Origin: Macrostomum hystrix
Lineage: Eukaryota; Animalia; Platyhelminthes
Direction: 5' to 3'
DNA: 64,000 bases
Assembly (NCBI GenBank): GCA_950097015.1
Contig: CATNEN010000029.1
Span: 2,170,001 to 2,234,000 of the forward strand
Program-made: the position numbers and the translations under genes
The notes under the pieces: generated by a model
Told to the model about the DNA's origin: nothing
Databases searched by the model: none
The model's input: only the letters and a program-made list of their open reading frames with translations
In this document: in pieces, positions 1-64,000 of the stretch
Layout: each line of letters begins with the position of its first letter
How positions within the stretch are numbered: position 1 is the stretch's first letter

Positions 1-720
1 ATCGGTGTGTAAACACACCACCCACTAGCTAAAGCATGCTGCTGTTAGCTACTCATTGTGCTCATTTTATCATCTTTCTCTCTCTGAGTGTCTCTATGCG
101 AGTTTCAATTGTTGACACAACTGAACAATTCGCGGGCACACCAGCAGGCTTTTGTTGAATCAACTAGGCCAGCAGAAGGAGGTATTCTTAGAAAGGCATT
201 TTAACAAGCTTAACAGACAGCACGCAACTTAATTAGCTGACAGGTGGGCTCTGATACCGACTGTCAAAACTGTGTGTGCGGTGCGCAAAGAATCATTTGA
301 GCTGCGCTAGATTAGGAAAATATTTAGAATAGGCAAGACTAACAAATGGCTCAATTTACCTACTGTCTGACATCAATAGAAACTGATGCACTCGGCGGTG
401 TAGTGTGGGAAACTGCTAGATAGACGCTTCCAATGCTGACACAATTATAAATATACACACTTATAAGAGGTGCCATCAGTTTGCAGAGCTCAATCTCATC
501 TCAATCTTATTGCCTGGTCTTATTTGTATTTCTAGAAGCCTCTGTTACACCCGCCCCACCGCCTGTACTCAGCTTTGCCAATTCTCAGCTTTCTCTGTAA
601 TCTAGCCAACAGAGCTTAAACTGAATTTTCTGCTCTATGAGCTGCTTATTATTGCCTTTTTTCACTGAAACTTTGTTAGGTGTGCGAATTCCGGGAACTT
701 TGTACTCGTAAGTTGGGAAA

Positions 721-1650
721 TTGCTAAGGTGGGGACATTGCTAAGGTGGGGACATTGCTAAGGTGGGGACATTGCTAAGGTGGGGACATTGCTAAGGTGG
801 GGACATTGCTAAGGTGGGGACATTGCTAAGGTGGGGACAGTGCTAAGGTCGGGACAGTGCTAAGGTGGGGACATTGCTAAGGTGGGGACAGTGCTAAGGT
901 GGGGACATTGCTAAGGTGAGGACAGTGCTAAGGTGGGGACATTGCTAAGGTGTGGACATTGCTAAGGTGGGGACATTGCTAAGGTGGGGACATTGCTAAG
1001 GTGGGGACATTGCTAAGGTGGGGACATTGCTAAGGTGAGGACAGTGCTAAGGTCGGGACAGTGCTAAGGTGGGGACATTGCTAAGGTGGGGACATTGCTA
1101 AGGTGTGGACATTGCTAAGGTGGGGACATTGCTAAGGTGGGGACATTGCTAAGGTGTGGACATTGCTAAGGTGAGGACATTGCTAAGGTGGGGACATTGC
1201 TAAGGTGAGGACAGTGCTAAGGTGGGGACATTGCTAAGGTGTGGACATTGCTAAGGTGGGGACATTGCTAAGGTGGGGACATTGCTAAGGTGGGGACATT
1301 GCTAAGGTGGGGACATTGCTAAGGTGGGGACATTGCTAAGGTGGGGACATTGCTAAGGTGTGGACATTGCTAAGGTGGGGACATTGCTAAGGTCGGGACA
1401 GTGCTAAGGTGGGGACATTGCTAAGGTGGGGACATTGCTAAGGTGGGGACATTGCTAAGGTGTGGACATTGCTAACGTGGGGACATTGCTAAGGTGGGGA
1501 CATTGCTAAGGTGGGGACATTGCTAAGGTGGGGACATTGCTAAGGTGGGGACATTGCTAAGGTGGGGACATTGCTAAGGTGGGGACATTGCTAAGGTGGG
1601 GACAGTGCTAAGGTGGGGACATTGCTAAGGTGGGGACATTGCTAAGGTGG
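721..1650. repeat. 17-bp minisatellite (TTGCTAAGGTGGGGACA)n
   Basis: Near-perfect tandem copies read directly, with variants GTGTGGAC/GTGAGGAC/CAGTGC. Confidence 0.97.
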
Positions 1651-2280
1651 GGGGGAACATAGCTTACTGTCTATACAATAGATATTTGAAAGAAGTACAA
1701 TGGTGAGAAAGCACAGATAGAGTATTTATTGTGTAAGCGAGCCATTTTGAGAACAGATAATTATCCAGCCTAAGAGAGAGCTTACAAATTTAGCGAAAGC
1801 ACAAAAACAAGCGAAAACAGAATCCATCAGATTGGATAACTTTTTGTTGCTATGTCGCCATGCGGTATCTGATTTCACAGTTACAGATCTATTAAGTTTA
1901 GTGACAGAACCGCAACTAGACCAGTAGTTAGCCGCACAGCCCCTGAAGGCAGACAAATTAGAGTCGCAACCATGACTCGATAATTGCTCGTGTGCCTCTT
2001 CAATCTCCAGCTAGATTTCGCTTCTACTTTCTCCCCGATGGGGTTTTCTAAACATTTTTTAGGCAAAAAAAATTACAAGACACGCCCCTCGGGGTAGGCG
2101 AGAAAACGCGACAATGTGATAAAGCAAAATAACAATAGAACTTGGCGTCTGTTCATTGATTCGCCCAGTAGCCAATAATAGTTATTGGGTTTTGATTTCA
2201 TCTCGAGTGTCCTAAAAAGTTGTCATTTTTCGGAGTTTTTTTTGCCAACGAAAAGGAGGGGATGAGTTTCCAGGCAAGTT

Positions 2281-2590
2281 CACTGTCCTTAAAGTGCGTC
2301 GTCCTTAAAGTTCATTGTCCTTAGATTACACTGTCCTTAAAGTGCACTGTCCATAGAGTGCACAATCCTTAGAGTGCACTGTCCTTAGAGTGCACTGTAA
2401 TTAGAGTGCACAATCCTTAGAGTGCACTGTCCTTAGAGTGCACTGTCCATAAAGTGCACAATCCTTAGAGTGCACTGTTCTTAAAGTGCACTGTCCATAG
2501 AGTGCACAATCCTTAGAGTGCACTGTTCTTAAAGTGCACTGTCCATAGAGTGCACAATCCTTAGAGTGCACTGTTCTTAGAGTGTACCGT
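2281..2590. repeat. 16-bp minisatellite (AGAGTGCACTGTCCTT) with 48-bp higher-order unit
   Basis: Units cycle through ACAATCC/CTGTTCT/CTGTCCA variants; the spurious ORF repeats every 16 aa = 48 bp. Confidence 0.9.
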
Positions 2591-3098
2591 ACATAGGGTG
2601 CCCTTAGTTTAGGCTTCACTGGCACATTCTAAATGTTTTTAAGCTTTAATAAATGTTTCAATATTTTGATTGTGCCTGAATTAAGTTGATAATAATTTTA
2701 AGCTTGATGATAATTGAATTTACACCGCCTTTATTGTCTGAAACAGATAGGTGAATCACTTCGAGCGAAAACGAATTTCGAAGTCTTTATTAATCAGCAA
2801 GTCTTTGTCTCAGCCGAGATGATAAATCAAGCTTCACTAAGTCAAACAAGTGTCAGGTCACGGATAAGAAGTTACACTATAGGACTCTATATTAGTAGTT
2901 ATTGATGTCAAACGTGAAAAATAATTGTCTTCGCTTCACGCACAAGTTAAAACCAGCGGGTGGCTTTGATTTGAGACCAAGTCATGTGGAACACGCAAAA
3001 CTGCTGACAATAGAAGCGCCTATCATTCATTGGCACGTGACTTTTCCTCTATCATTATCCCAAGTCTTTCCAGATTCATTGTCTTATATACTTCTCTT

Positions 3099-3806
3099 AT
3101 TCATTCATTCATTCATTCATTCATTCATTCATTCATTCATTCATTCACTCATTCATTCATTCATTCACTCATTCATTCATTCATTCACTCATTCATTCAT
3201 TCATTTTTTAATTCATTCGTTCATTCATTCATTCGTTCATTCATTCATTCATTCATTCATTCATTCATTCATTCATTCATGCATTCATTCATTCATTCAT
3301 TCATTCATTCGTTCATTCATTCATTCATTCATTCATTCATTCACTCATTCATTCATTCACTCATTCATTCATTCATTCACTCATTCATTCATTCATTCAC
3401 TCATTCATTCATTCATTTTTTAATTCATTCGTTCATTCATTCATTCGTTCATTCATTCATTCATTCATTCATTCATTCATTCATTCATTCATTCATTCAT
3501 TCACTCATTCATTCATTCATTCACTCATTCATTCATTCATTCACTCATTCATTCATTCATTTTTTAATTCATTCGTTCATTCATTCATTCATTCATTCAT
3601 TCATTCATTCATTCATTCATTCATTCATTCATTCATTCATTCATTCATGCATTCATTCATTCATTCATTCATTCATTCATTCATTCATTCATTCATTCAT
3701 TCATTCATTCATTCATTCATTCATTCATGCATTCATTCATTCATTCATTCATTCATTCATGCATTCATTCATTCATTCATTCATTCATTCATTCATTCAT
3801 GCATTC
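3099..3806. repeat. (ATTC)n tetranucleotide microsatellite, ~700 bp
   Basis: Direct reading; source of the spurious FIHS ORFs. Confidence 0.98.
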
Positions 3807-4254
3807 AGCTATTGGCGGATATTGGGGATATTTGGCGATATTCAGTGGGGATATTGGGATAGGGCGGAGCTGGAGTTCTCGCATTTCATCTCAGCGGGAC
3901 AGAGTTGCTTCAGGCTATAGAAATCCCAGGATAACTGGGATATTAAGGCAGGCCATTGCTTCGCACGCGTAATTATGCGCCAGCGTTCTCACCTACTCGA
4001 TTTCCCAGTTCTTAGGCGAGTTTGCAATCTTGAACTGTCATTATTATTGTTTTCCGTTGTTGCCGCAGTGTCGCCGAAAACAAACCAGCTCATAAAATTT
4101 GGTATCCATGGCGCTGTTTGCTTTTAATAGAGTCGGGTGATTGGGTCCGTCGGTTACTGGGGGCTACTGATGATTGTTTCCGTTTAATAATGATTCGAGA
4201 ATGGCTCGAAGATTAAAAGTAAGCTTGAAGCTTCGGCAATAGTCTATGGGGATC

Positions 4255-5630
4255 TGATAGTATCAGACAGGGGCTGAGAGTATCAGACAGGGTCTGAGAG
4301 TATTAGACAGGGGCTGAGAGTATCAGACAGGGTCTGAGAGTATTAGACAGGGTCTGAGAGTATTAGACAGGGTCTGAGAGTATTAGACAGGGTCTGAGAG
4401 TATTAGACAGGGTCTGAGAGTATTAGACAGGGTCTGAGAGTATTAGACAGGGTCTGAGAGTATTAGACAGGGTCTGAGAGTATTAGACAGGGTCTGAGAG
4501 TATTAGACAGGGTCTGAGAGTAATTAGACAGAGTCTGAGAGTATTAGACAGGGTCTGAGAGTATTAGACAGGGTCGGGGAGTATTTAGACATGGTCGGGG
4601 AGTATTAGACAGGGTCTGAGAGTATTAGACAGGGTCTGAGAGTATTAGACAGGGTCTGAGAGTATTAGACAGGGTCGGGGAGTATTAGACAGGGTCGGGG
4701 AGTATTAGACAGGGTCTAAGAGTATTAGACAGGGTCTAAGAGTATTAGACAGGGTCTGAGAGTATTAGACAGGGTCTGAGAGTAATTAGACAGGGTCGGG
4801 GAGTATTAGACAGGGTCTGAGAGTATTAGACAGGGTCTGAGAGTATTAGACAGGGTCGGGGAGTATTAGACAGGGTCGGGGAGTATTAGACAGGGTCTGA
4901 GAGTATTAGACAGGGTCTGAGAGTAATTAGACAGGGTCTAAGAGTATTAGACAGGGTCTAAGAGTATTAGACAGGGTCGGGGAGTATTAGACAGGGTCGG
5001 GGAGTATTAGACAGGGTCTAAGAGTATTAGACAGGGTCTAAGAGTATTAGACAGGGTCTGAGAGTAATTAGACAGGGTCGGGGAGTATTAGACAGGGTCT
5101 GAGAGTAATTAGACAGGGTCTGAGAGTATTAGACAGGGTCGGGGAGTATTAGACAGGGTCTAAGAGTATTAGACAGGGTCTGAAAGTATTAGACAGGGTC
5201 GGGGAGTATTAGACAGGGTCTGAGAGTATTAGACTGGGTCTGAGAGTATTAGACAGGGTCTGAGAGTAATTAGACAGGGTCGGGGAGTATTAGACAGGGT
5301 CTGAGAGTATTAGACAGGGTCGGGGAGTATTAGACAGGGTCGGGGAGTATTAGACAGGGTCTAAGAGTATTAGACAGGGTCTGAGAGTATTAGACAGGGT
5401 CTGAGAGTAATTAGACAGGGTCGGGGAGTAATTGGACAGGGTCGGGGAGTATTAGACAGGGTCTGAGAGTAATTAGACAGGGTCGGGGAGTATTAGACAG
5501 GGTCTGAGAGTATTAGACAGGGTCTGAGAGTATTAGACAGGGTCTGAGAGTATCAGACAGGGTCTGAGAGTAATTAGACAGGCTCTGAGAGTAATTAGAC
5601 AGGCTCTGAGAGTAATTAGACAGGGTATTA
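4255..5630. repeat. 20-bp minisatellite (TATTAGACAGGGTCTGAGAG)n
   Basis: Tandem copies with CGGGGAG/CTAAGAG and 21-bp TAATTAG variants. Confidence 0.97.
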
Positions 5631-5898
5631 TTCAGCGTCTCTGAGAGTATCAGAGGAATAAAAACAATAAAATTTAATTTTTGCTTTGACAACAACACTG
5701 TTTAGATTTTATATAATAAATTTTCTTGACAAATATTATTTTTCCATTTACTTTGGCAACCGATGACAGTTCACCATCAATTATTTTTACGAATCCGTAC
5801 TATATTACTATATTAGTACTATGTTAAGCAAGCTGTTAAGAATTTTCGGATGTTAAAGAATAAACCATACATTTTAAATTCTTTTAATTCAAGATGTT

Positions 5899-5962
5899 AA
5901 ATGGGTCCAGCTTTAGCTGGGATGATAGGGAGTCTCCCAGTCCATGGACTGAACAGCCGTAC
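5899..5962 (+). mobile_element. Internal fragment of SINE family B
   Basis: AAATGGGTCCAGC..AGCTGGGAT..CCCAGTCCATGGACTGAACAGCCGTAC matches the copy at 52513-52808. Confidence 0.7.
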
Positions 5963-6529
5963 TGAATTTTAGACTTCAAGTATAGCGTTAAATTCGCAGA
6001 AAATCTGCTTTTTTATTTAACAATCTCATTTATAATCTAGATTCCAAAGACAAAATCCCATTGAAAGAAATCTGAAATTTTTAATGAAAATTTAGCTGTC
6101 AAACTAAATTTTGATTGGGTTATTTATTATTCAAATGTTCATCGCCGACGCTTTCAAATGGTATTTCTGAAAGTTTTTCACCCTTTCAGAACGCAGCCAT
6201 TAGAAACCCGGAAGCAGAAATTTGTACTTTCGATCAGCTTCTGTACTGAAACGCAGTGAAAGCAACAAAAGTTTTTCGAATTCCTCGTTAGATAGCACAC
6301 AGAAATAAGCAAAACAGCTGCGAAGGGGACATTAGCCACTCGTGTAATGCGTTTCACTCTTCACCAATGGGTCCACTCGGTCGAAAACCCAAAGCACTTT
6401 ATGTATTAAAGGGCCACACGCTTCTCTGTCCCTATCTAAACTATCTCACATTCCAAGTTTTTCCTCTCTCTCTTTCTCTCCTCTGGCTATCTTTCTCACC
6501 CTCGTTACCTCTCATCATCACCACTTTCA

Positions 6530-7140
6530 TTTCTCTCTCTCCCTCTATCTCCCCCTTTATCTCGCACTTTACCTTTCAAACTCTCCCCTTCTCTTTCCTC
6601 TCTCCCTCTCCCCTCCAATCTCTCTCCCCTTCTACCTCTCTCCCCTCCTATCTTTCTCCCCTCTCCCCTCTCCCCTCCTATCTCTCTCCCCTCTCCCCTC
6701 CTATCTCTCTCCCCTCTCCCCTCCTATCTTTCTCCCATCTCCCCTCTTATCTCTCTCCCTTCCTATCTCTCTCCCCTTTCCCTTCTATCTTTCTCCCCTC
6801 CTATCTGTCTCCCCTCTCCCCTCCTATCTCTCTCCCCTCTCCCCCTATCTCTCTCCCCTCTCCCCTCCTATCTCTCTCCCCTCTCCCCTCCTATCTCTCT
6901 CCCCTCTCCCCTCCTATCTCTCTCCCCTCTCCCCTCCTATCTCTCTCCCCTCTCCCCTCCTATCTCTCTCCCCTCTCCCCTCCTATCTCTCTCCCCTCTC
7001 CCCTCCTATCTCTCTCCCCTCTCCCCTCCTATCTCTCTCCCCTCTCCCCTCCTATCTCTCTCCCCTCTCCCCTCCTATCTCTCTCCCCTCTCCCCTCCTA
7101 TCTCTCTCCCCTTTCCCTCGCCCTCCCTCTATTTCTACCC
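6530..7140. repeat. Pyrimidine-rich 23-bp minisatellite (CCTATCTCTCTCCCCTCTCCCCT)n
   Basis: Direct reading; degenerate edges. Confidence 0.93.
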
Positions 7141-8225
7141 CTGTCTCCCTCTCTCTATCTTTCTATTTTACCCAGCTGTCTATGACGTCATTCAATTTGC
7201 ATTGGCAACCTTAATTATCCACATCATTAGGGCTACGCTCCATTCGTGACGGCCAGACTGTAAAGAAAATTAGGGAAATTTTTTGGGGAAAGGAAGGGCA
7301 GGCGAAAAATGGGATCGAAGGACGAGAAGAGGATCCAGTGGAATTGGGGTGGGTGGGCGCCAGCGGATAGGGAAGAGAGTGCGTGCGCAAAACCTGTACA
7401 GCTAGCTACAGCAGGAGTTGATGGTAGTTTGCAGTCCGCGCATATTTATAAGTGTACTCCGTCATGTACGCACACCGACCGTACCAGTGACCGTGGAGAG
7501 GGGGGTGGCGGGTTAGTCTCAGTTCTAGGATTGGACTACATGGTGTAGCAGGAGTAGGTATCGAAACTAGTCCCGGAGACTATGGGGTTAGAAAGCTGCT
7601 CAGACAAGAGGAGTAGATCCTTACGGCCCGGTCTTGCCCTCGTTCCAAGCTTTCCGTGTCCCTATTATTTTTTTCCTACTAATTACTCACGCAAACACTT
7701 AGTTCTCAAGCCGGGCAATATATTGAACGAGTCAAGTAAGTATTATTATAATTATCATTGCTCCATTTTGCAATGCGCGCAGTACTCGGAGCTGACAAAA
7801 GACTAAATGCTTTCATTTCATGCCTGTCTTTGTCAGTTTACTTCGCTTTACGAGTATATTTGACAATTTTAGTCCAAGAGATCTTCTTCAATATCGTCTT
7901 TAGCGAGCCTATAGCTGCCCTTTGAATTGCAAAGTGGATAGGGTAGGGGTATGAGAGGGAACACTGAGATATATTAGACAGTGTGTAGATCGAAAAATAG
8001 AATTGTACACAGCGATAAACACTGGCGAGTACAACTGTCAGCGAGGTGGACTCCACTCCGAGGTTTTGGTATATATTTGATTATGAAGGTTCCGAAGTTT
8101 TTTCCAGTTGGCTTGAAAGACTAGCAGAATTATTTGTCTAACTTTCAACTGCCAAAACAATTCTAATATCTAATTTGAGACTACATGTGAGTAATCTCTC
8201 TGGTTTGTTTTTTAGTTGGAGTGAG

Positions 8226-8545
8226 AAAGTGATAGAGTGAGAGCCATAGAGTGACAGTAGAGTGAGAGCCATAGAGTGACAGTAGAGTGAGAGCCATAGA
8301 GTGACAGTAGAGTGAGAGCCATAGAGTGACAGTAGAGTGAGAGCCATAGAGTGACAGTAGAGTGAGAGCCATAGAGTGACAGTAGAGTGAGAGCCATAGA
8401 GTGACAGTAGAGTGAGAGCCATAGAGTGACAGTAGAGTGAGAGCCATAGAGTGACAGTAGAGTGAGAGCCATAGAGTGACAGTAGAGTGAGAGCCATAGA
8501 GTGACAGTAGAGTGAGAGCCATAGAGTGACAGTAGAGTGAGAGCC
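8226..8545. repeat. 25-bp minisatellite (GAGCCATAGAGTGACAGTAGAGTGA)n
   Basis: Near-perfect tandem copies. Confidence 0.97.
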
Positions 8546-8719
8546 TATTTTTTCTTAAATCGCCCATTGTTTCAGAGAAATCTTGAGAGCCAGGCAGGAA
8601 AAGTACACACCGCAGTTGTGCTGTTGGCTTCTCTAGCGGAGCAGTCGGTCAGCCTGGAAGCGGTGAAATCGCAGATTCCCGCCGTTCTGCCTGAGAAGGA
8701 GTGACAGCGAGAGAGTGAG

Positions 8720-11700
8720 ATGAGGAAGGAGATCATACTAAACGTCATTGAGCCTGGTCTGGGCGAACTGGACAGTATCTGGGACTATATTGGTGAGCTG
8801 GGATTTCATGAACAAGTAGTCAAGGATGCCTTTTTTGTTTTAGTCAGTTGCTTAACACAACTATCTATTCGGAGAATCATAGGTAAAGTTAATGTAAATT
8901 TGAAAAAAACCGATAAGGCAGAGAAGCGTAGTAGGCCTGGCTGTTATGGGTGCAAGCACAATTAATAATTGCGCACAATTTTTCAGAAATGAAACAACGT
9001 AACCTACACTTTAATCTATTATCAATATTTTTAGCTGAAAGTGCTGTCTATTCTAGTAGATTTTCATGGCCTATAGCTCCAACCACTTCAAACTGTATTT
9101 CTCGCAAACTGTTCGCAAATCTCGACTCCAGTTTTAATAGTAATTCCTTAACTATTGGAACATAAACACCGAATCCAGAATCCTGAATCGCGAATCCACA
9201 ATCCTAGTACAGATCCCAAATTGTGAATCCCAATCCTAGTACAGATCTTAAATTTTGAATCCCAATCCTAGTACGGATCCCGAATCCCGAATCCCGAATC
9301 CCAATCCTAGCACAGATCTCGAATCTCCAATCCTAGTACAGATCTCGAATCTCCAATCCTAGTACAGATCCCGAATCTCCAATCCTAGTACAGATCTCGA
9401 ATCTCCAATCCTAGTACAGATCTCGAATCTCCAATCCTAGTACAGATCTCGAATCCCAATCCTTGTACAGATCCCGAATCCCAAAACCTTGTACAGATCC
9501 CGAATCTCCAATCCTAGTACAGATCTCGAATCCCGAATCCTTGTACAGATCCCGAATCCCCATCATAGTACAGATCCCGAATCTCCAATCCTAGTACAGA
9601 TCTCGAATCTCCGATCCTAGTACAGATCCCGAATCCCAAAACCTTGTACAGATCCCAAATCTCCAATCCTAGTACAGATCTCGAATCTCCAATCCTAGCA
9701 CAGATCCCGAATCTCCAATCCTAGTACAGATCCTGAATCTCCAATCCTAGCACAGATCCCGAATCTCCAATCCTAGTACAGATCCCGAATCTCCAATCCT
9801 AGTACAGATCCCGAATCTCCAATCCTAGTACAGATCCCGAATCTCCAATCCTAGCACAGATCCCGAATCTCCAATCCTAGTACAGATCTCGAATCCCAAT
9901 CCTAGTACAGATCCTGAATCTCCAATCCTAGCACAGATCCCGAATCTCCAATCCTAGTACAGATCTCTAATCTCCAATCCTAGCACAGATCCCGAATCTC
10001 CAATCATAGTACAGATCCCGAATCTCCAATCCTAGTACAGATCCCGAATCCCAATCCTTGTACAGATCTCGAATCCAGAATCCTTGTACAGATCCCGAAT
10101 CCCCAATCATAGTACAGATCCCGAATCTCCAATCCTAGTACAGATCCCGAATCTCCCATCCTAGTACAGATCTCGAATCTCCAATCCTAGTACGAGCTAC
10201 AGATCTCGAATCTCCAATCCTAGTACAGATCTCGAATCCCAATCCTTGTACAGATCTCGAATCCAAACCTTGCACAGTTTCAGAATCCTAAAACCCCGTG
10301 CAGATCCCAAATCATAAATCTCAGACCTATAATAGTACAGATCCTGAATCCCCAATCCCATATTTAGTGCAGAAGACGAATACGAAAACTAATACATATC
10401 TCGAATCCCAGATCAGAAAACTAGCATAGATCCCAAATCCCAAACCAAGTACGTATAAACGTAATTCATTCAAGCAAGTCATAGTCCACTCCGTCACCAT
10501 GGCAACCAGGCTACCCAGAGGAGCAGAAGACGGAGCGGCTGCACGGTCTGGCTGAGCAGTTGCAGTCTCGAATGTTTGACTTCATCTCGGCTGAGAATCA
10601 GCGCCGTGTACAGCTGGACACTGACATCGAGGCGAGAAAGCGCCGGGCCGCCCAGATCTGCCAGAGCCTCCGCCTGCCGCCCTACTTCCCGCCGCGCGGC
10701 CTGCCCTCGCTGCGCCTGCTGGAACACCTGGACGGCCACATCGCTCAGTTCGAAGCTGAGATTCAGGCGAGACAGGCGAAACAGGCCGACCTGATCGACC
10801 AGGTGCGCAGCCTGTGCCAGAGACTCGGCCTGCCAGATGAGTCGCCGACAAGGAATGTGGCCTTGGATACCCAGGACTGCTCCGAGGAGAGCAGCGAGAC
10901 GCACGTGGCTGATGCTGAGGATGTTATTCCGAGTGAACAGGTGCGATTGCTGACATGGTAATCTAACACTCTAATCCCTGCACGGCATTTCTCAATCTAA
11001 TTGCCTTTTGGGTTTCACGGCATTCTAGATCTAACACCCATTCTAGGGTTCCATGGTATTCTAGATCTAGCACCGAAAAAGGCTTCACGGTATATTAGAC
11101 CTAACAATCTCGTGCATTCTTTCGGATGGTCTTCTGGATTTTCAGACAGTGAGGAGCTCTAAAAGTTTGGATTCCCAACTGCCGCCTTCTCAGGATCTGG
11201 AACGTCTCCAGAACCGAGTCGCCGAGCTCGAGCGTCGCCGAGACGACATGCTGAAACGACTAACCGGCCTGACGGAGGACATTCGCCGAATAGCTCAGGA
11301 TGTCGAATACGCCGGCTCGGCAGGCGTCGGCACCGAGGAGGAGGCTCTCGAAGCCGCGGTGCTCGCCGGCGAGGAGTTGACACGGCTGCCGTTGAGCGAC
11401 GCAACGCTGACGTCACTGGAGGCTCTCCGACTGCGCCTGGTGAAGCACAAGGCGATGCTGGTTGGCACCTGCGAGGAGCTGCGACAGCACATCCGGGTGA
11501 TGTGGAGCCGGCTGGACATTCCGGCCGAGGAGCAGGATGCCTTCCTGTCGCAGCACGCCGGCTACAGGCAGAGCACGCTGGAGGCGCTGCAGGAGGAATC
11601 GGACAAGTGCCAGGAGCTCAAGTGGTCCCAGGCTGCCGCCTACCTGGCTAATCTCAGAAAGGAGGCCAGGTGCGCTTGTTTACCGTCAGTTCAGTCCGTG

Positions 11701-13620
11701 GACTGGGGAGGGGGAGGTCCCTGAGCTCGATTCCGCGGCGAGGCCACATTCATTTGGGGTGCAGCCACGGAGAGAAGGCTTGGGGGCTTGTCGTGCAATT
11801 TCAGAGGGGCCAACCTCTGAGGCAAAGTGAAGTACACTGCCTGACGATGAAAAACTCACTGTGTGAGTGTGTGCCTTCGTACAGTATATGAGTGCGTGTC
11901 TGCTCAGGAGGAATGGGCACAATTGCCTCCTCGCTGGCTGCGAGTCCTATGTCACTAAATGGTGTGCCATTGCCCGCAGTCCTCCTGTAGACATTAGTTT
12001 TATGGGCAGAATCGAAATACTCGATTCTGCTTCTCTAACACCTGCCTCCACCTTGACCTCCACTCCGTCTTCACGCCTTCAGCGAGCTCCGCGCCGCCTG
12101 CTTCCTGGACGAGGCTGGCGACGCCGCCGCCGATGACGAAGTGGCTTCGATCTGCGCCGGCGGCAACGGTGAACTTGACGACACGGAGGAGGGCGTCGCT
12201 GCGCTCGAGCGCCGTATCGACGAACTGCGCGAGTCCTACGAGCAGAACCGGGAGCTGTACGCCGCTGTCGGGCTGTATCAGGACACCTGGCGGGCCTACC
12301 TGGATGTTGAACAGCGAATGAAGGACCCAGCTATACTCAGCAACCGGGGCGGCATCCTGCTTAAGACCGACAAGGAGAGGAAACAGCTGCAGAAGGAGCT
12401 GCCCAAGGTTGAGAAAAAGGTTAGCGCGCAGTCACGTGACCTTTAACAGCAGTAAGATCGCTCTAATTCCTAGCTCATAAAGCTCCCAAACCGAATGACC
12501 GATTTTCGTCAAAGTCCACCATCAGAATCAAAATTTTCCGCCCTTTACGATGAATTAACTTTCAAAGCCGTTCGATGTCAACATCGTCGAGATATTCAGC
12601 GGTTTTTGCTGAAGACCTGGTGATAAGGACAACTAACATGCTCTGTAAAAACCTATATGGTGAATTCATATGGTTCGAAAATGAAAAAATGAACCATTTT
12701 ATCAATCCAAAATAGTCAACAATGATAGGTGACATGGTCTGTTTAAAACAGGGGTCGGCAACCTCCGGCCCGCGGGCCAGATGCGGCCCTCGAAGCTCCC
12801 AAATCCGGCCCTTAGCTCCTCCTAACACCTACTCTACAGTACACCCTATCTTATCTCTCCCCTGTCTCATCTTTCCCCCTTTTCATCTCTCCCCCGTCTT
12901 ATCTCCCCCGTCTCATCTCTCACCTGTCTCATCTCTCTTGCGTCTTATCTCTCCCCTGTCTCATCTCTCCCCTTTTTCATCTCTCCCCCGTCTTATCTCT
13001 CTTGCGTATTATCTCCCCCGTCTCATCTCTCACCTGTCTCATCTCTCACCTGTCTCATCTCTCACCTGTCTCATCTCTCACCTGTCATATCTCTCACCTG
13101 TCTCATCTCTCACCTGTCTCATCTCTCACCTGTCTCATCTCTCACCTGTCTCATCTCTCCTGTGTCTGATCTCTCCCCTTTCTTTATGCGGCCCGCCATC
13201 GTCTTTAAGATTCTCTCTTTAGCCCGCGGGGTATATAAGATTGCCAACCCCTGATTTAAAACAAGCGAAACCGGGACCTCTGGACCAGAAGTTTAAAGCT
13301 ATGCCGGTAGAAAGGATCGATTTTATGATTAATCAGCCCCATTTCTTTTTTTCCTGCTGCAGGTGTCTGAGCTCATTAACAAGCTGCCCGGAGGTGACAG
13401 TTTCCGCATCCGAGGCCGCACCTTTGAGCAGCACGTGCGCCACCTGTGGGAGTCGCTGCGCACCGAGCAGGAGGCCAACAAATTCAATCGCAAAACTGGC
13501 TCCGGTCGGGTCGGCAATAACGAAGAACTGCGGCTCAGTCAGTCGCCGATGCGCGAATCGTCAACCGTGGGCGCTTCCTCGCCGAGGAAGTCGCTCTCGG
13601 CGACTGCAGGAAAGCGGTGA
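8720..13620 (+). CDS. PRC1: Protein regulator of cytokinesis 1 (PRC1/Ase1/MAP65 microtubule crosslinker), ~524 aa
   Basis: Exons 8720-8792, 10510-10940, 11194-11669 (alternative in-frame acceptor 11146), 12083-12419, 13363-13620. All introns GT-AG, phases match, total 1575 nt. Motifs ELDSIWDYIGYPEEQ, IPSEQDLERL and YQDTWRAYLDVEQRMKDPAILSNRGGILLKTDKERKQLQKELPKVE match PRC1 (DPNRFTNRGGNLLKEEK). CDK sites SPMR and SPRK. A donor at 13617 could add a further 3' exon. Confidence 0.92.
9170..10330. repeat. 26-bp minisatellite (CCAATCCTAGTACAGATCCCGAATCT)n in PRC1 intron 1
   Basis: Tandem copies, degenerating towards ~10440. Confidence 0.95.
10493..10506. promoter_or_regulatory. RFX X-box-like motif GTCACCATGGCAAC
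   Basis: Matches the GTNRCC-N0-3-RGYAAC consensus; function untested. Confidence 0.35.
11716..11987 (+). mobile_element. SINE family A copy, 5' truncated, in PRC1 intron 3
   Basis: GGTCCCTGAGCTCGATTCCGCGGCGAGGCCACATTCATTTGG... shared with 8 other copies in the window. Confidence 0.9.
12749..13253. mobile_element. Non-autonomous hAT (Charlie/MER58-like) MITE with internal ~16-bp CT-rich minisatellite
   Basis: TIRs CAGGGGTCGGCAA / TTGCCAACCCCTG; 8-bp TSD GTTTAAAA (12741-48) / ATTTAAAA (13254-61); subterminal GGCCCGCGGG; internal (CTCATCTCTCACCTGT)n at ~12860-13175. Confidence 0.88.
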
Positions 13621-14474
13621 ATTGCTTGTCACTGCGACTTGTCACTCTTTCATCAAAATCAATCATCCACTTTGACTCATTCCCCAAGTTAAGAGCTGAA
13701 ATTGTTGACAATTGTTGAATCTCAAATCTATGCTTTCAACCTTCCATTTAATAATATAGCGATAGTCTAACAAAGCTTGGACATCGGTCGAGCTGCTTTG
13801 AAACAATCAAATCTGCCTTTATTTTGCCTCCGCCTAGTGAAATAACTATATATACTGCGCTGCGAACCGAAACTGGTCGCTTTTTATTGTTTTTTTATTA
13901 TTCTTGCATTGTTGTTGTCATGCCGATAAAAATAGTTTTGTTTTAATCTGTGCAGAAGTAATGTGGCTGAGAACGAACAAACAAATTTTCCGAGTTTTTG
14001 ATGACAGTTTTCTCGTAACTAAATGCTGCTAATACGTATAAAATGTACACAAGTCGTGTATCATTTGATATACGATTATGTTTATGATCACTTGCCATTT
14101 TTCGCCATTCATTGAACAAGCTGGCTCTACAATAGTACAACCTTTAGAATCCTATTAATTTAAGGAAATTTTTCATTTATATTGCACAGTTTCTGCTGAA
14201 TTCTCGCTGATGCTTGTATTAGTTAGATCACTGCTGTACATGTAAATGTTATAATGGTATACATTTACCAAATGTCATATCTATGAAGTAGATTACAATC
14301 CTTATTTCTTGTTGTCTCGCAAGCATTTAGTTTAAAATAATGCAGAATAAAGTTGCCATATGATTGAAGCTTCACAAATCAAGAGAAAATGCTTGCCAGT
14401 TGATAAAATTTACCTCTTTTGAGTGGCATTATTGAGATTTCGACGAAACTTAAGGAAATATTCCATGGTTCACA

Positions 14475-14612
14475 ATATAATATATTTATATAATATATTT
14501 CTATAATATATAAATAAATATATAAATATTTATATATATATTATATATAATATATAAATATATAAATATATTATATATTATATATTATATAATTTTTTAA
14601 TATAAATATATA
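14475..14612. repeat. AT-only low-complexity tract
   Basis: Direct reading. Confidence 0.9.
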
Positions 14613-16343
14613 ACCTTTATTGCTAAGGTGTGACTTTCGAACTGCAATTATACGAGCGTAGGCTGCTTGTGTTCAGCTTTGGCAATTCACATCACATTTT
14701 GAAAAGCGCCGTTTCATCAAGATTTTTCAACGTAGCTCGTAACAGCTATACTTATAGTAGTGTGTCAGCATAATTTGCTCACCGCAAGGCAGACCACTAA
14801 TAGTCTAGTCTGAGTCTAGAAGTCTAGTAGCTCGGCAGTTCATGACTGGAGATTAAAGGCCCGTCACTGTGGCAACAGTGACTTGGTCCAGAAGGGTGTC
14901 GATTGTAGTCCATGGTATAGCTCGACACAATTTAGTTTTTCGCGGAAATTGTAGAAGTCAGTAATTAAAATGTTACTTGGAATATCAACTTTAAGATATC
15001 AGGTTAAAGTTACTTTTCAGTTGCGTGTATTTTATATTCCCTTGTTACAGCAAATCTGCTGCTATAGATTTGCGTTCATTTGGAAAAACATGAGGAGAAG
15101 TATTTACGAATGAGAAAGTGTCATTTAATTAGAACAATCCTAGAAAATGTTCAGATTTTTCTTTATTTTTGTCTAGCAACTTGAAAATGAAATAAAGAGC
15201 CCAAGTCAAAATTTCATCGCCCAAATGACCGTAAAAATTATGAAGTACGTTTCCGAAAAAAAATCATTTGCACTAAACATTTTTATTTCCGGTAAATTGC
15301 AACTATCCCGTTCATTTGACGACTTAAATTTCTAATGTTAAATTCTGGTATTTCAGAAATCAGATATCTGATATCAGATATTTCTGATATTTCTGACAAA
15401 ATTATGAACACTAAACTTTTTCTGCAAGCACGGATCTAAATTTTGTAAGAAAATTTAAGGTTGTTGTTTTAATGTATCACCTAATGTAAACTACATCGTG
15501 TCAAAGATTTAACAAGATATCGTTAAATATTTTTTAACTTGTTGCATAGGATGTGCATCCCGCATAGCTATTCGAGGAAGTTTTTAAACATAATATTGAA
15601 ATACATATTGGTTGTAATTATGATGATTGTAAGTTTCAGTAGTGCCATGAAGGATGACTTGGTAACTGCATTTTTACGTACTCGTGTTTTAAAAATAAAT
15701 TTATATATATAATGACGAATATATATATATATAATATAATTCTACAGGTACTTTTTGCCAGTAAAAAATTAGCTAATTGCAAGTAATAAGGTAGTAATAT
15801 TTTAGATTTATTTAAAACTTTTATGACTGCTTTTTTTTCAACTAACAGTTTTACTTACTTGTAATAATATGTTGTGATTGCTGAAAGTGGATCAAGACTG
15901 TTATCATTTTATTTTTATTTTTATTTTATGTTAGTTTTTTAGTAACAAAGAAATTGGAACTATCTTTAGCATGTTTTTAGGATTGCAATGTCACTTGAAA
16001 TTCAACAAGAAATGTTTATGGTAAAGGATCATTTTTGCTCATAGCAATAAGCTACTTGTAAATGACCCAATTGGTATCTAAGGCATACTAAGGCATGCTT
16101 AGAACCTATGTTTTAAATGAATAAATTTCGTCGATAAACTAAATTCACTGTTAGACAGGTGCACGTGACAACCATGAGAAAATTATTTTTTGTGATAAAA
16201 AGGAAATATTAATCAAAAGTGATTTTTTGACAAACAAAAATTACAGCTTTAAGTTCTTATTGGACGGCTGACGTAAATCGAACATGCACAAGATTGACAG
16301 CTCTTGAAATAAGGAAGCTGGACTGGGACCGGGACACCGTGGA

Positions 16344-19300
16344 ATGCTCTCACTCGAAGGCGAACTAGCTGTTGCCACCGGGCACAATGGCCCCGGCCTG
16401 CCGCAGCAGCTGCTGTGGGAGTTGGCCTTCGAGCCGGATCTGCGGCCGAGAGCTCTAGAATCTTTGGCCGATATTGTCCGGACCAGAACAGACGGACTTG
16501 GACACCGCGATTTGCGCCAACTGTTCGAGTCCTTGGCATGCGCTCTGCGCGACCCGGCCTGGCGCATCCGCGGCCTCGCCATCACCATTGCAACGGCTTC
16601 ACTAGAACGAAGCCGACAGTTGGCCGTTGCGCACGTCGGAGTTCTGGCGCCGGCGCTCATTCGTTGCCTCGGCGACCAATCGCCCACGAACAGACACGCC
16701 GCCGCCGGCTGCCTGCGTGGCTTCCTGCAGGCTGCCGAAGACGTCGACGCTGGCTCCGGACTGCTAGCGGCTTTGGCGCAGCACGGCGTCGACTCACCCG
16801 ATCCCGCAGTTCGCCGAGGCGCCTGCTTTGCTCTGGCCAATAGTAGCAGCCGGAGCGGCAGCGGCGGGGGTGGCCTTCGACTCCTCCCTCCGCCGGACCA
16901 GCTGCTGCCAGGACTCGACTTCAGCCCGCTGGTCGCTTCACTAGTGCGATGCCTCGCCACCGGTGATAGCGACGACGACGACGAAGAAAATGCCCTTGAC
17001 GTGGATGCCGTGGAAGATGACCAAGATGCGGAGAACGACGAAGACAACGATGAAGATGACAACTCGGAAGAGGATGACGACAGCGAGAGTGACAGCGACG
17101 ACAATTCGGACGAGAACGATGACGACGAAGCCGCAACCGCGTCACCATTCGCAGCTAAGGCGGACCGAGTCTCCAGCAAGCACACGAACGCGGCCACTCC
17201 AATGACAACATCGGAGGCGGCGGCTAGAGCGCTCGAGGTGCTTGAGGTCGGCCTACCGGCTGGCCAGTTCGCCAAATGCGTCGCCCAGCTGAATCCGCCC
17301 CTGCTGCGCTACTATAATTCTCGGCGAGAGAGCCTCGCCTTCGACTGCCTGCCGGCAGAGCCAGTGGCCGTGCTCGAATCTGGCGACGGCGACTGGCGAC
17401 GCCAGGCTGAGGCAGCCGCTGCGGTGGCCGGGGCCATTCGGCTGCTCCGCCGGCCCGAACTGCTGGTGCCGCGCCTGGGGGATCTCCTGCGCTTCCTGCG
17501 CCGCCTGCTCGATCGGCCGGCTGCAGAGGATGTGGATCGAGGCGGAGTTGCTATGGCAACCCTTGAGGCGCTCTACAGCCTGGTGGACCGGCTTGAGCCG
17601 AGCTGTCTGGAGCCGTCGCTGGTGGCGGCTCTTGACTGCGCCTCCGCCAGGCTCGGTTTGGGCGGCCTGGCCGTGCGCCAGGCCACCGCCCGCCTGGCTC
17701 GGCTGCTCATGCAGCGCCACGGCGCCCAGCGCGTCCTTGACAACGGCTACTTGGCTGTCGGCCTGTCGTCGCGTCATTCTCGCGCCAGAGAGGAAGCGCT
17801 TCAGCTGGCCATTCTGGCGCTCATCACCTTCCCCAGCTCGGACTTTGATCTCGGCAGGCTGTGCACCGCGGTGGCGCCGGCGCTGCACGACCACCGGCGG
17901 ACGGTGCGGCGCGCTGCCATGGAAACCGCCGCCCTGCTAGCCCAGGCGCTGGGACAGGTGAGTTCAATCAAGGTAAAATAAAAGGCTGCGTATAACTACC
18001 TGTACAGTCCATGTACTGGTAGTGCAAATTTTCTACACGAGCAATATCTTTCACAACCAAAGTGAACTGAAGCAATAGGGAATCTTCGGCTGAGATTCGA
18101 ACTCTCGACCTCTTTCATCTTAAATACGAGGAAATGGTTTTAAAACTGAAAACAAAAGACTCTCAATCGCAATGATCTCCGCAGTCCCGTTTGCCTTTGC
18201 TGCTCTCGGCTGTGCGGGATTCGGCGGGTCAGCCGCCTGCGGCGCCACCGGCGGCCCTACTGGAGGCGGTCACTTCTAGACTCGGGCGTCGTCGACTGCC
18301 GCGGCTGGCGTCCGACGGTCTTCTAGTAGAGTACGCCGCTGACGACGCCTTCGAATGGCCCGTTGCTGACCGTCTGGTAGATCTGGAAGACCCCGAAGAC
18401 ACTGGTGAGCCTGGATAACAAATGCCGCTTAAAATAACCGATTTCGAAAAGTCTTTCAGAAAGCCTCTGAGAACTGCTTGACAGGCGAAAAGTTCACAAA
18501 TCTAAAAATTCTCGATTCAGAAGAAACGTAGCGAGAATCGAAGCAAAATACCATTAGGACAACCTTGTTAGATATTGTTATCGTGAACAAAAAATAGCAC
18601 TGGAATCGGCGCGGATATTGAACAGAATCTAGTCAACAACGATGGGCAGAATCGAAGCACTAGCCCTAGCTAGAATCGAAGCAAAAGTTTCAGCTAGAAT
18701 CGAAGCAAAAGTTTCAGCTAGAATCGAAGCAGCATCCGTAGCGAGAATCGAAGCAGCAGCCATAGCTAGAATCGAAGCAGCAGCCGTAGCTAGAATCGAA
18801 GCAGAAGCCGTAGCTAGAATCGAAGCAGCAGCCGTAGCTAGAATCGAAGCAAAATTTTCAGCTGCTTCGGAATAGAATCGAAGCAGCAGCCGTAGCTAGA
18901 ATCGAAGCAGCAGCCGTAGCTAGAATCGAAGCAGCAGCCATAGCTAGAATCGAAGCAGCAGCCATAGCTAGAATCGAAGCAAAATTTTCAGCTGCTTCGG
19001 AATAGAATCGAAGCAGCAGCCGTAGCTAGAATCGAAGCAGCAGCCGTAGCTAGAATCGAAGCAGCAGCCATAGCTAGAATCGAAGCAGCAGCCATAGCTA
19101 GAATCGAAGCAGAAGCCGTCGCTAGAATCGAAGCAGCAGCCGTAGCTAGAATCGAAGCAGCATCCGTAGCTAGAATCGAAGCAGAAGCCGTAGCTAGAAT
19201 CGAAGCAGCAGCCGTAGCTAGAACCGAAGCAGCATCCGTAGCTAGAATCGAAGCAGCAGCCGTAGCTAGAATCGAAGCAGCAGCCGTAGCTAGAATCGAA

Positions 19301-22300
19301 GCAGCATCCGTAGCTAGAATCGAAGCAGCAGCCGTAGCTAGAATCGAAGCAGCAGCCGTAGCTAGAATCGAAGCAGCAGCCGTAGCTAGAATCGAAGCAG
19401 CAGCCGTAGCTAGAATCGAAGCAACATCCGTAGCTAGAATCGAAGCAAAATTTTCAGCTAGAATCGAAGCAGCAGCCGTAGCTAGAATCGAAGCAGCATC
19501 CGTAGCTAGAATCGAAGCAGCAGCCGTAGCTAGAATCGAAGCAGCAGCCGTAGCTAGAATCGAAGCAGCAGCCGTAGCTAGAATCGAAGCAGCAGCCGTA
19601 GCTAGAATCGAAGCAGCAGCCGTAGCTAGAATCGAAGCAGAAGCCGTAGCTAGAATCGAAGCAGCAGCCGTAGCTAGAATCGAAGCAGCATCCGTAGCTA
19701 GAATCGAAGCAGAAGCCGTAGCTAGAATCGAAGCAGCAGCCGTAGCTAGAATCGAAGCAGCAGCCGTAGCTAGAATCGAAGCAGAAGCCGTAGCTAGAAT
19801 CGAAGCAGCAGCCGTAGCTAGAATCGAAGCAGCATCCGTAGCTAGAATCGAAGCAGCAGCCGTAGCTAGGATCGAAGCAGCAGCCTTAGCTAGAATCGAA
19901 GCAACATCCGTAGCTAGAATCGAAGCAAAATTTTCAGCTAGAATCGAAGCAGCAGCCGTAGCTAGAACCGAAGCAGCATCCGTAGCTAGAATCGAAGCAG
20001 CAGCCGTAGCTAGAATCGAAGCAGAAGCCGTAGCTAGAATCGAAGCAGAAGCCGTAGCTAGAATCGAAGCAGCAGCCGTAGCTAGAATCGAAGCAGCATC
20101 CGTAGCTAGAATCGAAGCAGCAGCCGTAGCTAGAATCGAAGCAGCAGCCGTAGCTAGAATCGAAGCAGAAGCCGTAGCTAGAATCGAAGCAGCAGCCGTA
20201 GCTAGAATCGAAGCAGCATCCGTAGCTAGAATCGAAGCAGCAGCCGTAGCTAGAATCGAAGCAGCAGCCTTAGCTAGAATCGAAGCAACATCCGTAGCTA
20301 GAATCGAAGCAAAATTTTCAGCTAGAATCGAAGCAGCAGCCGTAGCTAGAATCGAAGCAGAAGCCGTAGCTAGAATCGAAGCAACATCCGTAGCTATAAT
20401 ATAGAATCGAAGCAAAATTTTCAGCTAGAATCGAAGCAGAAGCCGTAGCTAGAATCGAAGCAGCAGCCGTATCTATGAGAGTAGAATCGAAGCAGCAGCC
20501 GTAGCTAGAATGGAAGCAGCGGCTTTAGCTAGCTGGGTAACTCCAGATCCCAGTTCACAGCTGGGCGCGGAACAAATGTTGCAGCAGATTCAGAGACTGT
20601 TAAAGTGCTTTGAATGCTGGAGCAAACACAGCCAGTCTTCTTGATGGCGTCAAAGCAGCTTAAACCAACTCAGCTCATGGTTTGAGCTCCAGTTGTTTTC
20701 TGATGTAGACACAGCAGCAGCTCGGGATGTGGAGTGTGCCAACATACTCCACAGCAAAGAAAAGGATATTTCATGGTTGGGTAAATTTGTTCAATTCTGA
20801 GAATTTTCAGTAAAGGATCGTAGAATTCAGATCTTCAGAATTTTTAATATTTACGATTAGAAGGGATATTAAAAGGTTGGGATTTTCTAAGTTGGAATAT
20901 TTCTAAATACGGATAAGCTAGGATATTTATAACTTGTATAATCAAAAAGATGGGATATTTAGAAGATGGGATATTTAGAAGATGGGATATTTAGAAGATG
21001 GGATATTTAGAAGATGGGATATTTAGAAGATGGGATATTTAGAAGATGGGATATTTAGAAGATGGGATATTTAGAAGATGGGATATTTAGAAGATGGGAT
21101 ATTTAGAAGATGGGATATTTAGAAGATGGGATATTTAGAAGATGGGATATTTAGAAGATGGGATATATTTAATATTTGGATCCGGAGCTGGGATTCATAA
21201 GTTTATTCAGTATTTGGGAGTTACAAAATTTTGATTGTTCTCGGTAAGTCGCAGCAGTTTTATCCCTAAATGAATTCGCAGGAACAGCAGCAAGTCGCAA
21301 CTACAGCGCCGGACGATCGCTCAAGACGGCAAAGTTTCCATGGCAGGAGCAGCTAGAGCAGCAGCAGCAGCAGCAGCCGCAGCCGACAAGCAAAGCCGAA
21401 AATACCTGGGGTATTATTTCCATTTTAATTTCGGATTCTATCATCCAGTGGTCGTAACTATGTCAACACGGGTTTTACCCTAGTGGTTAGAGTGTCGGAC
21501 TCACGACTTAAAGGTCTGGGGTTCGATTCTTGACTCCGCTGTAACAATATGTGTCATTTTGCAAGACGCTTAACTGTGATTTGCCTGAGCACTAAGGCCC
21601 CTGAGCTCGATTCCGCGGCCACGCCACATTCATTTCCCTGTACCATGAGGGCCAACCTCCAAGGCACAGTGAGAAATGACTGACCATGAGAAACTCAGGG
21701 CAGATGTACACACCTGTGTGAGCGTGTGCCTGCTCACGGTATTTGTGTGCGTGTGTGCTCAGGAGTCAGCGAAATGTGGCGAAATGTACGTCGCGCAATA
21801 GCTGCGGCTGTGCTGTCGGCTGCACGTCTGCCACAATTGGGACAGGTTTAATCAATTACTCTGATTTCGATTTTGATTTTCTAAATTGAGAACTTTGAGA
21901 ACTGTTTCTAATATTTTTGTTAAAACAAAGCAATTCCTGTGCAACAACAGAACTGGCACGGTTGCAGTGGCGCCGGTAACTTAAAAGTGCAAAGCAGCGC
22001 CGGCTATTTTTTTCTAACCATTCTTTTTTTGTCTCACTTGGCGACCCAGCTGCACCGGCAAAATTTCGGTGCCTCTCTCCTTCTTTCTCTCTCTCTCCCT
22101 TCTCTTCTGCCAATCGGCAATTCAGCAGCAGCAGTCACAAACACTGCCTTTAAGTCACCCCACCTTTGTCGCCTATGCTGCTGCTGCTGCTGAAGAGATT
22201 ATAGGCGAGTACTTTACTCTCCCATGTCCAGCTAACACTCACCCGCTGAGTTGCACTTGTCTTCCTCAATTCTCTCCCCAATGTTCCTCTCTGCCTCATA

Positions 22301-25300
22301 CACACACTGTGTGTGGTGGCATCTCCTTTGTCTGCTCTCCCCTAGTGTTTCGCCTAGCCGTCAGAGCTTCATGATACTTCATTGTCTCGCATGCCATCTC
22401 AACCAAATTAAGTTTAACCTACCCGTACAAATCTCTAGCATCGATTGGTAGCTAGCTTTATTGAAGATACTATTCTCAATTACTCAATGTTATTCAATTG
22501 TCTCGAATTGTTCCACGTGTACTTTTAAACTCCTGACAACTGTACGCATTCTACCATCTACTTGAGACAAAGAGACAGGGGACTAGAATGAGATCCATTG
22601 AAGGGAGAGGAGATCCATAGAGGGGAGTATTATCCGTGGATATACTCCCCCTGTACCCTGTTATCCCAGTCAGCATCTACTCCCCTCTGTCTCCTGTTAT
22701 CCCAGTCAGCATCTACTCCCCTCTGTCTCCTGTTATCCCAGTCAGCATCTACTCCCCTCTGTGTCCTGTTATCCCAGTCAGCATCTACTCCCCTGTTATC
22801 CCAGTCAGCATCTACTCCCCCCTGTTTCCTGTTATCCCAGTCAGCATCTACTCCCCTCTGTGTCCTGTTATCCCAGTCAGCATCTACTCCCCTCTGTGTC
22901 CTGTTATCCCAGTCAGCATCTACTCCCCTCTGTGTCCTGTTATCCCAGTCGGCATCTACTCCCCTCTGTGTCCTGTTATCCCAGTCAGCATCTACTCCCC
23001 CCTGTTTCCTGTTATCCCAGTCAGCATCTACTCCCCTCTGTGTCCTGTTATCCCAGTCAGCATCTACTCCCCTCTGTCTCCTGTTATCCCAGTCAGCATC
23101 TACTCCCCTCTGTGTCCTGTTATCCCAGTCAGCATCTACTCCCCCCTGTCTCCTGTTATCCCAGTCAGCATCTACTCCCCTCTGTGTCCTGTTATCCCAG
23201 TCAGCATCTACTCCCCCCTGTCTCCTGTTATCCCAGTCAGCATCTACTCCCCCCTGTCTCCTGTTATCCCAGTCAGCATCTACTCCCCCCTGTCTCCTGT
23301 TATCCCAGTCAGCATCTACTCCCCTCTGTGTCCTGTTATCCCAGTCAGCATCTACCCCTGTCTCTCTTATCCCCATAAAGCAAAGGACAATGAGCTCTGG
23401 TTCGCTAAATCCCCTTTTGGCAGTGACATCCCAGCTGTTGTTCAGCGAGCCTTAACCAGCAAAAGTGACCGGAGTAAAATGTGCGCTCTCTCCAATCTTG
23501 ATGGGGTGGGTGTAGTGCGTCCGTTTCAGCAGCGAAAAAGCTTTGCAAACAAGGCCTGCAACTGCCCCATACCCCTCTGTCACAGAGTAGAAGTGAGATC
23601 AAACATAGGGAGTGTATGGCCGCAGACAGAGCGGGAGACATTGTGTGTGAAGAGACTAGAATTAACCGGAACAATGCACTGTCCCGATTCTGGTATAGCC
23701 AGGTAAACGCTCGATTAGACTTGGCCCAGAGCTTCTGTTTTGTGGGCATTTTTCTTGGAAAAAATTTACTTTCCACCTGTTTGTATCGACGAAAATCACG
23801 TTCTATTTATAGTCTGTTTTTGTTAATTTTTGTCTAATTCGCTCATTTCAGCTACAGTTCCGCAGACAGCTGCCCAACCAGAGGATGCCCTGGTGAGTTT
23901 AGCATGCGTGCACAAAATTAAACCTATTTTTTCTTTGCTGCCTACTTACCACTAGGTCAGTAGAGCACTTAGAATGTACGAGCTGCTTATTCCACCCCAG
24001 CCCGCAGTAAAACAGGCCAGACAGCCGGGAAACTCAGCATCGAGGCGCAAAGCATTTAAACTGTTCGACGAGGCTGCGAAACAACAATCGGTTGGGGTAA
24101 AGTGAGTGCTGCTAGATGCTCCGCATGGCCCTTTTAAACGGTTAAATAATTCAGATTGGATCACAGACAATCATTCTCGATAATCCACTGACATTGGATC
24201 ACAGACAATCATTCTCAATAATCCACTGACATTGGATCACAGACAATCATTCTCGATAATCCACTGACATTGGATCACAGACAATCATTCTCAATAATCC
24301 ACTGACATTGGATCACAGACAATCATTCTCGATAATCCACTGACATTGGATCACAGACAATCATTCTCGATAATTCACTGACATTGGATCACAGACAATC
24401 ATTCTCGATAATCCACTGACATTGGATCACAGACAATCATTCTCGATAATCCACTCACATTGGATCACAGACAATCATTGTCGATAATCCGCTGACATTA
24501 GATCACAGACAATCATTCTCGATAATCCTCTGACATTAGATCACAGACAATCATTCTCGATAATCCTCTGACATTAGATCACAGACAATCATTCTCGATA
24601 ATCCGCTGACATTGGATCATTGTTGTTATTTTACAAATTGTTATTTGTCAATCAAAGTTGACGACAACTCTGACCTCGATAACCCATGGTGTCCCCACCT
24701 TCAGCAGCAATCCATTGTACACTAGCCGCAGCGTTCGTCGTTCAGCCGACTACACTCTGTTGCCGTCTCACATGCATCCGCAACAGCTGCAGCAGCAGCA
24801 TCAGCAGCAGCAGGGCCCACGTGATCAGAACCAGCAGCATCAGCAGCCGCAGGTCAAGATGCCCCGCAGTGGCCCAGTAGGCAGCAGGCCTAGTCTGCAG
24901 CAGATGATTCAGCTGACGATGGACGCTGAGCTTGATGGCCCGGTGGCTGACCGGGTCATGCGAGGTAAGCTTTGTTTCTCATGGAGACAATTGGCAAATA
25001 GACAAATGGACACAAGTGTTTACGGGGTGTACAATCGGTTGACTGACATACAATCCTGGGTGTACAATCGGTTGACTGACATACAATCCTGGGTGTACAA
25101 TCGGTTGACTGACATACAATCCTGGGTGTACAATCGGTTGACTGACATACAATCCTGCAGGGTGTACAATCGGTTGAATGACATACAATCCTGGGTGTAC
25201 AATCGGTTGACTGACATTGACTTATCTTGATTTGACTTATCTGCAGGGCGGTCCGACGGACGCAGCGGGGAGGCGGGAGTCGCCCATTCCGCTAATCCCT

Positions 25301-28300
25301 GAAAGACCCGCAATCGGCCGATGGCGCGGGACCAGTAAGGGAGGTCCGTGTTCGGTCCTTCCTGCAGCTTGTTCCTCGCTGGGGAAGAAAGAGGCTCGTC
25401 TGGTAGCCCTTAGGAACCGGACGAGCCGCGGGATGTTCTCGGATCTGCAAACATCGTCCATGGATGGGTTTGGTCCGAGGTGATTAAGCCTCTCTCTGGT
25501 GAAGAAAGGGCAGTGGCAGACGAAGTGCAGGGCATCCTCGTCCTCAAGGTTGCAGAAAGGGCACAGCTCACTCCGGAGGTCTCCACGGAGGAAACAGTGT
25601 CTGGCGTAGCAGCCATGGCCCGTGAGGGTCATGGTGAGGGCCCGGATGTCCTTCCGGGTCTGGTTCAGAAAGACCTTCCGGAGCCGAGCGGATGGCACTG
25701 GAACTGCCGCTTTGGATTGGCGGCAGTTAGTGGTGCTTCTCCACCGGGTAAGATGGAGGTTGGCAGTCCAATCATTAATCTGACGATAAATGACGGTGCT
25801 CGGAATCGGAGCCGGGGGGGAGGGGCCCGGCGCAGAGCTGGCTCCTCCCTGCTTGGCCAGGTGGTCAGCAAGCTCGTTACCAGGGAAACCGGCGTGCCCT
25901 GGTATCCACTGAAGTCTGACGGTATTCTTACCGGCCAGGTTATTGAGCTGCCGGACACAGTCGGAGACTGTCCGGGAGGTTGTGGTGGTGTGACAGAGGG
26001 CTTGCAGAGCAGCCTGACTGTCCGAGTGAAAGATGATAGTCCTGCCTGAGATGTTTTTCTCATTCAACTCCGCAGCGCAGGAGCTGATGGCCAGGACCTC
26101 GTTCTGGAAAACGCTCGAGGATTTTCCAGTGTGTTGGGCGTGTGTGGCGACAACACGTCCGTTGATAAGGATACAGACCCCGAAGCCAGCGGAGCCATCC
26201 TTCATGGATCCGTCCGTGTAGCAGTGGACCTCCTGGGTGTTCCAGTGGTCGCTAACTTGGTCCCTGGTGGGGATGAGAACCTTAAAGCGCTGAAGGAGGT
26301 TGAGCGAGCACGGTTCACCGTCCGTAAGGACATTGATTCCGTTGCTCGCACCCAAGTCTCTCAGGCAAAGGTCCGTGTGCGGCAGGAGCTTTCGCTTCGC
26401 TGCCGCTCGTTGGGGGACGAAACGCACACCGGCATCAAGGAGACGCCGGGCGGTTTTTGCCGCCTCCCCGCGGATAAAGATATCGAGCGGGAGGATGTTC
26501 AAGAAGGCGTTGAGGCCATCGAAGGGGGCGGATGGCGGGGCGCTCATGATCGTCCGACATGCGCGACCTTGCACTCTCCGAAGAGTCTCATGGCAGGTCT
26601 TAAGCTGCAGGGCACTTGCCCAGATCAGTCCGGCGTACGAGACAGCCGGCCTGACCATAGCAGTGTAGATCCACCATAGGCGTTTGGGGGTGAGACCCCA
26701 CGTGTTGCCCACCGCCCTGCGCAGCTGCGCCAGGATCGCAAAGGCCTTTTTGGCTTTGGCATGGACATGAGGAGTCCAGCTGAGCCTGTGATCGAGCGTT
26801 ATGCCCAGGCATTTAGTTTGCTTCTAGAAGGTGATGTCCTTTCCATACAACTGCAGGGGGCGAGGTTGACTGACATACAATCCTGGGTGCACAATCGGTT
26901 GACTGACATACAATCCTGCAGGGTGTACAATCGGTTGACTGACATACAATCCTGCAGGGTGTACAATCGGTTGACTGACATACAATCCTGGGTGTACAAC
27001 AGCTTGACTGACATACAATCATAGGTGTACAAGTGTTTGACTGACATACAAATGTATAGTTATGTGGGGTGTATGACCATTCTTCCCAAAATACAAATAT
27101 ACTTGTGTGGGCTGAACTACACACAGACGGAAGCAGCCAAAAAAAGGCTATAAAGTGTCTGGATAAACCATCTTATCCGATAGGCCAGTATACAGGTAGC
27201 ATCAGAAGTGGTCAAATATGCGTCGCCACAGCATCTTTACTAGCGCGAGTAGTGTCCTCAAATCTATTATTATCAGCTGCTCAGCTAAAACAAAAAAGGA
27301 AATAGTTGCTATCGCCGCTGCTCTCTCTATAGTCGATGAGGCTTCATTCATAAATTAATCCCATCTGCTGCTGGCACGCTTAATTATTAACGGGATCCTA
27401 CTCCGGGTCAAACAACAGAAATCAGTTTATAAGCGCACAGCTGTGATTTAGGTAGCTTCTAAAACCAGTGAGCCGAGGACTGCGTTGGTTGCCAAGGGGA
27501 ATGGACTCCAGTCTAACCGCTGTACCACTTCAGCTGAACCAACAACAGCGCAGAGCTCTTCATAAAGCCGCTATCTATGAGCAGCGGAATGCAGTGGTAG
27601 ATCCCCAGTGTGCGATGCCCAATGCTCGCGGTAAATGCCATATTCTCATCCTGCATGGCTCGTATCCAATCACAAATCTTAGAGCTCATAGAGGCGACTC
27701 AGTCTGTACTACTCTCTCTATCTGTGAACAGTGAGCAGGTGGGACTTACTCTCTGCGTGCTCACTGCGCTGTTGCGTGCGAGTATAGAGAAAAAGCAACG
27801 CAAGCCTTGTAGAATAGAGGCCCCCTGTTGCTTGTTTTGGCCTCTTTATCACAAAGAGAGAGCTTTCTTTCGATCAGTCCTCCAGTCAAAAGTGACTAAA
27901 AGAGGGCAGAAGAAGCGAGGCGTTGAGTGGTCCGCTCGCCCTCGCCCAGGCTGACTTCGCTACAAAAGTGCCGGCAAAGAACCGCCGACAGCATTTATTG
28001 TTTTGCGTTTCACTGGCCTACAAAAGTCTGCCTATAGAAGTAAAGAAGAAAGCACACAGCCAGGTGAAAGAGAGGAAGAGAGAGCGTAGCATCGGGACTT
28101 TCACCACAAATGGTGAAACAAGACGACCAGTTGAGCGCTACAAAATGCTGGACCAACTCTCAGTGCCGAATTGAGCAGTCTCCCTTCAACACGCCAGTGA
28201 GGAGGTGAGGAGAAAAATAACTTCAATCCCCACTCCGAGATGGGCTGCGGCTCATCGAATGTCGCCAGTCCAACTCGTCGACGAGCTAGCGTTGCGGCCG

Positions 28301-29504
28301 GCAACGGCAAGCAGCCTGTGATGGCGACACCGCCGCCGCCTCCGCCGCCTCCGCCTCCGCCTCCGCCTCCGCCAAAGTCGGCATCACCGCCGCTGTCGCG
28401 TCAGCAACCGCAGCAAAGTCGGCTACCCTTGCCAGCTAAGGCAGCTACTTCCAGCAGAGACAGCCGAGTCTCCAGTGGAGAAAGCGCCACTGAGAGCAGA
28501 GAAGAAGCTGCAGGGGAGAAGCTGCCTGGCCATGGTTTTTCATTAAGTTCAGCGACGCCACTTCCACCGGTGCATCCGGCTCCGCCTCCTCCGCCGCCTT
28601 TGCGGATGCCGCCGCCGCCGCTAGAATCAGTTGGCGAGGCAACCCAAACTGCCAGTAAATCTCTACCGCTTTCATCCAGGCTTCAGTTTCAGTTTGTAGA
28701 TGGGAAGAGATGGGAATTCACAAGCCCCAGTCCACCTAGCAGCTAAGTTCGTGTACATGGAGGAGTTCTGGGGCGAGAAGCGCAAATGCAGCGAGTGTAT
28801 GATTTCAAAGCATTTTTACACTCCACCTTGTCCCCTGCTAATGATTAGAGACAGATAGACATCAACGGGAAATGTATAGTTGGGATTTAGGAAGACCTCT
28901 ACTGCAGCCACTCCTATTGTCTCTCTTTGCATTTGATCTACTTTTCATACCCTCCCCCGAAAAGGTTCGGAATGGGTTGGAGAGGATGACGAGAGTGAGA
29001 CTGAGCTCGCCTGTTTCACGTTGCAGTTGATGAAGCAAATCTGTGCTCACACGCTCTCTATTCCTACACCCACCTACTCCCGTGCAGACAGACAGGCATT
29101 AGTTAGAATGCAAATCAATCGATTTGACCCAACAACTTGCATTGCTGTGCTCAGCTCACCCACACACACACTCTCTACGATACCAAGAGAGGTGAGGGTG
29201 GGCGATGGAAATAGAATTACAAAGAGAGGCAGACAGCCAGACAGACAGGTCAGTGAGAGCAGCGCGTCAGATCCTCTCTCTAACCCTCTCGCTCTCGCTT
29301 TGTAATTTCCTCCATTTGAGCCCTCGGCCTGCAGTAGCATAAAAGGCTGCCATATTGGGGAAGAATTGGGGAATAACGAAGACAAAGGTGAAGTGAGCGG
29401 TGGAAAATTTTTTATAGGGCCAGGTTGAGAAGAGAAATCACGCATCGTTTGACTGCAAATGTAGCTGCAGTGCCTTCTGCTTGGCAGGTTTCTATCCTAG
29501 TCGT

Positions 29505-29550
<46 letters not shown>

Positions 29551-29597
29551 TGTCGATGGCGGCTGGCGGACTGAGGGGAGGCTCCGACACATTCCAG

Positions 29598-29632
<35 letters not shown>

Positions 29633-30710
29633 ACAGCAGCAACAGCAGCAACAGCAGCAACAGCAACAGCAGCAGCGGTTTGGTGCTGGTTCTAGGCAGA
29701 CTCAACAGTCTAGCGGCGGGTTTCTCAACGATACTACAGGTGAGAATTCGGAGCCTCTTTACCGAATTAAAAGAAAAACTAGGAACGCGTTCGTTCAAGC
29801 GAAGAGTCTACTAGAAAAATATAATTAAGTACTAGATTAAGTTATCGATTTAGAACATAAAATTTGCCCATTGTGAGTGAGTTCCTTATCAACTAGTCGA
29901 TCAGCTCATCAATAAATAATAGTTTTTTTCAGCCAGTCAATTAGCTTATCAGCCAGTCAATTAGCTTATCAGTCAGTCAATTAGCTTATCAGTCAGTCAA
30001 TTAGCTTATCAGTCAGTCAATTAGCTTATCAGTCAGTCAATTAGCTTATCAGCCAGTCAATTAGCTTATCAGTCAGTCAATTAGCTTATCAGCCAGTCAA
30101 TTAGCTTATCAGTCAGTCAATTAGCTTATCAGCCAGTCAATTAGCTTATCAGTCAGTCAATTAGCTTATGAGCCAGTCAATTAGCTTATCAGCCAGTCAA
30201 TTAGCTTATCAGCCAGTCAATTAGCTTATCAGCCAGTTGATTTGTTTTTTGATTCTGGAAGTTGTTTTCATCGAATAGAAAGGAAAATTCTAGGCCGTGT
30301 TCTGGATTTTCATAGCGATTGGTTGAATATTTTAGGAGAAACGTAAAAAATATAAATGTGGCTATTCGCAACACCCCCGTGATCTTTCTACTGTTAAGCT
30401 ATCACGTATCACTTCGTAGTAAAGTAGAGTAAATGCATCGCCATCTACGTACCAGCCGCCAGTTGAACTCAAATCCCTGACTCGCCCTTCGCCGACTCAC
30501 TTCAGCTTCCAGTCAGCCGCAGCCGCTGCCGGCATCCAGGCGCCAGCCAGTGAAGGCGGAGCGTCGCGGATTCGAGCTGACCCTGGGCCTCAATTCTGAC
30601 GATGATGACGACAATGACGACGCCAGGAATGGGCGACGACTCAGCCAGGGTGTTGGCAGGGCGCTGAGGCGCCAAGAAAGATCGCTGCCTGCACTGCACA
30701 CTGGCGAGTT

Positions 30711-30763
<53 letters not shown>

Positions 30764-33700
30764 GGCGGCAACAGCAGCCAGATGCTGACGCGGAGATAAT
30801 ACGAATCCTGCATGAAGTGAGTCAAATTTTCAGCAAGAACAATGAAAATTTAGTCAGTCAGTCAGTCAGTCAGCTCTTTCGCCACTCCGCAGGAGCAGCT
30901 GGCGATATCCAGGAAGCACTCGGAGCTGGTGGCATCGGAAGACGCATGCTGGAAGAAGCCGAGAGCCTCAACAACTGGGGCGAGCAGACGCGTGTCCGAG
31001 GGTGAGCAGCAACTACTCAACTCGCAGATTCTAAAGTTCAACTGGAAAATGTATTGCTTATTCATTTATTGCTTCAACAGGGATTGCGCCACCTCAAGTT
31101 GCCTTTTCCACTGGGGCTGGCGGCGGTAGCATCGGCGGCAGCGGAGGCGGCGGCGGTGGAGTCAACACAAAGCGGCACTCGTTGCAGGCAGCCGCAGCCG
31201 CAGCCGCCACGCCGCGCCTGCCCTCAATAGCCGGCAACAGCCGGGCGGACCCGGACGAGGCGCTGCTGGCATCGAATCCAGAGCGCGCGCTGGACGAAGC
31301 CATGCAACGCGTGACCTCCGAGGACTGGGAGGCGAAGTGCTCCGGCCTGCAGCTGCTGCAGCGGCTGGCATCGAAGCACCAGCTCGGGGCCGGAGTCGGC
31401 CGCGACCTGCACAGCCTGAGCGTGGCCCTCCTGGCCGAAGTGAAGAACCTCCGCTCGCAGGTGTCTCGCCAGGCCCTGCAGACGCTCTGCTCGGTGCTGC
31501 GCTCGGCTGGCCGACGCATGGAGCCGGAGCTGGAGGCCTGCGCCAAGGTGCTGCTGCAGAAAACTGGCGACACCAACCGGTTTATTCAGGGCGACTGCGA
31601 GGCCGCCCTGCACGAGCTGGTGGCGTGCGGAGCCAGCTATGGCCGGGTGATGGCCGCCCTCCTGGCTGGCGGAGCCGAGCACAAGAGCGGCCAGGTGCGC
31701 GCCGTATGCGCCAGGTGCCTCTGCGAGCTGTGCGAATTGGGCGCCGGCGCCGGCCGGAGCAAGCTGGCCAGGGACCAGCCAGACAGGCTGCTGCCGGCCT
31801 TGGCCGTCTTCTGCATGGATGGCGGACAGGAGACCAGGTGATTGATAGATTGAATGTCCAGCCATTCGAGAGCTTTCGTAATAATATTAATCAAATATAA
31901 TGTTTTTATCATTATACTCGTACTCGTAATTTTGGGCTGCGGGCAGTGGCACATCATTTGGTGACACTAGACCTGCAGCCAGCGAGGAGGCAATTCTGTC
32001 CATTTCGGTGACTCCTGAGCACACACGCACACAGATACATGGCCCTCGAAGGCGTAAATTGCACGCCAAGCCCCCAAGCCTTCTCTCTGCGGCTGCAACC
32101 CAAATGAATGTGGCCACGCCGCAGAATCGAGCTTAGGGCCTTGGTGCGAGAGGCAAACGCGATAACCACTCTGCCACTCGCCCCTCTAAGCTGCATGCAG
32201 CTGTCCAGTCCATGGACTGGGGCACTCACTCACTCACAATCTACTTCAAAAGTGCAATAAATTTTAAATAACTAGGAGTGTTGGCAACTTCAGAGGATAA
32301 TGCAATCAACTTGTATGCAGTTAGCGAGGAGACAATTCTGTTGACCTCTGAGTACACAACCCAATACACAGAAAAATGGTACCAGGCACACAGACACATT
32401 CTGAAAGATTTCGTGAGCACTTACCGGGCATTAGGGGCGTGAGTGGCAGAGCGGTTAACGCGTTTGTTTCACGCTCCAAGGTCCCTGAGCTCGATTCCGC
32501 GGCGAGGCCACATTCATTTGGGTTGCAGCCGCAGAGAGAAGGCTTGGGTGCTTGTCGTGCAATTTACGAGATTGCACATTGAGATTGTACACTGCCCTAA
32601 AAGTCAGTGTGCCTGTGTGTGATATCTGTGTGCGTGTGTGCTCAAAACTGCCTCCTCGTTGGCTGCGGGTCTAGTGTCACCAAATGATGCGCCATACCGC
32701 GCAGCTCTCCAGTATATATTATTGTTATTACCCGACCTGAACTCATTTCCAGATACTGGGGCCGTCGGGCGCTGCATCCGCTGCTTGAGCTGCCCGACTT
32801 TCAGAGCCTGTGGTCAAAGCACGTGAGCCAGAGTGTGCAGCGCAGCATGGCGGAAGTTCTGGAAAATCTGCGCTCCCGCGGGCCAGGCGAATGTCCGCCC
32901 TCGGTGGCTCTGGCTGCTGCTGCGGCGGCTGCGGCCCGGCGTGGTCAGTCGGCCGGCGGCGAATTCGGAGACGGCCTGCTGAAGCAACAGGTCAGCCTGC
33001 CAGGACAGCAGCAGCCGGAGTCGCCTCAGCCGGTGCCGTTCACCCAGTCGGCTCCTGTCAGCGGCTATCAGGCCACTAGAAAGGCGGTGGGGGGCGGAGG
33101 CGGTGTCGGCGCCGGCGGCCGGCCGACCGAGGCGGCAGCGGAAGAGGTGAAGACAATCTGCGCCAGACTCGCGGCCAGCGACTGGCGCGAGCGGCAGGAG
33201 GGAATCGAGCGGCTCAGCCAGATGGCCAGGCAGAGGCCGGACCTGGTCGGGCACTTTGTTGTCAAGGTGAGGCCCGGCCTGCCAGTTGGCTGAACTTGTT
33301 TAAGTCCAAGTCGGACGGCTGACTAAGAATTTTTTGCTCAATAATATTAACCGCAAGTGGACTGGGGAACACTGGCTACAATCAAACTGCAGACAGTGTG
33401 GAGGAAATTTCGCCCATCCCGCTGATTCTTCAGCACACACGCACACAAATAATTTACGCAGGCACACGCTCACACAGGGTGTGTACATCTGCTCTGGCTT
33501 TCTTATCGTTAGGCAGTGTACACTCTCAATGTGCCTTGGACCTCGACAAGCTCCCAAGCCTTCTCTCCGCGGCTGCATCAAAAATGACTGTGGCCTCGCC
33601 GCGGAATCGAGCTTAGGGACCTTGGTGCGAGAGGCAGTCCCTGACATGGAGCTTGAAGCCCATTGGTTAGAACTGCATACTTCGGACCAAAAGGTCATGA

Positions 33701-34519
33701 GTTCGACTCTCAGCCGAAGGGAAAACAGTTTGTCCCCGAGCACGACAACTGATCCCCGTTGTTTCAGTTCATCCAGCTGTAAAAAAAGTACTAGCCTGAG
33801 CTTTCACAGTCCACGGACTGGACAGTTGTACACAACGCAATGCCAAATCCCTGTCTCCCGTCCAGCTGATCGACGCGTTCGCGCCGAGGCTGCAGGATTC
33901 GAACTCGAAGGTGCAGCAGCAGGCGCTGGACGCGGCACAGTCGCTGGTGCCGCAACTCGCCAGCACCGGCCGGTTGGGCGCTACCGTCGGCGCCCTGGTG
34001 GGTCAGGCCGCAATGGCTCTGGCCTCCAAATCCACGGAGATCGCCTGCTCAGCTGGACTCCTGCTGGACTCGCTGATTCGACGCGGCGAGCCGGAACGCC
34101 TGGCGCAGCCGCTGGTGCAGGCCGTCACTTCGGCCAGTCCGCGCTGCCGGGCCGAATTAGTCGAGAAGCTCGCCGACCTGTGCGAACGGCTGCGCAAGCC
34201 GAAGCCGGCCCAGCTGCACGTGGAGCCGGAGCTGTTCCGCCTGCTGGCCGGCCTCACCACGGCGCAGGGTGGCGGAGGCTCGGCGCCTCTCCGCCTGGCC
34301 GTGTTCCGATTGGCTCGCGTGCTCCACGGCCTGGCCGGACCCGAGCTGCTCGATAGAGCCCGCCTGGCGCAGTCGGCGGCTGGCGTCGCTGGTGGAGTCG
34401 GCGCCAGCGGAGGCGGAGGCGTCGGTGCCGGTGGAGGCGGCGGCGGTCGCGGCTGGATCGTCCTGCTGGAGGAGGCCCTGCGGCCTGGGGCGCCAGCAGC
34501 CGCAAGGGGATTCTCTTGA
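16344..34519 (+). CDS. TOGARAM1: TOG array regulator of axonemal microtubules (TOGARAM1/FAM179B/crescerin/CHE-12), four TOG domains, ~1659 aa
   Basis: Exons 16344-17957, 18185-18404, 20709-20780, 21282-21410, 23852-23892, 24658-24964, 29488-29739, 30506-30816, 30893-31001, 31081-31837, 32753-33266, 33866-34519. All GT-AG, phase-consistent, 4980 nt. Matches family motifs FDLGRLCTAVAPALHDHRRTVRRAAME, SRLGRRRLPRL..VEYA, SAGRSLKTAKFPWQE, EDWEAK..EVKNLRSQVSR, RYWGRR, SDWRER and DAFAPRLQDSNSKV. The small linker exons are less certain. Confidence 0.9.
18055..18115 (-). mobile_element. Fragment of a tRNA-derived SINE variant (related to 33655-33785)
   Basis: Reverse complement has B-box GAGTTCGAATCTCAGCCGAAG followed by TTGCTTCAGTTCAC. 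Confidence 0.5.
18640..20520. repeat. 24-bp minisatellite (GCTAGAATCGAAGCAGCAGCCGTA)n in TOGARAM1 intron 2
   Basis: ~75 copies with variant units that recur in blocks. Confidence 0.96.
20947..21166. repeat. 16-bp minisatellite (AGAAGATGGGATATTT)n
   Basis: Perfect tandem copies. Confidence 0.97.
21467..21860 (+). mobile_element. Composite SINE: family B head and CORE-like part, family A body, family B tail
   Basis: 21467-21590 matches the B head, ~21596-21780 matches the A body, and ~21790-21860 matches the B tail (CGCGCAATAGCTGCGGCTGTGCTGTCGGCTGCAC..GGGACAGG). Confidence 0.8.
22650..23356. repeat. 36-bp minisatellite (CTGTTATCCCAGTCAGCATCTACTCCCCTCTGTGTC)n
   Basis: Tandem copies in TOGARAM1 intron 4. 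Confidence 0.96.
24155..24618. repeat. 38-bp minisatellite (TTGGATCACAGACAATCATTCTCGATAATCCACTGACA)n
   Basis: Tandem copies. Confidence 0.96.
25025..25217. repeat. 33/36-bp minisatellite (GTGTACAATCGGTTGACTGACATACAATCCTGG)n, left part
   Basis: The same unit resumes at 26864 after the LINE insertion. Confidence 0.93.
25218..26863 (-). mobile_element. 5'-truncated non-LTR retrotransposon (end of RT + RNase H + CCHC), I/R1 group, Loa/Lian-like
   Basis: Minus-strand frame KCLGITLDHRLSWTPHV..GNTWGLTPKRLWWIYTAMVRPAVSY; RNase H motifs YTDGS, FQNEVLAI, HSDSQAAL, WIPGH..GNELADHLAK; C-terminal CPFC..H..C; one in-frame TAG near 26825; short repeated 3' tail (AGATAAGTCAA); apparent 13-bp TSD GGTTGACTGACAT. 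Confidence 0.93.
26864..27049. repeat. 33/36-bp minisatellite, right part
   Basis: Same unit as 25025-25217. Confidence 0.93.
27469..27630 (+). CDS. Possible additional 162-nt phase 1-1 exon of TOGARAM1 (VSRGLRWLPRG...PNAR)
   Basis: AG at 27467-68 and GTAAAT at 27631; open and in frame between exons ending 24964 and starting 29488; no recognised homology. Confidence 0.3.
28240..28654 (+). CDS. Candidate alternative first coding exon of TOGARAM1 (MGCGSS..., polyproline-rich)
   Basis: ATG is 40 nt after an in-frame TGA (28198-28200); GC-rich exon-like composition; phase-1 donor GTAAAT at 28655 is compatible with acceptor 29488. Unspliced ORF ends at 28746; 3' boundary uncertain. Confidence 0.6.
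29930..30237. repeat. 20-bp minisatellite (AGTCAGTCAATTAGCTTATC)n
   Basis: Tandem copies. Confidence 0.96.
31935..32183 (-). mobile_element. SINE family A copy with tRNA-like head
   Basis: Reverse complement has A-box GAGTGGCAGAGTGGT, B-box-like GCTCGATTC, body and tail. Confidence 0.88.
32435..32712 (+). mobile_element. SINE family A copy
   Basis: GTGAGTGGCAGAGCGGTTAAC..GAGCTCGATTCCGCGGCGAGGCC..CTAGTGTCACCAAATGAT. Confidence 0.9.
33400..33636 (-). mobile_element. SINE family A copy
   Basis: Reverse complement matches the family A body. Confidence 0.88.
33655..33785 (+). mobile_element. tRNA-derived SINE variant related to family B
   Basis: TGGTTAGAAC..GAGTTCGACTCTCAGCCGAAG..CAGTTCATCCAGCTGTAAA. 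Confidence 0.55.
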
Positions 34520-34639
34520 CAGGTGATTTCGGAATGTGCAGTTAGTATGGCTGCTTTTTGTAGTTCAGAATGTTGAGATTTCATTTCTGTTATCTTGCTG
34601 TTTGACGGGAATCTCATAGTGGCTTGTGAGTCATTTCAC

Positions 34640-34745
34640 AATCTCCTGAGCAGCCCTTAAGAACTTCCTCACCATCTATTGAGCAGCCCTTGAGAACTTC
34701 CTCACCATCTATTGAGCAGCCCTTGAGAACTTCCTCACCATTATG
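34640..34745. repeat. 33-bp repeat, ~3 copies, in or near the TOGARAM1 3' UTR
   Basis: GAGCAGCCCTTGAGAACTTCCTCACCATCTATT repeated. Confidence 0.85.
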
Positions 34746-36011
34746 AGCAGCTTTTGAGAAGACGACTATCTGAGCATGCAATGTCATTGCAGATTGTTCC
34801 AAAAAGGATATTAATGCAGTCTGTTTCTTGCCAAATGTAATAGCTGATCAGATCAATCCGAAATCATCTGTATGATCAACATTTCCGTCTTTTGACCCAG
34901 CTAAGCCAAGAGGTTTGTCGATTGTCGGCTAAAATGCTAGAGTTAATTTTGCGAGTTCATTATGCCTTATTTTGCTAGAGCACCCACTGATCTGCTCATT
35001 AAAATGCCTTATGAATACTTTTAATTGCTTTAATAATCCGTCCATTTCAATTGTTTATTTATACTCTGAGCAATAACTGATAACTGATTTCACTGATTTC
35101 ACTACTTAACTTTATAAGTAGAATGAATTTCTCATGTATCAGACAAGGACATAGGGCGTATCAAGGGAAACTACGAGTGTTTGAAGGCCTGTATATGCGT
35201 TACATCAGTCGTCCTTTCTATCTGAATGTAAATACGCTTGTCAAAAATTCTAAGCTGAGGCCTTAATAAGTACGAGATACAGTTTTCACATATCTGGCAT
35301 CTGCCTTTGTGCAGGCAATATAATTTTATTTTAACCTACCCGACTGAGGCAGAAAAAAGCACAGCACCTTTCACATAACATACTTTGGACTGCAATACTG
35401 CAATACTTTGTAGTCTCGTAGCAATAATAAGTATCTATTCTCCTGTCTCATCCCCGCTCTTTTATACTCATTTTTACAATCTCTTCTGTGCAAAATCTGC
35501 TGCTGCTGATTGCGTTTAAAAGAGATGACGCAACAACTGCTTGTTGTTAAGCGCCAATGAAATATTATGTTTCTACTTTTCATTAACTGAAATTCTGTTG
35601 CAATGGAATTACATTATTATAATTTTTTTGCACCCGTGTTACCCAAACTATTTTTGTTACAACACAACTATTATTGAATGCAAGCAAAAATACACATTCA
35701 ATAGCTGGTTGGGCATTAGTAAAGCCACATAACTGATCCAGATTAATTGACCGAAAACGAAATCCAGTCGACTATATCATTGGCATTAATTAAAATTCTC
35801 AATCAAATGGCTATTTGCACACTTGCCCATATATGGTTCCCTCTTGCGTATGTTTGCCTTAGCTTTACTCGACTGTGCTCAAACTATATTAATTACCAAT
35901 CTGAGCAGGGTACGCACTTCACAACTGACTAAAGACTGATTAAACTGATTAAAATAAATAAATTCCAAGCCCTTCTGTTCACTTGTGAGTCACTCCTGCC
36001 CAAAGCCTGCC

Positions 36012-37005
36012 CAAAGCACTCTACTTCTCACACACCCTATGCCTGCCTCACCGCTCTACTTCTCACACACTCTATGCCTGCCTCACCGCTCTACTTCTCT
36101 CACACCCTAAGCCTGCCTCACCGCTCTACTTCTCACACACCCTAAGCCTGCTTCACCGCTCTACTTCTCACACACCCTAAGCCTGCTTCACCGCTCTACT
36201 TCTCACACACTCTATGCCTGCCTCACCGCTCTACCTCTCTCACATCCTAACCCAGTCTCACCACTCTACTTCTCACACACCCTAACCCTGCCTCACCACA
36301 CTACTTCTCTCACATCCTAACCCTGCCTCACCACACTACTTCTCACACATCCTAACCCTGTCTCACCGCTCTACTTCTCTCACATCCTAACCCTGTCTCA
36401 CCGCTCTACTTCTCACACATCCTAACCCTGTCTCACCGCTCTACTTCTCTCACATCCTAACCCTGTCTCACCACTCTACTTCGCACACACCCTAAGCCTG
36501 CTTCACCGCTCTACTTCTCACACATCCTAACCCTGTCACACCGCTCTACTTCTCACACATCCTAACCCTGTCTCACCGCTCTACTTCTCTCACACCCTAA
36601 GCCTGCTTCACCGCTCTACTTCTCACACACTCTATGCCTGCCTCACCGCTCTACCTCTCTCACATCCTAACCCAGTCTCACCACTCTACTTCTCACACAC
36701 CCTAACCCTGCCTCACCACACTACTTCTCTCACATCCTAACCCTGCCTCACCACACTACTTCTCTCACATCCTAACCCTGTCTCACCATCTACTTCTCAC
36801 ACATCCTAAGCCTGCCTCACCGCTCTACTTCTCACACATCCTAACCCTGTCTCACCGCTCTACTTCTCACACATCCTAACCCTGTCTCACCGCTCTACTT
36901 CTCACACATCCTAACCCTGTCTCACCGCTCTACTTCTCACACATCCTAACCCTGTCTCACCGCTCTACTTCTCACACATCCTAACCCTGCCTCACCGCTG
37001 TTACT
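36012..37005. repeat. 35-bp minisatellite (CCCTAAGCCTGCCTCACCGCTCTACTTCTCACACA)n
   Basis: Tandem copies; later units read CCTAACCCTGTC. Confidence 0.95.
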
Positions 37006-37494
37006 TCTACTTTTCAGTGAGAAGTAACAATTTTCGTGCAAAAATGAATCAAGTCATTGTTTAAACTAAGTGATAGTTTTGCTAACGCGAAGCGATGCAG
37101 ATAGGCAGTGAACACAAATCGTGTCTCAAATGTGACATTGCAGCGAAGTTCAATTCAACTTATTATTGTAGTTATAACATCGTGCTCATTGTCGTTAACA
37201 ACTTGAACAAATCAAACAACAAGTTTAAAACTACAAAACTAGAACCGTAATTCATTCCTCCGTTATTACGGTAGAGAAAAAATTTACAGAGAAAAAGGAG
37301 CAAATGACAATGCTCGCGCGGCAAAATAAGCAAATAATTTCTTACAGAAAGAATTAATATGGTCAGGAAGTCAAAAGACTGACAAAAAAATCATTTTCTT
37401 ACAGCATGTAAATAAAGTAGAAAAAAATCGAGATGGAGCAGTGGCTAGACTTTCGTGCTCTTAAAGTATACGCTTATTCGGGTGAGAGAGTTTT

Positions 37495-38332
37495 AGAGAA
37501 GTAGTGTTAGTGGAGTGGGGATGTGAGAGAAGTAGAGTTGGTGGATTGGGGAAGTGAGAGAAGTAGAGTTGGTGGAGTGGGGATGTGAGAGAAGTAGAGT
37601 TGGTGGATTGGGGAAGTGAGAGAAGTAGAGTTGGTGGATTGGGGAAGTGAGAGAAGTAGAGTCAGTAGACTGTGAGTTGAGAGAAGTAGAGTTGGTGGAG
37701 TGGAGATGTGAGAGAAGTAGAGTTGGTGGAGTGGGGATGTGAGAGAAGTAGAGTTGGTGGAGTGGAGATGTGAGAAGAAGAGTTGGTGGAGTGGGGAAGT
37801 GAGAGAAGTAGAGTTGGTGGAGTGGAGATGTGAGAGAAGTAGAGTTGGTGGAGTGGGGATGTGAGAGAAGTAGAGTTGGTGGAGTGGAGATGTGAGAAGT
37901 AGAGTTGGTGGAGTGGGGATGTGAGAGAAGTAGAGTTGGTGGAGTGGGGAAGTGAGAGAAGTAGAGTTGGTGGAGTGGGGATGTGAGAGAAGTAGAGTTG
38001 GTGGAGTGGAGATGTGAGAAGAAGAGTTGGTGGAGTGGGGAAGTGAGAGAAGTAGAGTTGGTGGAGTGGGGAAGTGAGAGAAGTAGAGTTGGTGGAGTGG
38101 GGATGTGAGAGAAGTAGAGTTGGTGGAGTGGGGATGTGAGAGAAGTAGAGTTGGTGGAGTGGAGATGTGAGAAGAAGAGTTAGTGGAGTGGGGAAGTGAG
38201 AGAAGTAGAGTTGGTGGAGTGGGGAAGTGAGAGAAGTAGAGTTGGTGGAGTGGGGAAGTGAGAGAAGTAGAGTTGGTGGAGTGGAGATGTGAGAGAAGTA
38301 GAGTTGGTGGAGTGGGGATGTGAGAGAAGTAG
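37495..38332. repeat. 31-bp minisatellite (GAGAAGTAGAGTTGGTGGAGTGGGGATGTGA)n
   Basis: Tandem copies. Confidence 0.95.
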
Positions 38333-38900
38333 AATAGTATACACATAAGTATAAAGAAAAAGCACGAATAAAAAATACTTAACGTTAAAGCTAATCGTGC
38401 TCCCCTGACAACACAAAACAGGGACTGATAGATAATAGCAAAAATACAAAAAAACGAAATACAACAGAGAGCAGGCGAGCAAGCAGACAAACTAAATAGG
38501 TAAAAATTATGCAAAAACAAAGCCGTTAACAAAATACCATAGAAACAAGCTAAGAGCTAACAAACAACAAGAAAGCGAGACGTTAAAAACTGACTTACAC
38601 GAATCAGAGAATAGTTATTTGTGTGTTTAAAGCTACTTTAAGTAGCTTGCTACAGACGCGAACGAAATAGTTAGCTTGGATTGCGAGAGCTAATAATGAG
38701 CTGTATAATGAAATAATCATACCAGCTCGAATTTTATTTTGGTTGCTAAGCGGCAAGGCTAGGGCAGGCGGCAAATGAGCAATGATTTTTTCAGTAATTT
38801 TAATACCTAAACAGCATTTCAGTAAGCATTAGAAAATACTATTAGGCTATTAGGCACGAGTTTTCTGGCTACAACCAAACAGCTTTGGCTCTTTTGGAAG

Positions 38901-39348
38901 GCTGTTACACACCTAGCTAGGCTGTTACACACTTAGATAAGCTGTTACACACTTAGATAGGCTGTTACACACTTAGATAGGCTGTTACACACTTAGATAG
39001 GCTGTTACACACTTAGATAATCTGTTACACACTTAGATAGGCTGTTACACACTTAGATAAGCTGTTACACACTTAGATAGGCTGTTACACACTTAGATAG
39101 GCTGTTACACACTTTGATAAGCTGTTACACACTTAGATAGGCTGTTACACACTTTGATAAGCTGTTACCCACTTAGATAGGCTGTTACACACATAGATAG
39201 GCTGTTACACACTTAGATAGGCTGTTACACACTTAGATAGGCTGTTACACACTTAGCTAGGCTGTTACCTACTTAGATAGGCTGTTACACACTTTGATAA
39301 GCTGTTACACACTTAGATAGGCTGTTACACACTTAGATAGGCTGTTAC
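38901..39348. repeat. 20-bp minisatellite (GCTGTTACACACTTAGATAG)n
   Basis: Tandem copies. Confidence 0.96.
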
Positions 39349-39932
39349 CCATTTAACAGCCCAGGGTAGGTTCTAGATCAGTGGTCTGGAGTTCGAATTC
39401 CGGAAGTCGCTAGTCCATGGACTGAGCAGCCGTACATCAGGGCTAGGTGTAATTTCTGTCTATTCATAGTAGCCTAAACACCCAAAGAGCCTCAGCAATG
39501 GAGAGTAGCTACTTTGTGGTCTATAAAAATTGTCTTAAACAGAAAGCTTTGGGATGAAACACGTAAGCTATAAGATGCAGTGGAGAAAACGCGATAACAT
39601 TATCATTCGCCAAGGCAAATAGTGGCGCTTCATCATAAAAAACTATTATATGAACTTCAACTTTCTGAAACATGTTCAACTAGCATCAAAGAGAGAATAA
39701 ATAATATGTTTTATTTATATTGTATCTATGTCTATATATGCGCAGATGAATAAAAGTATCAGTCAACATAGACTGTACACACTGATGAGTGATGATTTGA
39801 ACAGACTATAAATAGAACAAGTACTACCTACCCTATGTTCTAAGTCATGAGTTCCAAAACGTAAGGCAAATACAGGAAACAAAAAATAGTTGATTCTGGA
39901 AATATTTCATTCTAACTAGTCATAACTAGAAA

Positions 39933-40110
39933 TCAACCCCACCTGAGGTCATGCTAACTAGTCATTAACCCCAACTGAGGTCATGCTAACTAGTCATCAA
40001 CCCCACCTGAGGTCATGCTAACTAGTCATCAACCCCACCTGAGGTCATGCTAACTAGTCATCAACCCCAACTGAGGTCATGCTAACTAGCCACCAACCCC
40101 AACTGAGGTC
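39933..40110. repeat. 32-bp minisatellite (CCCCACCTGAGGTCATGCTAACTAGTCATCAA)n
   Basis: ~5 copies. Confidence 0.92.
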
Positions 40111-40238
40111 ATTCTAACAGGTCGCAGATCTGCTATCCTTTCATATTATTTTGTTACCTAATTTTGTTTGTAAATGAATCAATACTGATCCGTCTGCTCT
40201 TTGGGAACATAGCAAAAAATATTCTTAAACAGGCGTCA

Positions 40239-42847
40239 TTATGAGGATCGGCCATAGACGTTTACGTAGGGCTGGTGACGCAGTGTGAAGGCGGCTAGAA
40301 TATTGCGGGCGATCTGCAAGCTGCCAAGACTGGCTGCCAGAGCTTGGCGCGCCTCGGCATCCGAATGACCGTCGGCTAGGAGGGCGCGCACCGACAGCTC
40401 GTCGATGGGACTGGCCGAAGCAGCCATAGCGGCGGGGGCCGCAACACTGGCAGGAGCTGCGGTAGCAGGAGCAGCCTGGCGCGGCGGAGGGGGCGGCGAC
40501 GCGGGACGGGGCGAGGCGGCCCGAGAGCTGCCCGCTGAAGGCGAGGCCGATGACGAAGGATCAAAGTGGAGAGTCGCGTATGTGAAGCTGCCGTTTCCAG
40601 CAGCATCTCCAGTGGAACGTCTGTCGTCGTCGTTGTCACTGTCGTCGTCGGCGGAAGCGGCAGCTGAGGCGGCCGCAGCGTTGGCCACAGCGGCGGCGTT
40701 CGGGCAGCGGCGCGCCGATGCCGGTGAACTGCCTGTGCGAGGCGGCCGCGGCGGTGGCGAGGGCGCCTGAGCGGCAGACGGCGGCGGAGGCGGTGGCGAT
40801 ATTGTCGGAGGCGGAGGAGGCGCCGTGAGAGAGACCAGCGGCTCCGTAGCGGGCATGAAAGGCTCTAAAATGACAGCCTCTGTGCCTTTAATCTCGCGCC
40901 GACAGAACGGACAGATGAGATCCTCCTGACAGTGGGATGACAGTCTGGAGACGCACTGGGCGCACATGTAGTGGCCGCAGGGTTCGATTCGCACCTCCTT
41001 GTCTCGCTCCATGCATATCTTGCACAATTGAAACGACTGATAAGTGGCATTCTTAGTGCTGCAGTACATTTCGTATTGCTGCTGCGTGACCTGGATGACA
41101 ACAGGCGGCAGGTCGTGAACCAAACTAGATAGATCCGGATTGATGCTGTTACCGTCCGGATACAGATAGAACATATCCCTGGCGCCGTCAATGAGAGCCT
41201 GGGCCAATGATTTGTTCTGTATGATGGTCTGCAGAATCTGGCGGTCGTCAGTGACGTACCCGATGGCCCACTGGCCCAGCTTGGTGCAGCTCTGCCTATA
41301 GATATAGGCGCCAGGCTTTTCAATCTGCTTCAATAGTCTGGTCCGCACTTCGTCGTAGGTTAGAAAGGCCATATAGCCAGGATGGGTTACTGCTAGTCGC
41401 TTCCAGTTCTGCAGGATGTTGCGCCACGGCTGGAACAAGCGAACAAATACGTCGAATTCGAATACGGACACGTGATCGTTGCAGGTGAGGTCGATTGTGG
41501 TCCTCAGAGCCATTAGTTCCATGTTGTCCCTGATGGGATGCACATCAGTGAATGCCATGCTGAACTCCGGCCAGGAGACAATGCCCCGGCCGGGGAAATA
41601 GTGGCGCCAGAACTCATCTGCATCCACCTATGTATGGAGATGTTTTTATAAGATCTTAGTCAGTGAATTGGATCTGTCGAGTACAAATAATATTAATGAC
41701 AATTGCAGGAGGGCCCACTATTTGGTGACACAAGACACGCAGCCAGCGAGGAGGCAATTCTGCCCATTTCGCTGACTCCTGAGCACAAACCCACACAGGT
41801 GAGTACATCTGCCCTGACTTTCTCATCGTCAGGCAGTGTACACTCTCACTGTGCCTTGGAGGTTGGCCATCAAGGGCTTCAAGCGCACTCAAGGGCCCTC
41901 AATGTCCCTGAACTCGATTCCGCGGCGAGGCCACATTCATTTGAGGCGCAGCCGCGGAGAGAAGGCTTGGAGGCTTGTCGTGCAATTTACGCCCTTGAGG
42001 GCCAACCTGCAAGGCACTGAGAAAGTGTACACTGCCTGACGACGAGAAAGCCTTGGCAGATGTACACACCTGTGTGAGCTTGTGCCTGCGTATAGTATCT
42101 GGGTGCGTGTGTGCTCAGGAGTCAGCGAAATGGGCAGAATTGCCTCCAAATAATGTGACAGTGCTCACAGCCGTCCTGCAAATAAACCATTTATAATTCT
42201 GTCACACTATAATGCAAACCGCCAGGACGCACCTTTGTGACGCGAAAGTCGGACAAATCGTACACTTTGTTAGGAAACAGAGCCTGTAAATCTTTCAGCA
42301 TGTGAGAAAATGTCAGAGACAACTTAGTCAGCTGCTGTCGGCACTCGGAGGTCTCATCGAACATGCGTTCCTTGGCCTCTCTGAATAGCCGAACAGTCTG
42401 CTTGCATCGCGCGGTCAGGGTGGCAATGAACAATGGGAAATAATCGTTCTCTGATAAGGCGTGATAATCCTCCGAGTATTTGGACACAATGCTGTTGATA
42501 TACTCTGCCGTATCCGGTATCGTGTCTGGCAGGTAGGGCGGAGAATTTTTCAAATTCAACTGCGGCTGCCTGCACAGCTTCATCACCTTGGCCATATAGG
42601 TGGTACACTTTTCAATGGACTTTTTATCAACAATCAGGCAGCGATTGGCTGCGGCGCCGATTGGCGCGGCTGGCAAGGGGCCTGCGGAGGCAGCGGCGCC
42701 AAATGAGGAGTCGCTGGTGGATGCTGCACCGCCGCTTCTAGGATGGAAGGCTCCATGCAGGCGGGCCAGAAAGCGCCGGCCGCTGCTGTCGGAGGCGGCG
42801 CCGCCGCCTGTAGCTTTCACTGCCATAGCGCGGGCGGCTCTTTTCAT
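40239..42847 (-). CDS. CBL: E3 ubiquitin ligase Cbl (TKB, linker, RING, Pro-rich region, UBA-like C-terminus), ~667 aa
   Basis: Exons 42847-42233 and 41627-40239, phase-0 GT-AG intron. Motifs [84 protein letters not shown]. Confidence 0.96.
41705..41878 (-). mobile_element. SINE family A 3' half in the CBL intron
   Basis: Reverse complement matches family A from GGCCAACCTCCAAGGCAC to the tail. Confidence 0.88.
41905..42148 (+). mobile_element. SINE family A copy in the CBL intron
   Basis: GTCCCTGAACTCGATTCCGCGGCGAGGCC..GGAGTCAGCGAAATGGGCAGAATTGCCTCC. Confidence 0.9.
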
Positions 42848-43597
42848 GTGCTAAACAGAATAATTTCACTAGGCTAGTTTCTCCTTTCTCAAACAATTCC
42901 AGCAAGATTGTTACTACAATAGACAGTTGTCAGCGCCCTAGCCTGCTTTGAAAAGCCAGCTAAGCTTACAATTATTTCCTTTCTCTAAGCCAGCTGGGAT
43001 TTCAAGCCAATGAGACACCAACAGGTCCTGCTGACAACTAGCTCGAGCTGAGCTATTTATCTGGCTGCAAATTAAGAACGAAGACAGTAAAAATGATTAA
43101 TGTTTCACTTTTAGCACCAAATCTTCTAACCAGGTACAAGCAAGGATGCTAGCCTAATAATTATAGTTTTTGTAGAATCATGTATTAGTTACATTTATAT
43201 AGATAGTTTCAGCCATAAATGTTAGAACAAAAGTTGGGTGTCATTGCTTTTTTGTTGAATTAAATAAGACTTTTAGTATTTAAAGCATTAGCATTTACAA
43301 GATCAGGTGGCAGTTTCAAGAAATTGTAAGTGGTCCTATCTAATTTAAACTATATTTCTTATATACGAGCTACATTGTCTTATTCATTAAATTGTCTTAT
43401 TATAATGTTTTGAGAATTTCAGTTTATTGTAGAAAATGCTACAGCCAATTCTGGATTAGATCAGCTTAATATTGCCTTTAAAGTTGATTGTATCACTTGT
43501 TTTTTTATTGATTAAATCTGCCTGAATGGGCCTAGATATGCAGCCAACAGCATAGCCATAGAGTTATTATGTAGTGCATCTAAAGGCTATATACCCT

Positions 43598-44233
43598 CTT
43601 CAGTCTATGGACTAGGGGGATGCCATATCGGATCCTAGACACTTTGTCATCTTACAACTTTGTCATCCACTTGGAAGGTAGGACACTTCGTCATCCAGCC
43701 AATTGGCATGCTTAAAAGTTTGGTCAGTTCATCATCTACTAATAACAAGCAATCAAGTTTGTCATCAATAAAGTGAGGGTGGGGTGGTGGGGCAGAGGTG
43801 TGAACACACTTCACACTCTAAATTGTCAAAAAGAGCTGTCAAAACTGATTTCATTATAAGAGTTGAAAGATAGGTGCCAACACGATGTGAGGAGGTGGGG
43901 AGGGGTGGTTCTGTTCTAACTTTGAAAACTTTTGTTTTATAGATGACGAAGTGTCCACAAGTCTAAGTCTCTTCGTAATCCACCCTCTGAGATATTGGAC
44001 AGATCGTCATCTGGAAGACGAAGTTGTAAGATGACGAAGTGTCCAGGTACCACCATATCTACCCACAATTACCTTAGCCAATACTGGAACCCATTTAGTT
44101 GCTAGGTTAACTGAAGCAATTCAGAGTTAAGTGTCTAGCTATAGGACAAATTGTTCAGATTAAGTTAGAAATTGAACCTCCAATATTTTAGTTTCAGTTA
44201 TGAGTCTAATGTTTCAACCACAAGGCTACAACC
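43598..44233 (-). mobile_element. Diverged SINE family B copy split by a MITE (pieces 43598-43629 and 44052-44233)
   Basis: CAGTCTATGGACTAGGGGGATGCCATATC continues after the MITE as ACCATATCTACCCACAATT..GAGTTAAGTGTC..AGGCTACAACC, collinear with the copy at 53045-53266. Confidence 0.75.
43630..44051. mobile_element. MITE with GG-starting TIRs and 8-bp TSD (Merlin-like)
   Basis: Left GGATCCTAGACACTTTGTCATCTTACAACTTTGTCATCCA is the inverse of right TGGAAGACGAAGTTGTAAGATGACGAAGTGTCCAGGTACC; inner inverted copy GGACACTTCGTCATC/GATGACGAAGTGTCC; TSD GCCATATC/ACCATATC. Confidence 0.8.
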
Positions 44234-44503
44234 TCCTTTAGGATAAATACCACCTTGGATCAGCTTAGGCCTAACAGTACAATTTAAGCTTTGCTTTTGT
44301 ATTACCACCTTTAATCAGCTTAACATCTTATCCACAGCTTAGTGTAAGAACAACTGCAATATTTCTTGTATTTTAAACTGTTTTAATGGCTTGCATAACA
44401 GTGCAGATTTTTGTGTAGTTTTTCTATACTGTCCTAAGTTGCAAACATAAGAAAAATGTTGAATAGCTTTGTTCTGTAGTTAAATTGTGAAATAATGCCA
44501 CTA

Positions 44504-45069
44504 ACTTATCAATATTAGCTACATATGGTAGGCCCTATGATACATGTAACATTATAATGCCACTAAGTCATACATCATTACTAAAGGTCGTTTTCAGGAC
44601 CCATTTTTGTGATGCTAAAACGAGGCAATTAACTAAGTGACTAGGCCTAGTGCATAGCCCTTAGTAAATTCATAAATTTAGCAAAAATTAGCTATGCTTA
44701 ATGTACTTATGTACTTATTACTTATGTAAACTTTGCCATGTCTAAACTATTTAATTAATAATTTAGACAATTATAGTTTAATTAATTATATTACACTATA
44801 AAGTATAATTTCTGCTTGAACTTTTTAAATTGAGGCTTTATATAAAAAGAAAAATATTTTTTGGCTTACTATTTTACCTGAACTTGTTCTACCCTTGTAG
44901 AAATAGGCCCTGTATTGAATAGAAATTAGGAAGTACAGGCCTACACTGATTATCTGCTACATAGATGCATACTTATCAATATTAGCTACATATGGTAGGC
45001 CCTATGATACATGTAACATTATAATGCCACTAAGTCATACATCATTACTAAAGGTCGTTTTCAGGACCC
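44504..45069. repeat. 99-bp direct repeat pair (44504-44602 and 44971-45069)
   Basis: ACTTATCAATATTAGCTACATATGG...TTTTCAGGACCC occurs twice, apparently identical. Confidence 0.9.
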
Positions 45070-46650
45070 TTTTTGGCAAACTGGGTATATAAGTAAGTTA
45101 GGACCTATGCCTAGAAAACAGTTTAGAAGTCACAAAAGTTATAGCTAGTCACAAGCCTAGGCCTTTGATCTAGTATATTTAATATATTATGTGATCGTAT
45201 GATTAACGCCAAAAGCGATAATTATTTTAAATTACAATGCCAGTGTGAGCTTGTATTAAAGTATACCTTTTAAACGAATAGCTTATATTTTTAGTCCTTC
45301 TACTGTCGATCATTAATGCAATGTAAATTGGTTGGCACATCCTTCAGAAACAGAATTTCTAAATGTAATCTTATTCTTAGCGAACAATACGTAATGCTCC
45401 TTCCTAATATAGAAGAAAAATTACCTATTTTGACAGTTCGCAGAAAAGAATTTAATTTTTAATAGGAATTACTTAATATATGTTTAATTTGTAAACATTA
45501 ATGAAAATTTCTAGCTGAGTATTGTTTCGTTTGCTACTATGGGCGCAAGCACATAAACTAAAAACCTATATTGTGTTATAATGAATGAAATATTATAAGT
45601 TTAAGTTGTAGACGAAATCAGAGCTTAAAATATACCCGAAGTCGGAGTGCAGCGACTTCATTACGATTTAGGATTTGATCGTATTTTTCGGAAACCATTC
45701 AAGCGATTGCATGCAGTGAAAATTGGCTTTTGAAAATTAATATCTATGATGCAGCATTTAGAATAACTTCCATTTACTGCAAGAGGCACTGCACAATCCA
45801 AAAGTATGCAGTATGATCACAATTCTGACACTAACCAAATCCTTTGTTACCTCTCCTTTTCGACCTTAATTTCTTGATATTTTTCTATCGTATGCCTTTC
45901 TGAGGATGTATAAACTCCTTCCTACTTTCGAGAGCTCTCCATTAGCCTATCATTTTTATTTGGACCAGCTAGACACTATGCATTTGTCCTACCATCACCA
46001 TCGCACAGCAGCCCGGCACAGCTACTAAGCTGCAGTGTGCAATACTTCTTGGCATTCACGCCTTGATTCTTGCTGTAGGTACGAGTTAGGTACTGGTTGT
46101 TGCCTTCTGCACTGAACCTTGTGCGCTTTTTTAGTTTCACTGAATGTACATGCTTCTGCATGCTGCAGACTTCCGAGGAAGGAGTTGGGGATTGAACAGA
46201 ATTAGGAAGTGAATACCACTGCAGGGTATGCAGGGAACCTGACAGACATTTTCAATGCGGTGCTCGCTGTTTGGAGAGGCCGCTAGAAAGGAAACGGGTG
46301 CAGAAAATCTGACGGAAAATCAGGGGATCCCCGCAGAAGAGAGGGCTCCCTTCTATACCGACATTTTCGCCCATCTGTTCCTTCACGGAGCCTCTACAAT
46401 TCACCTCTCGCACACACGTTCCGCATATCAACGTGCAAGTACTTGCATCGGCGAACATTCTCCTAGCGAAAGACCAGCCATCTTCAACATTCGCAAAACT
46501 AGCTTGCGGTTGGACCCACCCCAAACATAAACGTACTAAATGAAGCGCCCAAGGCACACGGTAGAAACGAATGGACAAAAGAAGCGATTTGTGTGAAATA
46601 ATTTAGTCTATACAAGCTATTCGAGGGAGGCCTAGAACGGAAAGTTGGTT

Positions 46651-47559
46651 ATGTCCTCGTCTCCATCACCAAGCAGTCCCACTGTAGGCAGACAGCAGCA
46701 GCAAACACAGCAAGCATCATCGGCAACTACCGTACGGCCGAGAAAGCGCATTGGCATTGGTGGCAGCAGCACAGGCAACGTCATCAATCTATCCAGCCCG
46801 ATGTCCTCCGGAGGAAGCGGTCTAGACTTCCGTCATGAGAGTCTACTGTTTAGCGACGTCACCTTGCTGGCTGGACCCGAGCGGCAGCGACTTCGGGCTC
46901 ACAGGATCCTCCTGTCGCTGTGGTCGCCGGTGTTTCGCGCCATGCTAACTAACCAGTGTCAGGAGCAGCAGTCCCAGACAATCAACCTGCCAGAGGACGC
47001 CCCGGAGACTGTTGAGCTCATGCTGCGTGCGATTTATACACCGGGTGGCTGCGAAATCGACTACGCTGGTGCGCTGAGCCTCCTGCCGCTGGTACACCGA
47101 CTGCAGATTGAGCCTTTGGTGCGCGACTGCGAGGAGCGACTTTTGCGCAGCTTGAAGGACGAGACAGTGTTCGCCGCGTTGGAACTGGCTGACAGGTTCG
47201 ATCTAGGCGCGTTGAAGCGATACGCAACCGATTTTTGTTGCGCCCTGCCAGTTGAACTGCTGGAAGCCAGAGCCGAGGAGCTCTGTCTGTCATCCGAAAC
47301 TCTGGCACTGATTCTAAAGAAGAAGATTCGCCACCTTCAAGGCATGGTTGAGGAGATTTACCTGTCAACTAAGCGCTCTGTTACTAGGGTGGAGGGCAAG
47401 ATTCAAAAGGTTCCGTTGAACCATTGCGCTGAGCACGAAACACCCAGACTGGCCTCGGCTGACGACATCTGCGGACATTGCGCGGCTTGCACCATCGGTT
47501 ACCTGCAGGAGTTGTGCTCTAAGGCTCTGAACAAAGACTTAGCCCACTCTTCGGCTTAA
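46651..47559 (+). CDS. Intronless BTB/POZ(-BACK-like) protein, ~302 aa, with Cys/His-rich C-terminus
   Basis: FSDVTLLAG..RLRAHRILLSLWSPVFRAML..INLPED..VELMLRAIYT is a canonical BTB; first ATG at 46651. Confidence 0.9.
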   Translation: MSSSPSPSSPTVGRQQQQTQQASSATTVRPRKRIGIGGSSTGNVINLSSPMSSGGSGLDFRHESLLFSDVTLLAGPERQRLRAHRILLSLWSPVFRAMLTNQCQEQQSQTINLPEDAPETVELMLRAIYTPGGCEIDYAGALSLLPLVHRLQIEPLVRDCEERLLRSLKDETVFAALELADRFDLGALKRYATDFCCALPVELLEARAEELCLSSETLALILKKKIRHLQGMVEEIYLSTKRSVTRVEGKIQKVPLNHCAEHETPRLASADDICGHCAACTIGYLQELCSKALNKDLAHSSA

Positions 47560-48441
47560 GTTGAAGGAAGGAATTTAGAAAAAGCGATCACGTTATGCAC
47601 CAAAATATCGATTCACCTTATGACTTGTCGGAAAGCATTAGTGAAGTTAGGAAAGTCTTCTACTTATCCTTTTTAGCTGTGCTCATTACGGGTACTCTTT
47701 GTTGCAACCCTATAACGCCAACAGGCAACCACAGACCTAAATATTCTTTAGTAAATTGATGCACAAATGTTACGAAATCGGTTAATACCAATCATCACAT
47801 TGATAAAGGTCGATATATAGCATTCAATTTTGCCTGTCGGAATCTGTGTACTCGTAATGTCAGTATGTGTTTATTTTCCCGTTTTGTACTTTTCCAGAAA
47901 ATTTCATTGATTTTGTCCAATGAGTATTGGAAATTGATTTACGATTTAGGAGTAAAGATGAAATTTCAAGAAATCAAGCTGTTTCCTTGCATAGTTACGA
48001 ACGTAGCTTTGCTGTCTCGGCTTCCCAACCATTTAACACGTTTGGCCAAATATATTGGCCTCGCGTTACTTCGATTCTTTCATTTTGTTTTCTCTCCTGC
48101 AATCCACTTGTAAGTATACAATCATTATAGTTATCGAAGAGTTAAGTAGATGTGCATTGAATGTGTTTAGTTCTATCCATTTTTCTTTTCCGTAAGTCTT
48201 ATTATCATTGGTTAATAATGGTTGAAAATTAAAAATAAACAACTTCATCTCGAAGCCTGGATAAATTGCATCGCCTAATATCAATGTGCAAATAAAAAAT
48301 AGTTTTCTGGTCTCTGTTGTTGTATTTATAAAAGCTGCCGGCCGTCTTTTTTACTCGAAAAGCGGTTGCACTTTAAGCAGCAATATATAAAAAACAGGGC
48401 AAATGGTCGGCATTTGAGCAGAAACTAATAATGCATATCCT

Positions 48442-50661
48442 TTAGCAGCGACTTTCACAGTCCACATCATCGTCTATGAATGGCATCGCTGGAAGCCAAC
48501 GTCTTAAAGGTGGTGGCGATGATGTCGCTGGCGGTGTCGGCGGCGACGGAGTCGGAGGTGGCGGAGGAGGCGGTTGCCAATGAGCTAGCATGAGCTGATT
48601 GTTGGCTAGGTCAGTCAGATCTGTTAGCAGAGTTTCCCGTCTATCACCGATGTCAGTTCGGCCGCCAAAGTCGCCCAGTGTCGTGACGACGTCCTCAACT
48701 CGGGAGCCGCAAACGATGCAGTCGTTGCTTTCGGCGTCATCAATATCGGCGGGCTCGTCCGGCTCCGCTATAGCTGGACGGAGCATCGCAGCTCGCTGCG
48801 ACCTATGTGGTCCAACAACTCCCCCACCGCCTCCTCCTTGAGCCAGCACAGTTGCTCTCAAACAGAGCCGATTTAGAGCTCGTCGTAACTCGGCCTGGAT
48901 GTTGCAGTTCAGCAGGCCGTAGAGCAGCGGATTGAGGCAGGCGGACAGCGGTACCAGCAGCAGGGGAAACCATCTGCTCACAGCTTCAGTTGTGGCGCTA
49001 AAATTTGGCGTCGCTTCAAAGTGGCGCAGATTTGGCGCCGATTCGTTCTCGTGCCGTGCAGCTAGAAGGTCCTGAAAGTCATGACTAATATTGCTTAACG
49101 TCAATGGCAGCCAAGCGATGGCAAACACCAAGATGATGAGCGCCAGGACTAGGTTAGCCCGACGGCTGCGGCGCCATTCCTGGTCAGCTCGACGGCGCTG
49201 ATAAGCGGTTAAACGCGGCGACGCTCGGCGCCGACGGACGCGTCCGTTTAGCCGGTGGCAGACCATGGCGTAGGCTACTGTAACCGTGCACAGCGGCGCC
49301 AGGTACTGGGCTAAGAGGGCCAGGCCACTGTAGCTCAGCTTCCACAGCTTTGTTCGCCAGTCTATGGCTGCCAATTCAACGCAGAGCGGCCGCAGCTCCA
49401 GTGGCGAACGAAACTCGACGACCTCTGCGAACCAGGCCAGCGGGCTGGCCAGAAGCGTCGAGAACAACCAGACGGAGGCGATGGTGCGGGTGGCGGCGCC
49501 ACGATCGCTTTGAGGGCCTCGAGCAGCAGACGAAGAGGAAGCCGAAGATGACTGGCCCAGAGCTCGACGCGAGGGGCGCGGTCCGCGGAGGTACTGAAGT
49601 GGTCGTAGAAATAGCGGATGTGTTTAGACGTGTGTGGAGGAGAAACAATCTTAGAGTGCGTCATCGTGTATTTTAAATGCGTATTCAAGTGGAGAATTTG
49701 ACGACGAAGAAAGATAGCGCGGAAAATCTTCTTCAATTTTTTTCATTTACGCAGCAATAGATGGTGCCACCAGTGTGTGTGCGTTGGTGTGTGCAAGGCC
49801 CTACGATGCATAGTACTAGTAGAAATGCATTAAAATTCTCAGCGAATATGTGTCACGTCAGAGTGCCGACTCTTGATCGTGTAATTAACAAGAAACTACA
49901 GAATAATCACACCGCGAGGTGAGTGACGACGTAGTAATACGTCCGACCCTCGCTCTAAAGTCCCGAAGTCCATGTCAGACGCTTAAGATAGAAAATACCA
50001 CTGTATTGAACGTCTATTGAAGAGTACAACTTTATAGGACCAACATGCAAGACAGAGCGAGTGCGTAAATTAACTGCCAGAACATGCGTATGAATGCGAA
50101 TGTTTACCTGGCTACCGGTCAACTGCCACCAAATACTGCACCAGTAATAAGATCCCCAACATTCTAAAATGACTCAAATAACCTTACCAGCAGGCGATCG
50201 CATGCGATTGCCACAATGGCATAGGTGGACACAAACGCGTTGAGTCCAGTGAGCGCGTTGACCATCTTGCAGGCCGGTTGGCCGAACGCCCAACCGCTGT
50301 AGCGCTGAAACAGCTTCACCAAGTTCAGCGGCTGGGTGAGGCCGCACAGCGTCAGGTCGGAGAGCGCCAGATTTGCAATGTACAAATTCCTGGTCGTGCG
50401 AAGGCGCCTATTAGCCAGCACAATGTACGCCACCAGGCCGTTGCCGCAGGCACCAAGCAGCATCACAACAGCGTAGGCCAAGGCCAGCGCTCGCAAAGTT
50501 GGCAGAGCGCGACGCTCCTCAGCCGCAATGTTTGCCAGCTGACGCCTGACGGCGACTGCCGACTCAGTGAAATTTCGGCACTCCAGCATGCGGAGCAGAG
50601 CGTCAAGATCCAGCGGATTCAGCTGAACGGACGGGTCAAGCAGTTGTGAACAGTTCGACAT
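48442..50661 (-). CDS. Class A neuropeptide GPCR, NPY/NPF receptor-like
   Basis: Exons 50661-50188 and ~49593-48442 (phase 0; alternative in-frame acceptor 49551). TM1 GACGNGLV, TM2 RNLYIANLALSD, TM3 C..DRL, TM6 FAIAWLP, TM7 CLNPLLYG. Confidence 0.9.
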
Positions 50662-51159
50662 TTCACTGCTTATAGCCAAGCGAAAATTGCTAAATATGTT
50701 TTCAGACTGAGTTCGGCAGTTTCTGTCTGTTCTCTTGGATTCGATTATTATAAATAAAGAAAATTTTCGATATAATCAGCACTGATTGGCTACCCTGAAA
50801 CTCTAAGTATAAAAACTGAGAAGGAAAATCGGATGTTGGAGAAGAATTTGCCGAACCCGCATTCCCATAAATGTGAATAATTGGAGGGGAAAATGTCACA
50901 AAAAATGGAAAGAAAGCGAGCCAATTTCAATAAGAGACGCCAAAATTTGCAAGTCCCCCATTGAGTGGCACGCTCCAATCCAGGCCTCTCTTTTGTGCTG
51001 CTGGATGCGCAAAAAAGCTAATAATTTTCCCAAAATATGAATGCCTCTCCATCTGAATGTTTCAGGCAAAGCAAGTTATGTGTGCATGGGCCTGTGCGAT
51101 TGTGAAGAATGCAAAAAACATTCATTTTAGCTTTGTTGGCACTTCAGTTCCATCTGTCC

Positions 51160-51417
51160 ATGTCTAACAGTCGATGTCTAACAGTCCCAATGTCTAACAG
51201 CTCGAATGTCTAACAGCCCCAATGTCTAACAGCTCCACTGTCTAACAGTTCCACTGTCTAACAGCCTCAATGTCTAACAGTTCCACTGTCTAACAGTTCC
51301 AATGTCTAACAGCTCCACTGTCTAACAGTTCCACTGTCTAACAGCCCCAATGTCTAACAGCTCCACTGTCTAACAGTTCCACTGTCTAACAGTTCCAATG
51401 TCTAACAGCGCTCTAAC
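51160..51417. repeat. 16-bp minisatellite (TGTCTAACAGTTCCAC)n
   Basis: Tandem copies. Confidence 0.93.
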
Positions 51418-52512
51418 AAGTCATTCTTATCCGTAGTCCTGATGCTATTGTTATTGCCCTTGTGTTATTATTTTTCAGTTATTTTGGTGGAGATAACTCT
51501 CCGCTTGAAAATGTTTTTACCCCTGCTAGAAAACTCAATTCGGAGACAACTGTGTAATTTTGAAGTCGAAATTTTGCTCGTGTAGGCTTCTTCAAGCCTA
51601 CTTCAAGTAGGCTTTGATGACAAAAGTAAAAATGCTTCATATAACTTTTAGCCATCCTTGACATGAAGTCCAGTTCTGGTACAGTCACCAAATCTGCTAT
51701 TCCCCTGTGCGCTACGTATACTTTTAAATATTCAGACTAATTTAAACAACTCTACACATGTGTTTGGAAGCATTTTTGCGAAAATGCATTCCTCTATTCT
51801 ATTATTACAAAGTAGAACCTTGCACTGACCTTGACCCTGTATTCTGATTGGCTTATTTCCATACGTACACATGAGTATTATTGCACGAGATTTATTCGAC
51901 GCACTGTCGGACTGTTTTTTTGTTATAATAAACATGTTTTTAAACTGAGCCATTCTTGCTCAACCTCAATATGGGATGAAGCTCACCCACAGGACCCTCG
52001 CCTAGTCTATCAACCAATCAGTCACCAACCCGACGGCGTCGGCACCGTCTCACCGTAGCTCCGTCTAGATAAAGGTCGGTCACATTTTTTAAATGACATT
52101 TTTTGTATAGGGGTGGATGAAATACACTAGTGCAGCGTTTGGGAATCGATGATCTGGCGACTTGATTATTGTTTCAGAAGATACGCAACAAAAATTTGGC
52201 CCGCGTTCTTGAGTTTCGTTTGCTTGCGTTGCTCCGTTCTGATGCAGCACAAACATTTGCAGGGTGGAATTCCCCTTTGTAGTTTTATTGTAGTAGTTTC
52301 AGTTCGGTGATTTTAAGCGCATGTCTTTAGTAGTATCTTGCATATCTTGCATATAAAAAAATTCGAAAAATAAATGGACTTATAAAAACTTTATATAACA
52401 TATAATACTCGTAAATGTATCTTTATGTATCTTTAGTTTCTGATACAAATGGCGGAAAACATGGTGCAACGTGTTCATTTGTATTGAGACTATTGTAGAG
52501 TCTCAATACAAA

Positions 52513-52808
52513 GGTTGTAGCCTAGTGGTTAGAGCGTCGGACTCACTACTTAAAGGTCGGGGGTTCGATTCCCGACTCCACTGGAATAATTTGTGTCCTT
52601 TAGCAAGACACTTAACTCTGCATTGCTTTAGTTCACCCAGCTGTTAAATGGGTACCAGCATCAGCTGGGATAATTGAAGGTGGCGTCCCCCCAGTCCATG
52701 GACTGAACAGCCGTACGCAGCCTTCAGATGCGCCGCGCAATAGCTGCGGCTGTGCTGTCGGCTGCACATCTGACCCAATTGGGACAGGTGTAGTCAATTA
52801 TTATTAGT
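52513..52808 (+). mobile_element. Full-length SINE family B (tRNA head, CORE-like domain, 3' tail)
   Basis: A-box TAGCCTAGTGG, B-box GGTTCGATTCC, TGTGTCCTTTAGCAAGACACTTAAC resembling the CORE block GTGACCTTGGGCAAGTCACTTAAC, (ATT)n end. Confidence 0.9.
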
Positions 52809-53044
52809 TAATTATAGAGTCTCAGCAATAGCTCACTTTATTCATACGACCTTGTGTTTTTCCTGCAATTTTTTCCTGCAAAACTGCTACCATGCATAGT
52901 GTTTTGCATGCGCATTTTGAATGTGAAGCTCTGCTATCAAGCTGCCACTGGTGCTTCTGCGCTAAGGCAATTCAAGTTCTAAGCGTGAGAACCATAGCAT
53001 GGCACTGAAAAAAAACTCATGTTAAATAACTTATATTGTTACGC

Positions 53045-53266
53045 TATTGCGCGGCGCATTTGAAGGCTGCGTCAGGCTGTTCAGTCCATGGACTGGGGGG
53101 GACGCCATACCCTTCCCTCAATTACCCCAGCCGTACTGGTAATGCTGGCACCCATTTAAAAGCTGGGTGAACTGAACTGAAGCAATGCAGAGTTAAGTGT
53201 CTTGCTAAAGGACACAAATTGTTCCAGTGGAGTCGGGAATCGAACCCTCGACCTTCAAGTTTTGAG
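53045..53266 (-). mobile_element. SINE family B copy, inverted relative to 52513-52808
   Basis: Reverse complement is highly similar to the preceding copy. Confidence 0.9.
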
Positions 53267-53545
53267 TAACAAGGATAAAAATAAGCAAAATTAAATTAAA
53301 AGCAGAGCGCAGGAAACTAAGTTAGGTAATAAATGTTTGAGGAGTTTGACGAGGTCTTGCAGCTCTTAATTTCTCTCAAGCTCGTTTGAGTCGGAAGGTT
53401 GGCAGGGTTCTGCGGAACTCAGGATCTGTGATTTGCGCAGGGTACCTTTCTGGTGAGTAAAATACTTAAAAGCGATAGTAGCTCGTAAAACAGATGGTGT
53501 CTCATTTTGAGCAGGATAGCTTTGTAGAAATTATAAATCGAATAA

Positions 53546-53849
53546 CCCAGGACCCATTGGGATCAGGACCCAGGACCCATTGGGATCAGGACCCAGGACC
53601 CATTGGGATCAGGACCCAGGACCCATTGGGATCAGGACCCAGGACCCATTGGGATCAGGACCCAGGACCCATTGGGATCAGGACCCAGGACCCATTGGGA
53701 TCAGGACCCAGGACCCATTGGGATCAGGACCCAGGACCCATTGGGATCAGGACCCAGGACCCATTGGGATCAGGACCCAGGACCCATTGGGATCAGGACC
53801 CAGGACCCATTGGGATCAGGACCCAGGACCCACTGGGATCAGGACCCAG
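53546..53849. repeat. 23-bp minisatellite (CCAGGACCCATTGGGATCAGGAC)n
   Basis: Near-perfect tandem copies. Confidence 0.97.
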
Positions 53850-54675
53850 ACGCTTAGAGATGCTTAGCAAGAGTACGTCCATAAGGCACTGCAATCGCCA
53901 TCACACCATTGTGGAAAGGACTGAATTAGGTGAAGGAAGAGACTGGGAGTTTTTCCCTCTGTCACTTCCCAGCAGTCCTAAACCACTGTTGGCAGTGGTT
54001 CGATTCGCGACATTCAAACTGGCAGTACCTGATGAAATACTCAAGCCAGCCTCACTTGGTAAATGATGATGCCAGGTAAAGACAGTGAAAAAAGGTGAGT
54101 CCTCTACTGAGTCCTCTACCTGGCATACCTGCAGGCGCGCGTCCGGCCGCTGATCCTTGCCCGCCTTCCAGCCCCGGCGGCTCGCACTGCTGGCCTCCTC
54201 TCGAGCGACTCAGCGCTCGCCTTAAGTAGCCGCAACGAAGGGCCGCCGCTGACCTCCCTCCGCCAGGTTTCCAACCAGGAAGATGTTGCATGAAGAGAGG
54301 AGAAAAAAGATAGAGGGGCGCTGAGAACAGTAGCGGCGTGTAATTACAGAAGCCACCGGTGCACACAAAAGACTGCCACCCGTGAGCTAGGATCCCCAAT
54401 GATGATCCGCCCTGTGCCTCCTACCCATTCTCCCAAGCTCCGTAATGAGGAGAAAGGCGGTCGGGATTGCGATCCCCATCGGCTTGGGAGAAGGAATGAG
54501 GCTGAGAAGGGGAAATATAGACGGGATTGCATTCTCCCCATTCCTTGGCTATGGGCACTGCTTTAAATGAGGAACGAACGATCTCCCCGTCGCATGCATT
54601 CATAATCCCACTCCCATTTTTCTTGCGAGAGACGCCATTAGCTCCGGCAGGTTAAATTCGAATTCCCATGCTTCG

Positions 54676-54698
54676 GTGTGTGTGTGTGTGTGTGTGTG
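54676..54698. repeat. (GT)n microsatellite
   Basis: Direct reading. Confidence 0.9.
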
Positions 54699-55804
54699 TC
54701 CTCACCTGTCCTCGTCATTAAATGAAAGCCGCGAGAAGTTGCAATTCGAAGCTCCTTTGGAGGCTCATTGCCAGTCGGATGGGTGGTCGCCACCCTCCCC
54801 CCACGCACCGCAATCGGTCTGATTACCGAACAGGTTGGGAAATTGGAGATCTGTGCGGGAAATGAGAATTGGGAGACTGCAGCGACCGCTACCCAAAATC
54901 GCCTTCACTTGCTTGTTGTTACTCTCGACTGGGGATAATCACTAGCATGGAATCCCATCAAGTGGTTAGCAATGTTTTATAGCTGCGCAAATTAATGAAG
55001 GGGAATTTGTTCGCGCTCAGAATTCGCCTCAGCCTTCAATGCAAGCAGATTGAGTGGGCGGACAGAGGGGAGCCACTGGGAGACCTTGACTGACGGATTG
55101 GCCACCAGTGACAGGGTGATGGAAAAAATCCCAAGCAATAGGGAAGGAAAAATTAGCGGAATTGGGGATTTTTCTGCCGCGCCCTAATGATCGCCCATTA
55201 ATCTGCCCATTGTGACAGACTGTGCGGTTTATTACTGATAGCCTGGCAATTCTTTTTCTGCTACGAGAAGTTATTAGTTTTCTTCTCTTGCTACACGCTA
55301 AGCGTACAAGAACCCGGCCAATTGTACACCCATCTGGCCAGACAGCCGCTTGAGCCGCTTGCCGGGTGCTGCGGAGGCTGAGGCAGATGCGGCAGGGTTT
55401 GGGGGAGTCGGTAGTGCATGCGGAAAATTCTCAAGGTCGCCATGGCCGCACAGCGCAATACGTGACACAATTCTCTTCTGCTGCTCATCATTTGCGACAC
55501 TGCTTTAGTGTATGCTTTTTTAGTTGCTCCACTTGTGAACAACTGGGGCGCCTTAAAAAATATTCAACTGACTGAGGTAAGCAAATATATATCACCTGTA
55601 TTTTTTGCCTCAGCGAGCTTAGCAAGGAATGTTACCGTGCTTGTATAAACAATTTATAGGGCGCTAATTATATCAATATTGAAAATGCGAGTGTGACCTA
55701 CATTCTGGAAAGTGCAGATGAAATTTTAACAGCGTGCATTTACACTTCATAAGTAAATCTTGATTGACTAACCAGTTTCGCAGTCTGGACACCGCTAGGC
55801 CACA

Positions 55805-58800
55805 ATGACACTGAATTTTGACGACCTGCTGAAGAAAATCGGTGGCTTCGGCCCGGCTCAACTGCTTATCTTTCTTGTGCCAGCACTCGTCGCCATTCTG
55901 AGCGGTGTACACACCTTGGCGCCTATCTATGTTCTGTACACCCCTGAATACAGGTGAGCGATATTGGCTTGCACATTTATCATCCTAGTGTATGCTCAGC
56001 GTACTAATCTGAGGATAGATATTGAATATGATGCTTAAACGTCGAAATTCGTTAAAACCAAGTTGCTTTTTTTCTTATTTTTAACACAGATAATTAAAAG
56101 CAGGTATCTTTGATATTTTTAACGCGTTGCTTTCACAACCCCCAAGTTTCGGAAATCCCAAGTTTCACAACACCCAAGTTTCAGAAATCCCAAGTTTCAC
56201 AACCCCCAAGTTTCAGAAATCCCAAGTTTCACAACCCCCAAGTTTCACAATCCCAAGTTTCACAATCCCAAGTTCCAAAATCCCCCAAGTTTCACAACCC
56301 CCAAGTGTCACAACCCCAAGTTTCACAATCCCAAGTTCACAATCCCAAGTTTCACAATCCCTAATTTCCACAATCCCCCAAGTTTCACAACCCCAACTTT
56401 CACAATCCCAAGTTCACAATCCCAAGTTTCACAATCCCAAGTTTCAGAAATCCCTAAGTTCCACAATCCTAAGTTTCACAACCCCAAGTTTCACAATCCC
56501 AAGTTTCACAATCCCTAATTTCCACAATCCCCCAAGTTTCACAACCCCAACTTTCACAACCCCCAAGTTTCACAATCCCCAAGTGTCACAACCCCCAAGT
56601 TCCACAACCCCCAAGTTTCACAACCCACAAGTTTCACAACCCCCAAGTTTCACAATCCCTAAGTTTCACAACCCACAAGTTCCACAACCCCCAAGTTCTA
56701 CAACCCCCAAGTTCCACAATCCCAAGTTTCACAACCCCCAAGTTTCACAACCCACAAGTTTCACAACCCCCAAGTTTCACAATCCCAAGTTTCACAACCC
56801 CCAAGTTTCACAACCCACAAGTTTCACAACCCCCAAGTTTCACAATCCCCAAGTTCCACAACCCCCAAGTTCCACAACCCCCAAGTTCCACAACCCCCAA
56901 GTTTCACAATCCCTAAGTTCCACAACCCCCAAGTTCCACAATCCCACAAGTTTCACAACCCCCAAGTTTCACAATCCCTAAGTTCCACAATCCCCAAGTT
57001 TCACAATCCCCAAGTTTCACAACCCCCAAGTTTCACAAGCCCCAAGTTTCACAACGCACAAGTTTCACAACCCACAAGTTTCACAACCCCCAAGTTTCAC
57101 AACCCAAAATTTTCACAACCCCCAAGTTTCACAATCCCAAGTTTCACAACCCACATGTTTCACAAGCCAAAATTTTCACAACCCACAAGTTCCACAACTC
57201 CCAAGTTCCACAACCCGCAAGTTTCACAACCCACAAGTTTCACAACCCGAAGGTTTCACAATCCCTATGTTTCACAATCCCAAAGTTTTACAATCCCCAA
57301 GTTCCACAACCCCCAAGTTCCACAACCCCCAAGTTCCACAACCCCCAAGTTCCACAATCCCAAGTTTCACAACCCGCAAGTTTCACAACCCACAAGTTTC
57401 ACAACCCCCAAGTTTCACAATCCCTAAGTTCCACAACCCCCAAGTTCTACAACCCCCAAGTTCCACAATCCCAAGTTTCACAACCCCCAAGTTTCACAAC
57501 CCACAAGTTTCACAACCCCCAAGTTTCACAATCCCCAAGTTTCACAAGCCCCAAGTTTCACAACGCACAAGTTTCACAACCCACAAGTTTCACAACCCCC
57601 AAGTTTCACAACCCAAAATTTTCACAACCCACAAGTTTCACAACCCCCATGTTTCACAACCCCCATGTTTCACACGCCCAAAACTTTACAACCTCCAAAT
57701 TTTACATCCCCGAATCTGGTAGGGGCAGTGCGATGCACTCTGCAAATTGATGCATGTGAAATTTGGGCTACTGGAAGTAATGCTGCAAGACTATTATAAT
57801 AAAAACCCATTCTCTGTTTTTAAGATGCCGTCCAAAGTTAAGCTTTGAGTTATCAAACTTCTCCGTGGCCAACGAGTCTCTGTTCCGCGACTATGCTCAA
57901 CCGGACAGCTCTGGGCTGAGTAGCGAAAAGTGCAACTATCTCCATGGCAACGAGACAGGATCGGCCTGCACCGAGTGGACCTACGACCAGAGCCAGTTTT
58001 TCAGGACTTTCGTCACTGAGGTAGTGCTCACACAAATTGTAATTGTGTATTCAATTTAAGGCTTCACAGCATTTATTGCTTGTGTTCCATATAGTGCAGC
58101 AAAAAATAGGCATAATAACCTAGAAAACACTGAGTAAGAATTTTTAGTGTTCCGGCTTACCTTTTATCTATTCTCTACATCAAGAAATAATTTCACGCCT
58201 AAAACGCATGACAAGGCAATAATAATGTGGGGCTACATGTAGTAAACAAAAGTTTTGACTGTTTGAGTCACATTATAAAGGAGTCATAAGGAAGAGTACT
58301 TATAATAATTTTTTTATAATGACAAACCAGTGATTTAAGTGGGTCGGTGGCAGAGCGGTTATCTCGTTTGCCTCTCGCACCACGGTCCCTAAGTTCGATT
58401 CCGCGGCGAGGCCACATTCATTTGGGGCGCAGCCGCGGAGAGAAGGCTTGGGTGCAGAATTGTCGTGCAATTTACACCCTTAAGGGCCAACCTCCAAGGC
58501 AAAGTGAAGTGTACACTGCCTGACGATGAGAAAGTCAGGCCAGATGTACACACCTGTGTAAGCGTATACCTGCGTACAGTATCTGTGTGCGTGTGTGCTC
58601 AGGAGTCAGCGGAATGGGCAGAATTGCTTCCTCGCTGGCTGTGGGTCTAGTGTCACCAAATGATGTGCCACTGCCCGCAGCCCTCCTGCAATTATTCTTA
58701 TTTATTAAGCAGTTATTTACGATTTCGAAGCTGACGGTCGTCTCTCTGCCTCAAGTAGCATTTTGGGGTCAAGAAGGCAGATGAGTTCGCGATTTGAATG

Positions 58801-61800
58801 TCCGAGGTCCGCTTGTAAGTGCGGACTCCAACCGGACACCGGTGGCCTGTCCGTTTAGCGTTTTGTTATCCCAGCTTCAGAGCACATCTCAGCGACAAAC
58901 TTTGACGATGTGCCCTTGCCAATGGGTCGATCTGCTTACCACTGCTTCTACGTTGCTTGCTTGAGAGACGAAATGTAAAATCTTGTGCTCTGACTTGGCC
59001 TATCCTGCACAAAAAAGCCGAACATTGAAAAGTGGATAACTTTGTTTGACGCAGACCTCCAACCGTCGTTTGTAAAACAAGGCGTTTCTCGCTCACTCCC
59101 TCCCTAACTCAAACTGTACGGAGTATCACGTATTGCACAAAGTGCTCCTCCCAAAGATTGACGCCATGCAGTCTTCATGGCTGCGTCAAGATTTTCGCTC
59201 AAGACATTGACAGTAGAAAGACCACGTTATTTTACCACCTGGAGAAAGACCACGTTATTTTCCCACCTGGAGAAAGACCACGTTATTTTCCCACCTGGAG
59301 AAAGACCACGTTATTTTCCCACCTGGAGAAAGACCACGTTATACGAGTGTGTTTGGTGAATATTTCGCACCATAGACAACAAAAACACGAATATTCCAGT
59401 TCAATCTGGTCTGCGACAAGGCGACGGTGGGCACTTGGATCAAGACCTGCACATTCGCGGGGTTCACGGTTGGAGTCTTTGTCACCGGCCTACTGTCGGA
59501 CCTGTGAGCGTAAAACAACGCTTTTTAAAAAGTATTTGCATTCAAATATAGGAAATTTAATTATTTAGAAGTTTAAGCAATTAGTTTCTGCAGTTTCTCG
59601 CTCAATCCTAGAAAATTGACACGAAATTATGTTTAAAATTGGTAGCAAGATTTCGCGGGGGTCGGTGGCAGAGCGGTTAACTCGTTTGCCTCACGCAAAA
59701 AGGTCCTGAGCTCGATTCCGCGGCGCATCGAAGGCTTGGGGGCTTGTCGTGCAATTAGCGACTTTGAGGGCCAACCTACAAGGCACAGTGAAAGTGTAAC
59801 ACTGCCTGACGATGAGAAAGTCAGGGCAGATGTACACACCTGTGTGAATGTTTGCCTGCGTACGGTATCTGTGTGCGTGTGTTTAGGAGTCAGCGAAATG
59901 GGCGGAATTGCCTCCTCGCTGGCTGCAGGTCTAGTGTCACCAAATGACGTGCCATTGCTCCACAGCCCTCCTGCAGTTATTTTTGTTTTTAAATTTCTAG
60001 AACTCGTTATAAAAAACTGGCGAGATTTGAGAAGCAACTGATTGAGATGGATGGAAACTGGCGAGATTTGAGAAGCAATTGATTGAGATGGATGGAAACT
60101 GGCGAGATTTGAGAAGCAACTGATTGAGATGGATGGAAACTGGCGAGATTTGAGAAGCAACTGATTGAGATGGATGGAAACTGGCGAGATTTGAGAAGCA
60201 ACTGATTGAGATGGATGGAAACTGGCGAGATTTGAGAAGCAACTGATTGAGATGGATGGAAACTGGCGAGATTTGAGAAGCAACTGATTGAGATGGATGG
60301 AAAAACTTCTTTGGAATTTGACAGTTTCACAAGAAGTTGAAATTGATGCAATAACATCTTATTTACTTGATTTAGCATTTTTTAAAAAGCTTTTCGACTA
60401 TCACAGAATTAATTAGGCCCCTATTGGATAGAAAGATAAATAAAGAAACGCAATCGGCCGGATCATTCTCAAGAATGCACTCGTAAGTTGTTTAGATTTG
60501 AACTTTTAACTCGAGCTTAGAATACTAATTGCGTTTGAGTCATTGGAATCGGCTTCTGGCTAATGTCAACGAAAAATTCTATCGTCACATCATTAGACTC
60601 GATGTTTTCCACAGACTCGGCCGGCGACGATGTCTCATCGCCTGTCTTTCCATCTACGGCACGGCCGCCCTTGGCGCTGCCTTCTGCCAGTCGCCGATAA
60701 CCATGGCCCTGGCCAGATTCTTCATCGGCTTCGGCGCGCTCGGAGCTTTCACCATCGGCTTCGTCATCGGCACGGAGATCGTTGGCCCGGAGGCCAGATT
60801 CCACACCGGCATGGCCATCGAGTACTTCTGGAGCCTTGGCTCGTCAATCGTTGTGGGTCTAGCCTATGTCTTCAAGTAAGGATCACGGACGACTTAGTTG
60901 ACAACTAATTGAGTCGCTAAAGCTTGTTTTCAACAGTGCGTATATATTTGCTTGTGTTGTTCGCGCAGTGACTGGCGCCACCTGCAGATTGCCTCCTCTG
61001 TCCCGGTGCTACTAGTGCTAGCTGTCTCCCTGGCGCCGGCAGTGGTGCCAGAGTCGCCTCGCTGGCTGCTGCACAAAGGTCGCATTGACGAGGCCCGCGA
61101 TGTCATCCGGCGGATGGCCCGGCTCAACCGCGCGTCGGACACCGCAGGTCACGAACTCGACTCGGTGCTAGAGAGAGGCCGCGACAACGACAGGGTCGCC
61201 GATCAGCTGGTTGAGGACTCGTCGTCGCCGTCGATCAAGGTAGCCGTCCTGGAAGCCCGCAACCCGCCGACGGAGCCGCGTTGGCGCCATCGCTGCCGGG
61301 CGGCTGCTGTGACCAGTCGTCGGCTGTTTTGTCAGGCGCCCCGCCTGCTGGTCGAGTACTGCATCATCGGCTTCAACTGGTCAGTGACTAGCAGTCGCCA
61401 TGCCTGCTTTAACAGGCCTGTGTTATTCATCATCGCTCATGTAACCAGAAAGCGGCTACAAAGTTATGCAAATATACGAGCCTTACTCCACCCTACTTAG
61501 GTTTGCCATATCTCTGGTTTACTACGGACTGACTATGGGAACCGGCGCTCTGCCCGGCAACGTGTTTGTCACCTCCCTGCTCGCAGCGCTGGTTGAATTT
61601 CCGGCCTACATCGTCGGACACGCCAGCGTCAACCGGCTTGGGCGGAAGGTCGTCTACATCGCCTCCTTGGCCCTGTCGGCTATTTCGCTGCTCGGTCTAC
61701 TGCTAGTCGTACTACTAGCCTCCGGTTAGTTCAGTAGTCTAATGCAAACACACGCGCTTATTTGTTTTAACATTCCTTTTCCGCCCCTCCTATCCGGAGT

Positions 61801-62865
61801 CCTTTTAGTGCACAGGCGGAGTTTTGGGCGTACGCGGCGCTGGTCGGAGGGACTAAAACAGAGATTTCATCAGATTCAGTGAATATACGAGCAGCAAGAT
61901 GCTAACTTAACGACATTAGAAAAGTTCAACTTAAAGTGCATAAAATTACTTAGCAAATCATAAGAGTTTTTCGCACCTGCCTCTATTAGGACAGATGTGC
62001 AGCCGACAGCACAGTCGAAACTACTGCACGGTGCATCTGATTGGCTGCGTACAGCTGTTCAGTCCATGGACTTAGGGGTTGCCACACCCACCATCAATTG
62101 CCCTAGCTGATGCTGGCACCCATCTGAAGCATTGCAGAGTTGAGAGTCTAGAGTCTAAGAGTTCCAGTGGAGTTAGGAATCGAACCCCCGACCTTGAAGT
62201 CGCCAGTCTGAAGCTCTAAACACTAGTGCGTCCTTCTACCTTTAGTCTGTACTTAAGCTAAATGTTTTGGTTTCATTATGCAGGAATCGACTTAAAACTG
62301 TGGACTCCACATATTCAGTGCTTTTTACGTACAGCCAAAATTCTGAATCTCACAGACGTGTCCTGGCTGATCATCGCTCTGTCCATGCTAGGCAAGCTCT
62401 TCAACACTGCAGCCTTCGGCGTGATCTACCTGTGGACGGCTGAGCTCTATCCGACTAGCATTCGCAACATCGGCGTCTCAGCCAGCTCCATGTGGGCCAG
62501 AATTGGTACACTGTTCGCACCGGCTCTGGCAGATATTGTAAGTAGCGAACTTCAGAATGTGAAGCTAATTTGTTTTTCTACAGATATTGTTCACGGAAAC
62601 ATTCAGAAAGCTTTGGTTTCCAAAACTGTCGCTGCTCACAGTGTCAGTCCAGATTGAAGCCAGCAACAAGAAAGATGCCATTCTTCCGCACTCTCAATTT
62701 TCGAACACATTTTTAGCAAAACTTTGTCCCAGGCCAGGCAGGCACGGTGCTGGCGTATACCATTTTCGTCGCCATTTCCACAGCGGCCGTCTTGCTGGCG
62801 CTGTTCGTGCCAGAGACTGGGAGTAGAAAGCTGCCAGACTCACTGGAGCAAATGATCTCCATCAG
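55805..62865 (+). CDS. SLC22-family (organic cation/anion/zwitterion) MFS transporter, ~560 aa
   Basis: Exons 55805-55953, 57825-58020, 59400-59503, 60615-60875, 60969-61379, 61501-61724, 62356-62537, 62738-62865, possibly 62930-62957 (stop). Phases consistent. Motifs FDDLLKKIGGFG, CTEWTYD..TFVTEFNLVCD, LSDLLGRR, PESPRWL, ELYPTSIR, VPET. Confidence 0.93.
56130..57710. repeat. Degenerate 15-17-bp minisatellite (CCCAAGTTTCACAACC)n in SLC22 intron 1
   Basis: Direct reading. Confidence 0.95.
58341..58696 (+). mobile_element. Full-length SINE family A (tRNA-derived)
   Basis: A-box GGTGGCAGAGCGG, B-box GTTCGATTCC, full body, tail CCCTCCTGCAATTATT. Confidence 0.92.
59216..59341. repeat. 28-bp repeat (AGAAAGACCACGTTATTTTCCCACCTGG), ~4.5 copies
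   Basis: Direct reading. Confidence 0.92.
59657..59984 (+). mobile_element. Near full-length SINE family A
   Basis: GGGGGTCGGTGGCAGAGCGGTTAAC..GAGCTCGATTCC..CCCTCCTGCAGTTATT. Confidence 0.92.
60013..60303. repeat. 41-bp minisatellite (AAACTGGCGAGATTTGAGAAGCAACTGATTGAGATGGATGG)n
   Basis: ~7 near-perfect copies. Confidence 0.96.
61988..62226 (-). mobile_element. SINE family B copy in an SLC22 intron
   Basis: Reverse complement has the head (CTAGTGTTTAGAGC..GGTTCGATTCC) and tail (CTGTGCTGTCGGCTGCACATCTGTCC). Confidence 0.85.
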
Positions 62866-63189
62866 GTGCCTTTCACTTTGAAGCTAGGAGACGTCTGCAA
62901 AATGCTAGAGTTAATTAGAGCGTGAACAGGTCCGCTAGCGTAATCCACAGATACTAGAATACTATAACAGTGTGTTATAATATCTATGGCCTAATCCGAA
63001 CCAAATTCATAATTTATTACATTCATGACTTTTGTTTCCTAAGTTATTCATGTTCTAAAAACTATTTTCAAAAAATAGGCATACTGTTCATGCTCTAAAA
63101 GTTTTGAAAACCTAGCGGGTGCTTTAAAACAGATATTAGAAATTACCTCCTAGAATAATTTGCTAGCATATCTCGTCCCTTTCGTAGAG

Positions 63190-63933
63190 ATTCTCTCACT
63201 CTGGTATCAGAGATGCTCTCACTCTGGTATCAGAGATGCTCTCACTCTGGTATCAGAGATGCTCTCACTCTGGTATCAGAGATGCTCTCACTCTGGTATC
63301 ATAGATGCTCTCACTCTGGTATCAGAGATGCTCTCACTCTGGTATCAGAGATGCTCTCACTCTGGTATCAGAGATGCTCTCACTCTGGTATCAGAGATGC
63401 TCTCACTCTGGTATCATAGATGCTCTCACTCTGGTATCAGAGATGCTCTCACTCTGGTATCAGAGATGCTCTCACTCTGGTATCAGAGATGCTCTCACTC
63501 TGGTATCATAGATGCTCTCACTCTGGTATCATAGATGCTCTCACTCTGGTATCAGAGATGCTCTCACTCTGGTATCAGAGATGCTCTCACTCTGGTATCA
63601 GAGATGCTCTCACTCTGGTATCAGAGATGCTCTCACTCTGGTATCAGAGATGCTCTCACTCTGGTATCATAGATGCTCTCACTCTGGTATCAGAGATGCT
63701 CTCACTCTGGTATCAGAGATGCTCTCACTCTGGTATCAGAGATGCTCTCACTCTGGTATCATAGATGCTCTCACTCTGGTATCATAGATGCTCTCACTCT
63801 GGTATCAGAGATGCTCTCACTCTGGTATCAGAGATGCTCTCACTCTGGTATCAGAGATGCTCTCACTCTGGTATCAGAGATGCTCTCACTCTGGTATCAG
63901 AGATGCTCTCACTCTGGTATCAGAGATGCTCTC
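63190..63933. repeat. 23-bp minisatellite (CTCTCACTCTGGTATCAGAGATG)n
   Basis: Near-perfect tandem copies with a CATAGATG variant. Confidence 0.97.
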
Positions 63934-64000
63934 AGAGACAATTTCAAATTTGTAGTTTACGCGCTAGTACAAGTTATTAGAGAAGTTTCTACAAAAATGT

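Follow-up and report, generated by a model that had tools for sequence, protein, structure and literature searches.

A putative alternative first exon inside a crescerin/TOGARAM1-like gene of Macrostomum hystrix and the short TOG3-TOG4 form it may encode

Crescerins and comparable TOG-array proteins

Crescerin, or TOGARAM1, governs the growth of axonemal microtubules and is encoded by a Joubert syndrome gene, while the role of its paralogue TOGARAM2, in which only TOG3 and TOG4 are present, is to our knowledge poorly understood. A further TOG-array regulator, CLASP2, has alternative first exons that give rise to isoforms differing in the number of TOG domains, and one of these reportedly carries an N-terminal palmitoylation motif. 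The locus described here resembles CLASP2 in apparently using alternative 5' exons, but it belongs to another TOG family.

In vertebrates TOGARAM2 is a separate gene, as the original prediction stated. Its product, Crescerin2 (FAM179A), is ~1000 aa long and has a long N-terminal part that is disordered, followed by TOG3- and TOG4-like domains alone (PMC4642858, PMC11541697). In the literature searched, TOGARAM2 is nowhere reported to carry an acylation signal. In mouse Crescerin1, a fragment comprising the linker and TOG3-4 binds the microtubule lattice (PMC4642858). The TOGARAM1 isoforms that have been reported are near full length, at 195.6 and 189.4 kDa (10.1101/817213), and the literature searched yielded no form of TOGARAM1 that originates from an internal promoter, contains TOG3/4 only or is lipid-anchored. 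Dual lipidation of Gly2 and Cys3 acts as a ciliary targeting signal in RP2, Lck, Fyn and calflagin (PMC6678300).

The window, that is, the whole stretch of 64,000 nucleotides analysed, contains a gene whose predicted domains place it in the crescerin/TOGARAM family; all features given below lie on the + strand. Like Crescerin1/TOGARAM1/CHE-12, its modelled long form would have two TOG domains at the N terminus and two at the C terminus, with a long linker between the pairs. A predicted short form of 1003 aa has the same layout as Crescerin2/TOGARAM2. However, the latter has its own gene in vertebrates, whereas here the short form would arise through an alternative first exon of the four-TOG locus, and its N-terminal head has no detectable homologue. 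With RP2, Lck, Fyn and calflagin the predicted short form shares the Met-Gly-Cys start, although the likeness is one of motif and the remainder of the protein is unrelated. We favour, with moderate confidence, the reading in which 27764-28654 serves the crescerin/TOGARAM1-like gene as an alternative first exon, with a start internal to an intron, and gives a Crescerin2-like short form.

The transcribed exon at 27764-28654

The predicted open reading frame at 28240-28746 is present and encodes 168 aa starting MGCGSSNVAS, from the ATG at 28240 to a stop at 28744-28746 (the MGC ORF). Upstream, the frame is closed by a TGA at 28198-28200, 39 nt before the ATG. The phase-1 donor proposed for this frame is also in place: GTAAAT, with its GT at 28655-28656, limits the coding part to 28240-28654 (415 nt; 138 codons plus one base), and the same hexamer occurs at 20781, where it likewise stands in phase 1 behind an open frame. 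The polyproline noted in the translation comprises 15 prolines at residues 31-45 (28330-28374, with a CCGCCT repeat at 28333-28373) and a second proline-rich stretch, PLPPVHPAPPPPPPLRMPPPPL, at 28558-28623. The ATG has a strong Kozak context (tccgagATGG). Ahead of it, the leader of 476 nt (27764-28239) contains just two short uORFs, one of 32 codons with a weak start context (28110-28208) and the other of 9 codons (28145-28174). The GC content is 50% in the leader, 65% in the coding part and 48% in the intron that follows (28655-29487, GTAAAT...CAG), one step coinciding with the ATG and the other with the donor.

Transcript evidence takes the form of assembled contigs with library type unrecorded, from one study (runs X2 and X4) and, as one small contig, from another (X1, ~1.3% diverged from the genome). 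The contig comparison covered 5,991 letters, with the repeats at 24773-24818, 28320-28381 and 29494-29683 left out. The pattern in runs X2 and X4 is that of RNA. The leader is represented by X4#16 (27764-27960), X4#17 (27935-28301), X2#9 (28017-28319) and X1#2 (28094-28319), all of them colinear with the genome and without loose ends, so that cover at 27764-28319 passes straight through the in-frame stop and a donor-like GTGAGG at 28205. Contig X2#10 matches 28382-28656 and continues with 28 letters foreign to the adjoining genome; it departs from the genome at 28654-28656, which is the predicted GTAAAT donor. Both transcription of the alternative exon and use of its donor, 28654/28655, are shown by these contigs. 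Contigs break at 28654-28656, and the intron is uncovered at 28660-29460 in all runs. The original prediction had also allowed for other structures by way of the donor-like site at 28205 or another at 28797, and among the contigs seen neither serves as a donor. A transcript of antisense origin was considered and rejected, the break at 28655 being a GT on the + strand with no CT to serve as a minus-strand acceptor.

Since the leader is colinear from 27764 at least and shows no use of an acceptor, it has the pattern of a first exon whose transcription begins independently. An internal promoter had been placed at ~27050-28200. The part from 27764 to 28200 must be withdrawn, for it is transcribed leader, while the part upstream may still hold a promoter: cover starts at 27764, and contig depth is nil at 27260-27660 in both X2 and X4. 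The putative promoter region is now set at 27170-27763. A further contig lies at 26970-27169, adjoining a satellite.

As coding sequence, the exon gives a signal of no more than moderate strength. When dinucleotides are shuffled, the 138-codon frame remains open in 6.4% of cases (P = 0.064), and at least one frame does so in 18%. GC3 of the coding part is 0.54 vs 0.70 in neighbouring coding sequence, codon-usage log-odds do not favour the frame at 28240-28654, and depletion of upstream ATGs in the leader is non-significant (P = 0.21). An exhaustive HMMER search with the 138-aa head gave seven weak matches only; because the collection searched seems to be without this species, the absence of homologues says little. 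Three of these matches were examined (P0002, P0005 and P0006), and they align on proline or low-complexity runs, none of them starting Met-Gly. A metagenome scan for loci of relatives returned one distant marine contig (L001, 40% identity) with no Met-Gly start frame upstream, a word search gave matches of just 38-45% identity on contigs of <1.4 kb, and Rfam found nothing in 24000-31000.

These statistics bear on a reading that we regard as unlikely, namely that transcription here is cryptic or repeat-driven and without a protein role. It would start near a retroelement fragment and satellite (25025-27051) and be spliced at a chance GT donor, and the frame would be a GC-rich, low-complexity by-product. 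The shuffle frequencies accord with such an origin, as do the failure of codon usage and GC3 to favour the frame, the head without homologues found, the contig beside the satellite and the two uORFs ahead of the start. Against this, the open frame is the one set by the phase of the downstream exon and opens with a strong-context ATG, and the rise in GC extends exactly from that ATG to the donor. Moreover, the exon is covered in both X2 and X4, and X1, from the other study, covers the leader from 28094 and the first 80 coding bases; in this diverged run the sole coding change is synonymous (ACT>ACC). As support for the exon, the contig evidence at the donor is stronger than the sequence statistics.

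The gene model and the probable joint to the shared exons

The TOGARAM1-like identity given to the gene in the original prediction is borne out by the match of TOG2 to 5dn7 and by Pfam matches of TOG3. The first coding exon of the long form (16344-17978), in which HEAT matches are found, would hold TOG1 and most of TOG2; residues 398-538 of its ORF match 5dn7 (FAM179B/crescerin-1 TOG2) with E 2.6e-18. Further downstream, the canonical exon of the four-TOG form at 24705-24964 is followed by a donor, GTAAGC, at 24965. The match of contig X4#11 begins exactly at the acceptor 24705, and its 143 preceding letters map elsewhere, which shows the exon to be spliced. It ends in phase 1 and can be joined to 29488 in frame; the MGC ORF thus sits within that intron.

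The exon at 29488-29739 encodes the polyQ linker and is the proposed acceptor for both 24964 and 28654, each join being in frame. Linker exons are modelled at 30506-30816 (canonical splice sites; contig depth at 30460-30650) and 30893-31001. TOG3 is assigned to the exon at 31081-31837, of which runs X2-X5 hold 77-93% of words. It matches Pfam CLASP_N (2.5e-7) and CEP104-like_TOG (3.8e-7) above the gathering score, its neighbour cluster in Atlas is 'TGRM2 protein', and the Trp of the HR-A loop is present (SEDWEAKC). The next modelled exon (32753-33266) would contain more linker and the start of TOG4 with the loop ASDWRERQEG, and nothing in it is significant in Pfam; the last (33866-34519) would contain the remainder of TOG4 and the stop. 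For TOG4, Pfam at E 10 yields a weak HEAT match alone (0.039). Atlas features lead to XMAP215_CLASP_TOG clusters with a score of 0.95, and the ASDWRERQ loop is present. A single-sequence model of the domain is an all-helical repeat (pLDDT 64). Foldseek gave no match with E <= 0.001 for this model, CLASP TOGs being among the weak rows, and both a PDB sequence search and BLASTP against TOG2 gave weak results.

As predicted, 28654 can be joined to 29488 in frame, and the resulting sequence model has seven exons, 3012 nt, canonical GT/AG sites and a single terminal stop. The acceptor AG lies at 29486-29487, the junction codon is A|GT (Ser), and the translation continues FYPSRQQQ. All six acceptors in the gene model are cAG. 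Six exons of the modelled short form are held in common with the four-TOG gene, and the 1003-aa product, which follows from the modelled 28654^29488 joint, would consist of head and linker followed by the C-terminal domain pair alone. The joint to 29488 is unlisted because the CAG repeat at 29494-29683 was skipped in the contig comparison. The two letters by which X2#10 overruns the exon, GT, are also those with which the exon at 29488 begins, and the overhang past 28654 is 30 letters in total, which is k-1 for a 31-mer assembly; X2#9 and X2#10 also share an overlap of exactly 30. As X2#10 ends k-1 letters past the donor, this end is read as an assembly branch at an exon with two upstream partners. 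Together, the GT overlap and the k-1 contig end make 28654^29488 the most likely joint.

Alternatively, two adjacent genes may be present, a TOG1-TOG2 unit that ends alone and a separate Crescerin2-like gene for the MGC head, linker, TOG3 and TOG4, with 27764-28654 as its first exon. A separate crescerin gene with TOG3/4 only exists in many species (PMC4642858), the frame of exon 24705-24964 is open beyond its donor, to 25230, and a joint 24964^29488 is absent among the contigs listed, the CAG repeat having been skipped here too. We hold this arrangement to be distinctly unlikely, however, as the GTAAGC donor of 24705-24964 is good and its phase fits 29488 exactly, the end of X2#10, k-1 letters past the donor, is what another upstream partner of the next exon would be expected to produce, and neither a terminal exon nor a stop is evident for an upstream-only gene.

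Other readings concern the 5' end of the exon. Were a trans-spliced leader ending in AUG added at the AG at 28238-28239, or at another acceptor, the uORFs would be removed, the AUG of the leader would come to lie in frame immediately ahead of ATG-GGC, and a Met-Met-Gly start would be possible, with no myristoylation. A pyrimidine-rich stretch and AG do stand directly ahead of ATG 28240, but this acceptor is gAG, the least favoured type, against cAG at 6/6 acceptors of the gene model, and the contigs are colinear across the site with no loose end listed at 28240 (short tips are often lost in assembly), so that trans-splicing appears very unlikely. Least likely is that the exon is internal to the long transcript, as a poison or cassette exon, with an acceptor either upstream of 27764 (stops) or at the weak AGs at 28200-28204 (an in-frame 453-nt cassette): an exon beginning at 28202 or 28205 would keep the frame and have a length divisible by 3, and the contig limit at 27764 is a minimum extent of the exon's 5' side, yet three runs have contigs colinear through 28200-28240, neither loose letters nor an AG precede the leftmost contig start at 27764, and the candidate acceptors have no pyrimidine tract. 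A cassette with its acceptor at 28239 was rejected, since the phase-1 frame entering from 24964 would begin GAT GGG CTG there and last for 16 codons before a stop.

The predicted Met-Gly-Cys start and its possible meaning

For the favoured alternative first exon, we infer that the acceptor is the one at 29488, that the promoter is internal, that translation starts at AUG 28240 and that Gly2 and Cys3 are acylated. Transcription would begin within the intron that separates exons 24705-24964 and 29488-29739. The transcript is spliced at the GTAAAT donor (28654|28655), and the most likely partner is the shared exon at 29488. The first good-context AUG of the mRNA would be that at 28240, opening the frame of 1003 aa. 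In the product, a disordered proline-rich head of 138 residues would be followed by the polyQ linker, TOG3 and TOG4, and a Crescerin2-like short form would thus arise from a four-TOG locus.

The first residues of the head, MGCGSSN (28240-28260), form a candidate signal for Gly2 N-myristoylation and Cys3 palmitoylation. In agreement with the myristoylation consensus originally proposed, they satisfy the pattern G-{EDRKHPFYW}-x(2)-[STAGCN]-{P}, and position 3 is a Cys. Among the 86 ATG-started frames of >=100 aa in the window, three have a PROSITE-type myristoylation start, and the MGC ORF alone starts MGCxx[ST]. On its own, the myristoylation motif is common. Lck begins MGCG, the same first four residues as the predicted short form. 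Judged by this motif, the short form may be myristoylated at Gly2 and palmitoylated at Cys3, in which case the linker, TOG3 and TOG4 would be held at a membrane, plausibly a ciliary or periciliary one. The head contains two further in-frame Met codons, Met28 and Met122, and the motif would be lost if either served as the start.

The fullest version of the proposal is that one flatworm-type crescerin locus supplies a four-TOG regulator of the axoneme together with a dually acylated, polyproline-bearing linker-TOG3-TOG4 protein that stems from an intronic promoter. The latter would hold a lattice-binding TOG pair at the ciliary or periciliary membrane and would be a membrane-anchored functional counterpart of vertebrate TOGARAM2, obtained through an alternative promoter and without gene duplication. 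This version is possible but doubtful, and we advance it tentatively. Should the head be untranslated or unacylated, the exon would be an ordinary alternative 5' exon. If, on the other hand, one invertebrate locus does provide both forms, the division of labour between the N- and C-terminal TOG pairs would predate the vertebrate gene duplication or be independent of it, and the worm would offer a single-locus system in which each form is separately open to knock-down. Lipid anchoring of a TOG pair would, moreover, amount to a new means of linking the ciliary membrane with axonemal microtubules.

Gene identity and the intronic reading frame

The gene is a member of the crescerin/TOGARAM family. 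Within its first large ORF (16344-17978), residues 398-538 match the TOG2 structure solved for mouse FAM179B (crescerin-1; 5dn7) with an E value of 2.6e-18, and the TOG3 exon (31081-31837) exceeds the Pfam gathering scores for CLASP_N and CEP104-like_TOG and has a 'TGRM2' cluster among its Atlas neighbours. TOG4 is probably present: the last domain gives only a weak HEAT match in Pfam, its Atlas features lead to TOG clusters (0.95), its predicted structure is an all-helical repeat (pLDDT 64), and CLASP TOGs appear only in weak Foldseek rows. In both C-terminal domains the first intra-HEAT loop has its Trp (SEDWEAKC, ASDWRERQ); in Crescerin1 this loop is where the tubulin-binding determinant is located (PMC4642858). 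A distant crescerin/CLASP-like TOG exon was also seen in an AT-rich marine metagenome contig of 7.7 kb (L001, 6416-7360), with 40% identity over residues 50-114 and an identical VALLAEVKNLRSQVSR motif; a Met-Gly start frame was sought in the 7 kb upstream of it and none was found.

The original prediction of an MGCGSS frame with an upstream in-frame stop and polyproline runs is borne out by the sequence. The frame runs on the forward strand from the ATG at 28240 to the stop at 28744-28746 (168 aa; N-terminus MGCGSSNVAS), and an in-frame TGA (28198-28200) lies 39 nt 5' of the ATG. Residues 31-45 are 15 prolines (28330-28374; CCGCCT repeat), and a second proline-rich stretch on the same strand spans 28558-28623. 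The GTAAAT donor at 28655 gives the alternative exon a coding part of 415 nt with a phase-1 end. The shared polyQ-linker exon begins at 29488, after ...cttggcag; the junction codon is split A/GT and the frame continues FYPSRQQQ. Seven forward-strand exons joined at canonical sites (28240-28654 as the coding part of the first, then 29488-29739, 30506-30816, 30893-31001, 31081-31837, 32753-33266 and 33866-34519) give 3012 nt with a single terminal stop, a modelled short form of 1003 aa, as had been anticipated. The upstream exon of the four-TOG long form (24705-24964, donor GTAAGC) likewise ends in phase 1 and is open into 29488; the ORF therefore sits in intron 24965-29487. The second GTAAAT, claimed at 20781, is there and is preceded by an open frame.

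The same intron holds a reverse-transcriptase/RNase H ORF on the reverse strand (25237-26712; 491 aa; Pfam RNase_H 5.4e-14), with arrays of a single 33-bp tandem repeat unit on either side (25025-25217, 26864-27051). Transcript contigs cover this element at 4-10 times the depth of neighbouring exons, and it is therefore multi-copy and expressed. The intron after the shared exon contains a 20-bp tandem repeat (29929-30237; 15 copies, 96% matches). A short intronic element at 30260-30400 looks like an abundant, expressed SINE/MITE-like repeat: contig depth over it is very high (77-117), numerous loose ends carry A-rich tails, and 110 bp (30267>30378) are skipped in runs X2 and X4. The crescerin linker has polyGln stretches of ~15, 27 and 23 residues, encoded by long CAG/CAA runs (29505-29676, 30711-30778). 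Elsewhere, a single-exon 462-aa ORF (40239-41627, reverse strand), with a low-complexity C-terminal half rich in Pro, Ala and Ser, has E3 ubiquitin ligase CBL clusters as Atlas neighbours (0.94).

Transcript contigs over the alternative exon

In a run search whose index samples 31-letter words, the word share found in four small runs of one study (X2-X5) is 53-72% for 27950-28760 and 77-93% for the TOG3 exon; X1 and X6, from another study, contain small shares. Contigs of X2, X4, X1 and X6 (library type unrecorded) were placed on 24660-30650 (5,991 letters), with CAG/CAA runs handled as repeats and contigs cut there. Because the match of one contig (X4#11) begins exactly at acceptor 24705, its 143 preceding letters coming from elsewhere, and because intronic 27260-27660 and 28660-29460 have zero depth, X2 and X4 behave as RNA.

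The alternative exon (leader 27764-28239, coding part 28240-28654) and its donor are real. Contigs X4#16 (27764-27960), X4#17 (27935-28301) and X2#9 (28017-28319, with 42 further letters within the proline repeat left out of placement) are colinear with the genome without a break; the span they cover includes the in-frame stop, the AG preceding the ATG and the donor-like GTGAGG (28205). Contig X2#10 spans 28382-28656 and then departs from the genome for 28 letters; its match passes 28654 by GT, the first two letters of exon 29488. Of the two alternative donors raised as a caveat, 28205 is read through by contigs, and none covers 28660-28859, so that 28797 is unused in them. The proposed lipid-anchored isoform is partly supported: its exon and donor stand on contig colinearity and the departure at 28654; we infer acceptor 29488, an internal promoter, initiation at ATG 28240 and lipidation.

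The contigs of these runs were presumably built from 31-letter words. In such assemblies, where the sequence after a junction has a second predecessor, a contig continues for k-1 letters beyond that junction and then stops. X2#9 and X2#10 have exactly 30 letters in common (28332-28361), or k-1, which has the look of neighbouring nodes on one path in a graph broken by a repeat. X2#10 ends exactly 30 letters past 28654, which fits an exon 29488 joined to 28654 in some transcripts and to 24964 in others (or unspliced RNA), as in the two-isoform model. Because placement left out 29494-29683 as repeat, the predicted junction is absent from the listed joints.

Run X1 covers 28094-28319, differing from the window at 3 of 226 places, and elsewhere on the 6-kb stretch holds only a retroelement piece, a pattern more like that of RNA than of genomic DNA. 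Its single change in the ORF is synonymous (ACT>ACC, 28275), and the MGCGSS start and both upstream ATGs are unchanged, a very weak sign of constraint.

Possible translation of the head and its candidate lipid anchor

The leader contains two upstream ATGs, opening forward-strand uORFs at 28110-28208 (ATG 28110; 32 codons, pyrimidine at -3) and 28145-28174 (ATG 28145; 9 codons); depletion of upstream ATGs in the leader is not significant. ATG 28240 has G at -3 and +4. By the scanning model, a transcript starting 5' of 28240 should give the MGCGSS product, minus a share lost at the uORFs, and leaky initiation at Met28 or Met122 is possible. The segment from ATG to donor is richer in GC (65%) than the leader before it (50%) or the intron after it (48%), in agreement with the GC-rich coding exons of the same gene. 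Counting against coding, 6.4% of dinucleotide shuffles keep the frame of the head (the 138 residues encoded by 28240-28654) open, and the GC3 of this frame is 0.54 vs 0.70 in neighbouring genes; a codon log-odds test did not set this frame apart from others. The head is of low complexity (37 Pro, 19 Ser and 16 Ala), and a search for relatives gave matches on proline runs only.

The AG at 28238-28239 directly precedes the ATG and follows a pyrimidine-rich stretch. A spliced leader ending in AUG, if added there, would create AUG-AUG-GGC in frame; initiation on the leader's AUG would then give Met-Met-Gly, no substrate for myristoylation. This is unlikely, because the gene model has cAG at all six acceptors but gAG stands here, and contigs are colinear across the site.

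With initiation at ATG 28240, MGCGSSN satisfies the PROSITE-type myristoylation pattern and has Cys at position 3. The pattern by itself is not rare (3 of the 86 long ATG-started frames in the window); MGCxx[ST] occurs at 28240 alone. In RP2, Lck, Fyn and calflagin, Gly2 myristoylation with Cys3 palmitoylation is an established signal for ciliary/flagellar targeting (PMC6678300). Beside the candidate anchor, RRRAS (head residues 13-17) may, in our reading, be a group of basic residues with a kinase-type site, and the proline runs look similar to tracts bound by profilin, SH3 or WW domains. A literature search found no link of crescerin/TOGARAM to acylation of its own; the sole mention found was an artificial PalmMyr tag (10.1101/817213).

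In mouse Crescerin1, linker-TOG3-4 binds the microtubule lattice and TOG3+4 accelerates polymerisation in vitro (PMC4642858); the predicted short form would equal this part in function. In layout it would equal Crescerin2/TOGARAM2, a gene of its own in vertebrates (PMC4642858, PMC11541697). The novelty would be the route, an intronic first exon within a four-TOG locus, together with the candidate acyl anchor.
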